The notes under the pieces: generated by a model
Seen by the model: the letters and a program-made list of their open reading frames with translations, nothing else
What the model was told of the DNA's origin: nothing
Database searches by the model: none
NCBI GenBank assembly: GCA_951406725.2
Contig: OX597820.1
Coordinates: 63,240,001-63,304,000, forward strand
Reading direction: 5' to 3'
From: Octopus vulgaris
Lineage: Eukaryota
Length of the DNA stretch: 64,000 nucleotides
Made by a program: the position numbers and the translations under genes
Shown here: piece after piece, positions 1 to 64,000 of the stretch
How the letters are laid out: every line of letters starts with the position of its first letter
Position numbering within the stretch: position 1 is the first letter of the stretch

Positions 1-85
1 TTCCATTCCTTCCTTCCTTCCTTCCTTCCTTCCTTCCTTCCTTCCTTCCTTCCTTCCTTTCTTCCTTCCTTCCTTCCTTTCCTTC
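1..85 (+). repeat. (TTCC)n microsatellite; one of very many (TA)n, (CA)n, (TATG)n, (TATC)n and (ATT)n tracts in the window
   Basis: Directly visible. Confidence 0.95.
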
Positions 86-3050
86 TATCTTTCATTCACA
101 CTGCGGGTATATTCCTTAAAAGTTTTCATATAAGACGTAGTTGTTCTGTTAGTAAAAGTTTAGATACTAACATAAAAATCAAACATTAGGTGTTGACTAA
201 ATTAATTTGTTGGCCTGTCTGTTGCACAAGGTGTGCATTAATTAACAGGTAACAACCTAAACTCAGTTATTGCAACGGACCACAGATGAGTTGTAAATGT
301 ATTGTATTAATGGTGTCACTAATAATAATAGCGGCTCGTTAGTGTAACTTAAAAGCAGTAACATTATTGTTCCATACCTGTATAGTGTTTAAATTGTTAA
401 TATTTTATAGAAAATGCTGATTTCGGATTAAATTGATTTACAGTACAGTTCTAAGACAATCTTAGTATTTTAAAGATTACATTTGTTGATTGTTGATAGA
501 TAGTATTTTTCGGCAACCAATTTTTAACGTCTTAAAATATAGAGATAAGAGAATTAAACTAAACAAATACTAACAAATATTTAGGAATAAGTTGCGTAAA
601 CCTATGCAAATGTTCACTAGAGTAAGCAGATGAAAATATATCAAATGAGGAACATGATAACTAAATTGAATGGATAGAGACCAACACTGAATGCTAAACT
701 ATAAATTTATAGGTATACATATTCTATCTATACTTCTATAAGTTATATTTGTGAGGTTCTCAGTTGGACGGTAAAATAAACTACAAGTACTAGGGAGGTA
801 TGCCAGGAATATAATAACAGCAGATATAATACACGACCTGTAGTTTCTCTTAAACAAGCGTAGAGATTTGTCTGTATCCAGCCGCTGTGAACATATAAAA
901 TATCTGCTATAGATGCACCACAAAATATTTTGTCAAGACAATGGTGATGCATAGAAATAACCATAATGTAGACGCAAAACAAAGAATACTCTTATCCCTT
1001 CAACTATAAAACACGCTGAGATGTATAAAAACCAATAAAGTGTTTGCAAAAAGAATCACTTTCTATTATTATATGTGTAATTTGAAGGGAAACTGGGATG
1101 GTATATGTTTGTATAAGGTAAGTTTGTATAAGGTTAAAACTTGAAAAATAAGGGCAAAGTGGAAGGAGATAAGAAAATAATGCTCTACGCCTTTAGTTTA
1201 AAGTAAAAAAGAACTTAAAACTGAGAGCATAGGAATTTTATTGGCGGTGCAAAACAGATCTTGAGGATATTAACAGCACACTGATGGAGATTGATAGCAT
1301 AATTTTCAATATATACCATTTATAAATCGATGAATCGAATTATTTCTGAGGGTGCTGTGCTAATGTGTGTGTGTTTATGCGTGTGTGTATTTGGCAGACT
1401 ATCGGATGTTATACATCGCTGCTCACAATCTGCTTCCAATGATACTAACAAATTAGTTAGGCTGACAGGCAAACATTCCACTTGAATGGAAACCCAGTCC
1501 GTCGCACAGTTATCTGTTTAAAGCTGAATGAACTGGATCAACGTGAAATGAAGTATTTTACTGGATATTACAACGCACCGACAGTCTTGAACCTGAACTG
1601 CGGTCTTGCGATAGTGGGTGCAACGCCTTTCCCACAATATATTTGTATTTGCGTGTTTGTGTATTTATAAATATGTGTGTGTGACTGTATACACTGCATA
1701 TATATGTATGCCAGTATGTGCTATATACGTATAAGTTCTCTTTCTCTTATCAATTAAAAAAAAAAATCGATCGGCCACCTATTCTGTAGCAAGATTATGA
1801 AAGAAACCATCTTGCTTTGTTCTCAACCTTTAAATATTAAGGTCTTGCTAACGTTTATATTTCTGGATATCGTGATCATTTATGGTGTATGAATGAAGCA
1901 TTAGCGTTTTCGTCCTCAAGAAACTAAGCTCAGCCATACTGTGCTCTAAGTGGGTTTGTATGCGTCCTCTACGAATGTATGAATGCATGTATGTAAGTAT
2001 GTATGTATTTATGTATGTATGCATGTATGTGCATGTGTGTTTATGTTTGCATTTGTGCTGAATCATGCAATGGAGACAATGCAATCATTACATAATAACC
2101 ACAAGCAAGAATCAGTAAAATATATTCCACAGTTTCGTTCATGGGATGCGAAAAGGACGATGGGCTTGTATATAGCATTAATAAACAAAAAGAATTTAAA
2201 AAGAACTCGTTCCGATATCATTGTCGGAGTCCAAGACGCAGTTAATGCATGGCAACACAATTTATATTAAGACCGATGGAAAAAACAAAATGCATATATA
2301 TATATAACGATTAAAAAACAGAGAAATTATAATGCAAGCAGAACAGCAAAAAAACAGGAAAAAACAACGATTAAACATTCTGGGAAAAACAATGTAGATT
2401 ATTTGGGCCTCAATATGTGTTTGGTTCACTGATTTGAACCCCAGGACAGTAAAAGAAAAGGCATTTATTCTGTGATTTGTACTACGAATGAAAAATCATT
2501 CAGGCCGACTTTAACTTCAGTCTATACAAAGGCAATGAGGTAATTAGATGCTGGTTATATTTAATCGATACTTTTCTATGAAGGTCAAATACAAGTGTAT
2601 ACTCTTAGTAAGACTTCTACAAAGAAAATCGTTGTATTTGAATTCCTGAGATTATGAGAGTTTCTGTATATAATCGTTTTCTCCTGATAGAATTTCTACA
2701 TTGCGATAGATGAGGGTATCAGATGTCAATATACTACTTGTATAAGGGCTTAATTGTTAGAAATACGATCATTTCTGAAGAATATACAAGACATATTCTA
2801 CATTTCCTTCTGAATGAATTTGCCAGTTTGATTGTGGTTTAAATTCCATTTCACAAGTACACAGACACACAAGTACAATATACACACACACAACATGCAC
2901 ATAAACTAAAGCACACACATGCTCATACAGCACAAACGTTACGTATATGTATTTGTATATAAAAGCAGTGGTTGAAAATTCTTTTTAGCTTTCAAATTTC
3001 ATAATTATGGCTTGAATACGAAATTATTTCTTCATTAACTTGTACACACA

Positions 3051-3175
<125 letters not shown>

Positions 3176-3179
3176 TCAA

Positions 3180-3280
3180 CTGAAATTTATAGAAAAGACG
3201 AAGACAGGTGTAGTTTGACGATCGGGAAAATGAAAAACGTCATTTACGTTTCGAGCATACACTCTTCAACAGGAAAGGAA
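3180..3280 (-). mobile_element. Short pLTR fragment of the same PLE family with HHR motif (3243-3276)
   Basis: Minus strand CTGTTGAA-GAGT-gtat-GCTC-GAAA-CGTaaa; shares acgaagacaggt with 19412-19423. Confidence 0.65.
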
Positions 3281-3315
<35 letters not shown>

Positions 3316-3418
3316 CCTATCTATTTGTCTGTCTGTCTTTCTGTCTGTCTGTCTATCTATCTACCTATCTATCTACCTCACTCTTTCTCTCTCTCTCACT
3401 ATATATATATATATATAT

Positions 3419-3737
3419 TGGTAAAACGGTAAGATAACAAAAGAAAGAAAGAGACCTCAATATTATGTAAATAGAGGAAATTTATCTATACAAAAATATG
3501 TTACATTACTCGATAGTCAAGATAAAACTCTGAGTTTCAGGTGCCGAAGTAGGAATCCACGACATCTCTTCGGTTATTTGGCTATTTGAAAACTCTATGA
3601 AAAGATACCGTTATATATGAGATAACGGTATTTTTTCATAGCGTTTTCAAATAGCCAGATAACCGAAGAAATGTCGTGGATTCCCACTTCGGCATCTGAA
3701 ACTCAGAGTTTTATCTTGACTATCGAGTAATGTAACA

Positions 3738-3744
<7 letters not shown>
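3419..3744. mobile_element. Fold-back mini-element (123-bp inverted arms, each with a hammerhead motif), likely PLE pLTR-derived, in (TA)n
   Basis: 3492-3614 is an inverted repeat of 3622-3744 with a 7-nt spacer. There is an extra ~73-nt tail at 3419-3491. The same family occurs as non-palindromic copies at 54690-55170 and 47710-47965. Confidence 0.8.
3658..3715 (+). ncRNA. Type I hammerhead ribozyme motif (mirror copy at 3521-3578, minus strand)
   Basis: gataa-CCGAAGA-aATGTCG..CGGCATct-GAAA-CT-cag-AG-TT-ttatc: stem I gataa/ttatc, stem III ACT/AGT, predicted GUU cleavage. The relative at 54795-54856 has the canonical CTGAAGA core. Confidence 0.7.
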
Positions 3745-3794
<50 letters not shown>

Positions 3795-3824
3795 TTCCCT
3801 CCTTCCCTCTATCTTTCTCTGATT

Positions 3825-3932
3825 TCTGTCTCTCTGTCTCTCTCCCTCTCTCTGTCTCTCTCCCTCTCTCTGTCTCTCTCCCTCTCTCTGTCTCTCTCCC
3901 TCTCTCTGTCTCTCTCCCTCTCTCTGTCTCTC
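3825..3932 (+). repeat. 18-bp CT-rich minisatellite (CTCTCTCTGTCTCTCTCC)n
   Basis: About 6 tandem units visible. Confidence 0.9.
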
Positions 3933-3974
3933 TATATATTTATTTTTAAAGTAATAAAGTTAATGACTAATCAC

Positions 3975-4036
3975 AGAGTGATCAATAGTTTCGCATCCAC
4001 GAAGGCTATAGCCTCGCGGATGACTCATCAGATTCC
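3975..4036 (-). ncRNA. Type I hammerhead ribozyme motif with long stem II
   Basis: Minus strand reads ggaat-CTGATGA-GtCATCCGCGAGGC-tata-GCCTTCGTGGATGC-GAAA-ctattgatc-actct; the core is canonical. Confidence 0.75.
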
Positions 4037-4049
4037 TTACCTTCGGACC

Positions 4050-4111
4050 AGAGCCTTATGAGTCATCCTACAGATTATACCCTTCGTGCATGCTAAACCA
4101 ATGGTCATTCT
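4050..4111 (+). ncRNA. Decayed inverted copy of the 3975-4036 hammerhead
   Basis: agagc-CTTATGA-gtcatcc...ccttcgtgcatgc-TAAA-CCaatGGTC-attct aligns base-by-base with the minus copy. The core is mutated but stem III ACC/GGT and the GUC triplet are intact. Confidence 0.6.
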
Positions 4112-4577
4112 GTGACCAGATATTAACCTTATTACTTTCATATTTTAATGCTCTATACTTTAGCGTGTACTTCTTAACGAGATATGTCTGTATGTATGTA
4201 TGTATACATGTATGTATGTATGTATGTATGTATGTATGTATGTATGTATGTATGTATGTATGTATGTATGTATGTGTGTATGTATGTGTATGTGTATATA
4301 GGGGTGTGCGTGAATATGTGTGTGTATATCTGTATGTATATATATATGTATATATTTATATAGATAAATAGATAGATAGACAGAAATATAGGTAACTGTC
4401 CATATATACATACACCCATATATATATATATATATATATATACACTTATACACGCATACAAGGACGCGCTGAACGTTACTGGCTTTTAGGGTTTCTCAGA
4501 GGACTTTCCGATGTCTTTTCCATGAAGTAGAATGTATTTTTGCTTATTCAAAACCAGGGCCGTTTTCAATATCCCAC

Positions 4578-4609
<32 letters not shown>

Positions 4610-4922
4610 TGTATATATGTATGTATGAATGTATGTATTTATGTATGTATGTACGTACGTACGTATATATAGATACATGTCTCTGTTTATTTTCTCCCGG
4701 ACAGCCTGATAATTTGTGTTTGATTACGTCCGCGTAACCCGCCAAATGTTCGGCAAATGTACTGGTAGAATAAGTAGCAGATTAAAAGAAAATTAATATA
4801 TGGGTCGGCTCATTGGACTAGAATCTGTAAAGGTAATGCTCCAGTATGACCGTAGACACTAGTGAAAGATAATATTAAAAAATGAATAAATAAGTTAATT
4901 AAGTTAATAAGTTAATTAATTT

Positions 4923-5227
4923 TGGCTCAAAAAGCAAAAAGCAAGGCTATGTAGGGGGACATGGAGTTATGTACAGGGAGGATGTTCATGCGAAGTGTTC
5001 AGGCCATTTCTGGTCAAGAGAGACTTTGAACCGAGTGGTCATCAGCATCTTCACTATTTCGTTCGGCAGCTTATTCCACGGATTCGCAACCCGGACGGAG
5101 AAAGCACTTCTCCTTCGATTGAGATGAAATCGTCACAGATTCGGAGTGACCCCGCAGCCGATGCTCTGGAGCAGGAGTGAAGAACAGTTCTTTCGAGAGG
5201 TTACACTTTCCACTTATGATGTTGTGA
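4923..5227 (-). mobile_element. 3' end of CR1-group LINE
   Basis: Translates (frameshifted) to HNIISGKCNL..FF..RLRGHS..RRSAFSVRVANPWNKLP..FKVSLD, a typical CR1-group ORF2 C-terminus. Confidence 0.8.
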
Positions 5228-5805
5228 TAAACAAATAGATAAATAACAAGTGAAATGCTATAGTGCACACCCAGCAAAATTACAGTAAAAACCCTTAAAC
5301 ATGTAAAAGAGTAAAATGAAAAATATGGTAAATAGCATCTGTTTTATCAATAAAATTACCAAGGACACGGGACACAGGGTGTGTTACGGAACATTACAAT
5401 ATTCTAATATTGTTTGCCACTGAAAGACGAATTATGTTGCGTGCCCTACTATGGCATCATTGGGGTGTTGCGGAATATACATAACAAGAAATAAATATAC
5501 GTACCATGAAATAAATGTTTCGTGAAGTTATTATAGAGAGCTTTTTATTGGGTGAGATACGTAGCCAAAATGAAATAGTAGTTAATAGAGAAAATATGGA
5601 AATGTTGAAATATTGCAATGTTGACTGAAATGATGGATGTCAAAATGAGAGCAGAAACGGATTGTTCGTTATACGATTTATAGGGTACATATGATATTTA
5701 AATATAAATAAATAAATGTGTCGGTGGCATTCAAACAGAAACGATTTTGTTACACGGGTGGTGAAGATACGATATATATATGTATATTGTCATATACATA
5801 GATAG

Positions 5806-5879
<74 letters not shown>

Positions 5880-8800
5880 ATGTATACATATATATATACA
5901 TGTGTGTATATATATATGTATATATATACACAGTACACATACATATCTGTACATACACACACACACACACACATATATATATACAGATATAAACTGCCAA
6001 ACATACATGTGTATATTAATATATATTCCTTCTGTAAATCGTTTACTCATGTAATCTATTTTACGCAAGTACGAATTGTTAGAACCATGCGCCAATCTAC
6101 CACTAACTATCCTCGACCCTGAATATCTCCTTGTATATCCTTCTATTTACTTCATACGCTTTCTCTCCCTATCCCTCACTAACTCTCGCTATTCACATAC
6201 GTAGACACAGAGACACAAACCCACACAAATACACACATGTATTTATATAGTAAAACAGACGAATTGGTTATCAGGTACTGGTACACTTGATTCTCTATTA
6301 TGATATAAACATGTCTATTTACATATGTACTGAGCACAACATACGCAACTCCCAATTCATCAGGCTTACCAGACATTCTGTCGTGTAGTGACATTGCTGA
6401 TTAGTCAAAACATCGTGAACATGTGAAATTTCTAATCAGAATTAAGAAATGTAAAGTGGGTGGGACTACAATCTATCAATCACAAGGATAGACAGCAGAG
6501 TGAGATTGTAAGTTAAGAAATAGTTAAATGGCGTATCTATTTATAAAGATGTCATTAAAATTAGCTACCTGAATCATAGAAACTGGTACAGGAAAAACAC
6601 CTTGTATAGCTGCAGAGAGTAAGTACTAAGTACGCCATTTGACCCTATCATAACATATTTGGAGACAGCTGCCAACGGTACTCTAAAAAGACTTTTAATG
6701 TTTACTGTGTTTGATACATTAAAGAAGTGACACGTAATGAATTTCAGCATTAATTAATCACTTACTTAATTCCTCTTGATTAAAGTGCTTCGATTAATTA
6801 TAGCACAACTAATAGAATATTAGCTTAAATTAGAGGATATCCAGCTAATTATATTTCAGGATAATGACCTAAGGAAAATCACAAAGAACTGCGAAGATCT
6901 CTGCGAAAATTCAAAGGGGGCGGGAAAAGGAAAAGAAAATAATTAAAATATAGAGATAGCCATAACCACAGTGACAGCTACTATAATCAATAAATATATA
7001 AATAGATACAGAATAGGATAAATCTACCAGAGGGGGCCCTCAGCACGGCATTGGCATAGAGGCCGGCATTGGCATAAACAAATAGATATGTATACTAGAC
7101 TAATGGAAGTAGTTTTCACAATAATCAATTTCAATATAGACATATGAATTTATTAATTTATAAATTTATATTAGTTAAATATCAAAATTTAAAGAGAACA
7201 TTTATATAGCTGTAGTGATGTTACAAGTTGGAAGGCTAGAAATAATAAAGGAAGAAAGGTAGAACCGATATCCCCAATAACAAAAAGAACAAAACAAAGT
7301 ATGAATTCCAAGTATCCCAATCTTTCTATTAAGCAATATTGTCACAATATTGTCGAAAATGAGGCAAAACATTTAAAATCGTATAAGTACCACTAAAATA
7401 ATTTTAAATTATGGGAAGTATTAAGACAGCTTTAGAATAATTTACAAGTTTTATGAGATGTTGTTATAAAGTCCATAAATCTAACTAAAAGTTGAAAGAA
7501 TTTATAGAATTATAATAAATAATAACAGTTTATAAAAGCCATAATTAGGGTGAAGCAAATATCATAAGGATACAACATAAAGTTAAAAGGAACTTTTTAA
7601 AATGTATTAAATTTAATTATACAAAATCATACATTGGTGTCCTTCGTTAGAGCTAAGTGTAGGCAAAATTTCCATGTCTCTATCTCAATAAAAAAACTTA
7701 TTCTCGTATTTACAGACATCTAACTGATTTGACTGTAATATTCAACTTTGAAGGGCGCTATAAATATTTTCGGAAGCGGTGACACTTACGCAAATATTCT
7801 GGACTGCGTATGTTAATTATTATTATCTTTTTAATCGTAAATCCTTCTTCATCTGGTCTTTGCCTTTTGAACAGTAGATAGTCATAAGGACTAGACTGTA
7901 ACTCAATGATAAAAGTGTACGGATATATAGTTGTAGATTTTTCTCATATCCACAATAAGCAACATTTATTGACCAACGTATATATTTTTGCCTTTCAGTT
8001 GTATGTGTGTGAGTGTGTTTATGTGTGTGTGCGTACGTCACAAATTCTGTATACATAAATAATTTTGTTAAAACGCTATATGAACGGTAAAATATATATT
8101 ATTATGGAAGGTAACAGAATCGAAAGTAACAAGTGTTTTCAGAAAGGCAAATATTTAAATTGGAAGAGAAATTATGAAAGAAGAATGTAAGATACATTAC
8201 TGTAAAAGAGAGGTTGAAACGGATTTAATTTATATCAAAATGTTGTATAAAATAACTCATATTGCAGTATTTGAAAATTATACTACAATAACTAAAATAA
8301 AATATTGAATATGTATATAATATAAGAGATTATAGCTATGGTTGAAATAGTTTCTTATTTTGAGTAATGTGGCAAAGTGAAGTAATAAAAATAAAGAAAA
8401 TCGTATTTAAGCATCAACTCAACACGTCAATGCGTTAAAATTTACGAAATAACAAATTGGAATGAGAAGTTATGGAATTGTATGATTAATAATGCAAATT
8501 ATAGAAATTGCATGTAAAAGAAACCTAAATAACCCTTCATAAGATAACTAAAATTTATTGTAAATTTGTTCAACTTATTTATTTGTGTTTTCACATATCA
8601 AGAATATTATATTTCCATCCATGAACCTCCGTTTCTCGACTGTTGCATGCATTATATGTATTTAATAATACTTTAAAAATTTGATGCGAAAAAGTAAACC
8701 AATTATGTAAGCATTTTGTAATTCCCGACACAAAAAAGTATCATCTCTGAATGTTCAGCCATATATTTATTAAAATTCGCTTGCGTGTATCTGCAAAAAA

Positions 8801-11491
8801 TAAAACAGAGATTCCTGCAACATATTAAAATTATACAATGAAGAGTAGGATAAAGTCCGGGCTAGAAAAGAACTGTAACGAAAGAATTCGAAATGGGTGG
8901 AGCATTTGTATTTGAAAGTCGAAATTAGGGAGAATTAAATAAAACCACGAAAAAAAATGTATTCGAAATTGTAAGCATGTGTATTTGATCACGTTGTGAA
9001 ATTAGACAGTAAGTTATAATATACCGTTAAAATCGTGCAGACGCACATACATAAATGCAAACATAATGAAATTATGTTATAAATCTTTTGTTTTTCTTGG
9101 TTTCCTGCCTAGTGCCATGAATTCATTGATCTTTCAGTACACTCTTGTCTTATAATTGCGGTGCTTGTATATTCAAATTAATATTTATTTTGGTAATATA
9201 TAACAACTCCTGTTATAGTGTTGGTGTGTTGGAAGACTTGTGTGACGAATCTGGAACTGAAAAGCTGGCGGTGTAAATTTTGGTCTTTTATGTTCTGATT
9301 CGAAATAACAGTAATATTGACGATTTCATCGACTATTCTCTTTCCCAAAGTCTGTGATGTTATGCTAATATAAGACCTCACTATCTGTATGGGCAGAAAT
9401 TCAAGAAACTCAGAAATATGAAAACCGACAAAATGCTTACCGGCATTTCTTCCGTCTTTATGTACTGAATTCAAGTTTCGCTTAGTTCGCGTTTGCCTTT
9501 AAACCTTCCTGTGGTAGATGATATAAGTTGACTCCGGGATCGATTATATTAGCTAGTACTCATCCCCAAGTTTTAGGGCTTTGTGCCTATAGTAAGAAAG
9601 ATTACCTGTACGGCTATTGAATAAACATTAATGAAAACATAAGCTATAATCGAAGATGGATTTGGACACATGTATGAATATTTTTATACAAGTACGTTTA
9701 CAATGTTCACGATTATAATATACGTTTACCTGAACTTGCTTTCCAACATGGATGCTTGACACGAGAGAAATCATTTTGTTACAATTGTTCTAAGACCTAT
9801 CGGATTTACTCTTAGTTATTCTAAAGTTTATTTTATCTCTCTCTATAAACATTCTAATTTTACTACCCATCACATTAATAATGATACGAAATATATATCT
9901 TATGTTCATGTTCTACACATGGTTTCAGTATATCCATATACTATTGCAGAAATGTTCCCATCAAATATGAAGTGCAGCCTATCTGATTCACCTGATGAAA
10001 GTACGCCAAAGGAAAATAATTACGTGAAATGCAATATCGGAATAATCTTGTATTCATCACGATATCCTCACTTTCTACTAGTCTGTTTTTGTATGTTAGT
10101 GAGGCGCATCCCTCATGTGGCCTCATGTTAAGCTTGTTCAGTTCACGATCTTGATGTTGTAGGTTGGATTCAGGGATGAGTGTACATCGGGCTCGTGCAG
10201 TAGTTCCTTTACTGCCTATAGTTCTGTAGTCTTCGCTGTTTATTTGATAAAGAATTAGAAAGGAAAGAAAGATTTCTGCTCGTGACCACGTATTTTCCTA
10301 AAACTATTAGTGAAAGAGTGATAAAAGCTAACATGCCACAAAGCAAGAAACGGCTTTGTTTCCATGTTTCAGTATAAAATCAAAGAGAAACATACCTGGC
10401 TTTTCAAGAACATTTTAGACGGTGTAACGATGCTAATGTGAGACGAGATATCGTGTGAATTATTGCAAGAATATGGACTTCAATAAATTCAGTGAGAATG
10501 TTATGAAGAGAATTAGGTCCCTGATATAGTTTCCATTGCTTTTATGTCTTGTAAAATTTAAGCCTACGGTGGATAATATCTGTTTAAACTGCCACGCATT
10601 GGAATCGAGCCCGAAACTACGGAAATGAGAAAGGAAATGTATAACCACAGCGTCATATCACTGCATTTATAATTAAACAAATAAAATAAGTGACTATTAT
10701 CATTTAACGTCACATTCTCTTTCGCCCCATTCCACTTATTTATGTCTTTCAGAACAGCAAATTGATTTAAAAAGGTTATAGATACATTTATTTTTCACCG
10801 GGGGTTATTTCTTCAATACAGTCCTTCTTCCACATATGAGTTTCGTTATGAACAGGCACCTGTTGCAGTATTATTAGATAGGATCCCATAACCGTTGTAT
10901 TCAAGAGTTAAATTCTTGTTTTGATTTGTGATTCTCTGTGTATATTATTAAATTCTTTATAGAAGTATTTAATTTAAATTTGTTTTAGAAATAAATTCAA
11001 GCCCTCCAGTTATCTTGCTGCAATAAATTACCGTCTTCTTAATTGTTGTTCAGTTTTACTCCTACAATTTTATGCGTCGCTTTTATGTCCTTTTATCCGC
11101 AAGCCTTATTGTTGTGCGATGTTTCTTTCATATTTCTCCCCAAATCCTACATTTCGTTTCTGGCTAGAATGTTCTTGAACATTTCATATTTCTTGTTTTG
11201 TTATTTCTAACGCTAAAACTGTCATGTTCTTGGTTTTTCTCTTACAATTTTAATTGAACAGTTTGTTTTGTCTAGAAGCTTTGGCGTCTATAGTATCTTC
11301 AAATTCTCTAATCAGTATTTAGTGTGAATTCTTGTATGGAAGGCTTCCTTTAACTTTTGACGATTTCCTAATCTGAAATAACTTTGTTCTACATGAATCA
11401 ACGGCAAGAATCTCTGTGCAGGTTTTCATCGTAACATAAGTACTACCCGGCAAATTTTATATATATATATATACATATACATGTATGCTTG

Positions 11492-11525
<34 letters not shown>

Positions 11526-11869
11526 TATATGTGATATGTGTGTAATTGTGTGCATAATTTAATCAAATAAACACAATTCTTCAAACAAAAAGGAAAACAT
11601 AAAAAACATGTGGACGTGCACAATAAAGGTGTTAACCTGGCAGACAGTGAAAAGGAGAGTGTTTCGCGTTTCTATCATAGTTATTCCTTCGAAAGGAAAA
11701 AGAGAAAGGTCCAAAGGTTAAGAAGAAATTGCCAACAGTACACGAGTAGTGATATTGCTGGGTGAATTTACTTGAACACGCATATATGTGTACATACACA
11801 CACACATGTATATATATATATGAATGTATAAATATATGAATGTATATATATGAATGTATAAATATATGA

Positions 11870-11945
<76 letters not shown>

Positions 11946-11946
11946 T

Positions 11947-12352
11947 CAGGAGTGGCTGTGTGGTAAGTAGCTTGTCTACCAACCCCATGGTTCCGGGTTC
12001 AGTCCCACTGCGTGGCATCTTGGGCAAGTGTCTTCTGCTATAGCCCCGGGCCGACCGATGCCTTGTGAGTGGATTTGGTAGACGGAAACTGAAAGAAGCC
12101 TGTCGTATATGTATATATATATATGCATGTGTGTGTGTATGTTTGTGTGTCTGTGTTTGTCCCCCTAGCATTACTTGACAACCGATGTTGGTGTGTTTAC
12201 GTCCCCGTCACTTAGCGGTTCGGCAAAAAGAGACTGATAGAATAAGTACTGGGCTTACAAAGAATAAGTCCCGGGGTCGATTTGCTTGACTAAAGGCGGT
12301 GCTCCAGCATGGCTGCAGTCAAATGACTGAAACAAGTAAAAGAGTAAAAGAG
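11947..12352 (+). mobile_element. Octopus-type tRNA-derived SINE (family 1, internal TA/TG microsatellite), full length
   Basis: A box tggctgtgtgg, B box ggttcagtcc, (GTAAAAGA) tail. Other copies or halves: 12397-12853, 17520-17675, 29100-29225(-), 39850-40100(-), 41700-41935, 46357-46483, 58708-59055(-), 63348-63497. Confidence 0.85.
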
Positions 12353-13362
12353 TATATAACAATACATATATACATAGAGAATTAGATTAATTGACAGGCG
12401 CAGGAGTACCTCTGTGGTACGAAGCTCACTTTCCAACAACATGGTTCTAGGTTCAGTCCACTGCATGGCAACTTGGCCGATCAAATCCTTGTGAGTGTGT
12501 TTGGTAGAAGCAAAATTCTAAATTCTACCGTCGCATAAATATTTATATATACATTTATATATTTTTATATTCATATATGCATTTAGATAGCTAGATACAT
12601 ACTTATGTGTGTGTGTGTTTGTGTGTGTGTGTATGATCATATGTTTATGGGTCTGTTCCTCACCATCCCTTGACAACCGATGTTGGTGTGTTTACGTCCC
12701 CTTAACCTATAGGTTCGGTAAAAGAGACCGACAAAACAAGTAATGCACTTACAAAGAATAAGTCCTGGGTTAAATTTGTTAGACTAAAGGTGGTGCTCCA
12801 GCTTTGCCGCAGTCAAACTGACTGAAACAAATAGAAGAATAAAAATAAAAGAAAGATATATTGACAGATAGACACATAGACAGACAGACAGGTAGATAGA
12901 TAGATGTTTACGTGTGTATGACTGTGCATTACTCAAACGAGAAACGTATCATGTTTATTTCGTAAAACTACTGACACTATTTTGACCAAGAAAATACCAT
13001 CATAGAAGATGCCTCGCAGAGCGATGGGAACCGGAAGCAGAGGTTCTTAAAGGAAATATCGTAACAAATACATGTCTGGACACGTATTCCATTTTTCTGT
13101 ACTTCGTTTTAATTGCAAAGAACTTTTATCATATTTTAGAACATATAATGTTTATACATTAATACAGCGTTATTATTTCCTTTAGGGACATGCACGATAT
13201 TGATCATTCTGTTTTAAAATATCATTTTGTTTTAATTTTGTGAAAATATATATATATTTTTATATATATTTTTATTTTTATTCTTCTTAATCAGGTGGTG
13301 CTATTAAGTTAGACATGGCCTGGACCAATCTCTGGTCGAAACATATCTAAGTTTTATCTAAG

Positions 13363-13398
<36 letters not shown>

Positions 13399-13572
13399 AA
13401 CTTATAAACAAGGGCAACATAAGTTGTTTATAATTTTAACCTTAAAGGTATTTTAATATGCTGCCACTTTTTTGATGAAATGTTTTTCTGTAGAAAAACT
13501 TTAGACTATATTAGTAGTAGTAGTAGTAGTAGTAGTAATAGTAGTAGTAGTATATATATATATATATATGTT

Positions 13573-13861
13573 TGTTCCTCCTCGAGCCATGCCTGGCTCA
13601 CAGGGCCGTTTTACCGATTTCCTTTGCGTAAAGTTTTTCCACCTGGACGGGACGCCGGTCCGTCGCAGGTGAGCTGCAACATGCAGGAGAAAAGAGTGAG
13701 AGAAAGTTGTGGCAAAAGAGTCAGCAGAACTTTGCAATTACCTTCTGCCGGAGCCGCGTGGAGCTTAGGTGTTTCGCTCATAAACAGGCACATCCCCCGG
13801 TTTGCGATTCGAACCCGCAATCCTTCGACCGCTGCTCTAACTACTAGGCGATGTGCCTCCG
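13573..13861 (-). mobile_element. SINE family 3 (tRNA head ggaggcacat.gcctagt.gttag..ggttcgaatc)
   Basis: Related copies at 22135-22297(-), 35915-36085(+), 50320-50615(-). Confidence 0.7.
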
Positions 13862-16190
13862 CTATGTGTACATATATATATATATATATAAGTGAACGGC
13901 AATCTGAGGTCTGCTATTAGTGTATGCCACCAAATTATGCGCCATGCCTTTTGCTGTTTACTTCTGGGAAACTATTGCCCATAGCTGATATATCTATCAA
14001 CAATGGGCAATAGCTATGCTATTTATATATCAGGTGTACGATGCAGGACTTTGAAAATGTAGAAAAAGGAGAATATGATGAAATACTTGACATATATGAC
14101 ACAATCAAAATTTAGAAAAGCTATATAGAATTTTATGGCTATAAATTGCTTGTAAACAATGAGACAAAAAAAAAACAGCCCCATTTATGTGTGTTTGTCT
14201 GCGGTTATATTAGCGTGCGTCATGTATTTGCTTTATATATTATTGTATTTTTCGTTTTAGACGTTTTAGATGTGTGAATTTGTGCACTAAAAACATTATT
14301 AAACTTATATAATTCAACTATTTCAACCAAAATTTATTACAACTGGGAAATATGATTGCATTTTAATTATTAATCAATTTACGTTTCAGAAGTGTTTTAT
14401 ATCTTTTCTTTCATGGAGAGGTATTTAGAGTTTGGAGTCTGATTTAATATGTATTCGTCCTCTTTAATGACGTCGTATATGTTATTCCATATAACGAACC
14501 GTTGGGATATGTTCCACTAGATATTTTTATTTGATTTTGCTTCTAGTTATTCTTTTTATAATCCTCTCTATATAGATATCTGGGAATTGCGTTTGCTTGT
14601 GCTTGTTTTCTTTCCGTTGTTTATATTCACCGTTTATACAACATAACTAATTGACGCTCATATTAGTCTATACATAAGTGATATAATTTTTTCGTCTTTG
14701 ATAAACCTACATACATACATATACATGTGTATACTCTAACACATCTATATATTGATAAGTACGTACGCTTGTACATTCATATATATAGATATTCGACTAT
14801 TCGTTCCTTTGCTTTTGAACGGCTATTAGTTCATAAATTTGTCGTGTTTTATTCGTCTGTATAAAAGTAATGTTCTGCATTTTTGTAAGTAAATAAATAA
14901 ATGTTTCTCTTTCAACTATCAGTTTATTCCGATATGTCTTTATGATACCAAAGTTTCTATTTGCACGAACTTTTGCGAATACATGGCTGTTTACAATTTT
15001 ATTAAAGCTTTTCATGTCACACTCTTCGTATATATGCAACGCAATCAAAGCAGACACACGTTTAGTTAATTGGAATTGAGAGATTTGATTATTTCTCAGT
15101 CCATTTATACACAGGATAATTTCCAGTATGACGAACAGGTCAGTATTTTCCATTTGTACTCGCATTTTTAATTTTACTTTTACTAATTTCAGTCATATTC
15201 TGATGCCATGTTGTGGCAAAAGCTTTGGTGCGATTGGTTTTTATTTCGCATTCACTTCCCTTCCTTTTTTATGGAGTTGCGTCTGATGAAGGCTTAGTTG
15301 AACGTAGCTGTTCGAGTTTGCTGCAGAGATGTGAGTGTATCTGCCATGCCAGGGAAAATCACTGAGGTTGAAATTTTGTGTACCCACGAAAACTACGTTG
15401 GTCTAGGAAGGTCGGATCTCTTGTAGTTTGCAGTAACGTATAGCTTTCAATCTCCAAGTTGGAAACTCGACTTCATAGGATCTCGTATATATATGCGTGT
15501 ACGTGCATGTGAGAGTATGCGAGTGCGTGTGTATATATCCTCTGTATTGTTCTGAATATCTATCACACAAACCTATGCAGATTTCGGTATACGAGTAGCT
15601 ATTGAGGAAGTTTTTCAGTTCATAGACGTGGAAGTTGAAGATACTAGCAAGCACCTAGATAAATAGAAATTACGTTCTCTGTTTCTTCTGATTTGTAGGA
15701 CGGGGTTGTCTATCCGCTGATTTCATCCTGAAGAGAATTGTACTTTCTTGTTTAGGTGCTGTCAGCGTTATTCAGACATCACCATGAAGTTCTGCTTCAT
15801 ATTCTTCATTTACAAATTGGAATGGAAGGTGAGTATGCACAGAGGACAGACTAACTAAGCTAAATTTTCAGAAAGTGTATCAGAACTTTAGGAATGAATA
15901 GACATTCTCCAATCATGATCCTATATACCGGTTAACAAAGCTAAGAGTAATCAAGCACCTTTGTGATTTCCTTAACTTACTCTAGGTTGTTGTATTATTA
16001 CTAGATATTGATACCCTATACTTAATCACACCTCTTGCTTTCTACATATGAATCTGTGTCTTTTCTTTGTTTGTTTTTGTGGTTAGGCCTTGCAATATCC
16101 TTTATTTCATGTTCTTTATCGGAATCAGTATATTAATTTCTACGCTCCCCACAAATGTTGTCGATTTTGTGCCTGTTAGGCATTGTCATT

Positions 16191-16281
16191 AGACGCAGTG
16201 TTCCTAAAGAGGTGTAAGAGCGCCGAATACACCCGGGTATTATATTCGGTGCTCTAACACCTCTTTAGGTTCAGTGCGTCT
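16191..16281. repeat. ~90-bp near-perfect hairpin (weaker arms extend to ~16155-16316)
   Basis: agacgca..cctaaagaggtgt.agagcgccgaata / tattcggtgctct.acacctctttagg..tgcgtct. Confidence 0.85.
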
Positions 16282-16929
16282 CATAATAATTTCTTATAAG
16301 CACAAGATCAACAAATCTGGCCAATGTCCATCTCTCCTTTTACATTTTCGGGAATGATAAATAAACAACCAATCAAATAATAACAATGAAATTAGTGGAC
16401 TACTACAAATTCCAGCAGCCATAGCTATATGTGAAACATTTATTAACTTTTTCAGCAGATAGTTCATCAGCTGATGCAGTAAGCTACCTTAGATATTTTC
16501 CAGATTCTGTGAGTCTATAAAAATGCTGCATCTATGTCTTTCGTATTTCTGACGTGAATAAGATAATGTAACAATCAAGAAATATGATCAAACCCAATGA
16601 CTAACGATTACTTTCAAACTATTGGTCTTGTGACTAATTTAGAGAACATTATTAAAACTACATGCATTTAATATTATTATGTCACTAAGACTGCTATATA
16701 ATTTGATAGTTTTGTGCTTGTTTTCCGTATATTTTATACGTGTTTTAAAAATGCAAACGTTCCCTCGTACACATTTTCGAGCACAATCATTTATGTATAT
16801 ATGCATATATGTACCTCGCTCTGTCTGTATTTTTCTTATCTTTCCCTTCAGCCATCCGTATATATATATATATGTACATATATACATAGATGTTTAGATA
16901 GATAGACAGACAGAAGAGTGAAAATAATT

Positions 16930-16993
<64 letters not shown>

Positions 16994-18806
16994 GTACACG
17001 TAAGTTTTTCACTTGGTATGATTCTAATTCTGCACATAACTCACTACTGCTTATAACATAGCATGTAGATTACATTATTTAATGATGAAATATATTACCT
17101 TCTCAGCGATGATATTGTTGAGAAGGAAACAGTCGTCGTTCTTACAGGAAAATTATAAATTATGAAAAGACACGTGAAAGTAACATCAGATACACATTGA
17201 AATTAATGCATAATACTTTCTGAATCTCCGGACACTTTCGTTCATCATCTGTCCACTAAATCTATGTCGTTGGATACATACATATCTACATACATGCATA
17301 CATATTAGTTCAAACAAACACGTTCATAAACGCACATTCACACACACACACATTCACACACTCACACAGATATTTGTATAATAGCTGATATAATTCTTGG
17401 CTGGCTGTTTGGTCGGTCTCTTGAATATTAAGGTTATACTTTGTGTCGTACAGAGGGTGTAAAAATTAGATATAGAGTGTGTTATCTCGGGTATGTTCCG
17501 GCTGATTACAAATATAGACATGCTGTGCGATGAGAAGTATGCATCCCAACCATACAGTTCTGGTTTCAGTCCCACTACGCGGCACATTGGGGCAGTGTTT
17601 TATACTCTAGCCTCGGGCCGACCAAATCCTTGTGTGTGGACTTCGCTGACAAGAACTGAAACAAGCCCGTCGTATAGACGAATGCCGGCAGAATTCAACA
17701 TGACAAGATTGAAGTGGGATATAATAAATAAAATGAAATCATATAGAATTGGAAATAGGTCATGTCTGTTATGTACCCATGAATTCATGGAGATATTATG
17801 GACCAAACGGAACTTCTAAACGCTCAGAAGGAAAGAAAAATAAAATGTAAACATAGACTGAAATGCTTAATTAATAAGGTCTAACACTAAATTTAAATCG
17901 TAAGTATTATTACCACTATTATTATTTAATATGAACGTACTAATTTAAATTAACTTACGATTCGATGTGGGGAGGTATAGAAGCGCGGTGTGAGTGAACA
18001 AAGGGTGAGAATAATACGAAATTAAAGAAAGTAATGCTCTCATGATGCATTTATTTTATTTCCTGAAACCATTGTTACTATTAAGTTAATATGCTAATTA
18101 CGTAATAGTTTAAAAGAAGCAGGAAGTAGGTGGGAGTGTAATGATCGCCGAGCCTTACGACGTTAAGCCGTAATTAATACGTAGTAGGACAATTGTGGTC
18201 AACGGTACTTTGTACATATCTTTTACGACATATCTTTTACGTTACCCTTAAGTTAGTTTTACTTTGAAATTTTTTAATTTTTATCATTCGTATCATTTGT
18301 AAATTTTCTTTTTACATTTTGTCATTCGTACTATAGTTTTTATTCGAATATATTTATTTGGCATTGCTGTCATTATTATATCATCACAAATATATATTTT
18401 ATTTGTTATCCCTACATATTATTAATTTTATATGAATGTTTACAGATACAAATTACGTGAGAATTTATTAGCTGTAATTTTTTTTGTACTTTTTAATTTT
18501 GTTTATTTTAATTTTTTATTTTTATTAATTTAATTAATTTTATTTGAATTAAATTATGGCTTGCACATGAAGGTCCGGCGAATCTATTTGCACATATCGA
18601 ACTATGATAAAGTTATTTAGAGGCCTGATGATTGGGGTTATATTTCAAGAAAGGGTGCTGTAAAACACTGCGTGCTTAAGGAACCGTAAAATGAACCTCA
18701 CGAAAACCGTGTTGCTGAGAAATGAGTAGTAAGTATTAAATTGAATTAAAATACTTTTATGGTGAGATGAAGGGGGCTACTATCTCTAAATAACATATAT
18801 ATATAC

Positions 18807-18882
<76 letters not shown>

Positions 18883-18886
18883 TTTG

Positions 18887-19163
18887 TATCTTAAATTTTG
18901 TTTTCTCATCAAAATTTTTTCATCCGATTTTACACCATTCGATCGTCGCATCTAGAGAATTGCAGTCTGTGTAATCAGCCTAAGGGTATCATCCACATAA
19001 TCCGATCCAATATGGGGTTTCTTTCACCCCGTTTCAAAATGCAGTCCAGTATTTAAACTGCTTAAGTCCGATGGTATGGCTGCTGTCTGAAAAACGAACA
19101 AGGGTTCTATGTGCGTGAAACTTTTAGTAGTGTGGGTCATACATGTGAGGTGGTCATCGAAAG

Positions 19164-19211
<48 letters not shown>

Positions 19212-19314
19212 ATTTGTCTGTCTGTATTTGTCCCCCGAACATCGCTTCACTACCATTGCTGGTGTGTTTGCATCCCCGTAACTAAGCAGTTCGGCAAAAG
19301 AAACTGATAATATA
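18887..19314 (+). repeat. ~400-bp segment duplicated at 30993-31400 (unique part plus SINE 3' half)
   Basis: catccgattttacaccattcgatcgtcgcatctagagaattgc... is about 95% identical by eye, in the same orientation. Confidence 0.9.
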
Positions 19315-19362
19315 TATATATATATATATATATTTATTTATATATATATATGTATATATATT

Positions 19363-19392
<30 letters not shown>

Positions 19393-19394
<2 letters not shown>

Positions 19395-19560
19395 GGGAGA
19401 ATTCACAAAATACGAAGACAGGTAGTGTAGGCAACAATCAGATGTATTAGTTTAACGCTCGGGATGTGAAAAATTCTTTAAAGTTTCGAGCCTACGCTCT
19501 TCCACAGAAAGGAACACAGAAAGAGGCAAGGAGAGAAAGTAAAGAGAGAAAATAAAATAT
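19393..19560 (-). mobile_element. Solo 3' pLTR fragment of the 56682-58563 PLE family with HHR motif (19476-19511)
   Basis: Minus strand ttt-CTGTGGAA-GAGC-gtag-GCTC-GAAA-cttt-aaag, with the same terminus ttttgtgaattctccctata as 58545-58563. Confidence 0.75.
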
Positions 19561-19627
19561 ATAAATACATACAAACATACATATAAATATATATACGCAC
19601 ACACACGCGCACACACATGCACACACA

Positions 19628-19688
<61 letters not shown>

Positions 19689-20449
19689 GGAAAGAGAGAG
19701 AGATGTATATATGGAAAGGTACAGAAAAAGAAAGAGAGCAATTGAAAGGTGAAAAAGTTCGCGGCGACACAGCGCTAATGACATACAGTCATGCCGAAAA
19801 GGGACACGTAATATGTTACATATATCTTTCATGTCCTTCTTTATGTTGCATAAATTCTCTTACGTGTGTCTCAGCACTTTCGGTTGAACTTCAAATATAT
19901 CATTACAGAGAAACATTTATTTCACTTTTATTGACATCTCCCTTAATTTCTTTTCGCAGAACTAGAATATTCTTAATGATTGCAAGACATTTTGAATAAC
20001 ATAAACATTCGAAACTGAGATAAATTTAAGCACCATTATTATTCTTAATTTGAATGATCCAAAGAAATTGTTTGAGATTTTTTTTTTATAAATACAAAAG
20101 TTATAAGAATTTACTGTTTAGGCTGTTGACATAGGTCGCATGTTTCTATTCAATGCTGTACATAAATAATGAAATAACCGTTCGCACCTGTCGTTTCCTC
20201 CGCTGGCGAGGCTTCACATTACCATTATTCATAAACATCAAATTCCAAGAAATGTATTCGTGACCAGAGGAGACATACAATATATATGAACGATTTCTTG
20301 CACAACAGAGCGTCAGCTGTGATTCGCTATAGAAATTGCTGTTAAAAACATTCACAAATTTATATTATCTTCTTAATGACCACAACTTGAATTCGTAACT
20401 TTTATTCAGCTATTACTCAATGACTCCTAACAAAAATTTTATATATATA

Positions 20450-22030
20450 CTAGCAGTATCGCCCGGTGTTGCTCGGGTTTGTTTCGACCCCCTGGAATTG
20501 TAATTTTGAAAAGTAAAAATTTTGTGAACATGTTTCTGGTCGAAATACACTGAAAAGTGGCGACACAGCAGTGAAAAAATCGTAAAAAATAGGGATTTTC
20601 ATAGAAAAAAAGCATCTTTTTGATGTAAATAATTTTTGGTGTTAACATGGTCCGATTTGAATTTTATGTTCTACGGAAGGAAGAGCAACCCTTCTTCTAC
20701 CATACTCTCAATTTTGGTCAACTTGCGCCGCAGGGTCTCGGAGGAGATAGTGTTAGTTGAAGGTTACCATTCTAGGTGCCTGAGTAACAACCTCGCGGAT
20801 TTACAGATAAAAGAATTAATTACTATTTTACAGAATAAAATTAAATAATTCTTGAAAATTAATTAATATTAATATTTTTTGAACAAAGTAAATAATTTTT
20901 AAAACTTAAATAATAATTTCTTTTACACAAACGCGAACGGGGAAAAGGGGGTGGCGAATTCGATTTACATACCTAAATTGTTTCTTTTTCATGACATTGT
21001 AGCAAAATAGTAGTGAATTATATAAATACCAGCAGTACATTTTTTTTTTCTGGGGTATTTTTTTTCAACCTCGTCACATATTTTCCCCTTTCAATTTAAA
21101 CAAAGTCTTAATTAAGCAATTACGGCAGCTTAGCAATGGTTTCAATACAGGCGTGACATCTGTATCTCAATTGTTCAAAACCCTTCGAATTTTTTCGCAC
21201 GTGATGATATTATAGTGAAAACTTTCAATTACGCGCGCTTAGAAGTACGCTCGCAAATTAATACTACCAAAATTTTGAAGTTCGCGCTCCGCTTGTGTGT
21301 GTGTGTGTGCGTGCTTTAGGTGTACGTAGGTATGTGTTTTTGTGTGTGTGTGTCACTGAAGCCATACATACATATATACATACATAACCTCTCTCTCTTT
21401 TCTCTCTCAGTCACTCACTACAAAAAGTGAATAAAAAAAGTTCAGTTATTTCTGTCTTTCACTCGGTCTGTCTCTTTACACACACTAACAAAAGCACTTC
21501 ACTTACACACCACACTTTCTGTGTCGCACAACCCATCAAACACACACACACACACTCACGCACGCACACATGTACATCAATGCTTTCGGAGTGAAATGTT
21601 AAAATATTGAGTTTTCTCGAATTTTGTCTTAATTGGGGGTGAAATTGAAAGAAATATATTATGGCATGACCGAATGGAGTACTTTGAAAAATCTTAGGTA
21701 AACTCTAATTGAAGAAATTGTGTGAGGAGTAAATCGTTATGTATTTATTTGTTTCTGTTTGCTGTGTCTTTTTATTTTTTGAGTGGTGGTTTAAATACTT
21801 TCAGTTTAGTCTTCCTCAAATCACTCTGTCGCTATTTACTTTCATTTTATTCGTTGCACACTGTGTGTGTGCGTGTGCGTATGGTGTAAACCACATTAAG
21901 AAAAGCATTTTGACCCGATGCATTCTACTCTTAAAAATGCTAGGTAAATTGTAATTGAAGAAATCCTATATTGTAGATTTCTATAAGTTACAGAGGGAGG
22001 CAGATAAAATCTGCCTTTTATAATAAGAGA
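20450..22030 (-). mobile_element. Complete non-autonomous Helitron (1581 bp)
   Basis: Minus strand: A|TCTCTTATTATAAAAGGC ... CCCGagcaacacCGGG-cgatactg-CTAG|T. This gives a 5' TC, a subterminal GC hairpin, a 3' CTAG and an A|T insertion site with no TSD. Confidence 0.88.
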
Positions 22031-22946
22031 TAAATATGTGTATAAGCGCAGACACACAAACAGACGCACACACATGCACTTACAAGTGCGTGCGCACGCA
22101 ACCCCCTCACAGATATATTTTGTTGTTACTGTTTGTTCCTTCTCGAGCTATCCCTGGCTCATAAGGGCCGCTTTCCCAGTTACATTGGCGTATTGATTCC
22201 CCATCTGGACGGAACGCGGATCCGCCTCAGGTGTACAGCTACATGCAAGAGGAAAGAATGAGAGAAAGTTGCTCTAACCACTAGGCCATGTGCCTTCACA
22301 CACAAACACATACACACAGACACACACACACATATCATTTGGTTCATGATTGTAAGCTTGTGAGTTCGATACCCGTAGTACGTTGTGTCCTCGATCCCGA
22401 CGCTTTAATTCACACTGTGCCAGTCACATGGCTAGCAAAACTGAGTTTTGGCCACCCTTGTCAAATTTTGTGTCTTTCTGAGTCTCCCTGATAACTATGT
22501 GTCTGTGTCGATTGCATAGTCACTTGCACATTAATTTAACGAGCAGGAACTTCAGTCCATCGTGTCAATTAACTGACAGAGAGACAGTAGTAATAATATA
22601 ATTATACAAAAGGTAAAGCAGAAATGTACAACTGAAAATAAGTGAAGATATGTATATCAAATGCTAACTGAAAGAAATAATTTAAAATAAAGATAGACTT
22701 GGAAATGGGCTTATAAAAGATTGCAAAATATATCAAAGACACTGATCTATATAGAATAAGACGAGGTATACCTTATATTTGCTACTGGAATTCAGAGATA
22801 ATTATATTGATCTTGCCTGCCTCCCGAATACATCCGTATACACAATTAGATGCACGTACTTATAAATGATTTTCATACATTATTTTATTTAAAGCAGCCC
22901 GTCTTACACACACACACACGCGCGCGCGCACACACATGCTACTCCC

Positions 22947-22976
<30 letters not shown>

Positions 22977-22980
<4 letters not shown>

Positions 22981-24598
22981 TGTTATATTTCGGAATGGTC
23001 ATATTGCCAGTTTAGCCAATAAAAACACACGCACTATATATTTGGTGTTATTTTGCTTCAGTGATATTTATTTTTTACATTAATCTTAATCTTATTTCGG
23101 CCAAAGTTCTTTCGTCACACTCCTGTGACCGCATCAGTGGTCCTTTGTTTTCTTCTCACCTACTTGTGTCTCTCCTTACTAACCGTCAGCCATTTTGTAT
23201 TTCTATTGTATGTCTTCATTTGCGCATGCTTATATCTCTATGTGCGTCTATGTTTATTTAGTGTGTGTGTGGGGGGATGCCTGTAATATTTGTATCTTCT
23301 GGTTATATACATTCTTATAATTTGTATTTTGTTTTTGTTGTTGTTGCTTTTGTTCTAATTTTGTTCATGTGTTTACATCCACCCATTATTATCATTACAT
23401 ATGCTTGTATGTATGTATAACAACAATATTAGTAATAATAATAATAAATCTAATCGAAAAAAAAAAAAAAAAAAATATACATATACATATATATATATAT
23501 ACATACATATACATATACATATACATATATATACATATATACACACATATATACACATATAGATATTCATTTCTATTTCTTTAATTACCTGTGTATTTAT
23601 TATGTTTGCAGGATCCACTATTGTCATATGTTGTGGTGTGCGCTATTGCTCCATTCTAGTTTTCTATTCAGGCTAGGTTTATTTTCTATTATATGTGTAG
23701 CTTCTGTAATTTGTCTAATTGTTGCATCTGTTCTATGTGTGGACAATATCTTAATCTCTATGTTATTGATTGATCCCCCGTGTTCTTGTTCGGCGTGTTG
23801 GTACAGAATCGATGAGCTTTTACCTTCCTTGAGTTGTCTCCAATGTTCATTCACCCGCTCACCAATGCTTCTTGCAGTTTCCCCTACGTATGTTACTGTC
23901 TTGTTACTGCATCGTCCCTCTATACATCTTATACTATAGACCACATTTCTGGCTTTACAGTTCGTTTGTGGGCTAAATCTACATACAGTGCAATAGTTAT
24001 CCGTACAGAGAGTTCTACTAAAAGGATAGCTTCTACCAATTATAGATCTGATAGGGTTGCCTGGCTTTTCAACAACCTTAATTCTTAGTTTAAGTTTATC
24101 TAGGGTCCTTCTAAAGCGGTACGCTAGTTCACCTCCAGGGGTGGTGTCAACGAACATGACACTCTGGTATTTATGGCTATCATACCAAGAGTTGGCCTTC
24201 CCTATTTTCTTTTTTGTCCTTTCTATAGTGTTCCATGACTTGTTCCTATAGAGTGGGCAAATCCCATTCCTATCATTACATAATATATTATCAAATTTCT
24301 TCATGGCTCCTTTGTATACTCTGATCCTTTCTTTATGGCTGTAACCTGAGAACTGCATGCGGTGAATGAAATACTGTATGTGTCTCTTTAATTCTGTAGG
24401 CTCGCACATGCGTGACACATTTCTCATTATTCTGACGAGGTCTGCCATCAAAATATTGAATTTGGCATTGCCCGCAATGGCTGAGTTCCGGTGGATCAGG
24501 TATTTTGAGGCCATAGGTTTTGCATAGTATGAATGAAGGATTTGGGTTTTATTTTTCACAATTTCTAGCCAGAGTTCAGTGTCTAGTACTGGTAGTCT
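22977..24598 (-). repeat. Left inverted repeat (inverted pLTR): copy of RT thumb, GIY-YIG and 3' UTR
   Basis: ORF 23624-24559(-) is the C-terminal ~310 aa of the main ORF. The inner junction ggtagtct|cg at 24598 mirrors agactacc at 27358. Confidence 0.95.
23099..23143 (-). ncRNA. Second copy of the PLE hammerhead motif (left inverted repeat)
   Basis: Exact reverse complement of 28813-28857. Confidence 0.7.
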
Positions 24599-27500
24599 CG
24601 TCCAGGATATGTATCAACAAGGTCACAGCCAACGTTAAACGGCTTGACCTCACTAACGGACAAGCGGAAAGACTAAAAAGGACGCTAATGGTAAATATTA
24701 GAAATAGAATATACAGAGAGCTGAGCGAACAAGAGAAGCGTAAACGTATATTTTTAAAAGAAATTAAAAGTATCACCACACGAAAGGAGAAAACCTTAAT
24801 AATGGATATAATATATGAAGAAAACAGACATGTAATACACCAATGCAATATCCATTTTAAGAGGAAGTTATCGTGGTTGAAACAGAAACGTCAATATGAG
24901 CTCGCAAAGGAAGAAAAGCAGAAGTATCCAGATACAATAAATGGAATTATTATGGAAGATGTGCTACTACCAGAAGAGTTCAATAAAGACAATGAAGCGA
25001 ACATCTATGGGGGAGTAACAACGGACCCAGATGAAATATCGATACTTCAACTACCACCAAAGTATGCAGTGTATAGTAAAGTGAATACCATCAAATGCCT
25101 GTCCGAGATTGAAAAGTCGTTCACAAAAATACGTTGGAATTTAAATAGATACTATGACAACAACACTTGCGACAACAACAACAACGCGAAAAACACTAAC
25201 CGCAGCAACAACAACACAAACAATAATGAACGCAACAATAACAACCGTAGCAACAAAAGCAACACGAACCCTAACAGCGGCAACAACAACAACAACACGA
25301 ACCCTAACAGCGACAACAACAATAACAATAGAAAAAATGTATGCATAGACACAAACAATAGATACAAAAACAAAAACACAAACAGAGAGAGAAAAATCGT
25401 ATACAACAGCAACAACAACAACAATTATAGGGAGAACCGACACACAAACACACACACAGATAGCCATAGTCACAAAGACACGAATAAAAGTTGTGTCATA
25501 GGGGTCACGATGGAGAATAAAGTTGAATGCAACAGGATCCTTGGACAGGGAGTCAGCGGACTTGAAACAGATAACAATACTCATAGGAACAAAAATAACG
25601 ACCGCAACAGGGGGATTGACAGGGACCAACAGACAGACATAAAACCCAACACTAATATAAACAACACATATACCAGAAACAGGAACAATGAATATATCAC
25701 TAGCGATGATAGTAATAATGGCAATGGTAGGAATAAAGGTAATAACAATAATAGTGGTAGTAGTAGTGGTGATGGTAACAGTAGAAGTAGTAATGAGGAT
25801 AGTAGTGATAGTTGTGGTGGTAATAGGAATACTAGTAGTAGTAGTAGTGGTAATGGTGATAATAATAATAGGAAGGCTGATGTTGGAAACAGTAACGATA
25901 ATGAAGATAACCCTAGAGAGACCATTGACATGTATACCCATCCCTTTGACACTCAATTCTTCAACGTATGCGACAAAACTTACTGCATGAACCGAATTTA
26001 TCCAACAACATTACCCTTCAACAAAAGAGTATACATCCCAAGACGTACTAATGACCACATGGAAGCACAGTTCACTATAGCTAGGACCAAACTTAGACAG
26101 ATTATAGGATTATACATTAAGAGACAGAGACAGAATAAGACAGATGCCCAACAACTAGGGATTAAACCTGCATGTGGCCTACAGAAGCTCATTCAGCGCA
26201 CGAGGAACGGAGAGGTGATATGCCTTCCCACGGATAAGTCCGGCAGGATGTCAATAGACAGCTTACCGAACTACATCCAGGCAATGCAACCTCATATCGC
26301 CAATACAAAAGTAACAACTGTACAGGCGCATGAGGAGAGAGAAAAGGTCCTCAATGCCCACATGATGATGTGGACAATTGTTCTGGGACCTCAGAAACGT
26401 ACTGCAAAGAATTTCCAAGCCTGGAACAATGATATCCCGGCACTGTATGGACTTCGCAAGGACCATAAAGGTTTTACTGACCCTATAGCAGGACCACCAA
26501 CAAGACCAGTCTGTGGAGCGAATATCGCTAGCAATTACATAATCTCCTACTTCCTCTCAATGATCATACGCCCTATAATCAGGATGTCACCTGATGTGTG
26601 TGACAGCACAGAAGATCTCCTAAGCAGGATCAGTGACTGTAACAAAACTTGTGACTTGACAGGATGTATAGTAGGTAGCATGGATGTGGTATCCCTATAC
26701 CCATCGATTGACGTAGATTTTGCAGTGGAGAAGTGCGTGGAGATGATCAACGAGAGCCAGGTGGAGTTCTGTAATGTCGACACAGAAGAACTGGGCCTCC
26801 TACTTAGACTGACATATAATAGTGAATACTTAGATAAACATAATCTTAGTAGTTTCTGCCCCAGTAGATGTTTAAGAGGTAGACCGCCTACAATTACTTC
26901 TATGGCTAGGAAGACACATATAGAAAGATGGCGCGGATGGACCAGAGCCATACGGAGCCCCGCAAATGTCCATCAGGTAAAGAAAATGATCGCACATGCA
27001 CTAGGAGCTAGTATAAGAGTTACCCTAAAAGACCACACATTTAAATTTAATAATAAAATATATGCCCAGGACGAGGGGGCAGCCATCGGTGTTAGTATCG
27101 CTGGTGATGTGGCCAACCTCTTCATGGTATGGTGGGGCAGAAGGCTTAAAGAATGCCTACTGCAGAAATCCATACTCGTAAACATGTACTCTCGCTATGT
27201 TGATGATATCAATATAGTAGTAAAGGCACCCCCACAAGAGAGTACTGTTGATATAGTAATAGAAACTAATACTATGGAGAGCATCCAGCAAATAGCTAAC
27301 TCCATCCACCAGAGTATTAAGGTCACAATAGACTACCCCACTAAACACCCCAACCATAGACTACCAGTACTAGACACTGAACTCTGGCTAGAAATTGTGC
27401 AAAATAAAACCCAAATCCTTCATTCATACTATGCAAAACCTATGGCCTCAAAATACCTGATCCACCGGAACCTAGCCATTGCGGGCAATGCCAAATTCAA

Positions 27501-28332
27501 TATTTTGATGGCAGACCTCGTCAGAATAATGAGAAATGTGTCACGCATGTGCGAGCCTACAGAATTAAAGAGACACATACAGTATTTCATTCACCGCATG
27601 CAGTTCTCAGGTTACAGCCATAAAGAAAGGATCAGAGTATACAAAGGAGCCATGAAGAAATTTGATAATATATTATGTAATGATAGGAATGGGATTTGCC
27701 CACTCTATAGGAACAAGTCATGGAACACTATAGAAAGGACAAAAAAGAAAATAGGGAAGGCCAACTCTTGGTATGATAGCCATAAATACCAGAGTGTCAT
27801 GTTCGTTGACACCACCCCTGGAGGTGAACTAGCGTACCGCTTTAGAAGGACCCTAGATAAACTTAAACTAAGAATTAAGGTTGTTGAAAAGCCAGGCAAC
27901 CCTATCAGATCTATAATTGGTAGAAGCTATCCTTTTAGTAGAACTCTCTGTACGGATAACTATTGCACTGTATGTAGATTTAGCCCACAAACGAACTGTA
28001 AAGCCAGAAATGTGGTCTATAGTATAAGATGTATAGAGGGACGATGCAGTAACAAGACAGTAACATACGTAGGGGAAACTGCAAGAAGCATTGGTGAGCG
28101 GGTGAATGAACATTGGAGACAACTCAAGGAAGGTAAAAGCTCATCGATTCTGTACCAACACGCCGAACAAGAACACGGGGGATCAATCAATAACATAGAG
28201 ATTAAGATATTGTCCACACATAGAACAGATGCAACAATTAGACAAATTACAGAAGCTACACATATAATAGAAAATAAACCTAGCCTGAATAGAAAACTAG
28301 AATGGAGCAATAGCGCACACCACAACATATGA
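24520..28332 (+). CDS. PLE reverse transcriptase / GIY-YIG endonuclease polyprotein (uninterrupted; first ~26 codons derive from the antisense inverted repeat)
   Basis: RT motifs: PTDKSG, LYGLRKDHK..RPV, MDVVSLYPSI, QDEGAAIG, RYVDD (27196-27207), VLDT. These are followed by a thumb region (YAKPMAS..SGY), a CxxxxCxxC knuckle, and GIY-YIG NVVY..YVGET..ER..EH..H..E..LN. There is a long insertion between motifs A and B'. No internal stops. Confidence 0.95.
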   Translation: MHSMNEGFGFYFSQFLARVQCLVLVVSSRICINKVTANVKRLDLTNGQAERLKRTLMVNIRNRIYRELSEQEKRKRIFLKEIKSITTRKEKTLIMDIIYEENRHVIHQCNIHFKRKLSWLKQKRQYELAKEEKQKYPDTINGIIMEDVLLPEEFNKDNEANIYGGVTTDPDEISILQLPPKYAVYSKVNTIKCLSEIEKSFTKIRWNLNRYYDNNTCDNNNNAKNTNRSNNNTNNNERNNNNRSNKSNTNPNSGNNNNNTNPNSDNNNNNRKNVCIDTNNRYKNKNTNRERKIVYNSNNNNNYRENRHTNTHTDSHSHKDTNKSCVIGVTMENKVECNRILGQGVSGLETDNNTHRNKNNDRNRGIDRDQQTDIKPNTNINNTYTRNRNNEYITSDDSNNGNGRNKGNNNNSGSSSGDGNSRSSNEDSSDSCGGNRNTSSSSSGNGDNNNRKADVGNSNDNEDNPRETIDMYTHPFDTQFFNVCDKTYCMNRIYPTTLPFNKRVYIPRRTNDHMEAQFTIARTKLRQIIGLYIKRQRQNKTDAQQLGIKPACGLQKLIQRTRNGEVICLPTDKSGRMSIDSLPNYIQAMQPHIANTKVTTVQAHEEREKVLNAHMMMWTIVLGPQKRTAKNFQAWNNDIPALYGLRKDHKGFTDPIAGPPTRPVCGANIASNYIISYFLSMIIRPIIRMSPDVCDSTEDLLSRISDCNKTCDLTGCIVGSMDVVSLYPSIDVDFAVEKCVEMINESQVEFCNVDTEELGLLLRLTYNSEYLDKHNLSSFCPSRCLRGRPPTITSMARKTHIERWRGWTRAIRSPANVHQVKKMIAHALGASIRVTLKDHTFKFNNKIYAQDEGAAIGVSIAGDVANLFMVWWGRRLKECLLQKSILVNMYSRYVDDINIVVKAPPQESTVDIVIETNTMESIQQIANSIHQSIKVTIDYPTKHPNHRLPVLDTELWLEIVQNKTQILHSYYAKPMASKYLIHRNLAIAGNAKFNILMADLVRIMRNVSRMCEPTELKRHIQYFIHRMQFSGYSHKERIRVYKGAMKKFDNILCNDRNGICPLYRNKSWNTIERTKKKIGKANSWYDSHKYQSVMFVDTTPGGELAYRFRRTLDKLKLRIKVVEKPGNPIRSIIGRSYPFSRTLCTDNYCTVCRFSPQTNCKARNVVYSIRCIEGRCSNKTVTYVGETARSIGERVNEHWRQLKEGKSSSILYQHAEQEHGGSINNIEIKILSTHRTDATIRQITEATHIIENKPSLNRKLEWSNSAHHNI

Positions 28333-28979
28333 CAATAGTGGATCCTGCAAACATAATAAATACACAGGTAATTAAAGAAATAGAAATGAATATCTATATG
28401 TGTATATATGTGTGTATATATGTATATATATGTATATGTATATGTATATGTATGTATATATATATATATGTATATGTATATTCTTTTTTTTTTTTTTTTC
28501 GATTAGATTTATTATTATTATTACTAATATTGTTGTTATACATACATACAAGCATATGTAATGATAATAATGGGTGGATGTAAACACATGAACAAAATTA
28601 GAACAAAAGCAACAACAACAAAAACAAAATACAAATTACAAGAATGTATATAACCAGAAGATACAAATATTACAGGCATCCCCCCACACACACACTAAAT
28701 AAACATAGACGCACATAGAGATATAAGCATGCGCAAATGAAGACATACAATAGAAATACAAAATGGCTGACGGTTAGTAAGGAGAGACACAAGTAAGTGA
28801 GAAGAAAACAAAGGACCACTGATGCGGTCACAGGAGTGTGACGAAAGAACTTTGGCCGAAATAAGATTAAGATTAATGTAAAAAATAAATATCACTGAAG
28901 CAAAATAACACCAAATATATAGTGCGTGTGTTTTTATTGGCTAAACTGGCAATATGACCATTCCGAAATATAACAATAT
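27358..28979 (+). repeat. Right arm of the 1622-bp inverted repeat (3' pLTR)
   Basis: Mirror of 22977-24598; paired coordinates sum to 51956 at both ends. Confidence 0.95.
28813..28857 (+). ncRNA. Minimal type I hammerhead ribozyme motif in PLE 3' pLTR (variant core)
   Basis: ggacca-CTGATGC-G-GTCACA-ggag-TGTGAC-GAAA-GAAC-TT-tggcc: stem I cca/tgg, 6-bp stem II, vestigial stem III. HHRs are an established feature of PLE pLTRs. Confidence 0.7.
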
Positions 28980-29032
28980 CTGTTTCAACACACGACTTCA
29001 CATAAAAAATCTTGCACAACAAATATTTAAAC

Positions 29033-29087
<55 letters not shown>

Positions 29088-29263
29088 CACATATATCTGC
29101 TGACAAGGCTTTGGTCGGTCCGAGGCTATAGCAGAAGACATGTGCCCAAGTAATCCTGCAGTGGGACTGAACCTGGAACCATGTGGTTGGGAATCAAGCT
29201 TCTTACCACTGCCAATCCAGCACTATATATATATATATATATATACTTACATACAGACACAAC

Positions 29264-29300
<37 letters not shown>

Positions 29301-29456
29301 ATGTGTGTGTGTGTGTGCGTGCGTGTGTGTGTGTGTGTGTGTGAATCTATGCGACTACTGATAATTGCACACATTCCTTGGTATTAATTGGTATTCAATA
29401 CATGCAAAAGATTAACATAATTTTCATTTCTGACTGTAGATGTGATTCTACAGAAA

Positions 29457-29501
<45 letters not shown>

Positions 29502-30425
29502 ACACATACACCACGCACAGAACATTTATATATATATATAAATGTGTTTGTATATGTGCGTGACTATCCGAATTTGTTTATATCGTTGCTTTGACACCCA
29601 TCAAATTTCAACTGGAATGCGGAGATAATTTTATTAATCTTGCCAGGCTCCTGAATACATCCGTATACACAATTAAACGCACGTACTTATGAACTATTTT
29701 CGTACATTATTTTAGAGAGACGCATATTTTGCATATTTTACGAAATAACTCGCATCTCGTTGATACCGTCTACTTTCATTTAAAATATTTTTAAAAATCT
29801 AAATTCTGTATTCTACTCATAATTTTGACGTACTAAATTATTAAGATAAACAAAACACATTAGCGCGCGAAAGCAAACGCCCCCTACCAAACATCTACAG
29901 AAATACATATTCGTTTACACGCACTGACATATAAACAAACAGTGATATTTACTGATATACAAGAATCGAAATATACGTATGTATCTTTTGATTATTTATA
30001 CTTACGAAAACAGATTAAAACGCAGTACGCTAAAATTAATATACCATCTCTCCCTCTTTCTTATCGTCTGTCTCTTTCTCCCTTCCTCTCCCCCCTCTCT
30101 CTCTCTGTATCTCCCACTTCATGTATGAGGGTGTTAGAACATATGCATGTATAAAACATTTTGTACTAAAAAATGCTGGATACATTCACAATATTTGAAG
30201 AAACGTTTTCTTGAAACTTTTACTTAACTATATAGAAAAACGTCAGAGAGACGGAATGACACGAATCGGTTAAGACGTTTTCCTATTTTGCATAAATGCT
30301 TTCGTAAATGATTCTAATAAATGCAGGCTGTGTTTGTCAGAAAGGGCACATATTCTATTTAGACCCAAAATAGCAAACTCTCTCTTGAACTCACGATCTG
30401 AAATGTTTGGTAGTTGCAAACATAT

Positions 30426-30660
30426 TGATTGATTGATTGATTCTAGTTTCAGCTCACGAGCTGTGGCCATGCTGGGGCACCGCCATTTGGTGTTGCTACA
30501 TGGTTTTACTTCACGAATGCTTTTTAGCAACTGCCATTTGGTGCATGAGAGAGTTCGATGCAGCTGCCCTCATCTGCACCTCCTGCCGTGAAGTTGGTTC
30601 ATCTGGGATACCTGACAAGAAGAGATCCAGTTTCATTTTAAAGACATATGCAAACATTTC
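30426..30660 (-). mobile_element. 3' end of CR1/L2-type LINE with (GATT)n tail
   Basis: Encodes KMKLDLFLSGIPDEPT..QMRAAASNSL; 3' UTR ggcggtgccccagcatggccacagctcgtgagctgaaactag-(aatc)n. Confidence 0.8.
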
Positions 30661-30992
30661 TTTTAAAAAATTGGAACATACCACTCGTTGCCGACGAACT
30701 ATTCAACAATTGATTTACTTATATATTTATATAATTTTTCTTGTTAGCATATCATCTCATATATTTTTATTACTTTATATTTTATTATATTTCAAATATA
30801 TTACATTTCGATATATGTTTTTTATGTTATTATTATATGTATATATTTTTCATATTCTCGTTTTAGTTACATTTTCTTTATATTTAGAGTATTGTAAATT
30901 ATTTTTTTTTAAAGAACGTTTCTCCTTATGTTATATATTTTGTATATTATTTATACAGCCCCCATTTTAAAATTTCCTCTATCATTCTTTTT

Positions 30993-31400
30993 ATCTTAAA
31001 TTTTTTTTCTTATAAAAATTTTTTCATCCGATTTTACACCATTCGATCGTCGCATCTAGAGAATTGCAGTCTGTGTAATCAGCCTAAGGGTATCATCCAC
31101 ATAATCCGATACAATATTGGGTTTCTTTCACCCCGTTTCAAAATGCAGTTCAGTATTTAAACCGCTTAAGTCCGATGGTATGGCTGCTGTCTGAAGAACG
31201 AACAAGGGTTCTATGTGCGTGAAACCTTTAGTAGCGTGGGTCATACATGTGAGGTGGTCATCAAAAACAATATATATGTGTGTGTGTGTGTGTATTTGTG
31301 TGTCTGTATTTGTCCCCCGAACATTGCTTCACTACCATTGCTGGTGTGTTTGCATCCCCGTAACTAAGCAGTTCGTCGGCAAAAGAGACTGATAATATAA
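30993..31400 (+). repeat. Second copy of the 18887-19314 segment
   Basis: As above. Confidence 0.9.
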
Positions 31401-31469
31401 GTGCTAGACTTACAAAGAATAAGCCCTGTGGTCAATTTGTTCGACTAAAAGCGGTGCTGCAGTATACAT

Positions 31470-31643
<174 letters not shown>

Positions 31644-32223
31644 GTATATATAAAGTCTACCGATGTGTGTGTGTGTGTACATAAATGCATCCATCAGAAG
31701 CTGGCAAGTCGCTTCGAATAGATGTTTTTTTTTTATGTAGCTTTGCTAGATTGCTTCAATTTTCGTCGTTAATATTGCACTCTGTAGTTACCATAGTTGG
31801 GAGCATTAGTCTAAACGGCTGAGAAAGAATATCATCGAGAGGAGCATCATGGTTCCCAGCTTTCTACTTCTAGAATTTCTAAGCATCCATCGGGCTAACC
31901 AATTGCATTTTCTTGCCAGCTCAATAATATTTTCCAACAATACCCAGGTAGAGCACTGATTTTGATTGCAGCCGCACCTAGGACAAGGAATCCAATCTGC
32001 ATTACGTTCGATTACGTGTGCTGTTAGTGCAGGGCTTGAAATTTTCCAACAGTAAACGGCATGTTATGTCCTGAACCCACTTGTATTTTGCGGCCAGATC
32101 CTGCAGCAGTTTTGCAACTTCTCCAGATACTGTATCTTCTGAGAGAATATTTTCTATTATTTATATTACTAGAAGGGTGGGTGTCTGAGTAAGTGAGAGT
32201 ATGTCTGTGATTGTCATATTTAC

Positions 32224-32288
<65 letters not shown>

Positions 32289-33589
32289 GGTACACACAGA
32301 CTCACATGCACGCACACTCACACCCTTCTATCTATCTATCTATCTATCTATCACTATATCCATATCTGTCTCTATATATGAGGGTGTATGTTATTGATGT
32401 GTGCGCAATTGTAATGCTGAACACTACCATAGTACCACTACCACCGTGTTCATCTACTATAAATGTGCATAACCATCATACTCACGATCGCCCACACTTC
32501 ACTACCAACATGGAAATACACACTAATCATTTTCCATCGGGCAAAGTAGATTCACCATTTTCGTGCCACGTCAAACTGAATTGACCATAATTGCAGAGCT
32601 CTTAACTACACCAGATAATTCCGATACGTTTTAATACGATAAAACTATAGTTATAATGTTTTATCTCCTCCAGGGATTCTGTTTATTCATTATGTCATAT
32701 ATATTCATTCACATTATATTTATTTGCATAAACTGCATGTTTTGTGATAAACTGAGATAAGAATATGCTCTGGCGCCATCTTAGTTATTAACAATATTAA
32801 AAAATGAGTAAACTGTTTGTCCCCAATGTAAATTCTATACTTGTATGTTATGAGCCCTATTTGCAACGTAGAAGGCGCCAGCAACGTATTTTAAAATTTC
32901 TACTCTAATGCATATTTACAAACACAAACACACATACATACATATATATACATACACAGAAAATGCTGGTTAGCAAAGTTTATATATACAAACATACGTA
33001 CAGGCAAAAATTTTATTACACTGAATATTTATTTCGCGACACGTGTTTTACGGCGCCTTATTCTTGGAAAGAAGGAAATAGATGTCTCATGCTTTTCTGC
33101 TCCTTAAAAGTTAAGTCTAAGGTAACCAAAAATTTCCTAACCTTCACAATAAACGTTATCTCATCAACCACTCCAACAGTAAATTATATATTAGAAACAA
33201 CCCCAATTCAAGTTACAGCAGTATTGATTATAAAAATTAAATGATTAGCAAACCACTTTATTCAGCAGTGTCCAACTGAAATGCTCTGAAATAAAAATGC
33301 ATTCCATGTAAATCAATGAAATATCTCTGAAGTCAGCTCCAACAAACCGAAAATTATGTAATTATGACCAGTTGTAAATTCCCCAACGATATATGAATCC
33401 ACCATATTTGAAACACCGAGAAAAGTGGCATTATTATCATTAAGGTGGCGAGTTGCAGAATCGCACAAAATGTTAAGGGCATGTACGTCCTCAGTTCAAA
33501 TTCCATCGAAGACGGTTTTACTCTTCACCATTTCGGAGTCGATAAAATAAGTGCCTGTTGAGCACTGCACTCTTTGTAATTGACGTAAC

Positions 33590-34108
33590 CCTTCTGATCT
33601 TAACTGAGTGGACATGTTATGTACATCTTTTGTCTTGGTATAAAAGATAAGCTACAGTAAATATTCTGGTCAATAGCACAGATCTATTTGTTGGTTGTTT
33701 GACCGTAAAATTGAGAAGGTCCTTTGGTGATTGGGGATATGTGCACCATTGATTACGAGCACAAGTTGTGGGTGGAATATCATAGCCATATTATAAAAGG
33801 AATTCTTTAGTGTTTGAATTATTCACCTCTGGAAACATGTGTGTTTCTTTCATCAACCTTAAGTAAACCTTATTCAGGGACCTTTTAAGCGGAATGGGCT
33901 ACTCCACATGAAGAAAATACTAACTGGGCCCCACCTGTAAGTTCAAGCGCTCTTTATCTTGATATAAAATTACCATGTCGCGCACATGTCGGTGTGATGC
34001 ATGTGTGGTGTACCCTTATCAGACTGGTAGTCATGATGGATATATCGGGCGTCGTATAATTGTACTGCAAAATCGAATGTCATTATGGCATGTGCTGCTC
34101 TTTCACTA
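33590..34108 (+). mobile_element. Third, diverged copy of the (AAT)n-associated repeat
   Basis: Reverse-complement match to 36886-37405. Confidence 0.75.
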
Positions 34109-34236
34109 AAAAAAAAAACAAAAACAAAAAAAAAATGATAATAATTATAATCCTTTCCACTATAGGTACAACGCCTGCAATTGTGGTGGATGGGACTAGT
34201 CGATTACATCAACTTAGGGCGATTACATCAAATTAG

Positions 34237-34467
34237 GGCGGCGAGCTGGCAGAATTGTTAGCACGCCGGGCGAAATGTGTAGCCGTATTTCGTCTGCCGT
34301 TACGTTCTGAGTTCAAATTCCGCCGAGGTCGACTTTGCCTTTCATCATTTCGGGGTCGATTAAATAAGTACCAGTTACACGCTGGGGTCGATATAATCGA
34401 CTTAATCCGTTTGTTTGTCCTTGTTTGTCCCTTCTGTGTTCAGCCCCTTGTGGGTAGTAAAGAAATA
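34237..34467 (+). mobile_element. SINE family 2 (tRNA-derived, CORE-like gcctttcatc..ggggtcgat..aagtacc)
   Basis: B box gagttcaaattcc. Other copies: ~9400-9600, 33443-33590, 34468-34630(-), 52020-52230, 53480-53635, 61659-61877(-), 62560-62780(-). Confidence 0.8.
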
Positions 34468-35229
34468 GATTACATCAACCCAAGTATTTCACTGCTACTT
34501 AATCTATTGACCACGAAAGGATGAAAGGTAAAGTCAACCTTGGGGAATTTGAATTCAAAACGTAGACACTGGTGAAATACCGACAAGCATTTCCAGCGTG
34601 CTAACAATTCTACCAGCTCACTGACTTAATAATGATGATGATAATAAGTGTAACAGCAAAAACGACATCAGCATCAACAACAGCTACAGCCACAAAATAA
34701 AATTTGGTTACTTGTATTTCAGATTGTATATGCGAGTATTTTCAGCTACTTATTAAAACATTCAAATGGTGAAACTTCTATAATTTCCTCATAATCAAAT
34801 TGCATTATTTGAGATTGCTTGTCAAAAGAAAAATGCAAACACAAAAATTAAATTACGATCAAATATTAGTTTCTTTTCGCATTTGACGTGCATTGTACAA
34901 CGTACAGAAGCAAACAGACATGCTGGGAGAGTGAGCAATGAACCTGCAGGCATATAAGTAAGTGCATAGATTTATTTTTCACGATATGGTTTTAACATAT
35001 ATGCCCACATACATACATAGAAACACCGGTGCAGGCACAGCACACACATTTTTGTGTGTAGATGTGCATATACATGCTTGTATATGCGTGTTTATATGTA
35101 TATAAGCAAACACACACGTACACACATATGCATATATACTATATACTCTCACGGATGCATACATATATATATAATCAAACACACACGTACACACAGATGC
35201 ATATATACTATATACTCTCACGGATACAT

Positions 35230-35308
<79 letters not shown>

Positions 35309-36382
35309 CATATCTGTGTCTCTCTCTCACACTCATAGGTACACAGATGTATACATAGAGAGATGTATACATAAATATATTGGTGTTAAATATTGAGAAT
35401 AACGGAATGTTTATTGAAGTTATTACTTCTTTCTCTGAATAGGGTCACCTATTCTACTTGAATTTTTGACGAAAGTGTTGCAAGTAATGTAGTCTACTGC
35501 GGTTGAATTTACGCAATCCAGTAATGCAAAATATCATGACGTATTCTTACTTTTAACATTAAAGTATCATGTTAGAATTAACTTGTTAGCATTAACAAAT
35601 TTCTCTGCTTAGCATAGAGTATTACTATGTCTCCTTCTGTCGTGGGAGCAAAAACACTGACTATAGTGGGGTATCTTCCTTCATTTAAGTCGAAGGCTTA
35701 GCATTCTATATGATGTGCTAGAAGATAATTCTTCGAGCTTCTCAACTAACTGGGTTTTTATAGTAATTCTTACTGCACTCTATATGTTCTCCTCTGCTTT
35801 CTATTTGGAGACGTTTTTATAGCTTCCATTGACTTCAGTAGTCTGCCCATCGTTAGCAAGATGTATTTCTGTACTTGTTGTCCAAAAACATGTGTGTTGC
35901 AACAACAACCGCAGTGGAAGCGCAATGGCCCAGTGGTTAGGGCAGTGTACTCGCGGTCGTAAGAACGCGGTTTCGATTCCCAGACCGGGCGAGCAAAAAC
36001 ACCTAATCCCCACGAGGCTCCGATGGGGGTGGGTGATCCCCGCTGTACTCTTTCACCACAACTTTCTCTCACTCTTTCTTTCTACTTCTGCCACAAAGCA
36101 GAGGAACTATAGTGTAACCCACTATGGTGTGGTAAACTTTCAGACCCTAGTCTAGATTGCGGATCCTCTATACCCTAGGAGAGTTCAGCTATCCACCCGT
36201 TAAAAGCCACCGTTTACGGAATGAGGAAAACAACGTAGCTTTTGCACCCCCATTCATAGTACTTTAAGGTAGGCTCGAATTAGAGATTATTCTTTGTGGC
36301 TACTGGCTTGAGTCCTGATTGAAAAAAGAAGAACAGCAGCAACAACAACAGCGACGACAACAACAAGAACAACAAGAACAAG

Positions 36383-36415
<33 letters not shown>

Positions 36416-36837
36416 TACTACTACTTCTACTACTACTACTACTACTAATAATAATAATAATAATACAAAGTGCTTTGGACAAAATGCTTAGCGGCATTTC
36501 ATTCGGCGCTGTATATTCTGAGTTCGAATCCGGTCTAGTTGGACTGTAATCAGTTCGACGTTGATAAATTAATTACCAATTCAACACACGGTGCGTGTAG
36601 TGGACGAACCTGTCCCCTCAAATTGCTGGCATTGTGCCATAATTTTAATTAATTGAAGTTGGTGGCATTGTTTTTTCTATGATAAATATTATGTCATACA
36701 CACTCAACAGACTAGACTGTTGGAAAAGAAAATTCATATCAACAACTGTTTCTGGAGTTGTAATAGGTTCAACTCTATCCAGCTGTTCAAATATTTAGGA
36801 TGATTTTCTGATTCATCCATAACTACAGGGATAATCA

Positions 36838-36885
<48 letters not shown>

Positions 36886-37477
36886 GAGTGAGCGAGCAGA
36901 GCATGCCATCAAAGTGACACTGGGGTAAAATATACGAAGCCCAGTATACCCATCATGACTACCCGTCTGATAAGGGTACACCAGGCACATGCATCACAAC
37001 CATATGTGCAAACATGGTGATCTCATATCAAGATAAACAGCACATGACCTTGCAGGTGGAGCCCAGTTAGAATTTTCTTCAGATCGAGTAACCCATCCCG
37101 CTCAAAAGGTCCCTGAATAAGGGTTGTTTAAGGACGTTGAACGAAACACCTATGTTTCCAGAGGTGAATTATTCAAACCCCAAAGAATCCTTCTCAACAC
37201 ATGGCTATGATGCTCCCCCACTACTTCTGCTCGTGATCAGTGATGCACATATCGTCAGCCACTAAGGTACATGCTCAACTGGTTAAGGTCAAACAACTGA
37301 CAAGCAAATCTGAGGTATTGAGCAGAATATTTGCTGTAGCCCATCTTTTATACCAAGACAAAACAATGTACATCATAACACTTCCAATCAGTTAAGATCA
37401 GAAGCCATGAGAGCCACTGCCTGGTACTGCATCATGGCATTTATGTACTGCATCAGGGCATGGTACTGCATCAGGGC

Positions 37478-37480
<3 letters not shown>
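36886..37480 (-). mobile_element. ~595-bp non-coding repeat in (AAT)n (further copies 38007-38428 and 33590-34108)
   Basis: Three alignable copies; two sit in the same (ATT)n array. The plus-strand copy ends in an A-rich/AAT tail at 34108, which sets the orientation. Confidence 0.8.
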
Positions 37481-37549
<69 letters not shown>

Positions 37550-37586
37550 TACTATTATTATTATTGTTATTATTATTATTATTATT

Positions 37587-37952
37587 CAGTAGTATATTTT
37601 TTATATCGTGCTTTCACTTCACTACCGAGCGCAGCTCTGTGTGCCTTGGGTATGTGCTATGATTTGTTGTGATGCTCTGATGGTTATTGTATGTAAAGTG
37701 GTCTGCGTAGGATGTGTGCAGTGCCTAGTAGTGCAATTTCCTGTATGTTATATGTGTTTGTAAGTACTGGTGTTTTTGTTATGTATTTGTCTGAATATTT
37801 TTTTATCATGCCTAATACACCTATTATGTTAGGAATTGTTTCTGTTTTTAGATTCCACATTCTGGTTACCTCTATTTCCAGGTCTTTGTATTTTGAAAGT
37901 TTCTCCATTTCTTTTAAAGACATGTTGTCATCCGCTGGTATTGATACATCAA
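37587..37952 (-). mobile_element. 3' fragment of R4/Dong-like RLE non-LTR retrotransposon in (AAT)n
   Basis: DVSIPADDN..KEMEKLSKYKDLEIEVTRMW..IIGVLG..QEIALLGTAHILR matches a restriction-like endonuclease C-terminus. (ATT)n on both sides. Confidence 0.85.
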
Positions 37953-38006
<54 letters not shown>

Positions 38007-38428
38007 GAGTGAGAGAGCAGTGCATGTCTTCAAAGTGATACTGGGGTAAAATATACGAAGCTCAGCATACCCCTCATGACTCCCCCTGTGATAAGGATAC
38101 AACAGGCATGTTGCATCACAACCATATTTGCGTGATATGCTGATCTCCTATCAAGATAAACAGCACATGAATTTCGTGGTGGGGCCCAGTTAGAATATTC
38201 TTTATGTCGAGTAGCCCATCCAGCTAAAAATATACCTGAATAAAGATATTGAGCGATGCTCAAGGGGTTAATATCGAACAACTAACGAACAAATCTGTGG
38301 TATTGAGCAGAATATTTGCTGTAGCCATTTCTTTTATTCCAAGACGAAGCAATGTCCATGATAGCACTGCCAATCAGTTAAGGTAAGAGGCCATGAGAGC
38401 GACTACCTATTACTTTATCAGCGCATTT
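38007..38428 (-). mobile_element. Second, internally deleted copy of the (AAT)n-associated repeat
   Basis: Starts gagtgagagagcagtgcatg like 36886. Confidence 0.8.
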
Positions 38429-38924
38429 ATCATCATCATCATCATCATCATTATTGCCGGTATTATTAGCTCTATTTCTAAAAGTGCAGTTAGGTGAAGT
38501 TTGGTGCGGTACTCTCAGAACGCTAAAACCATAAGGCACTACTACCTTTACGGTTGGTCGCCATGTTCATAAGCCATAATACATTTATGGTATTTTGGTA
38601 TACACAGCAAGATAATGTTATGATTTTATAAAGAATTAATTATCTTTCAAGGAGAACCAAATTGATTCCTCTATCCGTATTTGTACCATTCTATCACTTT
38701 CCATTCCAACATTCGTTCCTAGCACTCAAACACATATCTATCTCATACACACTCTCTCTACCCCCTCACGCTCTTGCAATATATATACATACAATCATAT
38801 ATGCGGACGCGTTTACTTTAATATACGTATACATACATGCATTCAAAATGAAATACATATCTACATACACAAATACGCTTCCAAAATATATATATATGTG
38901 TGTGAGTGTGTGTGTGTGTGAGTG

Positions 38925-38991
<67 letters not shown>

Positions 38992-39788
38992 ATATATATA
39001 TACACACACACATATGGTTATATATATACATATATAAAAATATATAAATATATGTATATATATATATATGAAAAAATATATATATATACAAATAAATACA
39101 CATGTATATACGAAGACATATATGTAAATATAGATATATATATATATATAATTATATATATACCCATATATATACACATATATATCATGTATTATATTAG
39201 ATTAGATTAAATATATATTTATATACATATATATACACACATTATATATTACTTATACATACATATATTATCTGTAAATATAATCTACAATGTATTCATG
39301 CAGAACATTCTAATTTGCAAGTTTGAATGAATGAACATTATTTCTTATGTTCGTAGTGCTTCCTACGCAACAGATAGATAATCACATAGAAAATAAATGA
39401 GAAATAGATTGTCTGTAGAATACTAATACAGGAATATAAAATTGGGATATCTTCACCATTGGAGTGTGGAAATCATATTATTTTATTATTTTTATGGCTA
39501 AAGAATTGAGTAACAGGTTCAGTCCTAGGGTATAGTACATTCACGGATGATATCCACCAGGAGACTAGTGGTTTTCTTCTATTTGGATCTAAGTTGGGAT
39601 TTGATCAGCACGTTTAGATCAAGTGTGTGAGAAGTTTTAAATTTCAGAGACTCGAACACCTATGAGGCTCCAGCACCATTACAGGCGATGCATCCCAGAC
39701 CATACCAATATATATCTCAAAGCAACATATACGCGCGCGCTGTTTGTGTGAGCCTGCTTATATGTATGCATGTTTGCATATTTGCATG

Positions 39789-39844
<56 letters not shown>

Positions 39845-40098
39845 TTTTTCTATTTTATTTTCTGCACATTTCAGACGTGAGACTGCAGCCATACTGGAGC
39901 ATGATCTTAAAGGATATTTTAGTCGAAGAAATCTATTCCACGACTTATTCTTTGTAAGTCTAGTAATTATTATTCTATCAATCTCTTATGCCGAACCTTT
40001 AAACTACCTGGAGGTAAACAAACCACAATCGGTTGTGAAGTGACAGTGTGGCACAAGGACAGACAGACGCACAGACACACCAAACACACACATACACA

Positions 40099-40153
<55 letters not shown>

Positions 40154-40849
40154 TCTTTGATAATAATTAGAGAATGTCAAAAACATTTTACAAGAATATA
40201 TTAAAGAAAGTAATCAGAACGGGAATCCAAGAACCATTTGCAGTTCAATAAAAATCATATTTGTTTCGTGGTATTTATATACACAGAAGGAGATATATTT
40301 AAGAATTTACAAAATATTGTAGAGGAATAACTGACCTGTCTTTCTGGCAGTGTGGAGCGACAATCATTTTCTAAAGAATTGAACACAGTCAAGTGAATAA
40401 ATACCTTTAAAATTGCGTTTTCAAACCTTTTCATATATATTTATTTATATATATATATGGGGAGAGAGAGAGTCAGACAAACGGATAGATGGATATATAG
40501 ACAGAAAGACAGACAGACAGATAGAAAGATAGCTAGCTAGCTAGCTAGATAGATAGATAGCATAAATTATTTGAAATATGTTAGCTTACAAAACATTAGA
40601 TAACAGATTGCGTATATATTTAAAATTGGATATTTCATAGAGTATGCTGACTGTGGGAGATGAATGTAAATGGGAAATCTTGGGGACAATGGGAGAAGAA
40701 AATATAGATAAAGTAATAATACAGAAACAGAAATTGTGGCAGACGAAAACCCTTAAGAGAAAAAGATAGCTTTTGTCTAAAACGAAAAGTCAAAACAAAA
40801 TGAATACGAAAATGCAACGAAAAGGGAGAGAATAAGAGGATAACGGCAA

Positions 40850-40979
40850 CGATGATGATGATGATGATGTAGAAGAAGAAAAAGAAGAAGAAGAAGAAGA
40901 AGAGGAAGGAGAAGATGTAGAAATGGAAGAAGTAGAAGAGAAAGAAGAAGAAGAAGGAGGAGGAGGAGAAGAAGGAGAA

Positions 40980-41027
<48 letters not shown>

Positions 41028-41233
41028 GAGAAGACGATGTAGAAGTGGAAGAAGTAGAAGTGAAAGAAGAAATAGAAGGAGGAGAAGAAGGAGAAGAAGA
41101 AGAGGAGAAAAAAAGAAGTAGAAGAAGAAGTAAGGAAGAAGGAGTAGAGAAGAAGTAGAATGAGAAGTAAGGAAGAAGGAGTAAAGGAAGAAGTAGAAGA
41201 AGAAGAAGAAGAAGTACAAAAAGAAGAAGAAGA
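40850..41233 (+). repeat. Degenerate (GAA/GAG/GTA)n polypurine tract
   Basis: Directly visible. Confidence 0.95.
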
Positions 41234-41697
41234 TACAAATTCGTTGAATTCATTACTTAAAATACTGGTATATGTAACCCATATAGTCATGAAGGATGAG
41301 AATAAAGTAAGATAGCGTAAAGATGTAACTTCTCTAAAATTCAGATTTTAATAATAGGAACATTTTATTAGCACAGGTGACCAAACCGCGGCTCGCCATC
41401 TACTTACGGCTCTTTAATCTTTAATACGTGCCCCTGGAAATATGTTGAGTGAGCTCTTTTTTCATCACAATTAATATAAAAGGTAAATATGATTATTTAC
41501 TGGGTATGATTTGAGACTCCATTGGATTAAAACATGATTAGGAAAAATATTTCAGAATTTATATCCTAATTTTAATACTAGATCTGAGTAAGGCATTGTT
41601 CTTTGGTGCCGAGGGAAGGAATGGTGAGAGGGAGGGGGATTAAAGAAATTTCCGGTCACCAAGAAATCTTAAAGCATATCCTTGAGTGTAGATGTGA

Positions 41698-41728
<31 letters not shown>

Positions 41729-43429
41729 CGCGCGCGCTCGTGCTGTGATTACCTGTCCACCAGTTGACAACCTATTCTGGTTTGTTTATGCCTGTAACAT
41801 TGTGTGTGAGGGAAAATATATCGATAGAATAATTACCACAGTTCAAAATAAATACTGGGGTTAATTTGTTCGACTAGATTTCTGAAGGCGGTGCCACATC
41901 ATAGCCACAGTCTGATGACTAAAACAAATGAAAGATCCAATATGAAAGAACAGTAACTCTTCACACGGTGGATTCTTTAAGGAAACCTAAGTAGCTCTAC
42001 CGCTCTGAAATAGAAAGCGTTTGGTAGGTTTTGGCAATAGGTTCAGAAATAAGCAATTGAGCTGGAGACAAAAGAAAGGTAAAACACCAGTGAGGTTTTG
42101 ATTTACCCTGGAAAGATGAAAGTTGCAATCGTGCGTTTTACCATCGTCAGCATATCTGCAGGCCATTTTCTGGGGATATAGCAATACATAAAAGTAATAT
42201 AATATTTCATATGAAATGTTGAGCAGATTTATAAACTACCATGAAGTATGAGTGGAGGAATCAAAGAAACTATGATTAATGCTATTCTCGTTCCAAAAGT
42301 AAGTACTGAAGATAACTTCGCAAAAAAATTGATCTTGTTTAGAACATCTTATCAATGTATAAACTTCAATGTATTTGAGCTACAGAGAATAATTAAGTAA
42401 TTGTGAAAATTGTATTTAGGTTCGTGTAGGAAGACTGAGTTATTAAGAGGTAAAATTTTAGAGGAGATAGAAGAATAAAAAAAAACAATTAAAAGAAAGA
42501 GCAGGAAATTCCGCGATAAGGTATTTGATGCCTCCAGAAAGACAAACTTAAGGAAACATAATGAAATTGTCATACGTACATTTATACATTACATACATAC
42601 ATAAATAAGAGAACAGATAACATATAAGCGTTTCTACGTGTCTGTGCGCGTGTGTGTAGGAAATATTTACTGACTAATACTACATCTTTATATATAGAAA
42701 TGTTTTATTCGTATTGCTTATAGGGTTCTCACGAATTCCTTCATTGCATCCTGCAATTTGACTGGGAGGAAATAAAACCCCTCTTAATGAGGAGAAATGT
42801 GACATATATGGCTTATGTGGTATTGTGTATAACCAGACACTTCATTTTGTTACAGTATTGCTTAAAACGGTTTTATAGTAAAATAGTCGCTCATATGAAT
42901 GTCTCCGACAACTAAGTAGTTTTAATTACTTCATATTACGTTGAGAGTGTTGAAATATATCACTTTAAATGACTAAATCTGGAACAAAAGGCAAGAGATG
43001 ACATCACTGAAATTTGAGTTAATTACATATAATTAATTATAGAAATGTGTGCAGTTTTCTTGCTGCCTTGAGGAATGAATAGGAAAGCAACGTGTTGCTG
43101 AGGGTGACGGTAGTGTAGAGAGAACATAAAAGTTAACAATAAAGACGTTTTTAATTACCTCTGATGTTTCGAATTAAAAACTCTTTTGCAAAAGAGAGAA
43201 ATATATAAAGTACGTATCCATTGCTTTACCGTATCGAATACTTGTGTGTGATATTCTAAATTCTATGCTCTAAGATGAAAAATAGATGTGGCTTTCTATT
43301 GAGTTCCACGTTTTAAGAATGAAAATAGTGCCAATGAAGCTATTATATGTAAATATATATTACATTCCAATGAGTAAGATTCTGCTCAAATTAAATAAAT
43401 ATTAATTGATAATATGAATACAATATCAA

Positions 43430-43768
43430 ACAAGAAGTTTCAGAGTGCGCATACCTCTGCTAAGAAAACACCAACGTCCTCTCAATGATTAACCGGAGAT
43501 GGTTTTTAAAATGAGAATATCTGAAATAAACTCGTCCGTTCTCACAAACGAGAGTACTAAAAATGAAGTTGACGAAGTTCAGAAATGAAAGGAAAAATAG
43601 TCCAAAATCTAATCCGTTCGTGACAGTCACGAGGTCAAACATCCCTGAAAATTTCATCCGATTCCAAGCAGCGGTTCTTGAGATATATTGCCCATGGACA
43701 AACAAACAAACAAACACGACTGAAAAAGAATACTTCCGCCTTCGGTAAGATTTGGCTTGAAATAATAA
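43430..43768. mobile_element. Non-autonomous DNA element (DINE-1/Helentron-associated-like)
   Basis: aaatttcatccgattcc..ttcttgagata..(CAAA)n..aatacttccgcc..ggc..aataataa architecture. Confidence 0.55.
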
Positions 43769-43843
43769 CTCCTCGCGTACATATCAGTGGCCCCTGATGC
43801 ATAGACCAAGGTAAACAACCACCTGATATTAATATATATATAT

Positions 43844-43966
43844 ATAAGCAACAGGATCTCAAGTAGTGATGCAGTACGACCGTTTCAAGCGGGTCCATTT
43901 ATTTGAACAGATAAATAGACTCGCTTCAAATGGTCGTACTGCATCACTAATTGATATGTTGCTTAT
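43844..43966. repeat. ~123-bp palindromic hairpin (MITE-like)
   Basis: ataagcaaca..tagtgatgcagtacgacc..aagcg / cgctt..ggtcgtactgcatcacta..tgttgcttat, with a 2-nt loop near 43905. Confidence 0.85.
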
Positions 43967-44073
43967 TATGATTTTATTCATCATACTTCGAGCTATGCGG
44001 ATAATACAGGACTGACTTGGTGATTCAACTTAAGTACCTATACATATATAAATATAATTATATATACATAGCA

Positions 44074-44155
44074 GTCGTCGTGGCCGAGTGGTTAAGGCGA
44101 TGGACTAGAAATCCATTGGGGTCTCTCCGCGTAGGTTCGAATCCTACCGGCGACG
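44074..44155 (+). tRNA. tRNA-Ser (anticodon AGA)
   Basis: 82-nt cloverleaf: acceptor GTCGTCG/CGGCGAC, A box TGGCCGAGTGG, anticodon arm ATGGA-CTAGAAA-TCCAT, long variable arm, T arm GTAGG-TTCGAAT-CCTAC, G discriminator. Confidence 0.97.
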
Positions 44156-44161
44156 AAGAGA

Positions 44162-44166
44162 TTTTT
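44162..44166 (+). terminator. Pol III terminator (T5) of tRNA-Ser
   Basis: TTTTT starts 7 nt after the discriminator base. Confidence 0.8.
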
Positions 44167-46252
44167 GAAGTTTTCTACTAATGAATTTAATGTTTGATTT
44201 TCATGCTTGTGACTTCTCTCCTATTTTAAATGGCAACAGCTCGTGAGCTGAAACTAGAATCAATAAGTATATATATATATATATATAATGCATATATTAA
44301 ATATTAAATTAAATACGTAATTGAAAGTGCTACTAGTAGTTTCGTGATATTATGATACTTGAACAAGCATATATATAAAATACGCTATGGGACTTAAAGC
44401 AATCTATGAGGCTCTGTTTACACGTGATATTTAATTTCAATATATATATATATATATATATATACAGTATATGTGAGTGTGTCTATTTGTATATATATTT
44501 ACACACACACGTACACAAACTCATACACAAACAAACACACATATCCGTTCTTTCAAGCTTTGAAATCGTATTTTATTTTAACTTCATAATTAATTAAATA
44601 GTTCTAAGTTAACATTATTTAGTTATCATTATGTTTTCACTTTTGTGTTTGTTATTTATCGTATTTAATATTCAACGAATATTATTACTATGTTGTATAG
44701 CACACTGGTCTTTTTTGATTAAATTTAGATCAACTCAAGTTTGATCTTTTGCGGTAACAAAGTGGCTTCGTAGATATAATGCTCTTATTGGACTTACTCC
44801 GCAAAAGACTTGTGTATCAGAAGTAATTTTTGGGATAATTTCTAATATTGTGTTTAATCATTATTTTGCCAAAATATGTATCATTGCCTTTTTGCCCAAC
44901 TGTAATTGCAGCAAGTTATATTTATGCGTATAATATCTAAACTTAAATTGAGTTATCGTTAGTCTGATGCAATTTATACCGTTTTGTTAAATGTTCTAGT
45001 ATTTTGGCTGCGCATGGAATAGATATTTACAATTTGTCACTCATAGAACACAGGGTTCTAAGTTATACGGTTACATACAGTTACATATTGCGGATTTAAT
45101 TTAATTTCTATTCTGGTACTTTGAATTATTAATTTTGCTTTAAATAATTATTGTAGAAATTATAACGCGTGAGAAGATATACGTTATCGCAACTTTTTGG
45201 CTAAAGCGGTTTCTGTTTTGAGTTCAAATCACTACTAGGTCAAATCCAACTTACATCTTTAAGGGATGAACTGAACTAGTGCAACAGTCAAGAAATGAAG
45301 TCAATATTATCGACTGCCTCCGCACCCAAACCATCTATTTTAAACTATTGTAAGAAATTGCTTATGGATTATGTTGTTTTAATGTAAAGTCGGAAGCTTA
45401 GATTACGCGAGTGAATAGTGAAAACTATTCACTTCTGGTGATCAATAGAAACGTTGTACGAGATGTGGAGTATATTTCGAACCAATATATTGATACCGTA
45501 AACGTTATGCTTTAGATTATACGCCTACGTTATATGAAATTGCTGCCGCATATCCAATTCGAAAGAAATCAGCTGAATTAGAATATACAAAGGTAAATTG
45601 AAATAAGAAGTGCAGTTACTAAGACTGTCTAAATTATGCCCACAGCAGGAACCCAAGCAAATTAATAGTTGAGTAATCAAAATTATGTAAAAAAATTATA
45701 TTTGTATGTGTGTGTATATGTGCGTGCGTGCGTGAGTGTCTAGGTGTGTGTATGTATCTACTCACACAGACACCTACATACATACACACACACATACAAA
45801 GAGGAAGCACGTGGCTTGATGTTTAGAGGTGTTGCCCTCATGATCCTAAACTTGGGAATCAATTCCTGGATTGGGACGATACGTTGTGTTTTTGTTTCCT
45901 TTCCCTTTTCTCGAGTCCGTATAAATGGCAGACTGCTACTACTGCCATTTCAGCTACTGGTCATTCGGACACATAAGACAGCTAATAACAACCACGTGGA
46001 TTCTGTTGAGAAGAAACAATTACGAGCTTTTTTATTACACTCAACTTTAAACTTACAGCTATTATGCTTACTACCGACAAACACCACCACGTGGATTCTG
46101 TTGAGACCAGTAAGAAACAATTATGAACTTTTTTATTACACTTAACTTTTAAAAATATTTTTGATAAGGTTCGTTTTTTCAAGAAGAACCGAAACATGTA
46201 AACTTTCTAAGGAAATTACAATTTATCAAATATAGTGACGTTTTCAAACTTC

Positions 46253-46325
<73 letters not shown>

Positions 46326-47034
46326 TTATGTATTTATATATATATATGTATATATACCAACAACATAATTCCGGGTTCAGTCCTACTGCGTGCCAACATG
46401 GGTAAGTGTCTTCAAAGTTGCCTTGGTGCAACTAAAACCTTGTCAGTGGATTCGGTAGACGGAAACTGAAAGAAGTCCGTCGTATATATATATATATATA
46501 TATATGTACACAAATATACATGCATGCACACACACATACACTTACAATCACATACCTCCATGCTTCAACACTTACATAGAATATATACATGCTTACACTA
46601 TGGGGTGCCGCTAATACTGTAATTACCACACCGTACAGCGCACTCTACAGTAAGCAATAATCCTCTGCTCACTCAAAGACTCTCTTCATTTGCAAACAGT
46701 AACCATGTTACCGATGTATATATTTATGGCCATGTCATCTTTTCACTGAATTCAATAACACCATTATACATTTGGTGCTTCACATCAATATTTCCTGGTT
46801 TAACATTATAAATAACCTTCGACTATCAATATTCTGCACAGGATTCCCTGTTAGTATAAGCGCTTATATTATGTAATTATATAAATATAGACATGTTTAA
46901 CCACACAAAAACGCAGACGGTATCAGAAAATCTCATATAAAACCGATACGTGAACGCCACTAACTTAATGGACAGGTGTATGTTTATGTATGTGACTATG
47001 CATATATCTGTGTATGTGTGCCTGTGTGCCTCTC

Positions 47035-47072
<38 letters not shown>

Positions 47073-47239
47073 TAACAAAGATAACTGCAGCAATAACGAA
47101 TAGCAATAGAACTTGGTTATCGTCACCCCTTTACTGCGTGTTTCGTGTTGCTGCTTTCCAAAGTCACTATTCACCCATAAAAAATCCCAGCGTTAACGTT
47201 TGCATGTCTATATTGATTAGGCTATTGTACTCCCAACTG

Positions 47240-47630
47240 GCAGATCGTGGGTTCGATTCAATGACTGGCCGGCGCACTTTGTTCTTGAGCAAAATGCGTC
47301 ATTTTACATTGCTCCAGCCCCCTTGGATTGTTGGCCAGCTTGCCTAGCCAACGGAACGGCATCATTGTGATGAGCGATTTGTATCAACATCTGATAGCCT
47401 TGTCAGTCACGTGATCAGGATCTGCTCAGTGTGGCTCATTTAATTTGAAACTTCGTATACTGGTGTCACCCTGTGTGTCACGCTGAATATCCCCGAGAAC
47501 TACGTTAAGAGTACATGTGTCTGTGGAGTGCTCAGCCGCTTGCACGTTAATTTCACGAGCAGGCTGTTCCGTTGAGCGGACCAACTGGAACCAACTGGTG
47601 CCCTCATCGTCGTAACCGACAGAGTGCCAC
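47240..47630 (+). mobile_element. SINE family 4 (cttgcacgttaatttcacgagcagg body)
   Basis: B box ggttcgattc; relatives at 22345-22570(+), 52990-53310(-), ~1395-1630(-). Confidence 0.65.
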
Positions 47631-47709
47631 GTTCATTCTTAAATCATGTGGAACATTGGTCTAAAGGCTAAGTAATGAACTAAGCAGAAGCGACTTCGAT
47701 ATATATATA

Positions 47710-47965
47710 TCTGTAAATGTAATATGAGACAATTATTCGGTAGCCACGATAAAATCCACGCGGCCAAATCTTCAGCTATCCGGCCATCGGAAAAATGCTA
47801 TGAACAACGAACGTTATACGAAGGGAAATTAGTGTGTGTTTGACCGTTATTAAGACGAAAGTGCTATTCGAATGACCGCTAATTTAGGGGGTAAAAAAGT
47901 TCATAGTATTCGCGTAAGCGCGCCTGTTCATACTTACACATATGCGCCCGCACACTCACGTGCGT
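47710..47965 (-). mobile_element. Copy of the 54690-55170 family with the HHR partly deleted
   Basis: Shares gaccgttattaagac-aaagtgctatt-gaatgaccgctaa and flanking sequence with 54760-55050. Confidence 0.65.
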
Positions 47966-48405
47966 GCGCCTAAAGTATACATTCCTATATATATTAGTAC
48001 TTGTGTATGTGTGCTTCTGTGTTTTGTGTGTGTGTGTGTGTGCGCGCGGCTGCGCAGGTGCGTGAGTGTGCGTGTGTTTAGATATAATTTACATAATACA
48101 TACTTTAGAATACCCAATTACTGCATACGACTCTATTCTGCAGTCAACATTTATATCAGTCTCGTGATTATGTTTTCAATATCATTTCTCTAACAGAGAT
48201 TAATTATTCTAGCTATGCAATACAAACGCGTATGCTCACTGTCACAGGTATACCAAGACATATTCTTATGTACATATGACACTATATATATATATATGTA
48301 TATGCGTGTGTGCGTGTGTGTGTGCGTGTATGTAAACATCTGCTTGACTACCGAATCTATCTATCTATAGTTATATATATGTATATGTATGTATGTATGT
48401 ATATG

Positions 48406-48481
<76 letters not shown>

Positions 48482-49077
48482 GTCTACGTCTGTGTATTTA
48501 TATGAAGTCCTTTTGGACAGTTGGATATCAGTTACAAAATTGTCCACCTGCCTGAGAGACCTTACAACATGCAATCAAGCAATATGCACTGGTAATTAGG
48601 GATATACATCAATTACCGATTATGCCAATGTTTAAACATAGATTATTAAGGTCGGCCATACGAAGATTGATAGAAATGAAATATTTCCCGACTATACATT
48701 TACAAGACACTTAGGATATTGTATTTCACCATTTTACCATGGCATTAAGTATATGGGATGAATCTGTCTGTCTATCTGTCTGTCTCTCTTTTTCTCTCTT
48801 TCTCTTTACATATATATATGTGTGTGTATATATATATATACATATATATATATATGTATATATATGTATATATGTGTATATATATATACATGTATATATA
48901 TATACATGTAAGGTAAAGACCCCCTTCGGTACCAGCCTCCCCTCTCCACGCCACCAGTGTTATCCAAGGGAAAGACAAAGGTCGATACAGCTTGGCACCA
49001 ATGACGTCACAACTCATTTCTACAGCTGAGTGAACTGGAGCAACGTGAAATAATGTGTCTTGCTCAAGAACACAACA

Positions 49078-49120
<43 letters not shown>

Positions 49121-49164
49121 GTATATGTGTATATATATATACATGTATATATATGTATATATAT

Positions 49165-49390
49165 ATGTCACATTTCAAAATGTGACCTCGTGTGTACCGT
49201 TGGCGATTTTTTTCCTATCTCTTCCCTTCTCTGGATCTTTCCTTCTCCTATGTATCCGACGAAGAGCTCCGCTCGAAACGTTAAACCCTCCCTCTTCCCT
49301 TCTTTTCTGAGCGTCCAATAATACTATATTTGTTCCACATCCTCACGTTGTTGTGTTGTTTTGTGTTTTCTTGTTTGGATTAACTTTATA
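49165..49390 (+). mobile_element. Related pLTR-like short element with HHR motif (49252-49286), between (TA)n runs; decayed relative at ~11575-11760(-)
   Basis: CCGACGAA-GAGC-tcc-GCTC-GAAA-CGTT-aaac, with palindromic AACGTT in place of stem III. Confidence 0.7.
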
Positions 49391-49436
49391 TACATATATA
49401 TACATATATATATATATACATATATATGTATATAGG

Positions 49437-49497
<61 letters not shown>

Positions 49498-50209
49498 ATA
49501 TCTATCTATCTATCTACCTATCTCTCCGCCTGTTTATTGACTTATATGCGAACTTTACCTTATTCAAAATATATTTGTGACATATTTCAACTCTCAAAGG
49601 CAAATTCACTGCAGTTACCTCGGAAAAAATTTTCTCACTTGTTGTAAAATGTGTTAAAAACATGATCTCTCTCCACTGATGCTCCCTATCGGATTCCCAG
49701 TGGCGTTTCTAGCTCATTGGCTATTATCAATGAAAATATACCGAAGAGTGTTAATTCTGTATAGATTTTAAATCCGCAGCTTTAATTAAAACGCAGTTCT
49801 CAACAATGAATCGGTAGCACTATGAGACCGCCTGTTCGGAAGAAATCCAACAGTATCAGCATCAAGCAGTGTTTATGCTATTCTAGTTGTGTTAGTTGAA
49901 ATATGTTTGTAACTCAATTCAACTTCTGAAGGCAAATTCAGTCACTGTGGGGAAAATTCTAAAAATTCTTAAAATATCATATTTTCCTAGTGCTCTCCCT
50001 GTTGGATTTCCAGATGCGTTAGTAGCTCGCTAAAACAGAGCAGATTTTAAAACCGTCGGTTTGGTATTTGAGTAAATCCATTACAAAATTTAGAAGCGAC
50101 TACTATACATTTTGAGAGGCAGGTGCATTTTCAAAACTAAGAACAAATTCTCCTTTACTTTCTTCTGCGTGGGAATACACACACACACACACACACATAC
50201 ACACACGCA

Positions 50210-50257
<48 letters not shown>

Positions 50258-52249
50258 ACATTGTTCGTGCGTGGATGCTTGAATGTGTATATATAAATAT
50301 ATATATTTTATTTATGCGCCTTTTTCAAGTCTAGCCAGGCTCATGGGCCCGGTTTCCCAGTTCTATGGCGTATATGTTCCTCCCACCTGGATGGTCGCCA
50401 GTCCATCGTAGCGTTACTCAAGAAACAGGAAGAAAGAGTGAGAGGAATTTGGGGCGAAAGAGTACAACAGGGGTTACCACCACCCCCTGCCGGATCCTCG
50501 CAGAGCTTTGGGTGTTTTCACTCAATAAACACGCACAACGCATGATCTAGGAATCGAAGCCGCGATCTTTCAACCGCGTGTCCGCTACCTGAACCACTGG
50601 GCCATTGCGCCGCCACATAAATATATATGTGTGTGTTTGTGTATTTATGTGTGTATGTGTCAGGGAGAAAAGGAGATAGAGAGAGTTAGAGAGGTAGTGA
50701 GTGAGAAAGAGGGAGGGAGAGAGGAAAGGAGAATGTGTATGTAAATATCAATTTCTCAAATTTACCTGCTTCCAATCAAGGTACATAAGTTACGGTAGAA
50801 ACCACTTACTAGATAGATTCCTTACTAGTAAGTGGACAACTCACGACTAATTGACAGAAATGTTGTTATAAACTAAAACTGTTTTGACGTTAAGAGTATT
50901 TTAGTCTTGGCTAAACTTTCCAATTTGTCGTAAAACTGAAATGCGATGAGTAAGTGTTTCTATGAGATTTAGGCTTTCCGTAATACTAAAGAGTCTATTA
51001 GGCGAAGATTAGGTGCAGTTTATCTGCTGTGAAATAAACATTTAACTGCCAGTTAATAGTAACAAAATGCAGTGGGGAGGATATTTTTTAAGCAATTCCA
51101 AAATTGCGTTGTATGACCGGTGTTCGAGATGGAGTGCTAGACAAGAGAGGTTACGTTATAAGTTGGAAATTGGTGTAAACAGCAAGACAATGTCCCATTT
51201 CAGAGTTGGTAATATCAACTCCTTACTGGAGAGAACTGACAAATATTTAATAGGCTAAAAAATCTCACGCACTCGTCTAAATCCTAATCGTGATTTTTAA
51301 AAAATACTTTTATGCTGAAAAGTACATACTACCATACAGGGAACTTTCGTTAACGGAAGGACAACATTCAAGCTATCTATCGTTCTACTAAGTTATATAC
51401 ACTCGATAGCCTACAGTTAATCGAGATATTAATACATGTTTAACATCTTTTTAAATCATAGTTAAACAAAGATAGAAGTCGTCTCAGATTACCTATCTCC
51501 CACGAGTTTCCTTTGCCAAATATAACTATTACGAACATGTATTCTTAAATACATTTATGTTTTCACGATTCTCATAAATCTGTAAGATATTTATATCATT
51601 ATTTTAATTTTCTTTAAAGCTCACTACGGACTTAGAGGACGCGTTTCTGACTTTCCACCAACTAGAATAGCATTAAGCGATGCAGCCTCACACTAAAATA
51701 TATTTTTCGAGCTAGAACTACATTGAAATGAAGCTATAAAGTGTAATTATCAGGTTTAATCCAACCAATGCATATTTCAACATTCATTCCTTACCTGCCT
51801 CTTTCAATTGCTAAGCACAGATAACTCAAACCCTCCAAAAATGCTACATTCAAAATAGCAGAAAGGAAACGAGCTTATCATGGCTCTCAAAGGAAAGAAA
51901 TATCTAACCATTCTAGTAGATCCCTCTACCTATCGAATCCGGGCTACAGGACACGTCAAATCAATAGCAAAAGGCTCAGTAGATAGATGGAAGTATAAAT
52001 TTAAACTCGATATTAGAAAGTCGGCAAGCTGGCAAAATAGTTAGAACATCAAGAAAAATGCTTAACGTCATTCCGTCCCACTTTATCCTGAAAGATAAAA
52101 TTCCACCAAGTTCTACTTCGTTTTCCCTTTCAGGATCGATAAAATACTCATCAGTTGACCAGTGGGGTGGATGTAATCGACTTAACGTCTTCCCAAAATT
52201 ACTGGCCTCGTGCCAAAATTTTAAATCAATATTAATTAGCAGTGATATA

Positions 52250-52468
52250 GGCGTAGGAGTGCCTCTGTGGTAAGTAACTTGCTAATCAACCACATAGTTC
52301 CGGGTTCAGTCCCACTGCGTGCCACCTTGGACATGTGTCTTCTACTATAATCTCGGGTCGACCAAAGACTTGTGAGTGGATTTGGTAGACGGAAGCTGAA
52401 AGAAGCTCGTCGTATATATGTATATATGCATATGTGTGTGTTTGTGTGTGTGTGTGAAAGAAGGCCGT

Positions 52469-52514
<46 letters not shown>

Positions 52515-52772
52515 TGTATGTATATATCTATGTATGTATACATGTATGCATGTGTGTGTATACGTTTGTGTGTCTGTGTTTGTTCCCCCAACATCGCTTC
52601 ACAACCGATGCTTTTGTGTTACGTCCCGTAACTAGCGGTACGGCAAAAGAGACCGATAGATTAAGTACTAGGCTTACAAAGAATAAGTCCCGCAGTCGAT
52701 TTGCTCGACTAAAGGCGGTGCTCCAGCAAGGCCACTGTCAAATGACTGAAACAAGTAAAAGACTAAAGAGTA
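52250..52772 (+). mobile_element. SINE family 1, full length
   Basis: Aligns end to end with 11947-12352. Confidence 0.85.
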
Positions 52773-54183
52773 AGAAGACAAGACTTGTTGACATATCTTA
52801 TTAGATAATTTTCAAAAAGAAGTATCAAGAATTTAAACATTGAGAACGCAATTAAACTTTAATGGATATATCAAACACGTATATAGATATTTGTCTCTCA
52901 TTAGGAAATGTGAGTTTCTTTAGCTGTGAATAAAAGCATTTTAGTAGTTTTTGTTAACTGAAGTGGTTTTTGCTAACAGCATCTTAGGAAGTGGTACTCC
53001 GTCGGTTAATACGAAGAGGGTTTCAAATGATCTGATGAACGTAACGGCTTCCTCGTAAAATTAACGTGCAAGTGGTCGTGCATGCCACATACACGTGTAC
53101 CCTTAACGTAGTTCACAGGGAGATTCAGAGCGATATAGAATGTGATAAAGTTGGCCCTTTGAAACACAGGTACTGGTCACTTTTGCCTGCTGAATAGATT
53201 GGAGCAACGTGAAATAAAGTGTCTTGCTCAAGGACAAAAAGCGCCGCTTGGGAATCGAACTCATAACCTGACATTCGTGAGCTGTATACCCCTAACCATT
53301 AAATCACTTGCCTTTACTCTAATAGACATATAATGGCAATAATTCGTTATATTTTTACGCATTGGGGTCGATGTAATAGATTTAAATCCATTGTCTGTCC
53401 TTGTTTGTCCCCTCTATGTTTAGCCCCTGTGTGCAATAAAGAAATAAATAATTCGTTATATTTTAGATGCACATCGTGTGCCTTTACGCTCTTAGTTCAA
53501 ATTCCAACGCGGGCGAATATGCCTTTCTTCCTTCGCGAGGTCGATAAATCAACTACCACTTGCGTACTAGGGTCGATCTAATCGACTAGCCCTCTCCACA
53601 AAGATTTCGGGACTTGTGCCGAGAGTAGAAAAGTATGTTTTTGATGCATTCATTTACTTAGAAGCATATTTCTTCAGCTGGTTCGAGAATGGTGACTGAA
53701 TAACAAATACGAAGATATCTCAAAAGTGAAGCTCAATAACAAAGTATATATAAAATTATAACGTGGGACTAAAATTTATTCATACATTTGCCATACAAAA
53801 ATTTTACTCGTCAATGTTTTCTATGGAAAATAGTCTCATTTTTTAAAACCAAAATTCTGTAATTATTTACGAAATTACTCTAAATAAATACATGAATAAC
53901 TTTTATAAGCAGTGAATTCTTAGCAATATCTACTATAGTGCTTGCAGGCATTGATTATTTTCAGTTTTACTGTCTGGATCTAGAAACATATATTTGAAAA
54001 GTAATGTAACTTACAACGTAGTTTTACGAAGCATATGTCAGTATTTAAATTTTCATCTACTCTTAATTCACTGGCGTGGTTGCCAGTTTTGGAGGTGACA
54101 ACATCCAACGCAACAACTAGATATACGCAGACTCATCAACTATATATGCACACACATATACAATTACACACACACACACACAT

Positions 54184-54254
<71 letters not shown>

Positions 54255-54689
54255 AGGTAGTCAGCAAATCCAAAAGGTAGGGTTTCTAGCATTTTCAAAT
54301 TTATCATTCTCGAAATACGTTGCTAATGGAAATCAGTTTTTATAATTCGAATCCAGAAACGCGTCCATCATTAATCGAAGGCTGTTTGATTTCGTTACTT
54401 TTTTCTTCTTTTAGCCTTTGTGAGTTACAAATATTGTTATCTGGCGGTAATATCTGTAGTGAAAAGGAATTAACTGTCTTTGGCTGCTACTTCTAAATTT
54501 TCGTTATGTAGTGAAGCAAGTTGTTGCTAAACCCTTTATTATATATAATTATTTATAAAAAAAATAAAAAATTGTAGAAGTTACTAACGACAATGGTTCC
54601 TTTTCCATACCGAAACTACTTCGTAAAATTTGTTAATAATTAAATTAATAATTCTTTACCCTATATCTGTAATGAGTATGTATATATAT

Positions 54690-55170
54690 ATTGATAGTAA
54701 TGCTAAGATAACAAAAGAATGAAAGAGACCTCGATTTATGTAAATAGAGGAATTTATCTGTAAATATAAAATGTGATAATTATTTGGTAGCCATGATAAA
54801 ACTCTGAGTTTCGGGTGTCGGGGCGGAAAATCCGCAATGGCATCTCTTCAGATACCAGGCCATCAAAGAATGCTATGAAAATGGCAGTTAAACAAAGGGA
54901 AATTACTATGTGAGTGACCGTTATTAAGACAAAAGTGCTATTAGAATGACCGCTAAATGAGGGGAGAAAGTAAAAGGTAAAGTAGTTAATATGTTCATAG
55001 TAATCGCGTAAGTGCGCATGTCCATACATACACATGTGCGCCGGAACACCCACGTACATGCGCATGTATGCATATGCTCATCCACGCTCACTGGAAACAC
55101 ACGCATGCGCACCCACACATTCGCTAAAAATATAAACATACCTGCACACACGCTCAGACACGCACACACG
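54690..55170 (-). mobile_element. HHR-bearing non-autonomous repeat (family of 3419-3744 and 47710-47965)
   Basis: Shares aagataacaaaagaa-gaaagagacctc..gataaaactctgagtttc with 3430-3540. HHR CTGAAGA..GAAACTCAGAGTT at 54795-54856(-). Its end abuts (TA)n. Confidence 0.7.
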
Positions 55171-55463
55171 CGTACAGTAGACGTGCATATGAATCATTTT
55201 TGTACGCGTGTGAATATTTGTATATATATAATTGTGTGCGCCTCTGTGTGTATGTGTGTGTGTGTGTGTGTGTGTTTCCGTCCCTGTTCTTATGTCCTCG
55301 TAACTTTACATTTCGCCAAAAGATATCGATTGAGTGAGTTCCAAGCTTTAATTAGTACTGGGTTCGAAATGGTCGACCAACATTTTTTTCTAACAGCCGT
55401 TCCAGCATGGCTGTAGCGTAATGATAGAACGAGTAAACAGTAAAAAGATGTATTTTTCTTGTA

Positions 55464-55854
55464 TTCTTTTATTTGTTTCAGTCATTTGACTGCGACCATG
55501 CTGGAGCACCGCCGTTAGTTGAGCAAATCCATCCCCAGAACTTATTCTTTGTAAGCCTACTACTTATTCTATCGAGCTCTTTGCCGAAACGCTAAGTTAC
55601 GGAGACGTAAACACACCAGCATCAGTTGTGAAGCGATGTTTGTGAGACAATCACAGACACACAAACATATAAATAATATATATATATATATAAGATGGGC
55701 TTCTTTCAGTTTCCGTCTACCAAATCCACTCAAAAGGTTTTGGTCGGCCCGAGGCTATAGTAGAAGACACTTGCCCAAGGTGCCACACAGTAGGACTGAA
55801 CTGGGAACCATTTGGCTGGTAAGCAAGCTACGTACCACACAGCCATTCCTGCGC
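55464..55854 (-). mobile_element. SINE family 1, full length, minus strand
   Basis: Reverse-complement match to 11947-12352. Confidence 0.85.
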
Positions 55855-56395
55855 TTGTTTTTGAAGAATCCTGATACTTATTTAAAACACCCTTACATCT
55901 CCTTACATTCATTTACTTCTCTTGGAAATAATTTTGATATATCATCAAACATAAGCTTTAGTAATAAAATTTTTAAACAACCAATGGAATTTTCTTTGTG
56001 TGAAGAATATACGTAGCATTGAATCGGAAGATTTTATTTAGCAGACTATGCAATATTATCTCACAAAAAAGAATATATCAACATATATGGTTGATGTGCG
56101 TAGCTGTTGTTTCCATTCCACCATGTAATTGAAATAATTTTTTAACTATTCATGTCGTGTGGTATTACGTCTCATCTCTGTATAGAACCAGGATGGCAGA
56201 AACTCACATGCAAGAATAAGTGACTGAATTGTATATGAAAACATTCAGAGACACCCCTCTACATATTCCTGTCTAATTCGGTCGATTAATTATACGGGAA
56301 GATTTTTATGTCACTTACTAGAAAACTAAAGAATATTTTTAGATAAATAGGAAACAAGTGCGCTAATGCACTGATCCTGTACACACACATAAATT

Positions 56396-56441
<46 letters not shown>

Positions 56442-56681
56442 AACAGCACTAATGTATGTTTGAATTTAGCAGGAAAAAGCTTGATTGTAAAGACGCCAAT
56501 GTAATTTTGAAGGAAATTAAAGTGGATATGTTGAAATTTTCCTTCCACAATCTGAGAAGCTTAATTTTTAGGTTTCAAACATTAATAATATGCATACATG
56601 TACATATAAATATGCAAATATGCATGCATATTTATATATGCACACACACACAGACACACACAAACACACACACAATATATA

Positions 56682-58563
56682 TTTCCTTGACCTTCGACCC
56701 AACCCCCACACCCATTGGTCTGGCCGAACTTGTCCTCTCACTCAACTACTTCTCATTCGCAGGTGATTTTTACCCGGAAGTCTCGGGAGTGGCCATGGTA
56801 ACGAGAATGGGCCCCCAACTATTCGAACCTGTTCGTTGGCTACGTTGAGGCCCAAATATTCTCAAGTTTCAGTGGTTCCACTCCCGAACTATACGACCGT
56901 TATATTGACGACTTAATTGGTGCGACCTCACTCTCCCTCCAACATCTAGACTCCTTTTTCTCTTTTGTCAAATCTTTCTATCCTGCCCTCCACTTCTCCT
57001 GTACTATCTCTGACACCTCTGTCTCCTTTCTTGACATATCGTTCAGCATTTATCACTCCATTCTCACCAGCTCCATACACTACAAACACACAGACTCACA
57101 CTCATACCCCACCTTCTCCTCCTCCCACCCTAAACACACCAAGCTTTCGATCCCCTATTCCCAATTTCTCCGTCTACGCAGACTCTGTAGTGACGACCAT
57201 GACTTTGTGACTCAGACTGAACTTATGGCTTGCTACTTCATCCTACGTGGATACTCCTCACCACTATCCACACTCCCTTGCTAGAGTACGTTCCGTGGTT
57301 CGTGCATCTGCTCTCTCACCCCGCCCCCGCCCCGCCATCACCCATCACCCGTTTCCCCTCACCTACCACCCCACGACCCTACCTCACCAACGCACTATTC
57401 TCCGAGCTTTCCAGCGACTCCAGTCTTATCCCTCCACTTCACACATCTTCCCTAACCGAGCCCTCCCCTCCTTCAAACGAGCTCACGACCTACGTGACCT
57501 CTTGCACGTTCCCCTGCTGCCGCCCACGCTGCCGCCCACATTGCCGCCCACGCTGCCGCCCACGCTGCCGCCCACGCTGCCGCCCACGCTGCCGCCCACG
57601 CTGCCGCCCACGCTGCCGCCCACGCTGCCGCCCACGCTGCCGCCCACGCTGCCGCACTTACCTCTGCAAAACCACTCTACTCACCGGCACTCATCATCGA
57701 TCCTATCACATCACCGACTCCTTCACCTGCACTTCTATCAATATCATCTACTGCATCTTCTGCACTCTCTGCCTTTCTCTATACATCGGGCAAACGGGAC
57801 GCCGCTTCGATGCCCGGTTCGCGAAACACCCGAGACATCCGACGCGGCTATGACATCCTCTCCTCTCTTGTTCCGACTCCTACTTCTCTTCACTCCCACT
57901 CTCCTCCTCGCTTCTCTTCACTCCTACCCACCTTCTCCATTTCCTCTTCATCGTCACCCATCACTCGTAAACCTTACACAGTCAACCCCATCTTCCCTAT
58001 CCACCCACCACATCCCTAATGTCCACTCCCACATATCCCACCTCTAGCCCCCAACCTTGCTTTCCCACTCTCGCCTCTCCCAACCCCCAACACCACCATA
58101 CCACAGCACACCAAACACCACTACACCATACACCATCATACTGCACAATACTACATGACATCAAATCACATCATTACGCAAAGACTAGCACTTACCACTT
58201 CGCAAACCCACATCCGAACACGTACACATACACACACGCACGCGTCAAGGTCACTAGCCCTCTTCTACACGCACATAATGTTCTCTTATACACACACACG
58301 GGTACCTTCATTTTGGGCTCACCACTACTTTATTATCTCCCCTTTCTCCTAGCTCTCCTACTCGGTATTCACCATGATAGATCGCTAGCCACTATACATT
58401 CTTTATTTTCTCTGCTTGTTCCTTTCTGCGTTCATTTCTGTGGACGTGCATAGGCTCGAAAGGTTGAAGACATTTTCACTTCCCCAACATTAAACTAATG
58501 CATATGTTTGTTGTCTCCAGCACCTGTTTTCGTCTTTTTGTTTTTTGTGAATTCTCCCTATAT
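56682..58563 (+). mobile_element. Decayed Penelope-like element (Poseidon/Neptune-like RT + GIY-YIG) with 3' pLTR
   Basis: Frameshifted motifs LAELVLSLNYFSF, GVAM.TRMGP, RYIDD, FLDI, HYKHTDSHSY, CCRPRC, IIYCIFCTLC..LYIGQTGR. The 3' region has an HHR motif at 58433-58470 and ends GAATTCTCCC-(TA)n. Confidence 0.85.
57516..57655 (+). repeat. 12-bp tandem repeat (GCTGCCGCCCAC) x ~11.7 inside the PLE zinc knuckle
   Basis: Directly visible; translates to (CRPR)n in the frame of the GIY-YIG region. Confidence 0.95.
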
Positions 58564-58635
58564 ACACAGACACATACACACACAAACACACAAACACACA
58601 CACATACATATATATTTATATATACATATATACAC

Positions 58636-58700
<65 letters not shown>

Positions 58701-58934
58701 TATACTTGTACTCTTATACACGTACGTTGCAGCCATTTGACTGGCCATGATGTAACACCGCCTTTAGTCGAACAAATCTTCCCCAGGACTCATTCTTTGT
58801 AGGGCTTGTACTTATTCTATCGGTATCTTTTATCTAAACGCTAAGTTTCGGGGGCATAAGCATGTCAAAATAGGTTGTCAAGCAATGGTAAGGGGACAAA
58901 CACAGACACAAAGGCACACATTCATAAACAAATA

Positions 58935-58969
<35 letters not shown>

Positions 58970-59393
58970 ATATAGTAAAAGACACCTGCCCAAATTGCCA
59001 CGCAGTGGAATGAAACCAGAATCATGTGGTTGGGAAGAAGTCTTCTTACGACACACACAGTCGTATATACACATATGTATACATACATATATTTATGCAC
59101 ACACGCACAAACTGACACTTGTCTGTACATTTGTGTGTGTATGTCTGCCATTCACACAGTTTTCGTCTAGCAAATTCTCTAACATTGGATTAGTCATCCA
59201 CTTGGCGGTATAGTAGAAGACGATTAGTGAAGATGGCATAGCTGCAATGTGAGCTCCTTATCTACGCCTTCATGCTCCTTAACTACGTACCCGTTCTCGC
59301 TCACACTCTCTCTGTCTCCTAACTCTCAGTAAGCTCTCTCATCCAGAGTCAACTCTAGGCGGCAGCAACAATAGTCCTCAGTAAATATACCCA

Positions 59394-59459
<66 letters not shown>

Positions 59460-60751
59460 TGTATGCATGTATATATGTGTGTGTGTTATAGAGAGTGAGG
59501 GAGAGAGAGAGAAAGAGAAAGAGAGAGTGTGAGAGTGAGAAAAATAGACTGGTAGTTAGGTAGACACTTGTGTGTCTAAGTGTGTGTATGTATATATATA
59601 TATATATAAATGTGTCTGTACACATTGATAAAGAGCAGGATATATAGATATATAGTACACGAATATGTGTTTGCGTGTGTGTTTGTGTGTTCCCAAGATA
59701 TGAAATCTCATATAAAAGAAGGTGAAATGCTGAGAGAATCAGTGGGACGAAGGAAATTAGATTCTGTTTGAATGTGAGCGAGAAAAAGAAGAAGGGGCGA
59801 AAGGCGGAATGTTTGCGTGATAGAGTTTGATTATTTGTATGTACAGGAATTCTGAGAATACTTTATACACAAGATGAAAATTTTATTGAAGTTTACAAAA
59901 GCTAATATGATAATGACATGGGCGTTTGTGAGTTATAATGTGTTATTATTTGTAATTACACGTTATTTCTATTTATTTTACGAAGAAAACATATAAAATA
60001 ATTATAATAAGATCACAAGCAACGCCTGAATTTCTGAATTCCTATTATTTATGTGTAGTATAGTTTAATGGTATTTGCTCTATTATATATTTAAACAGAA
60101 CAGAAAAGCACATGACTAGCATTAACTATAGGTATATTTAGAAGTTAAACTAATTTGCATGTCAAAAAGTTACGAGGAAAGTCTTTTGACAAGGCTCTAT
60201 ACAGCTCATGTTTGACATGAACTTTGAAATTGTTCAATACGAATATTCTATAAAGCCTATTTCAGTATTCTTCTCTTGAGAACCACCAAAATAAAAAAGA
60301 AAAAAATAACAAAATAAGAAACAGCCTAAGTTTACTTAGCACGTACAATGTTGTATACATAATGAAGTTATTTATTTATTCTTACATTTCAATTGAAGCT
60401 GGATCAAATATTCTACAACTGTTGAAATATAATGCAATAAAATGTAATACAATATAATGTTGACAGATTGATATAAAATGTACGACAGTTGTATAACGAA
60501 TCCAAGAAATATATATATATATATATATATAATGAGAGAGAGGGAGAGAGATATGTGCTTGTGAGTGTAAATATATGTAATATGAAAATAGTAATGTTCA
60601 TTATAGCGGGGTGCATGCATCATATATTTCTGAATCAAATGGTAGACCCTCTTTCTGCTAAATATAGTAGCAACATCCTTCCTCAAATAACATATTTCTG
60701 CCACAAACAAGGATATTCAAATTGAAAAACGCAGTATGATATATGTAAATA

Positions 60752-60809
<58 letters not shown>

Positions 60810-61874
60810 GGTGATATATATATATAAATCTTGATTATGGTAACGTTTTGAATATGCAAATGGAGCTCCTATTCCATTATGCCGGTTTATACACATGCAT
60901 ACATACATACATAATGCATACATACATACATACATACATACATACATACATACATGCATTTGTTAATATATATATGTATGTACGTATGCATGTACATAAA
61001 TCTGGATTAGCCGTTTTTCAGAATGTACAAGATATGTGTAAAAGATTAAACTCCTATGTGATTAACGCATTATTACTAATTACATTTCGCAAATAAAACT
61101 CCACGAAACACATTTCCATATTCATTAGAAATATATCTGAAACGCGGAATGTAATGAGCCTGATATAATGTACAATGCCGCTATGCATTCTATTCCCTAT
61201 CCAGAGTGCTAAGAAATCTGCCAGCTCGCTCACAATAATAACAGCAATATTCATTCTGTCAAAAGCTGCCCAGCTGGCATAATCATTAACACTTCGAACG
61301 AAATACCACTGAGTTTTTATTAGCGGCATTTTGTCCACCTATTAAGTTCTAATTTCATATGCCATCGAGATCAATTTTGCCCTGCATCCCTTCGAGGTCG
61401 ATTAAATAATGGTCATTGTCATCAGCGTGCTCCCTCCTCCAAACTTAACAGAATGAAAGCTGACTTCGAATTTTGGCACAATGCCAGTTGTTTGAGAGGG
61501 AAAGGTCTATTTGATAGCATCGACTTTAATATTTCACTGGGATTTTATCGATCCCGAAAGTATGGAAGGCTATGTTGACGTCGATAAACAAAGAACTGAG
61601 AACGTAAAAAAGCTGGAAGAAAAGTCACTAAGCCATTTCTCCAATGCCTTAAATAATAATAATCCTTTCTACCAAAAGCAAAAGGCCTGACATTTTAAGG
61701 GAAGGGACAAGTCGATTACATCGACCCCAGTGTTTCACTGGTACTTAATTTCTGGACCCAAACAGATGAAATCTAAAGTCGATCACGACTAAATTTGATC
61801 CAAAGTCATGCTGACGGACAAAATGCACCTAAGCATTTTACCTGGCGTGCTAACGAGTCTGACAATTAGCCGCC

Positions 61875-61936
<62 letters not shown>

Positions 61937-61939
61937 TTC

Positions 61940-62552
61940 ACTTATTTGCTACAAGGGTGAAGGATGAGGGCTTCAATAGAAAGACAGATATAAAGTGTGG
62001 GGGTTAAACATATAATGAAATGATAAAAATGTATGTATACACGGTATACACTGAAAAGGAAGGGACATATGCAGAGCATATAAAGGTTTAAAAAAATAGC
62101 GGAGAGGACGATAGAGATGTGGCCCTTCGTAGACAGGAAGGCCTTCAGGAATAATCGAGGAACACCGCTGTGCGAGATTTCCCTCAAAACCGAAGAACAA
62201 GTGTCTTCTCCAATTCGTTCTCTCCGAGTTACAGGTCTACACTCCGAGGTAACATCCAATCTTGCCATTTTCACAACTTTCACCCATCTTTCAATACACT
62301 CACTCGAAGACATCGCTTCTCACTCAACTCTCAATTTCCTTTTCGAATGAAACTTGAAAAAATCAATGGGAGCTTTACGAAAGCGGAACGTATCTGCCCT
62401 CCACCAAACAACCTCTTTTGCCACAGCCACCAGGTAAAGGAAAACCGCTCTGCCTGACCAACTGAAGGAAGGCGACGTGGCGATCATTAGTACAGACTCG
62501 GCCAACTGACGGATCCGTCCCACACGTGACAGCAGCTGATCGACATAAACCC
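61940..62552 (-). mobile_element. 3' end of Tx1/L1-clade LINE
   Basis: VYVDQLLSRVGRI..LVAVAKEVVWW..FFKFH.KRKLRVE..ERWVKV resembles a Tx1/L1 ORF2 C-terminus; abuts (TAA)n. Confidence 0.6.
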
Positions 62553-63749
62553 GGTCATTGAATAATAGCCCCCAACTTTGGAACAAGGCTAGTAATTTAA
62601 TTTCATGGAGTGAATCGGTTACTTGCATCCGTGTGCTCAACTGGTACTTATTTTATCGAACCTGGATGAATAAAAAGCAAAGTCAACCTCTGCAGAATTT
62701 GAACACAGAAGTTAAGACCGGATGAAATGCCGTTAAACATTTTGCCCGGCAAAGTAAATACTCTGCCACCTCGCACCCTTCGAAAATAACACTAATATCA
62801 GTATATTGCTTCATAGGGAATACGCTATGTGATAGACCGCATATCTTTTCGAGTCAGATATATGTTTTTCATTTGTTTCATGTGATGAGACTAGAGGGAA
62901 CATTGGTTCTTGCTAGAACGTTGAGTCATACTAAGTGATGTTTTTGCGCAACATTTGTTACGATAAAATGACGTATACATGTATAAAGTCTACATACATA
63001 ATAAATACTAGAAAAAATTGGTTGCGCAGAACATTACTCTTAATCAAAAAATTCGCAACATAAATATGTAAAGCGTGTTAATAAATCATCTCTTCCCTCA
63101 TGGGCACATCTTTACAGCTGACTAATTGCACATGGATATTTGTCTATATATTTATTTATTCATAAAATACGCTGTATTGGTTGGGTAGTAATTTTTCTTG
63201 TACCAACAGCATTATACAATTGTGTAAATGAGATGTATCAGAGAGTAATTTGTTTACATTTTAGTAAATAGTTTTCTGCTGATATCAACGGCTGTTTTGA
63301 AGAGATGAGCATTTGTGGTTGAAGATGTAACTCTTATAGACACTATAGGCGTAGGAGTGGCTGTATGGTAAATAGCTTGCTTCAAAACAACATGGTTCCG
63401 GGTTCAGTCACACTGCGTGGCACCTTGGGAAACTGTCTTCTACTATAGCTTCGAGTCGATCAATGCCATGTGACTGGATTTGGTAGATGGAAGCCGAAAT
63501 CTTTTTATTTATTCATTATTATTAACGCTTTCGTTCGTTTCTCGAACTCTGTCAAATAGAATTTTGTGAATGTACAAACACCTTGTTCATTTATATAAAA
63601 CAGATGTTTTAGGGGGGTGTTTAGAAGAGGAGTACATTGTTTTTGATTGTCTTTTTTGGGGGGTGTTGAGGTTCCATGACAATGGAGATAGATAGATAGA
63701 AAGATAGGTAGATCAATAGATAGATTGTCAGACAGACAGACAGACAGAC

Positions 63750-63843
<94 letters not shown>

Positions 63844-64000
63844 TATTCATTTCGTCATTTACTATTTTATTGAAATGTGTTTAAGGATGGTGACCTCTTC
63901 AAGAAAAAACACAAGAAACAGGTGTGGTGTGGTTATCACTGTAAGTCTTTTTGCTTTATTTCACACTTTTCTCCATCCTTTTTCCATTTTTTTCTCCTCT

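Follow-up and report, generated by a model that had tools for sequence, protein, structure and literature searches.

How does a genome come to carry two hammerhead-like motifs on opposite strands, placed in the two arms of one nearly perfect palindrome? The question is raised by a locus near the start of the window, that is, the whole stretch of 64,000 nt of Octopus vulgaris DNA analysed here. The reading that we favour, at a probability of about 0.78, is that the palindrome consists of two copies of the 3' end of an octopus repeat of high copy number, both 5'-truncated and lying head to head between (TA)n tracts and with a tail on one side, and that it is the likely scar of a single insertion by the machinery of Penelope-like elements (PLEs), with a predicted minimal hammerhead, probably inactive, in each arm.

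An earlier note on this DNA had described a 253-bp palindrome with 123-bp arms and a 7-nt spacer, and this geometry was recovered (Table 1; spacer ATATGAG). Six of the 123 positions are mismatched between the arms (five transitions and one transversion, K2P 0.051) and their self-inverted match, with E=1.7e-105 after microsatellite masking, is the strongest short-range one in the window, which is rich in microsatellites, and lies far above chance. The product of the largest ORF of the window is 98% identical to a protein annotated as coming from Octopus vulgaris. Taken as the whole feature, the palindrome stands as far as its arms are concerned but not as a symmetric unit, as the unit is larger and the left copy reaches to about 3419. 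The one-sided tail, the two ends of the repeat family and the (TA)n targets had been missed, and it is because of these three features that the structure could be identified. The similarity of the left copy to a solo relative includes the stretch to about 3419 that lies outside the palindrome, and the tail is missing from the right arm and from the copy at 47705. The pair of copies is flanked on both sides by (TA)n, in which a target-site duplication would not stand out.

Table 1. Features of the palindrome and of its solo relatives (positions within the window)
Feature	Position	Strand	Basis
Long-end (TA)n tract, likely insertion target	3400-3418	.	sequence; pooled contig ends
Left copy with tail, 5'-truncated 3' end of the repeat family	3419-3620	-	76% identity to 54689-54881
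One-sided tail of about 66 nt between the short and long ends of the family	3419-3485	-	seen here and at 54689
Left palindrome arm	3492-3614	-	self-inverted match
Predicted type I hammerhead-like motif, left	3513-3585	-	prediction only
Spacer, 7 nt; 3615-3620 belongs to the family sequence of the left copy	3615-3621	.	pooled contigs; alignment of the 54k and 47k copies
Right arm, inverted and tail-less; ends no more than about 7 nt from the family short end	3622-3744	+	
Predicted type I hammerhead-like motif, right	3651-3723	+	prediction only
(TA)n tract at the short end	3745-3786	.	sequence
Solo non-palindromic relative (54k copy), canonical CUGAAGA, C3 at 54851, long end at (TA)n	54689-55063	-	
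Solo relative (47k copy), CUGAAGA, C3 at 47775, short end at (TA)n	47705-47969	-	

The family was followed in the window and in pooled data, namely public contigs from 4 of 24 runs (three organism labels) that were matched to 3416-3640. Matching contigs numbered 1450, 7163, 1612 and 340 in the four runs, and the summed word depth, which is no copy number, reached up to 2.5e6 as against 530 at 3624-3640 in run X2; the family is heavily repeated and high-copy in octopus. Contig ends were counted in the best-supported rows, besides which 231 further rows exist. A long end near 3419, with a (TA)n consensus before 3423, was present in all four runs (at least 38, 79, 40 and 9 contigs), and at least 24 X2 contigs join (TA)n at a short end near 3485 with an agreement of 0.98. 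Within the window the long end is used by the left and 54k copies and the short end by the 47k copy, and TA runs adjoin all four 3' ends of the family. Two of the four window copies are solo; the 54k copy has at least 180 nt of further upstream sequence, and in the 47k copy an internal deletion took out GAAA and stem III. Past 3620, contigs (at least three in X1 and at least one in X11) continue into sequence that is seen in the solo copies, and six of the seven spacer bases are therefore the last bases of the left copy. The family is linear, and the palindrome is two 5'-truncated copies of its 3' end placed head to head. A single contig of run X3, in which 3487 is joined to 3564 on opposite strands, hints that the family may be arranged in inverted form at a further place.

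Both arms depart from the pooled family by a 3-nt deletion at 3563/3564, a G at 3553 and an A at 3494, most of the depth differing at these positions, and such derived states common to both arms indicate that they were made from one template. Four of the six differences between the arms can be assigned as private changes of one arm, the left having changed at 3551 and 3578 and the right at the positions that mirror 3541 and 3566, which fits one insertion followed by independent drift of the arms. An assembly artefact was considered and rejected on account of these private changes against the family in each arm; no contig bridging the centre of the palindrome was found among 32 of 10,618 pieces listed. 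On a divergence scale in which a JC distance of 0.09 equals 25 My (PMC13282606), half the arm distance would correspond to roughly 7 My with a wide margin, and conversion between the arms would hide a greater age.

The proposed course of events begins with a PLE protein with reverse transcriptase (RT) and GIY-YIG activities that would nick (TA)n and start reverse transcription at the long site; this step is drawn from PLE biochemistry and from the observed long end at (TA)n. The cDNA would stop after about 200 nt at 3620, the observed truncation point of the left copy, fold back with a 7-nt loop and be copied on itself. Microhomology at the fold-back point, judged by eye, is at most 2 nt. The self-copy would then end at the short site of the family, which would leave the 66-nt tail on one side, the two ends being observed and the cause being proposed, and private changes would subsequently build up in both arms, as seen for four of the six differences. 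Fold-back of the cDNA is given somewhat better than even odds, and twin priming, in which each of the nicked strands would prime a cDNA of its own, about half as much credit, since two independent stops within 7 nt are unlikely; how the strands were joined is conjectural in either case. The hammerhead would be a passenger of the family's pseudo-LTR, a dimer-type motif whose template already had C4 and the 3-nt deletion in stem II.

The locus carries several marks of PLEs: a 5'-truncated copy is joined head to head in inverted orientation, the tail is confined to one end, and the targets are (TA)n. PMC8557442 describes inverted copies with 5' truncation, a one-sided tail and a (TA)n bias as PLE features, and head-to-head palindromes were interpreted as the result of self-priming on an antisense template in PMC3846280. 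With the inverted pseudo-LTRs (pLTRs) of the EN+ PLEs presented in these two articles the octopus palindrome shares the head-to-head copy, the tail on one side, the (TA)n and a palindrome at the junction; unlike them, it comprises only pLTR-sized fragments with no ORF, and its tail measures about 66 nt as compared with the published 30-40 bp. Dual minimal hammerheads located 100-700 bp apart on opposite strands were reported for PLE motifs of Schistosoma, and PLE minimal hammerheads are characterized there by a palindromic helix III, action as dimers and low activity (PMC4209133). The type I order, the long helix II and the palindromic helix III of these pseudo-LTR motifs are found in octopus as well, and so are single motifs dispersed over the genome and opposite-strand pairs at the stated distance. 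In contrast to the motifs of that article, the octopus arms and many family contigs have C4, the arms lack G10.1-C11.1, and stem I can be extended to about 11 bp. Paired minimal hammerheads on opposite strands are thus a published PLE mark, and the arrangement is already described in other animals; octopus is not mentioned in the accessible portion of PMC4209133.

A further comparison is offered by the Poseidon element PAc from Anolis, for which two RT start sites that delimit the tail and extension of both strands were described (PMC11167929). In both systems a hammerhead lies a short distance upstream of two RT start sites and the target is AT-rich, and the PAc ribozyme is dispensable for insertion in vitro. 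The ORF of PAc begins in stem II, where an ATG is also present in the left arm and the 54k copy; an ATG at the PAc-like place can be counted in three of four octopus copies only if the change in the right arm is ignored. The family is best filed as an element that behaves like a PLE pseudo-LTR and probably descends from one. As no RT or endonuclease ORF is linked to the family, its membership among the PLEs is argued solely from architecture.

Extension of the family upstream, which had been proposed as the way to its autonomous parent, led to no such parent: three-frame translations of the sequence upstream of the 54k and 47k copies contained no endonuclease motif that could be recognized by eye, and no RT/GIY-YIG ORF tied to the family was found within the 64-kb window. 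A 54-codon open frame in the 54k copy, running from the core to the long end, had no relative in a protein search, which counts as weak evidence; it is broken in the left arm and its length is not unusual by chance. Scans for the family motif gave one match among metagenome contigs (L001), a chance match in a bacterial-type gene, one match among viral contigs (L002), also taken as chance, and none in a genome contig collection. The 54k and 47k copies align over about 240 nt and then enter (CA/TG)-rich sequence. This non-coding upstream part and the very high repetition are what would be expected if the family were a stand-alone, non-autonomous hammerhead retroelement of the non-LTR retrozyme type, with a monomer of a few hundred bases that is moved in trans, and if the pair were an inverted accident. 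Non-LTR retrozymes (PMC7229834; bioRxiv 10.64898/2026.07.22.740005) are likewise non-coding, high-copy, equipped with a type I hammerhead and likely moved by PLE proteins, and the preprint relates them to pLTRs and reports that many are monomers. Retrozymes are nevertheless defined by head-to-tail tandems, of which there are none among the four window copies, and the combination of two fixed ends and a tail is a mark of PLEs, so that this alternative is considered improbable. It overlaps the preferred explanation in any case, since animal retrozymes have been proposed to be PLE derivatives.

Two other inverted pairs in the window have the architecture of the palindrome, their tails resting on one copy each. 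Positions 22977-29033 hold a young Penelope-like element with a 1271-codon frame (24517-28332) that includes an Asn-rich stretch; RVT_1 and GIY-YIG matches to this frame were weak and below the curated cut-offs (Pfam E of 1), with none at E 0.001. An inverted copy of the 3' end of this element occupies 22977-24598 (1622 nt, 6 mismatches), and the pair lies between (TA)n tracts, with one side longer by about 54 nt. Near 28819-28862 the young element contains a hammerhead-like core in which C replaces A9. The second pair, at 3948-4138, is an older head-to-head one (73% self-inverted) of a different hammerhead family, situated 200 bp from the palindrome. Its left motif, on the minus strand with the core starting from 4031, combines CUGAUGA and G10.1-C11.1 with long stems II and III and a GUC site, and is a better ribozyme candidate than the arms of the palindrome; its right motif is decayed, and about 45 extra nt precede a (TATG)n tract. 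A broken PLE remnant at 56805-57850 on the plus strand combines an RT-like frame with a GIY-YIG motif (weak Pfam match, E=0.03) and contains a short tandem array. Further palindromes at 43846-43964 (82% self-inverted) and 16158-16314 (76%) have no convincing hammerhead core, and the former adjoins a TA run and is situated about 110 bp upstream of a tRNA gene (44074-44155), which at 62.7 bits exceeds the Rfam gathering score and shows in the alignment a long variable arm and an AGA anticodon. Two diverged SINE-like copies, at 34232-34398 and 34468-34630, are inverted, 70 bp apart and 75% identical.

The inverted pair could also have originated at the DNA level, if a single inserted copy was later duplicated in inverted orientation by fold-back or template switching during replication or repair. 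The 7-nt loop and the shared derived states fit any kind of fold-back, and (TA)n tracts are prone to breakage. The right arm, on the other hand, ends no more than about 7 nt from the recurrent short end, a point that a generic event would not pick, and the same one-sided asymmetry recurs in two other families of the window; such an origin is regarded as quite unlikely, and the insertion by PLE machinery is retained as the explanation.

In the following, core positions are given in hammerhead numbering. The order of elements that the earlier note had laid out, i.e. stem I, CCGAAGA, stem II, GAAA, ACU/cag/AGU, U and stem I, is present in both arms. In the left motif, on the minus strand, C3 is located at 3573, C4 at 3572 and GAAA at 3538-3535, with a predicted cut at 3526|3525 after GUU; in the right motif, on the plus strand, C3 is at 3663, C4 at 3664, GAAA at 3698-3701, the palindromic stem III at 3701-3709, and the predicted cut at 3710|3711 after GUU. 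GUU belongs to the cleavable sites listed in PMC3138052. Stem I, given as gataa/ttatc, holds for the right arm (5 of 5 pairs) but not for the left arm, which has aataa and 4 of 5 pairs; the 54k copy also pairs at 4 of 5 positions. Stem I can be extended to about 11-12 pairs, and the 12-pair helix is 88.6% paired and shows one A-U/U-A swap. In stem II, 6 of 7 pairs form in each arm and 4 of 7 in the 54k copy with its canonical core. Both arms read CCGAAGA and so depart from the canonical CUGANGA, which is found on the minus strand at 54851, in the relative that had been said to show it, and at 47775, that is, in two of the four copies. GAAA, A15.1-U16.1 and GUU are present in the three intact copies (both arms and the 54k copy). 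The pair G10.1-C11.1 is lacking in the arms, where the base before G12 is U and forms G-U or A-U plus a bulge; the three family bases missing from the arms would perfect a 7-bp stem II.

Overall pairing amounts to 86% as compared with 30-41% in slid controls. One compensatory pair was scored, a count reached by 393 of 500 shuffles (n=3, with the structure drawn from the same sequences), and one further compensatory pair was seen by eye in the distal hairpin. Four of four pooled variants inside the motif (3548, 3551, 3553 and 3561) were read as lying in a bulge or loop or as keeping the pair. A hammerhead descriptor, written with knowledge of the target, gave three matches in the window, all of one family, against a chance level of 0.25 per window on average (60 block-wise dinucleotide shuffles), and the motif match by itself is weak. 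Rfam hammerhead models gave no match at E up to 10 and none in the best 150 of 184 rows of the window-wide list; the same search missed the canonical-core motif at 3964-4031, which indicates low sensitivity. Descent from a true hammerhead is considered probable.

Whether the arms are themselves ribozymes, as had been claimed, is another matter, and the claim is not upheld: the core is noncanonical (C4, no G10.1-C11.1), the hammerhead fold lies above the minimum and a read-through hairpin wins. In all three copies that were folded, the hammerhead fold was 5.5-8.9 kcal/mol above the free minimum. The 9-mer of stem III was computed at 0.0 kcal/mol as a monomer and -7.4 kcal/mol as a homodimer; a short palindromic stem III of this kind appears suited to a dimer and would need a second copy on the same strand, and copies on opposite strands are unable to supply each other's stem III within one RNA. 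For a read-through transcript the long hairpin was calculated at -195.7 kcal/mol versus -145.0 kcal/mol when the right core was held open, about 50 apart, and the inverted arrangement would accordingly yield a 123-bp hairpin in read-through RNA, not two ribozymes. In these models, cutting of RNA by the two predicted motifs in place appears improbable.

The likeness to a hammerhead might also be a coincidence, or the hammerhead might have been replaced by another fold in which the CCGAAG core pairs with CUUCGG of stem II, the family then being some other SINE-like element. The core is indeed paired in the free minimum folds, and the missing Rfam match, the 0.25 chance matches per window and a covariation not above that of shuffles agree with such a reading. 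But the strand of the motif is the expected one and its distance to the long end is about 115-155 nt; scaled to a 400-nt element, the chance matches come down to about 0.002 (arithmetic from the shuffles); two of the four copies have the canonical core; and the 3548 variant (9-44% of the depth in the four runs) breaks the alternative helix while being neutral in the hammerhead fold. A coincidence is hence given very little credence. Least of all do we favour a MITE or other cut-and-paste element, or a microRNA or hairpin-RNA gene, which the long inverted repeat with flanking TA and sub-threshold Rfam microRNA matches might suggest, because the boundary at 3492 lies inside continuous family sequence (contigs 3456-3539 and 3456-3540), the ends are asymmetric, solo copies exist, and all microRNA matches are generic hairpin matches below their gathering scores; the family resembles a retroelement and lacks the hallmarks of a MITE, its inverted repeats not bounding a mobile unit.

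The change from U4 to C4 had been placed before the inversion, and the pooled data agree, as C4 is found in both arms and also in contigs of other loci or alleles. Contigs with C4, a 3-nt insertion and loose ends behind 3564 numbered at least 41 in X2 (agreement 0.99) and at least 13 in X3 (0.66), and since they differ from the arms by the insertion they represent other loci or alleles, so that C4 is not private to this locus. The pooled variant table has no row for 3572 and was disregarded on this point because the expected difference at 3578 is absent from it too. A natural U4C variant of a viroid hammerhead has lower activity in vitro and retained infectivity (cited in PMC3088659); the core change is the same, and in octopus it occurs in a genomic repeat subfamily with further departures in the core. 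Core mutations in the hammerhead of the Anolis PLE left insertion in vitro unaffected (PMC11167929), and a spreading C4 subfamily becomes explicable if ribozyme mutants still insert.

To a specialist the locus by itself would be no surprise, as the arrangement is known for Penelope-like elements. No description of the hammerhead of this octopus family was found in a literature search conducted outside Repbase, Dfam and subscription journals, and the supplement text of PMC8557442, which may lack some sequence files, contained none of nine short motifs of the family; the alignments of PMC4209133, the supplements of the preprint and repeat libraries may already include the family. With its 7-nt loop, its shared template and its long and short ends, the palindrome is a clean record of how the inverted structures of PLEs form. 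The point most worth following is the subfamily-wide C4 core. It is conceivable, although we hold it to be doubtful, that a high-copy PLE-derived subfamily in octopus has its core fixed at C4 with the stems kept, and that the fold spread once most or all of its cutting power had gone, serving the RT protein as a handle and no longer as a knife. An amplified U4C subfamily would bear on the role of the PLE hammerhead as the in vivo match to the in vitro mutants. If this were true, U4 and C4 subfamilies side by side in one genome would constitute a natural experiment on the purpose of the PLE hammerhead, and the head-to-head pairs, which are frequent with three in 64 kb, would supply RNA editing or small-RNA formation with long dsRNA hairpins throughout the genome.

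Follow-up and report, generated by a model that had tools for sequence, protein, structure and literature searches.

The typical layout of endonuclease-bearing (EN+) Penelope-like elements (PLEs), as drawn in Fig. 2 of Craig 2021 (PMC8557442), comprises an inverted, 5'-truncated copy, a tail at one end and a bias towards (TA)n. Asn-rich inserts in PLEs and head-to-head junctions are described in the cited sections of Arkhipova 2013 (PMC3846280). In the in vitro results taken from Frangieh 2024, both strands of AT-rich DNA are cut and extended by a PLE protein, reverse transcription begins at two sites, one on either side of the tail, and cleavage by the hammerhead ribozyme (HHR) is unnecessary for insertion. 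Two further systems are close to the locus described here. In Schistosoma mansoni, dual minimal HHRs are located on opposite strands, about 100-700 bp apart, and are interpreted as PLEs that were probably truncated (Cervera and de la Pena 2014, PMC4209133); the passages of that paper on these pairs, which concern another host and other HHR families, give no junctions, tails or orientation. Non-LTR retrozymes, as presented in the cited parts of Cervera and de la Pena 2020 (PMC7229834) and Li et al. 2026 (10.64898/2026.07.22.740005), are short, non-coding, PLE-derived and provided with a type-I HHR, like the short units below. In those sources they form head-to-tail tandems from which two same-strand HHRs release a monomer, whereas the present head-to-head units could not release one. 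A retrozyme identity is excluded by this head-to-head layout with HHRs on opposite strands.

This work concerns a window of 64,000 nt from Octopus vulgaris (contig OX597820.1, positions 63,240,001 to 63,304,000), in which a preliminary description had claimed a single geometry at three scales: a minus-strand HHR on the left and a plus-strand HHR on the right of an inverted repeat. The evidence is drawn from this window, public contigs and published papers. The inverted repeats are present in all three sequences (a 6-kb PLE, a 326-bp unit and a 155-bp unit), but the right HHR copy of the 155-bp unit is a broken remnant. No mutual similarity was found between the three units, in agreement with their description as unrelated. 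We consider it probable that they are one-off PLE insertion products of three unrelated families, in which HHR-bearing 3' ends were joined head to head. The HHRs face outward because they are located near the 3' end. The inverted 5'-truncated head-to-head copy, the tail at one end and the (TA)n surroundings are as in published EN+ PLEs (cited sections of PMC8557442 and PMC3846280). A common PLE integration mechanism that places two 3' ends back to back, one of two options offered earlier, is supported, but it has already been published (in the parts of Craig 2021, Arkhipova 2013 and Cervera 2014 cited). The architecture as a class is already known, and the finding is mostly ordinary.

HHR motifs and the 6-kb element

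A relaxed type-I HHR descriptor, composed once the motifs had been seen, fits six window sites, compared with 0.43 on average and 2 at most in 30 block shuffles. These sites are the pair in the 6-kb unit (23137-23104 on the minus and 28819-28852 on the plus strand), the pair in the 326-bp unit (3573-3526, minus; 3663-3710, plus), the left copy in the 155-bp unit (4031-3965, minus) and one site beyond those claimed (31191, plus). Five of the six HHRs claimed earlier are thus recovered, and the right copy of the 155-bp unit fails. With a stricter descriptor, the 6-kb pair alone is recovered among the claimed sites. No unit carries two canonical HHR cores, given A9C in the 6-kb unit, U4C in the 326-bp unit and the broken right copy in the 155-bp unit. 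A pair of HHRs does not amount to independent evidence either, since the second HHR of each pair is merely the inverted copy of the first.

The additional site belongs to a single HHR-like motif at 31180-31245 (plus strand; core CUGAAGA at 31191, predicted cleavage after 31233), with TA/TG repeats about 40 nt past it; it may represent a solitary PLE 3' end from a further family. A tRNA gene at 44074-44155 (plus strand) scores 62.7 bits, which exceeds the Rfam gathering score.

The 6-kb unit (22977-29033) contains an inverted repeat of 1622 nt (22977-24598 / 27358-28979) with 99.6% identity and six differences. Its left part (22977-24598, minus strand) is a tail-less, 5'-truncated inverted PLE copy next to (TA)n, and the main copy (24599-28979, plus strand) holds an ORF (to 28332) followed by the 3' region. 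The one-sided tail measures 54 nt (28980-29033, plus strand), exactly as described before, and is followed by (TA)n. A minimal HHR variant is located at 23099-23143 in the inverted copy (minus strand) and at 28813-28857 in the main copy (plus strand; predicted cleavage after 28852). Its core is CUGAUGC with one additional base (A9C).

The ORF encodes 1271 aa, composed of an N-terminal domain, an Asn-rich insert (residues 200-470, 32% N), an RT with DKSG and YVDD motifs, a linker with CX4CxxC at residue 1145, and a GIY-YIG-type endonuclease with YVGET and CCHH residues. It has 180 homologues at E<=1e-10 and is 98% identical to a protein recorded as Octopus vulgaris; the Pfam search returned no family for the 1271-aa ORF. 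The unit thereby combines the features of an EN+ PLE: a single ORF, a PLE-type RT plus a C-terminal GIY-YIG endonuclease, together with an inverted 5'-truncated copy, a one-sided tail and an HHR near the 3' end. The linker agrees with the CX2-5CxxC pattern of Neptune or Nematis. The Hydra clade (DKT, CxCX5C linker, no CCHH) was considered for this unit and is ruled out by DKSG and CCHH. Judged from these motifs, the linker of the 6-kb element fits Neptune or Nematis rather than Hydra.

The HHR near the 3' end, the RT with a C-terminal GIY-YIG endonuclease and the presence of an Asn-rich insert are all shared with published EN+ PLEs, as far as the cited sections describe them. In the same sections, the insert lies inside or after the RT, whereas here it is N-terminal to the RT; the 6-kb copy also differs in its A9C core and in missing the direct upstream pLTR. 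In other PLEs, the ORF start is encoded by the pLTR and tail. An ATG-started frame of 27 codons (28954-29034) crosses the 6-kb tail and could be such a start; it gives no score against the N-termini of homologues. Within the ORF, the Asn-rich insert maintains an open PLE frame over about 270 codons at 25141-26010, where the opposite strand is open for 289 codons.

Apart from the 6-kb element, a search of the window with 120 homologues (tblastn) hit only a fragment at 57.7 kb, and neither short family is linked to an ORF. This fragment of another PLE (56802-58047, plus strand) consists of broken RT and GIY-YIG frames interrupted by a 12-nt tandem repeat. From its motifs, we take it to be Neptune-like.

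The 326-bp unit and its family

The 326-bp unit (3419-3744) contains an inverted repeat (3492-3614 / 3622-3744) with 6 differences per 123 nt. The left arm (3492-3620, minus strand, with six loop bases at 3615-3620) is a 5'-truncated PLE-type 3' end. It carries a Hydra-type minimal type-I HHR with a U4C core, CCGAAGA, at 3520-3579 (minus strand; predicted cleavage after 3526). The right arm (3622-3744, plus strand) is a tail-less inverted copy followed by (TA)n, with the second U4C HHR at 3657-3716 (plus strand; predicted cleavage after 3710). Both HHRs have one additional base ahead of GAAA. A one-sided 3' tail outside the inverted repeat (3419-3491, minus strand; family tail about 3419-3484) ends in (TA)n. 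Its earlier length of 73 nt holds when counted from the repeat end, but counted from the second end of the family the tail measures about 65 nt. The end point at 3419 is common to this unit and a copy at 54677. As had been stated, (TA)n adjoins both ends of the 6-kb and 326-bp units.

For the family of this unit, contigs from four of 24 listed runs were aligned to 3419-3640 at 80% likeness, a cut-off below which older subfamilies drop. The four runs yielded 7093, 3115, 2363 and 338 matching contigs. The 326-bp unit is a member of a very repetitive Octopus family; the summed contig depth on its arm (up to 2.5 million) does not equal copy number. Loose ends in (TA)n occur at 3423 in 79, 51, 54 and 9 contigs of the four runs, and a second (TA)n end lies at about 3483-3485 in 24 contigs (X1) and 14 contigs (X5). 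The family therefore has two discrete (TA)n-flanked ends about 65 nt apart, as a PLE 3' end with an optional tail would have. At 3572, no alternative letter is recorded among the aligned contigs at the 2% level, so U4C is their majority state. In metagenome contigs, the 326-bp HHR pattern was found at no locus. No RNA source is on record for the unit.

Two siblings are present in the window, one at the tail end and one at the tail-less end, both at (TA)n. The sibling at 54692-55073 (minus strand; 77% identity, E 5e-35) is single, includes the tail, has the core CUGAAGA and extends past the fold-back point by about 190 nt on the 5' side. The sibling at 47711-47983 (minus strand) is also single, with a tail-less end at (TA)n, the canonical CUGAAGA and a deletion of the HHR middle. 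A contig of depth 885 (X13, possibly an RNA run) matches up to 3620 and then continues into the same upstream sequence as both siblings, from which it follows that the loop 3615-3620 is part of the left arm and that the join has one additional base.

The six differences between the arms are distributed as four private to the left and two private to the right arm. At the four left-private sites, the family letter is that of the right arm in 98-100% of depth. Minority letters are nevertheless shared by both arms at 3494 (18-32% of depth) and 3553 (0-35%). Private differences and shared minority letters together point to one template followed by neutral decay in place. A single-template origin of the arms fits these data, with the linked sites making this modest evidence.

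The second earlier option, a self-propagating class of fold-back elements, is unsupported by the window copies, the contigs and the fold prediction. In this explanation the short units are non-autonomous, with the hairpin transcribed whole and re-inserted by a PLE protein. Both sibling copies are single and non-inverted and run beyond the junction, and the contig of depth 885 passes from the junction into ordinary family sequence upstream. A folding prediction for the whole 326-bp transcript gives one hairpin (-199 kcal/mol) with both HHRs buried, which argues against a ribozyme-processed element, and the arm differences resemble decay in place. Across the four runs, no strand-change joints are listed. 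One X2 contig (one of 3115, in one of the four runs) does span the centre of the unit, with five letters fewer. Its depth of 189, against 12-64 for the eight X2 pieces listed, favours self-propagation, but its centre is not that of the window. Judging from the gap positions, this centre would be a perfect palindrome on TTAA, also carried by the siblings; either a fold-back that recurs in the genome or a chimera formed in the library could account for it. In three of the four runs the depth at 3621 is zero, so that the window's own junction is spanned by no contig; such a gap is not counted as evidence. The nearly symmetric arms, the location of two units 200 bp apart and the sufficiency of pLTR sequences for trans mobilisation (cited sections of Arkhipova 2013, PMC3846280) also speak for self-propagation. 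On balance we judge it unlikely. A self-propagating fold-back HHR class was not found in a literature search in which coverage of subscription journals was thin.

Hydra-type HHRs, the 155-bp unit and other palindromes

In File S2 of Craig 2021 (PMC8557442), stem III of Hydra-clade HHRs measures 4 bp and the loop 1 nt, and an additional base frequently precedes GAA. The 326-bp unit has this layout, as does the 155-bp unit when both arms are read together. Compared by eye with entries of that file, the right half of the Penelope-3_HM HHR equals that of the 326-bp HHR over 14 nt, and the core and stem II start of the Octopus element Hydra-1_oBim match it except for U4C. According to the same supplement, Hydra-1_oBim ends 37 nt past the cleavage site, compared with 41 in the 326-bp unit. 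The clade shows an end about 35-40 nt past the cleavage site and a (TA)n target, like the short units, and Penelope-13_HM has an inverted truncated copy with one HHR per strand, as they do. The core is ctga in every Hydra-clade row of File S2, in contrast to U4C in the 326-bp family. None of four window motifs occurs in the portion of the Craig 2021 supplement compared, which makes the short units families other than those of that paper. The Hydra protein motifs (including RWK, DKT and CxCX5C) gave 0/7 in the window, where all copies are short. By this by-eye comparison of short RNA motifs, the short units are likely of Hydra type.

The 155-bp unit does include an inverted repeat, but this spans 191 bp (3948-4138) rather than about 155 and possibly has its own tail (4139-4182). 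Its arms (3948-4031 / 4055-4138) show 18 differences per 84 nt (79% alike). The left arm with a 23-nt spacer (3948-4054, minus strand) carries an HHR with the canonical core at 4031-4025. The right arm (4055-4138, plus strand) retains an HHR remnant that starts at C3, has G5U and G12U and misses the 5' strand of stem I. The candidate one-sided tail (4139-4182, plus strand), a unique stretch of 44 nt placed from its flanks, lies before a TA/TATG microsatellite. The unit has no sibling copies in the window, and its HHR pattern was found at no locus in viral and metagenome contigs.

Two cleavage registers are predicted for the left HHR, after 3980 (minimal fold) and after 3965 (long, monomer-type fold). 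In the long fold, the left arm forms 33 of 33 pairs and the right arm breaks eight; 0.15% of random assignments of the 18 differences spare one arm. Under the short Hydra-type fold, stem III and the stem I strand are perfect in the right arm, and two mismatches fall in the left arm. The stem III of the right arm is that of Hydra-1_oBim. Selection on the left HHR was considered and dropped, as the asymmetry is model-dependent and the short fold favours the right arm. Most simply, the unit is read as an ancient Hydra-type pair damaged in both arms. A-to-I editing as the source of the arm divergence was also rejected (among the 18 changes, A>G in sense accounts for one and T>C for four). The hairpin behind the 3965 register (3965-3990, minus strand) is present in both arms, with a compensatory change.

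The palindromes could instead have arisen after insertion, through a repair or replication template switch at a single PLE end or through a second, opposite insertion into an older copy. The divergence of the 155-bp arms (21%), with seven of the 18 differences in 12 nt of stem-loop II, points in this direction, as does the preference of PLE endonucleases for AT-rich DNA in their own pLTR (Frangieh 2024, cited results). The masked window moreover holds nine short inverted repeats, of which two have an HHR core and seven do not. Against this, the inverted copies end at or near the second natural end of the family and (TA)n instead of in copied flank, and rare letters are common to the 326-bp arms. 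We regard a post-insertion origin as very unlikely. Two palindromes without an HHR core, at 43846-43964 (arms 82% alike, adjoining (TA)n) and 16158-16314 (arms 76%), are candidate MITEs or HHR-less fold-backs. A common interspersed repeat at 34232-34630 has two inverted copies that are 75% alike, and the HHR core is absent from it.

The short units might also be MITEs, i.e. DNA transposon derivatives, with the HHR likeness due to chance. They are short and AT-rich, with long inverted arms and TA flanks; their HHR cores are non-canonical, and the hammerhead family is absent from the best 150 of 184 Rfam matches listed for the window. The excess of descriptor sites over shuffled sequence runs counter to this, together with the canonical core of the sibling at 54.8 kb, the match of the HHR motifs to published Hydra PLE HHRs (cited rows of File S2) and the tail outside the repeat at one end. 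Single-arm copies (two of two siblings) with two (TA)n-flanked 3' ends largely refute it, and we consider it extremely improbable. The earlier suggestion that short fold-back units would be mis-annotated as MITEs is plausible.

Origin and meaning of the head-to-head units

As PLE insertion products, the three units may have formed by twin priming. Following published PLE biochemistry, an RT-endonuclease would nick the (TA)n target on both strands, and each nick would prime reverse transcription at one of two RNA start sites, with or without the tail. Both cDNAs would stop prematurely, and their truncated 5' ends would presumably then be joined head to head. The short units would be the same product, with copies cut to 123-129 nt and 84-107 nt. 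They likely derive from Hydra-clade PLEs or non-autonomous derivatives, and then likely decay without being copied as a unit. Within the class of PLE insertion products, we lean slightly towards this route.

With 6 and 23 nt between them, the arms of the short units are nearly symmetric; this would not be expected from independent truncation and counts against twin priming. This symmetry is better explained by self-priming, in which a cDNA started from the tail end folds back, copies itself and is resolved at a tail-less site. Self-priming also accounts for the minority letters common to both 326-bp arms and for the tail sitting on the longer arm in the 6-kb and 326-bp units, and the apparent palindrome at the shorter X2 centre agrees with it. 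Arkhipova 2013 (PMC3846280) inferred such self-priming from palindromes at inverted junctions; the same sections indicate that self-priming on a sense template would yield a tail-to-tail layout instead. The 6-kb junction shows no microhomology, and the tail-less end occurs in the non-inverted copy at 47711 as well and matches the second RT start site found in vitro (Frangieh 2024, cited results). Within the same class, we give self-priming somewhat less than an even chance.

Several observations count against the PLE reading as a whole. At 54 and about 65 nt, the tails exceed the 30-40 bp given in the cited sections on EN+ PLEs, no ORF is linked with either short family, the frame in the 6-kb tail gave a negative result as an ORF N-terminus, the X2 contig suggests that fold-backs may recur at this site, and the 155-bp arms are 79% alike and come without a sibling. 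A further possibility joins a very abundant, non-autonomous Hydra-type family with a fixed U4C core to a recurrent AT-rich fold-back hot spot, with some hairpins of about 330 bp being re-inserted as a MITE-like class whose two ribozymes face outward; we hold it improbable.

Beyond the one-off PLE insertion products, an abundant family of Hydra type whose core has U4C is mildly new; the supplements of papers other than Craig 2021 may contain these short families. U4C considerably lowers HHR activity in vitro, yet occurs in a viable viroid (Perreault 2011, cited part). The abundance of a U4C family agrees with the in vitro finding that PLE insertion does not require HHR cleavage (Frangieh 2024, cited results), and such a family would escape searches based on CUGANGA. 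With thousands of variants, short two-armed copies constitute a natural data set on how PLEs make inverted copies, in which the correlation of arm lengths, the microhomology at junctions and the sharing of alleles between arms discriminate twin priming from self-priming. If fold-back junctions were common to many loci, they would represent a new kind of non-autonomous retroelement.

Follow-up and report, generated by a model that had tools for sequence, protein, structure and literature searches.

Architecture of the locus

The window, the whole 64-kb stretch of Octopus vulgaris DNA analysed here, does not contain a single N and holds one Penelope-like element (PLE) folded into a long inverted repeat. 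Its arms (22977–24598 and 27358–28979) measure 1622 nt each, enclose 2759 nt and align without gaps with 6 mismatches (99.63% identity). As the second-longest inverted repeat of the window has only 208 nt at 82% identity, the pair is far beyond chance. The main copy runs on the plus strand from 24595 to 29033 and is 5'-truncated: it begins at position 107 of a 4588-nt unit (taking the sibling copy L031 as reference), so that the body is short of its first 106 nt, and no direct pLTR stands upstream of it. Head to head with it lies an inverted, likewise 5'-truncated copy on the minus strand (22977–24598), which consists of thumb, endonuclease and 3' UTR/pLTR and mirrors 27358–28979. The two meet at 24595–24598 in 4 nt of microhomology common to both arms. 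A 54-nt tail (28980–29033, plus strand) without mirror counterpart is found at one outer end only. The insertion is flanked by its (TA)n target, on the left at 22947–22980, the last bases of which are shared with the inverted arm at its tail-less end, and on the right at 29034–29096. A target-site duplication is unreadable within (TA)n. Arm length, mismatches, core, tail and (TA)n flanks, measured anew, agree with an earlier note on this DNA, and the inverted 5'-truncated layout that it had pointed to is borne out at this locus as well as at sibling loci. Motif coordinates given here and below were read from printouts of the sequence and its translation.

A single stop-free frame extends on the plus strand from 24517 to 28332 (1271 aa from stop to stop), encoding a reverse transcriptase (RT) plus a C-terminal GIY-YIG endonuclease as previously proposed. 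Its initial 78 nt belong to the inverted arm and its first Met (24688) lies inside the core. The element's own part of the frame is a remnant of 1245 codons (24595–28332, plus strand), from which 62 N-terminal codons are absent according to a count made by hand against the family ORF. The latter comprises 1307–1309 aa and starts at an ATG located in the pLTR (28954–28956, plus strand), which is used only where a pLTR precedes a body. The description of the element as ORF-intact is therefore right in that the frame is free of stops, but not in the sense of a complete element, as the upstream pLTR, the start codon and 62 codons are missing. By analogy with Penelope, the promoter would have been lost along with this pLTR, and the window copy is therefore probably not a source element. 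Copies that have a full frame and a pLTR in front of it likely include the source elements of the family.

Protein domains

Using Pfam on the whole ORF no family was found, and on pieces of the ORF RVT_1 (E = 0.0013) and GIY-YIG (E = 0.00054) appeared, both below the curated cut-off. If true, an abundant PLE lineage is barely detected by profile libraries, which bears on repeat annotation in invertebrates. The telomerase-like RT reaches from the DK motif, here DKS at 26233, through the thumb (26233–27660, plus strand) with motif A at 26680, motif B' at about 27080 and the catalytic motif C at 27196. Its predicted structure (pLDDT 94.7) matches telomerase RTs best: the top 4 Foldseek and the top 11 VIA rows are TERTs, with a best Z of 16.9 at an rmsd of 3.9 over 281 aligned residues. 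Its Atlas neighbours carry PLE-type Pfam families. A sequence search of the PDB with the lineage profile gave a bacterial defence RT as best match (E = 1e-5), covering motifs B' to C only. Between motifs A and B' lies a conserved insert of about 70 residues (26767–27015, plus strand) at the position of the telomerase IFD, to which it may or may not be homologous. Folded alone the insert is predicted with a pLDDT of 91.6 and reaches a best VIA Z of 4.8, with no Foldseek match at E ≤ 0.001 and no TERT among the 50 VIA rows listed.

The C-terminal GIY-YIG endonuclease (27946–28329, plus strand) possesses a short CX2-5CxxC linker and a CCHH motif, as judged by comparison with Figs S2 and S7 of PMC8557442, and its GIY, YIG, R, H, E and N positions are kept across 18 aligned rows. 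Upstream of the RT no CxC motif was seen by eye, neither in the translation nor in the 5' extension of the family. The N-terminal half is occupied by an Asn/Ser-rich low-complexity linker (25150–25925, plus strand), at the position of which relatives have unrelated low-complexity sequence. Long Asn-rich in-frame inserts in ORFs of about 1300 aa are also known from Penelope elements of Adineta vaga (PMC3846280), where they sit between RT and endonuclease or between RT and thumb, whereas the octopus one is N-terminal to the RT.

The family in the octopus genome

The window element is one among hundreds of near-identical PLE copies. The best 40 of 1344 candidates show 99–100% identity over 1158 nt, and for exact 26-mers the genome gives 422 occurrences in the endonuclease and 34 at the 5' end. 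The copies are scattered over many contigs in (TA)n. The earlier reading as a young Penelope-like family of the octopus with a (TA)n target is supported, and the nearest named protein is an annotated one from O. vulgaris (98%). For this species PMC13282606 already counts 31 Penelope-like families with recent activity. Among 78 sampled insertions 66 are inverted at ≥40 nt, with fixed and different outer ends in (TA)n. The family also shows pLTR partial tandems, inverted 5'-truncated copies and the one-sided tail, and some insertions consist of three or more pieces. Such an inverted layout is ordinary for PLEs and well documented (PMC8557442, Fig. 2; PMC3846280). Neither is the arm of the window copy unusually long, as had been thought, since the shorter arm measures at least 1622 nt in 17/37 and 6/29 inverted siblings.

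Placement of the lineage

In order to place the lineage we reconstructed two RT trees sampling four clade types, namely Neptune-type (2 rows only), Naiad-type, Penelope-type and Hydra-type, with Nematis, Athena, Coprina, Chlamys and TERT rows outside the sample and with the Naiad rows labelled by motif and N-terminal endonuclease rather than drawn from PMC8557442. The octopus RT and many unnamed relatives form a branch of their own (support 98/99 and 98/98, both starred) on a long stem (1.0–1.4 changes per column) outside the Neptune-type and Penelope-type rows. The spacing from motif A to B' is 133 in the octopus element and has a median of 134 in 82 relatives, compared to 61 in Neptune-type and 83–91 in Naiad-type proteins. 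The endonuclease is C-terminal in 182/183 relatives, the exception P0266 having an N-terminal one. A literature search, made outside Repbase and Dfam, turned up no description of the lineage, and six lineage motifs are missing from the supplement text of PMC8557442, where gapped aligned rows could hide them. The lineage profile and the Neptune-type pattern each gave 0 matches in viral contigs, the Naiad-type pattern gave 0 both there and in G000, and a Hydra fragment search gave 0.

With the endonuclease-bearing (EN+) PLEs Penelope/Poseidon, Neptune and Nematis (PMC8557442, PMC3846280) the octopus element shares a single ORF with telomerase-like RT and C-terminal GIY-YIG, pLTR partial tandems, an ORF that starts in the pLTR and runs through the tail, the inverted 5'-truncated copy, a tail at one end, a hammerhead-like motif and an AT-rich target. 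It differs from them in about 70 extra residues between A and B', in DKS and in motif B', and its tail is 54 nt long (30–40 nt in theirs) in a unit of about 4.6 kb. Penelope/Poseidon moreover have no zinc-finger linker ahead of the endonuclease and show DKG, whereas the octopus element has a linker and lies on a separate branch. The Hydra clade has in common with it the C-terminal endonuclease, the dipeptide RW within the N-terminal motif, DK with T or S as the next residue, (TA)n and a hammerhead-like motif, but no group lies farther away in either tree, and Hydra has a CxCX5C linker, neither CCHH nor insert and a size below 3 kb, while the octopus unit of 4588 nt has both CCHH and insert. 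Athena and Coprina are telomeric and without endonuclease, in contrast to the dispersed, endonuclease-bearing (TA)n copies described here.

We consider it an even bet that these proteins represent a ninth, undescribed major clade of PLEs that combines a C-terminal endonuclease and a Nematis-type linker with a conserved, telomerase-sized insert in the RT fingers, is missed by Pfam, occurs widely among marine animals (in octopus and sea cucumber, and in metagenomes with hundreds of unnamed proteins), still amplifies in octopus, includes at least one member with an endonuclease moved to the N-terminus independently of Naiad, and offers in its insertions family-scale evidence that inverted PLE structures arise by paired priming at two RNA start sites on a single source, as discussed below. 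If true, the lineage breaks the published pattern, in which a fingers insert goes along with an N-terminal endonuclease (with sporadic exceptions in Coprina), and its combination of insert and C-terminal endonuclease bears on the relationship between PLE and telomerase RTs.

As a somewhat less probable but serious alternative, these proteins may be a divergent sub-lineage, with an acquired insert, of one of the named clades with C-terminal endonuclease (Neptune or Nematis), and Repbase or Dfam may already list it simply as Penelope; the 31 families counted in O. vulgaris leave room for this. Motif A resembles the Neptune, Athena and Coprina rows of Fig. S1 in PMC8557442, and the best pairwise similarity is to a Neptune-type protein (BLASTP E = 8e-11, 23% over 399 columns). 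Neptune is itself a paraphyletic group, and Coprina has sporadic IFD-like regions (PMC8557442). Neptune also shares the C-terminal endonuclease with CX2-5CxxC and CCHH and the targeting of microsatellites. In Nematis the endonuclease is C-terminal too and carries CCHH, and its CX2-5CxxC linker is as short as that of the octopus element (Figs S2 and S7). Against this, all Neptune, Nematis, Athena and Coprina rows in Figs S1 and S7 have a short A–B' region and another motif B'. This holds for the Nematis rows (three in Fig. S7, two in Fig. S1), which show the canonical motif B', and also for Neptune, which in addition has DKG, an A–B' spacing of about 61, no IFD and a longer linker spacer (Fig. 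S2). The long stem outside the Neptune-type and Penelope-type rows and the lineage motifs missing from the supplement text argue in the same direction, and the two Neptune-type rows, too few to stand for a paraphyletic group, branch apart from the octopus lineage.

The assignment to Naiad suggested in the earlier note, by contrast, is very improbable. Craig et al. 2021 (PMC8557442) recognise Naiad by its N-terminal endonuclease together with DKA and a CxC motif, so that the C-terminal endonuclease of the octopus element and of nearly all its relatives argues against it, all the more as the domain is N-terminal in 8/8 Naiad-type proteins that are long enough. Naiad and Chlamys do share an insert at the IFD position, the (TA)n preference, inverted structures and a tail, Naiad shares CX2-5CxxC and CCHH in the endonuclease, P0266 shows that an N-terminal endonuclease occurs among the relatives, and a tree joining the lineage with Naiad is not rejected (p-AU 0.09), so a sister relation is compatible with the data. 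Still, we found DKS instead of DKA, no CxC ahead of the RT, different motifs A and B', a best BLASTP E of 0.037 to a Naiad-type protein and separate starred branches. A canonical hammerhead is absent from Naiad and Chlamys. The insertion between A and B', which had been taken as a pointer to Naiad, is real and lies at the position of the Naiad IFD, of which it may or may not be a homologue; it has ~70 residues, compared to ~20–25 in Naiad and ~20–40 in Naiad/Chlamys.

Paired ends and a possible mechanism

Returning to the octopus lineage itself, the ends of its insertions follow a simple rule: in 59/60 resolved inverted insertions one tailed end is paired with one tail-less end, the tail being located on the shorter arm in 27 and on the longer arm in 32 of them. 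Solo copies of a second sample are tailed in 9/10. The two arms of one insertion diverge by 0.14% compared to 0.46% between loci, with 74/78 differences being private, and at 22 polymorphic sites 0/222 allele comparisons between arms were discordant (71.7 expected), the minor allele being present in both arms in 54. As the sites are linked and some loci contribute several pairs, these are not 222 independent tests, and part of the agreement could stem from gene conversion between the arms or from their polishing in the assembly. Among direct joins 17/27 show at least 2 nt of microhomology (16% at random), and 10/37 junctions carry fillers of 2–46 nt. On these fillers and on the insertions of three or more pieces a simple model of paired priming gives no detail.

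The one-tail rule and the common alleles of the arms fit a model in which both nicked strands act as primers and the RNA comes from a single source, and from these genomic scars we infer paired priming. The endonuclease would place a nick in each strand of (TA)n. One of the 3' ends would prime cDNA synthesis at the far RNA start site, leading to the tailed end, and the other would prime 54 nt further in, leading to the tail-less end. Both cDNAs would stop independently and then be joined head to head, either by a short filler or by microhomology of 0–5 nt. As template we consider one partial-tandem transcript likely, or else a circle, or a pair of transcripts from the same locus in an RT dimer. 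A counterpart in vitro exists in the Poseidon protein PAc of Anolis, which introduces nicks in both strands and extends them, begins synthesis at two internal RNA sites bounding the tail and is predicted to form a dimer (PMC11167929). Poseidon is a different clade, and that paper is not known to count paired ends or arm alleles in genomic insertions.

As proposed for rotifer Penelopes (PMC3846280), self-priming could instead take place on an antisense template, so that this template or the first cDNA snaps back onto itself and is copied. Such a fold-back would account for the common alleles and the junction microhomology, and the window copy with its tail on the long arm fits it. Its product is limited to the sequence of the template, however, so that the 27/59 insertions with the tail on the shorter side and a tail-less outer end on the longer side count against it. 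The truncation points are also usually far apart and not palindromic. We therefore find fold-back improbable and, as the sole route, largely refuted, although it could explain a minority of the cases with the tail on the long arm.

Long-read chimeras are able to create inverted repeats, and no read or contig spanning the junction of the window copy was found: contigs from 4 sequencing runs stop there and continue as ordinary family, and contigs from 4 runs break at the flanking microsatellite. Even so, an assembly artefact is hardly credible in view of the 66/78 inverted insertions, whose outer ends in (TA)n are fixed and unlike each other, the private substitutions between arms, the flanks that are not mirrored and the layout documented for PLEs.

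Thus, with a probability of about two in three, we read the window copy as a 5'-truncated, stop-free, young octopus PLE with C-terminal endonuclease, of a lineage that is likely unnamed, whose entry into a TA repeat likely started at both nicked strands, with the RNA of one source copy as template. In such a young high-copy family the paired ends make the formation of tandem and inverted PLE structures and of the tail testable, the predictions being one source RNA and a separate start site for each strand, with 54 nt between the two sites.

Host context and hammerhead-like motif

A duplex formed by the arms would be a substrate for ADAR or siRNA pathways in principle, a suggestion for which we found no support. 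Pfam gave no match for 113 of the 126 listed frames of at least 70 aa outside the element, so the window shows no recognisable host exon in a search that short exons would escape, and no RNA run on record contains this stretch. Within 187 genomic segments rare A>G changes amount to 0.50 per kb of A and T>C changes to 0.52 per kb of T, so there is no A-to-G excess, with the restriction that the segments were chosen by near identity and heavily edited copies would escape the sampling.

A type I hammerhead-like motif is located in the 3' UTR/pLTR (28813–28857, plus strand), with its mirror copy at 23099–23143 on the minus strand. Core, stem II and GAAA are present, making the motif a candidate for cleavage. 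Searching Rfam with the window gave no hammerhead at E ≤ 5 but only simple-repeat miRNA noise, and the fold of the motif has a z of about −1.4. Position 9 of the core is C in the young family, and the canonical A is found in 11 among the 100 genomic matches listed. The pattern as such has 4632 matches in the genome compared to 1 in the control.

Results and Discussion

The Penelope-like element (PLE) at 22977..29033 is of interest for its RT, which likely represents an unnamed lineage, and for the evidence that the paired ends of its family provide on the insertion mechanism. It consists of an inverted arm (22977-24598, minus strand), and a main copy (24595..29033, plus strand) that ends in a 54-nt tail (28980-29033). 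The arms and their length, the 2759-nt core, the 6 mismatches, the unmirrored 54-nt end and the (TA)n flanks described in the earlier note were all matched exactly on re-examination, and a single stop-free frame was found at 24517-28332. The element is not complete: the main copy starts at position 107 of the 4588-nt unit and therefore lacks the pLTR (the partial-tandem repeat preceding the body), the start codon and 62 codons. A direct pLTR precedes the body in 16 distinct siblings from the first sample (overlap of loci L029 and L030 removed). There the ORF starts with an ATG inside the preceding pLTR and continues across the tail as far as the body. The full frame of 1307-1309 aa is preserved in 7 of the 16, and the remaining siblings stop early. 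The window copy carries private replacements, one of them at 27137, where most relatives have Asp, and is probably not itself a source element. It is a real, young PLE insertion of typical structure. Its layout is that of Fig. 2 in PMC8557442, and ORF start in the pLTR, inverted pLTR, one-sided tail and Asn-rich in-frame inserts have all been described for rotifer Penelopes (PMC3846280), which the octopus element resembles in these features.

Searching the whole protein against Pfam revealed no family, and in pieces it gave RVT_1 and GIY-YIG, both below threshold. The RT structure predicted from an alignment of 66 relatives is of high confidence (pLDDT 94.7) and has telomerase RTs as its best structural matches, as expected of a PLE. 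Elsewhere the window contains a 135-nt inverted repeat with a 7-nt loop (3480-3756, 93% complementary), a 208-nt inverted pair (33771-33978 / 37012-37219, 3033 nt between, 82% complementary), a 69-nt tandem duplication (35094-35242) and a GC-rich tandem array (57516-57655, 12-nt unit, 11.7 copies, 96%).

The proposed youth of the element was borne out, as the 40 best of 1344 candidates in the 2.8 Gb genome are 99-100% identical to it over 1158 nt of RT. Exact 26-mers gave 422 matches in the endonuclease and 34 near the 5' end, and the hammerhead-like pattern of the pLTR was matched 4632 times, a count that takes in older subfamilies too, vs once for the reversed control. Family copies differ by 0.46% on average, and over 3592 unmasked sites the main window copy has 7 changes that it shares with none of the others sampled. 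With the rate of PMC13282606 (0.0036 substitutions per site per million years), private changes and arm difference alike would date the insertion to ~0.5 million years, an upper-leaning value because RT and assembly errors are counted in. The closest named protein (98%) is annotated from Octopus vulgaris. A piece of P0113, an O. vulgaris gene model ('dynein regulatory complex subunit 6-like isoform X6'), is 97% identical to 19% of the RT-endonuclease protein, reflecting exonisation or an annotation error. Four family copies (L187, L048, L188, L204) are broken or cut by other sequence, apparently through later insertions or deletions.

For the arms we compiled two samples. Sample A, biased towards long copies, comprised all 40 non-self best RT rows, forming 37 insertion sites, and the window; for sample B we went through the first 100 endonuclease matches listed (of 422) contig by contig and took 40 sites, passing over those represented in A and a single overlong site that had three matches. 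An inverted partner of at least 40 nt is present in 37/38 sites of A and 29/40 of B, where one more site has a very short partner and one solo copy adjoins an assembly gap. The shorter side has a median of 1403 nt (A) or 530 nt (B) and reaches at least 1622 nt in 17/37 and 6/29 insertions, so that the inverted arm, previously called unusually long, is ordinary for the family.

Among 60 insertions with both outer ends readable (6 more have no readable pair), 59 have one tailed and one tail-less end. The sole exception, L194, represents two adjacent insertions, the main pair of which follows the one-tail rule. Nearly all insertion ends meet (TA)n, with (TAA)n at one site. The tail lies on the longer side in 32 insertions and on the shorter side in 27; simple cDNA fold-back cannot account for the latter, because a fold-back copy would contain sequence absent from its template. 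Nine of ten solo copies in sample B are tailed, which suggests that the tailed site was likely primed first. The arms differ at 78 of 54,487 sites (0.14%), 74 of these differences being private, and at 22 polymorphic sites 0/222 comparisons were discordant vs 71.7 expected, although linkage between sites overstates their independence. Judged from these sequences, both arms appear to derive from one source. After removal of 4 duplicate rows, 37 head-to-head junctions comprise 27 direct joins and 10 with fillers of 2-46 nt. Microhomology at the direct joins is at least 2 nt in 17 (random 16%), reaching 3 nt or more in 12 (random 5.6%), and amounts to 4 nt in the window copy.

We propose a paired priming in which each strand would use one start site on RNA of one source; this RNA might be a single tandem transcript, a circle or a pair of transcripts from the same locus. 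The paired ends fit what the Poseidon protein of Anolis does in vitro: it nicks and extends both strands and starts at two internal sites that delimit the tail, and it is predicted to dimerize (PMC11167929). Among publications searched for such a model, this paper was the only relevant one that we found.

A read-through transcript would pair both arms, as it would in most siblings. No RNA run on record contained the stretch and no host gene was recognised around the window copy. Inherited A-to-G clusters, a trace that the suggested hyper-editing might leave, were not seen in 187 genomic segments of the family.

To place the RT we collected its relatives. A protein search gave 126, 120 of them listed at 28-54% identity, three octopus entries apart; at E<=1e-30 a profile matched 2861 of 1.84 billion representatives, and the best 150 of these were examined. 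RT and endonuclease are both visible in 183 of 265 examined proteins, and in 182/183 the endonuclease is C-terminal. Few relatives come with a named host (octopus or the sea cucumber Holothuria leucospilota), and most are metagenomic proteins; for one relative, the three nearest Atlas clusters are hypothetical and share no Pfam family. P0266 (1517 aa, one ENA contig), a member of the lineage, has its GIY-YIG N-terminally (residues 51-173) and lacks one downstream of the thumb. This single sequence may represent a domain permutation that arose separately from Naiad, or a partial-tandem read-through.

The ~70-residue insert between RT motifs A and B' (26767..27015) has conserved Cys, Pro, Arg, Trp and His, and its profile also matched 171/179 proteins with both motifs. 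The A-to-B' distance is 133 in the element and 134 (median, 93-139) in the 82 of 120 listed relatives where patterns found both motifs, compared to 61 in Neptune-type (n = 4) and 83-91 in Naiad-type proteins (n = 37), both sets retrieved by their motifs. The predicted insert folds confidently and found no match among solved structures. It is IFD-positioned, a term of location that implies no homology. The telomerase IFD has a role in processivity. Counted from Fig. S1 of PMC8557442, the A-to-B' distance is ~63 in Penelope, 120 in human TERT and 154 in Tetrahymena TERT, and IFD-like regions are found sporadically in Coprina as well.

The earlier assignment to Naiad could not be upheld. PMC8557442 defines Naiad by an endonuclease at the N-terminus, by CxC and DKA and by an IFD of ~20 residues; the C-terminal endonuclease cited in favour of Naiad therefore argues the opposite way, and Naiad identity was rejected. 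In pairwise comparison a Neptune-type protein (E=8e-11) is far closer than a Naiad-type one (E=0.037). RT-core trees without the insert (32 rows, LG+G4; 22 rows, LG+C20) were cut from 49 aligned rows, 3 further rows being lost at the motif cut, with reference labels assigned by PMC8557442 motifs. The suggested phylogeny gave the lineage its own long branch (98/99*, 98/98*) and covers part of the proposed references, Nematis and Chlamys, like Athena, Coprina and TERT, being absent. In both trees the branch is separate from the rows of Naiad, Hydra, Neptune and Penelope type, with deep order not resolved and, for the 32-row tree, a long-branch warning; a grouping with Naiad was not rejected (p-AU 0.09). 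Nematis has the same short endonuclease linker, whereas its RTs as printed in PMC8557442 lack the insert. We found no published description of the lineage, most subscription papers being outside the reach of the search, and a 2026 preprint (10.64898/2026.07.22.740005) still gives eight PLE clades. The lineage is likely without a name so far. PMC13282606 reports 31 Penelope-like families as recently active in O. vulgaris, and its consensus library, like Repbase or Dfam, could contain the lineage under a generic name.

The type I hammerhead-like motif at 28813-28857 weighs little in the clade call, because some Naiads also have such cores and neither Rfam nor folding energy alone supports it. 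Core position 9 is C in the young family; among the first 100 listed of the 4632 matches it is the canonical A in 11, often accompanied by a loop variant, and C in most. The ribozyme of the amplifying subfamily may be weakened.

Other PLE sequence was also met. The genome contains Hydra-type families (e.g. L176, C1:57209152-57212180, and C1:57210652-57220780) with 713 pattern matches, open frames <=709 aa and head-to-tail arrays in which the terminal copy is inverted, and an older, mostly broken Penelope/Poseidon-type family (L061-L070, 113 pattern matches). Neptune- and Hydra-type sequence in contigs of bacterial genome bins (L147-L167, L178-L181) is most likely animal host DNA.
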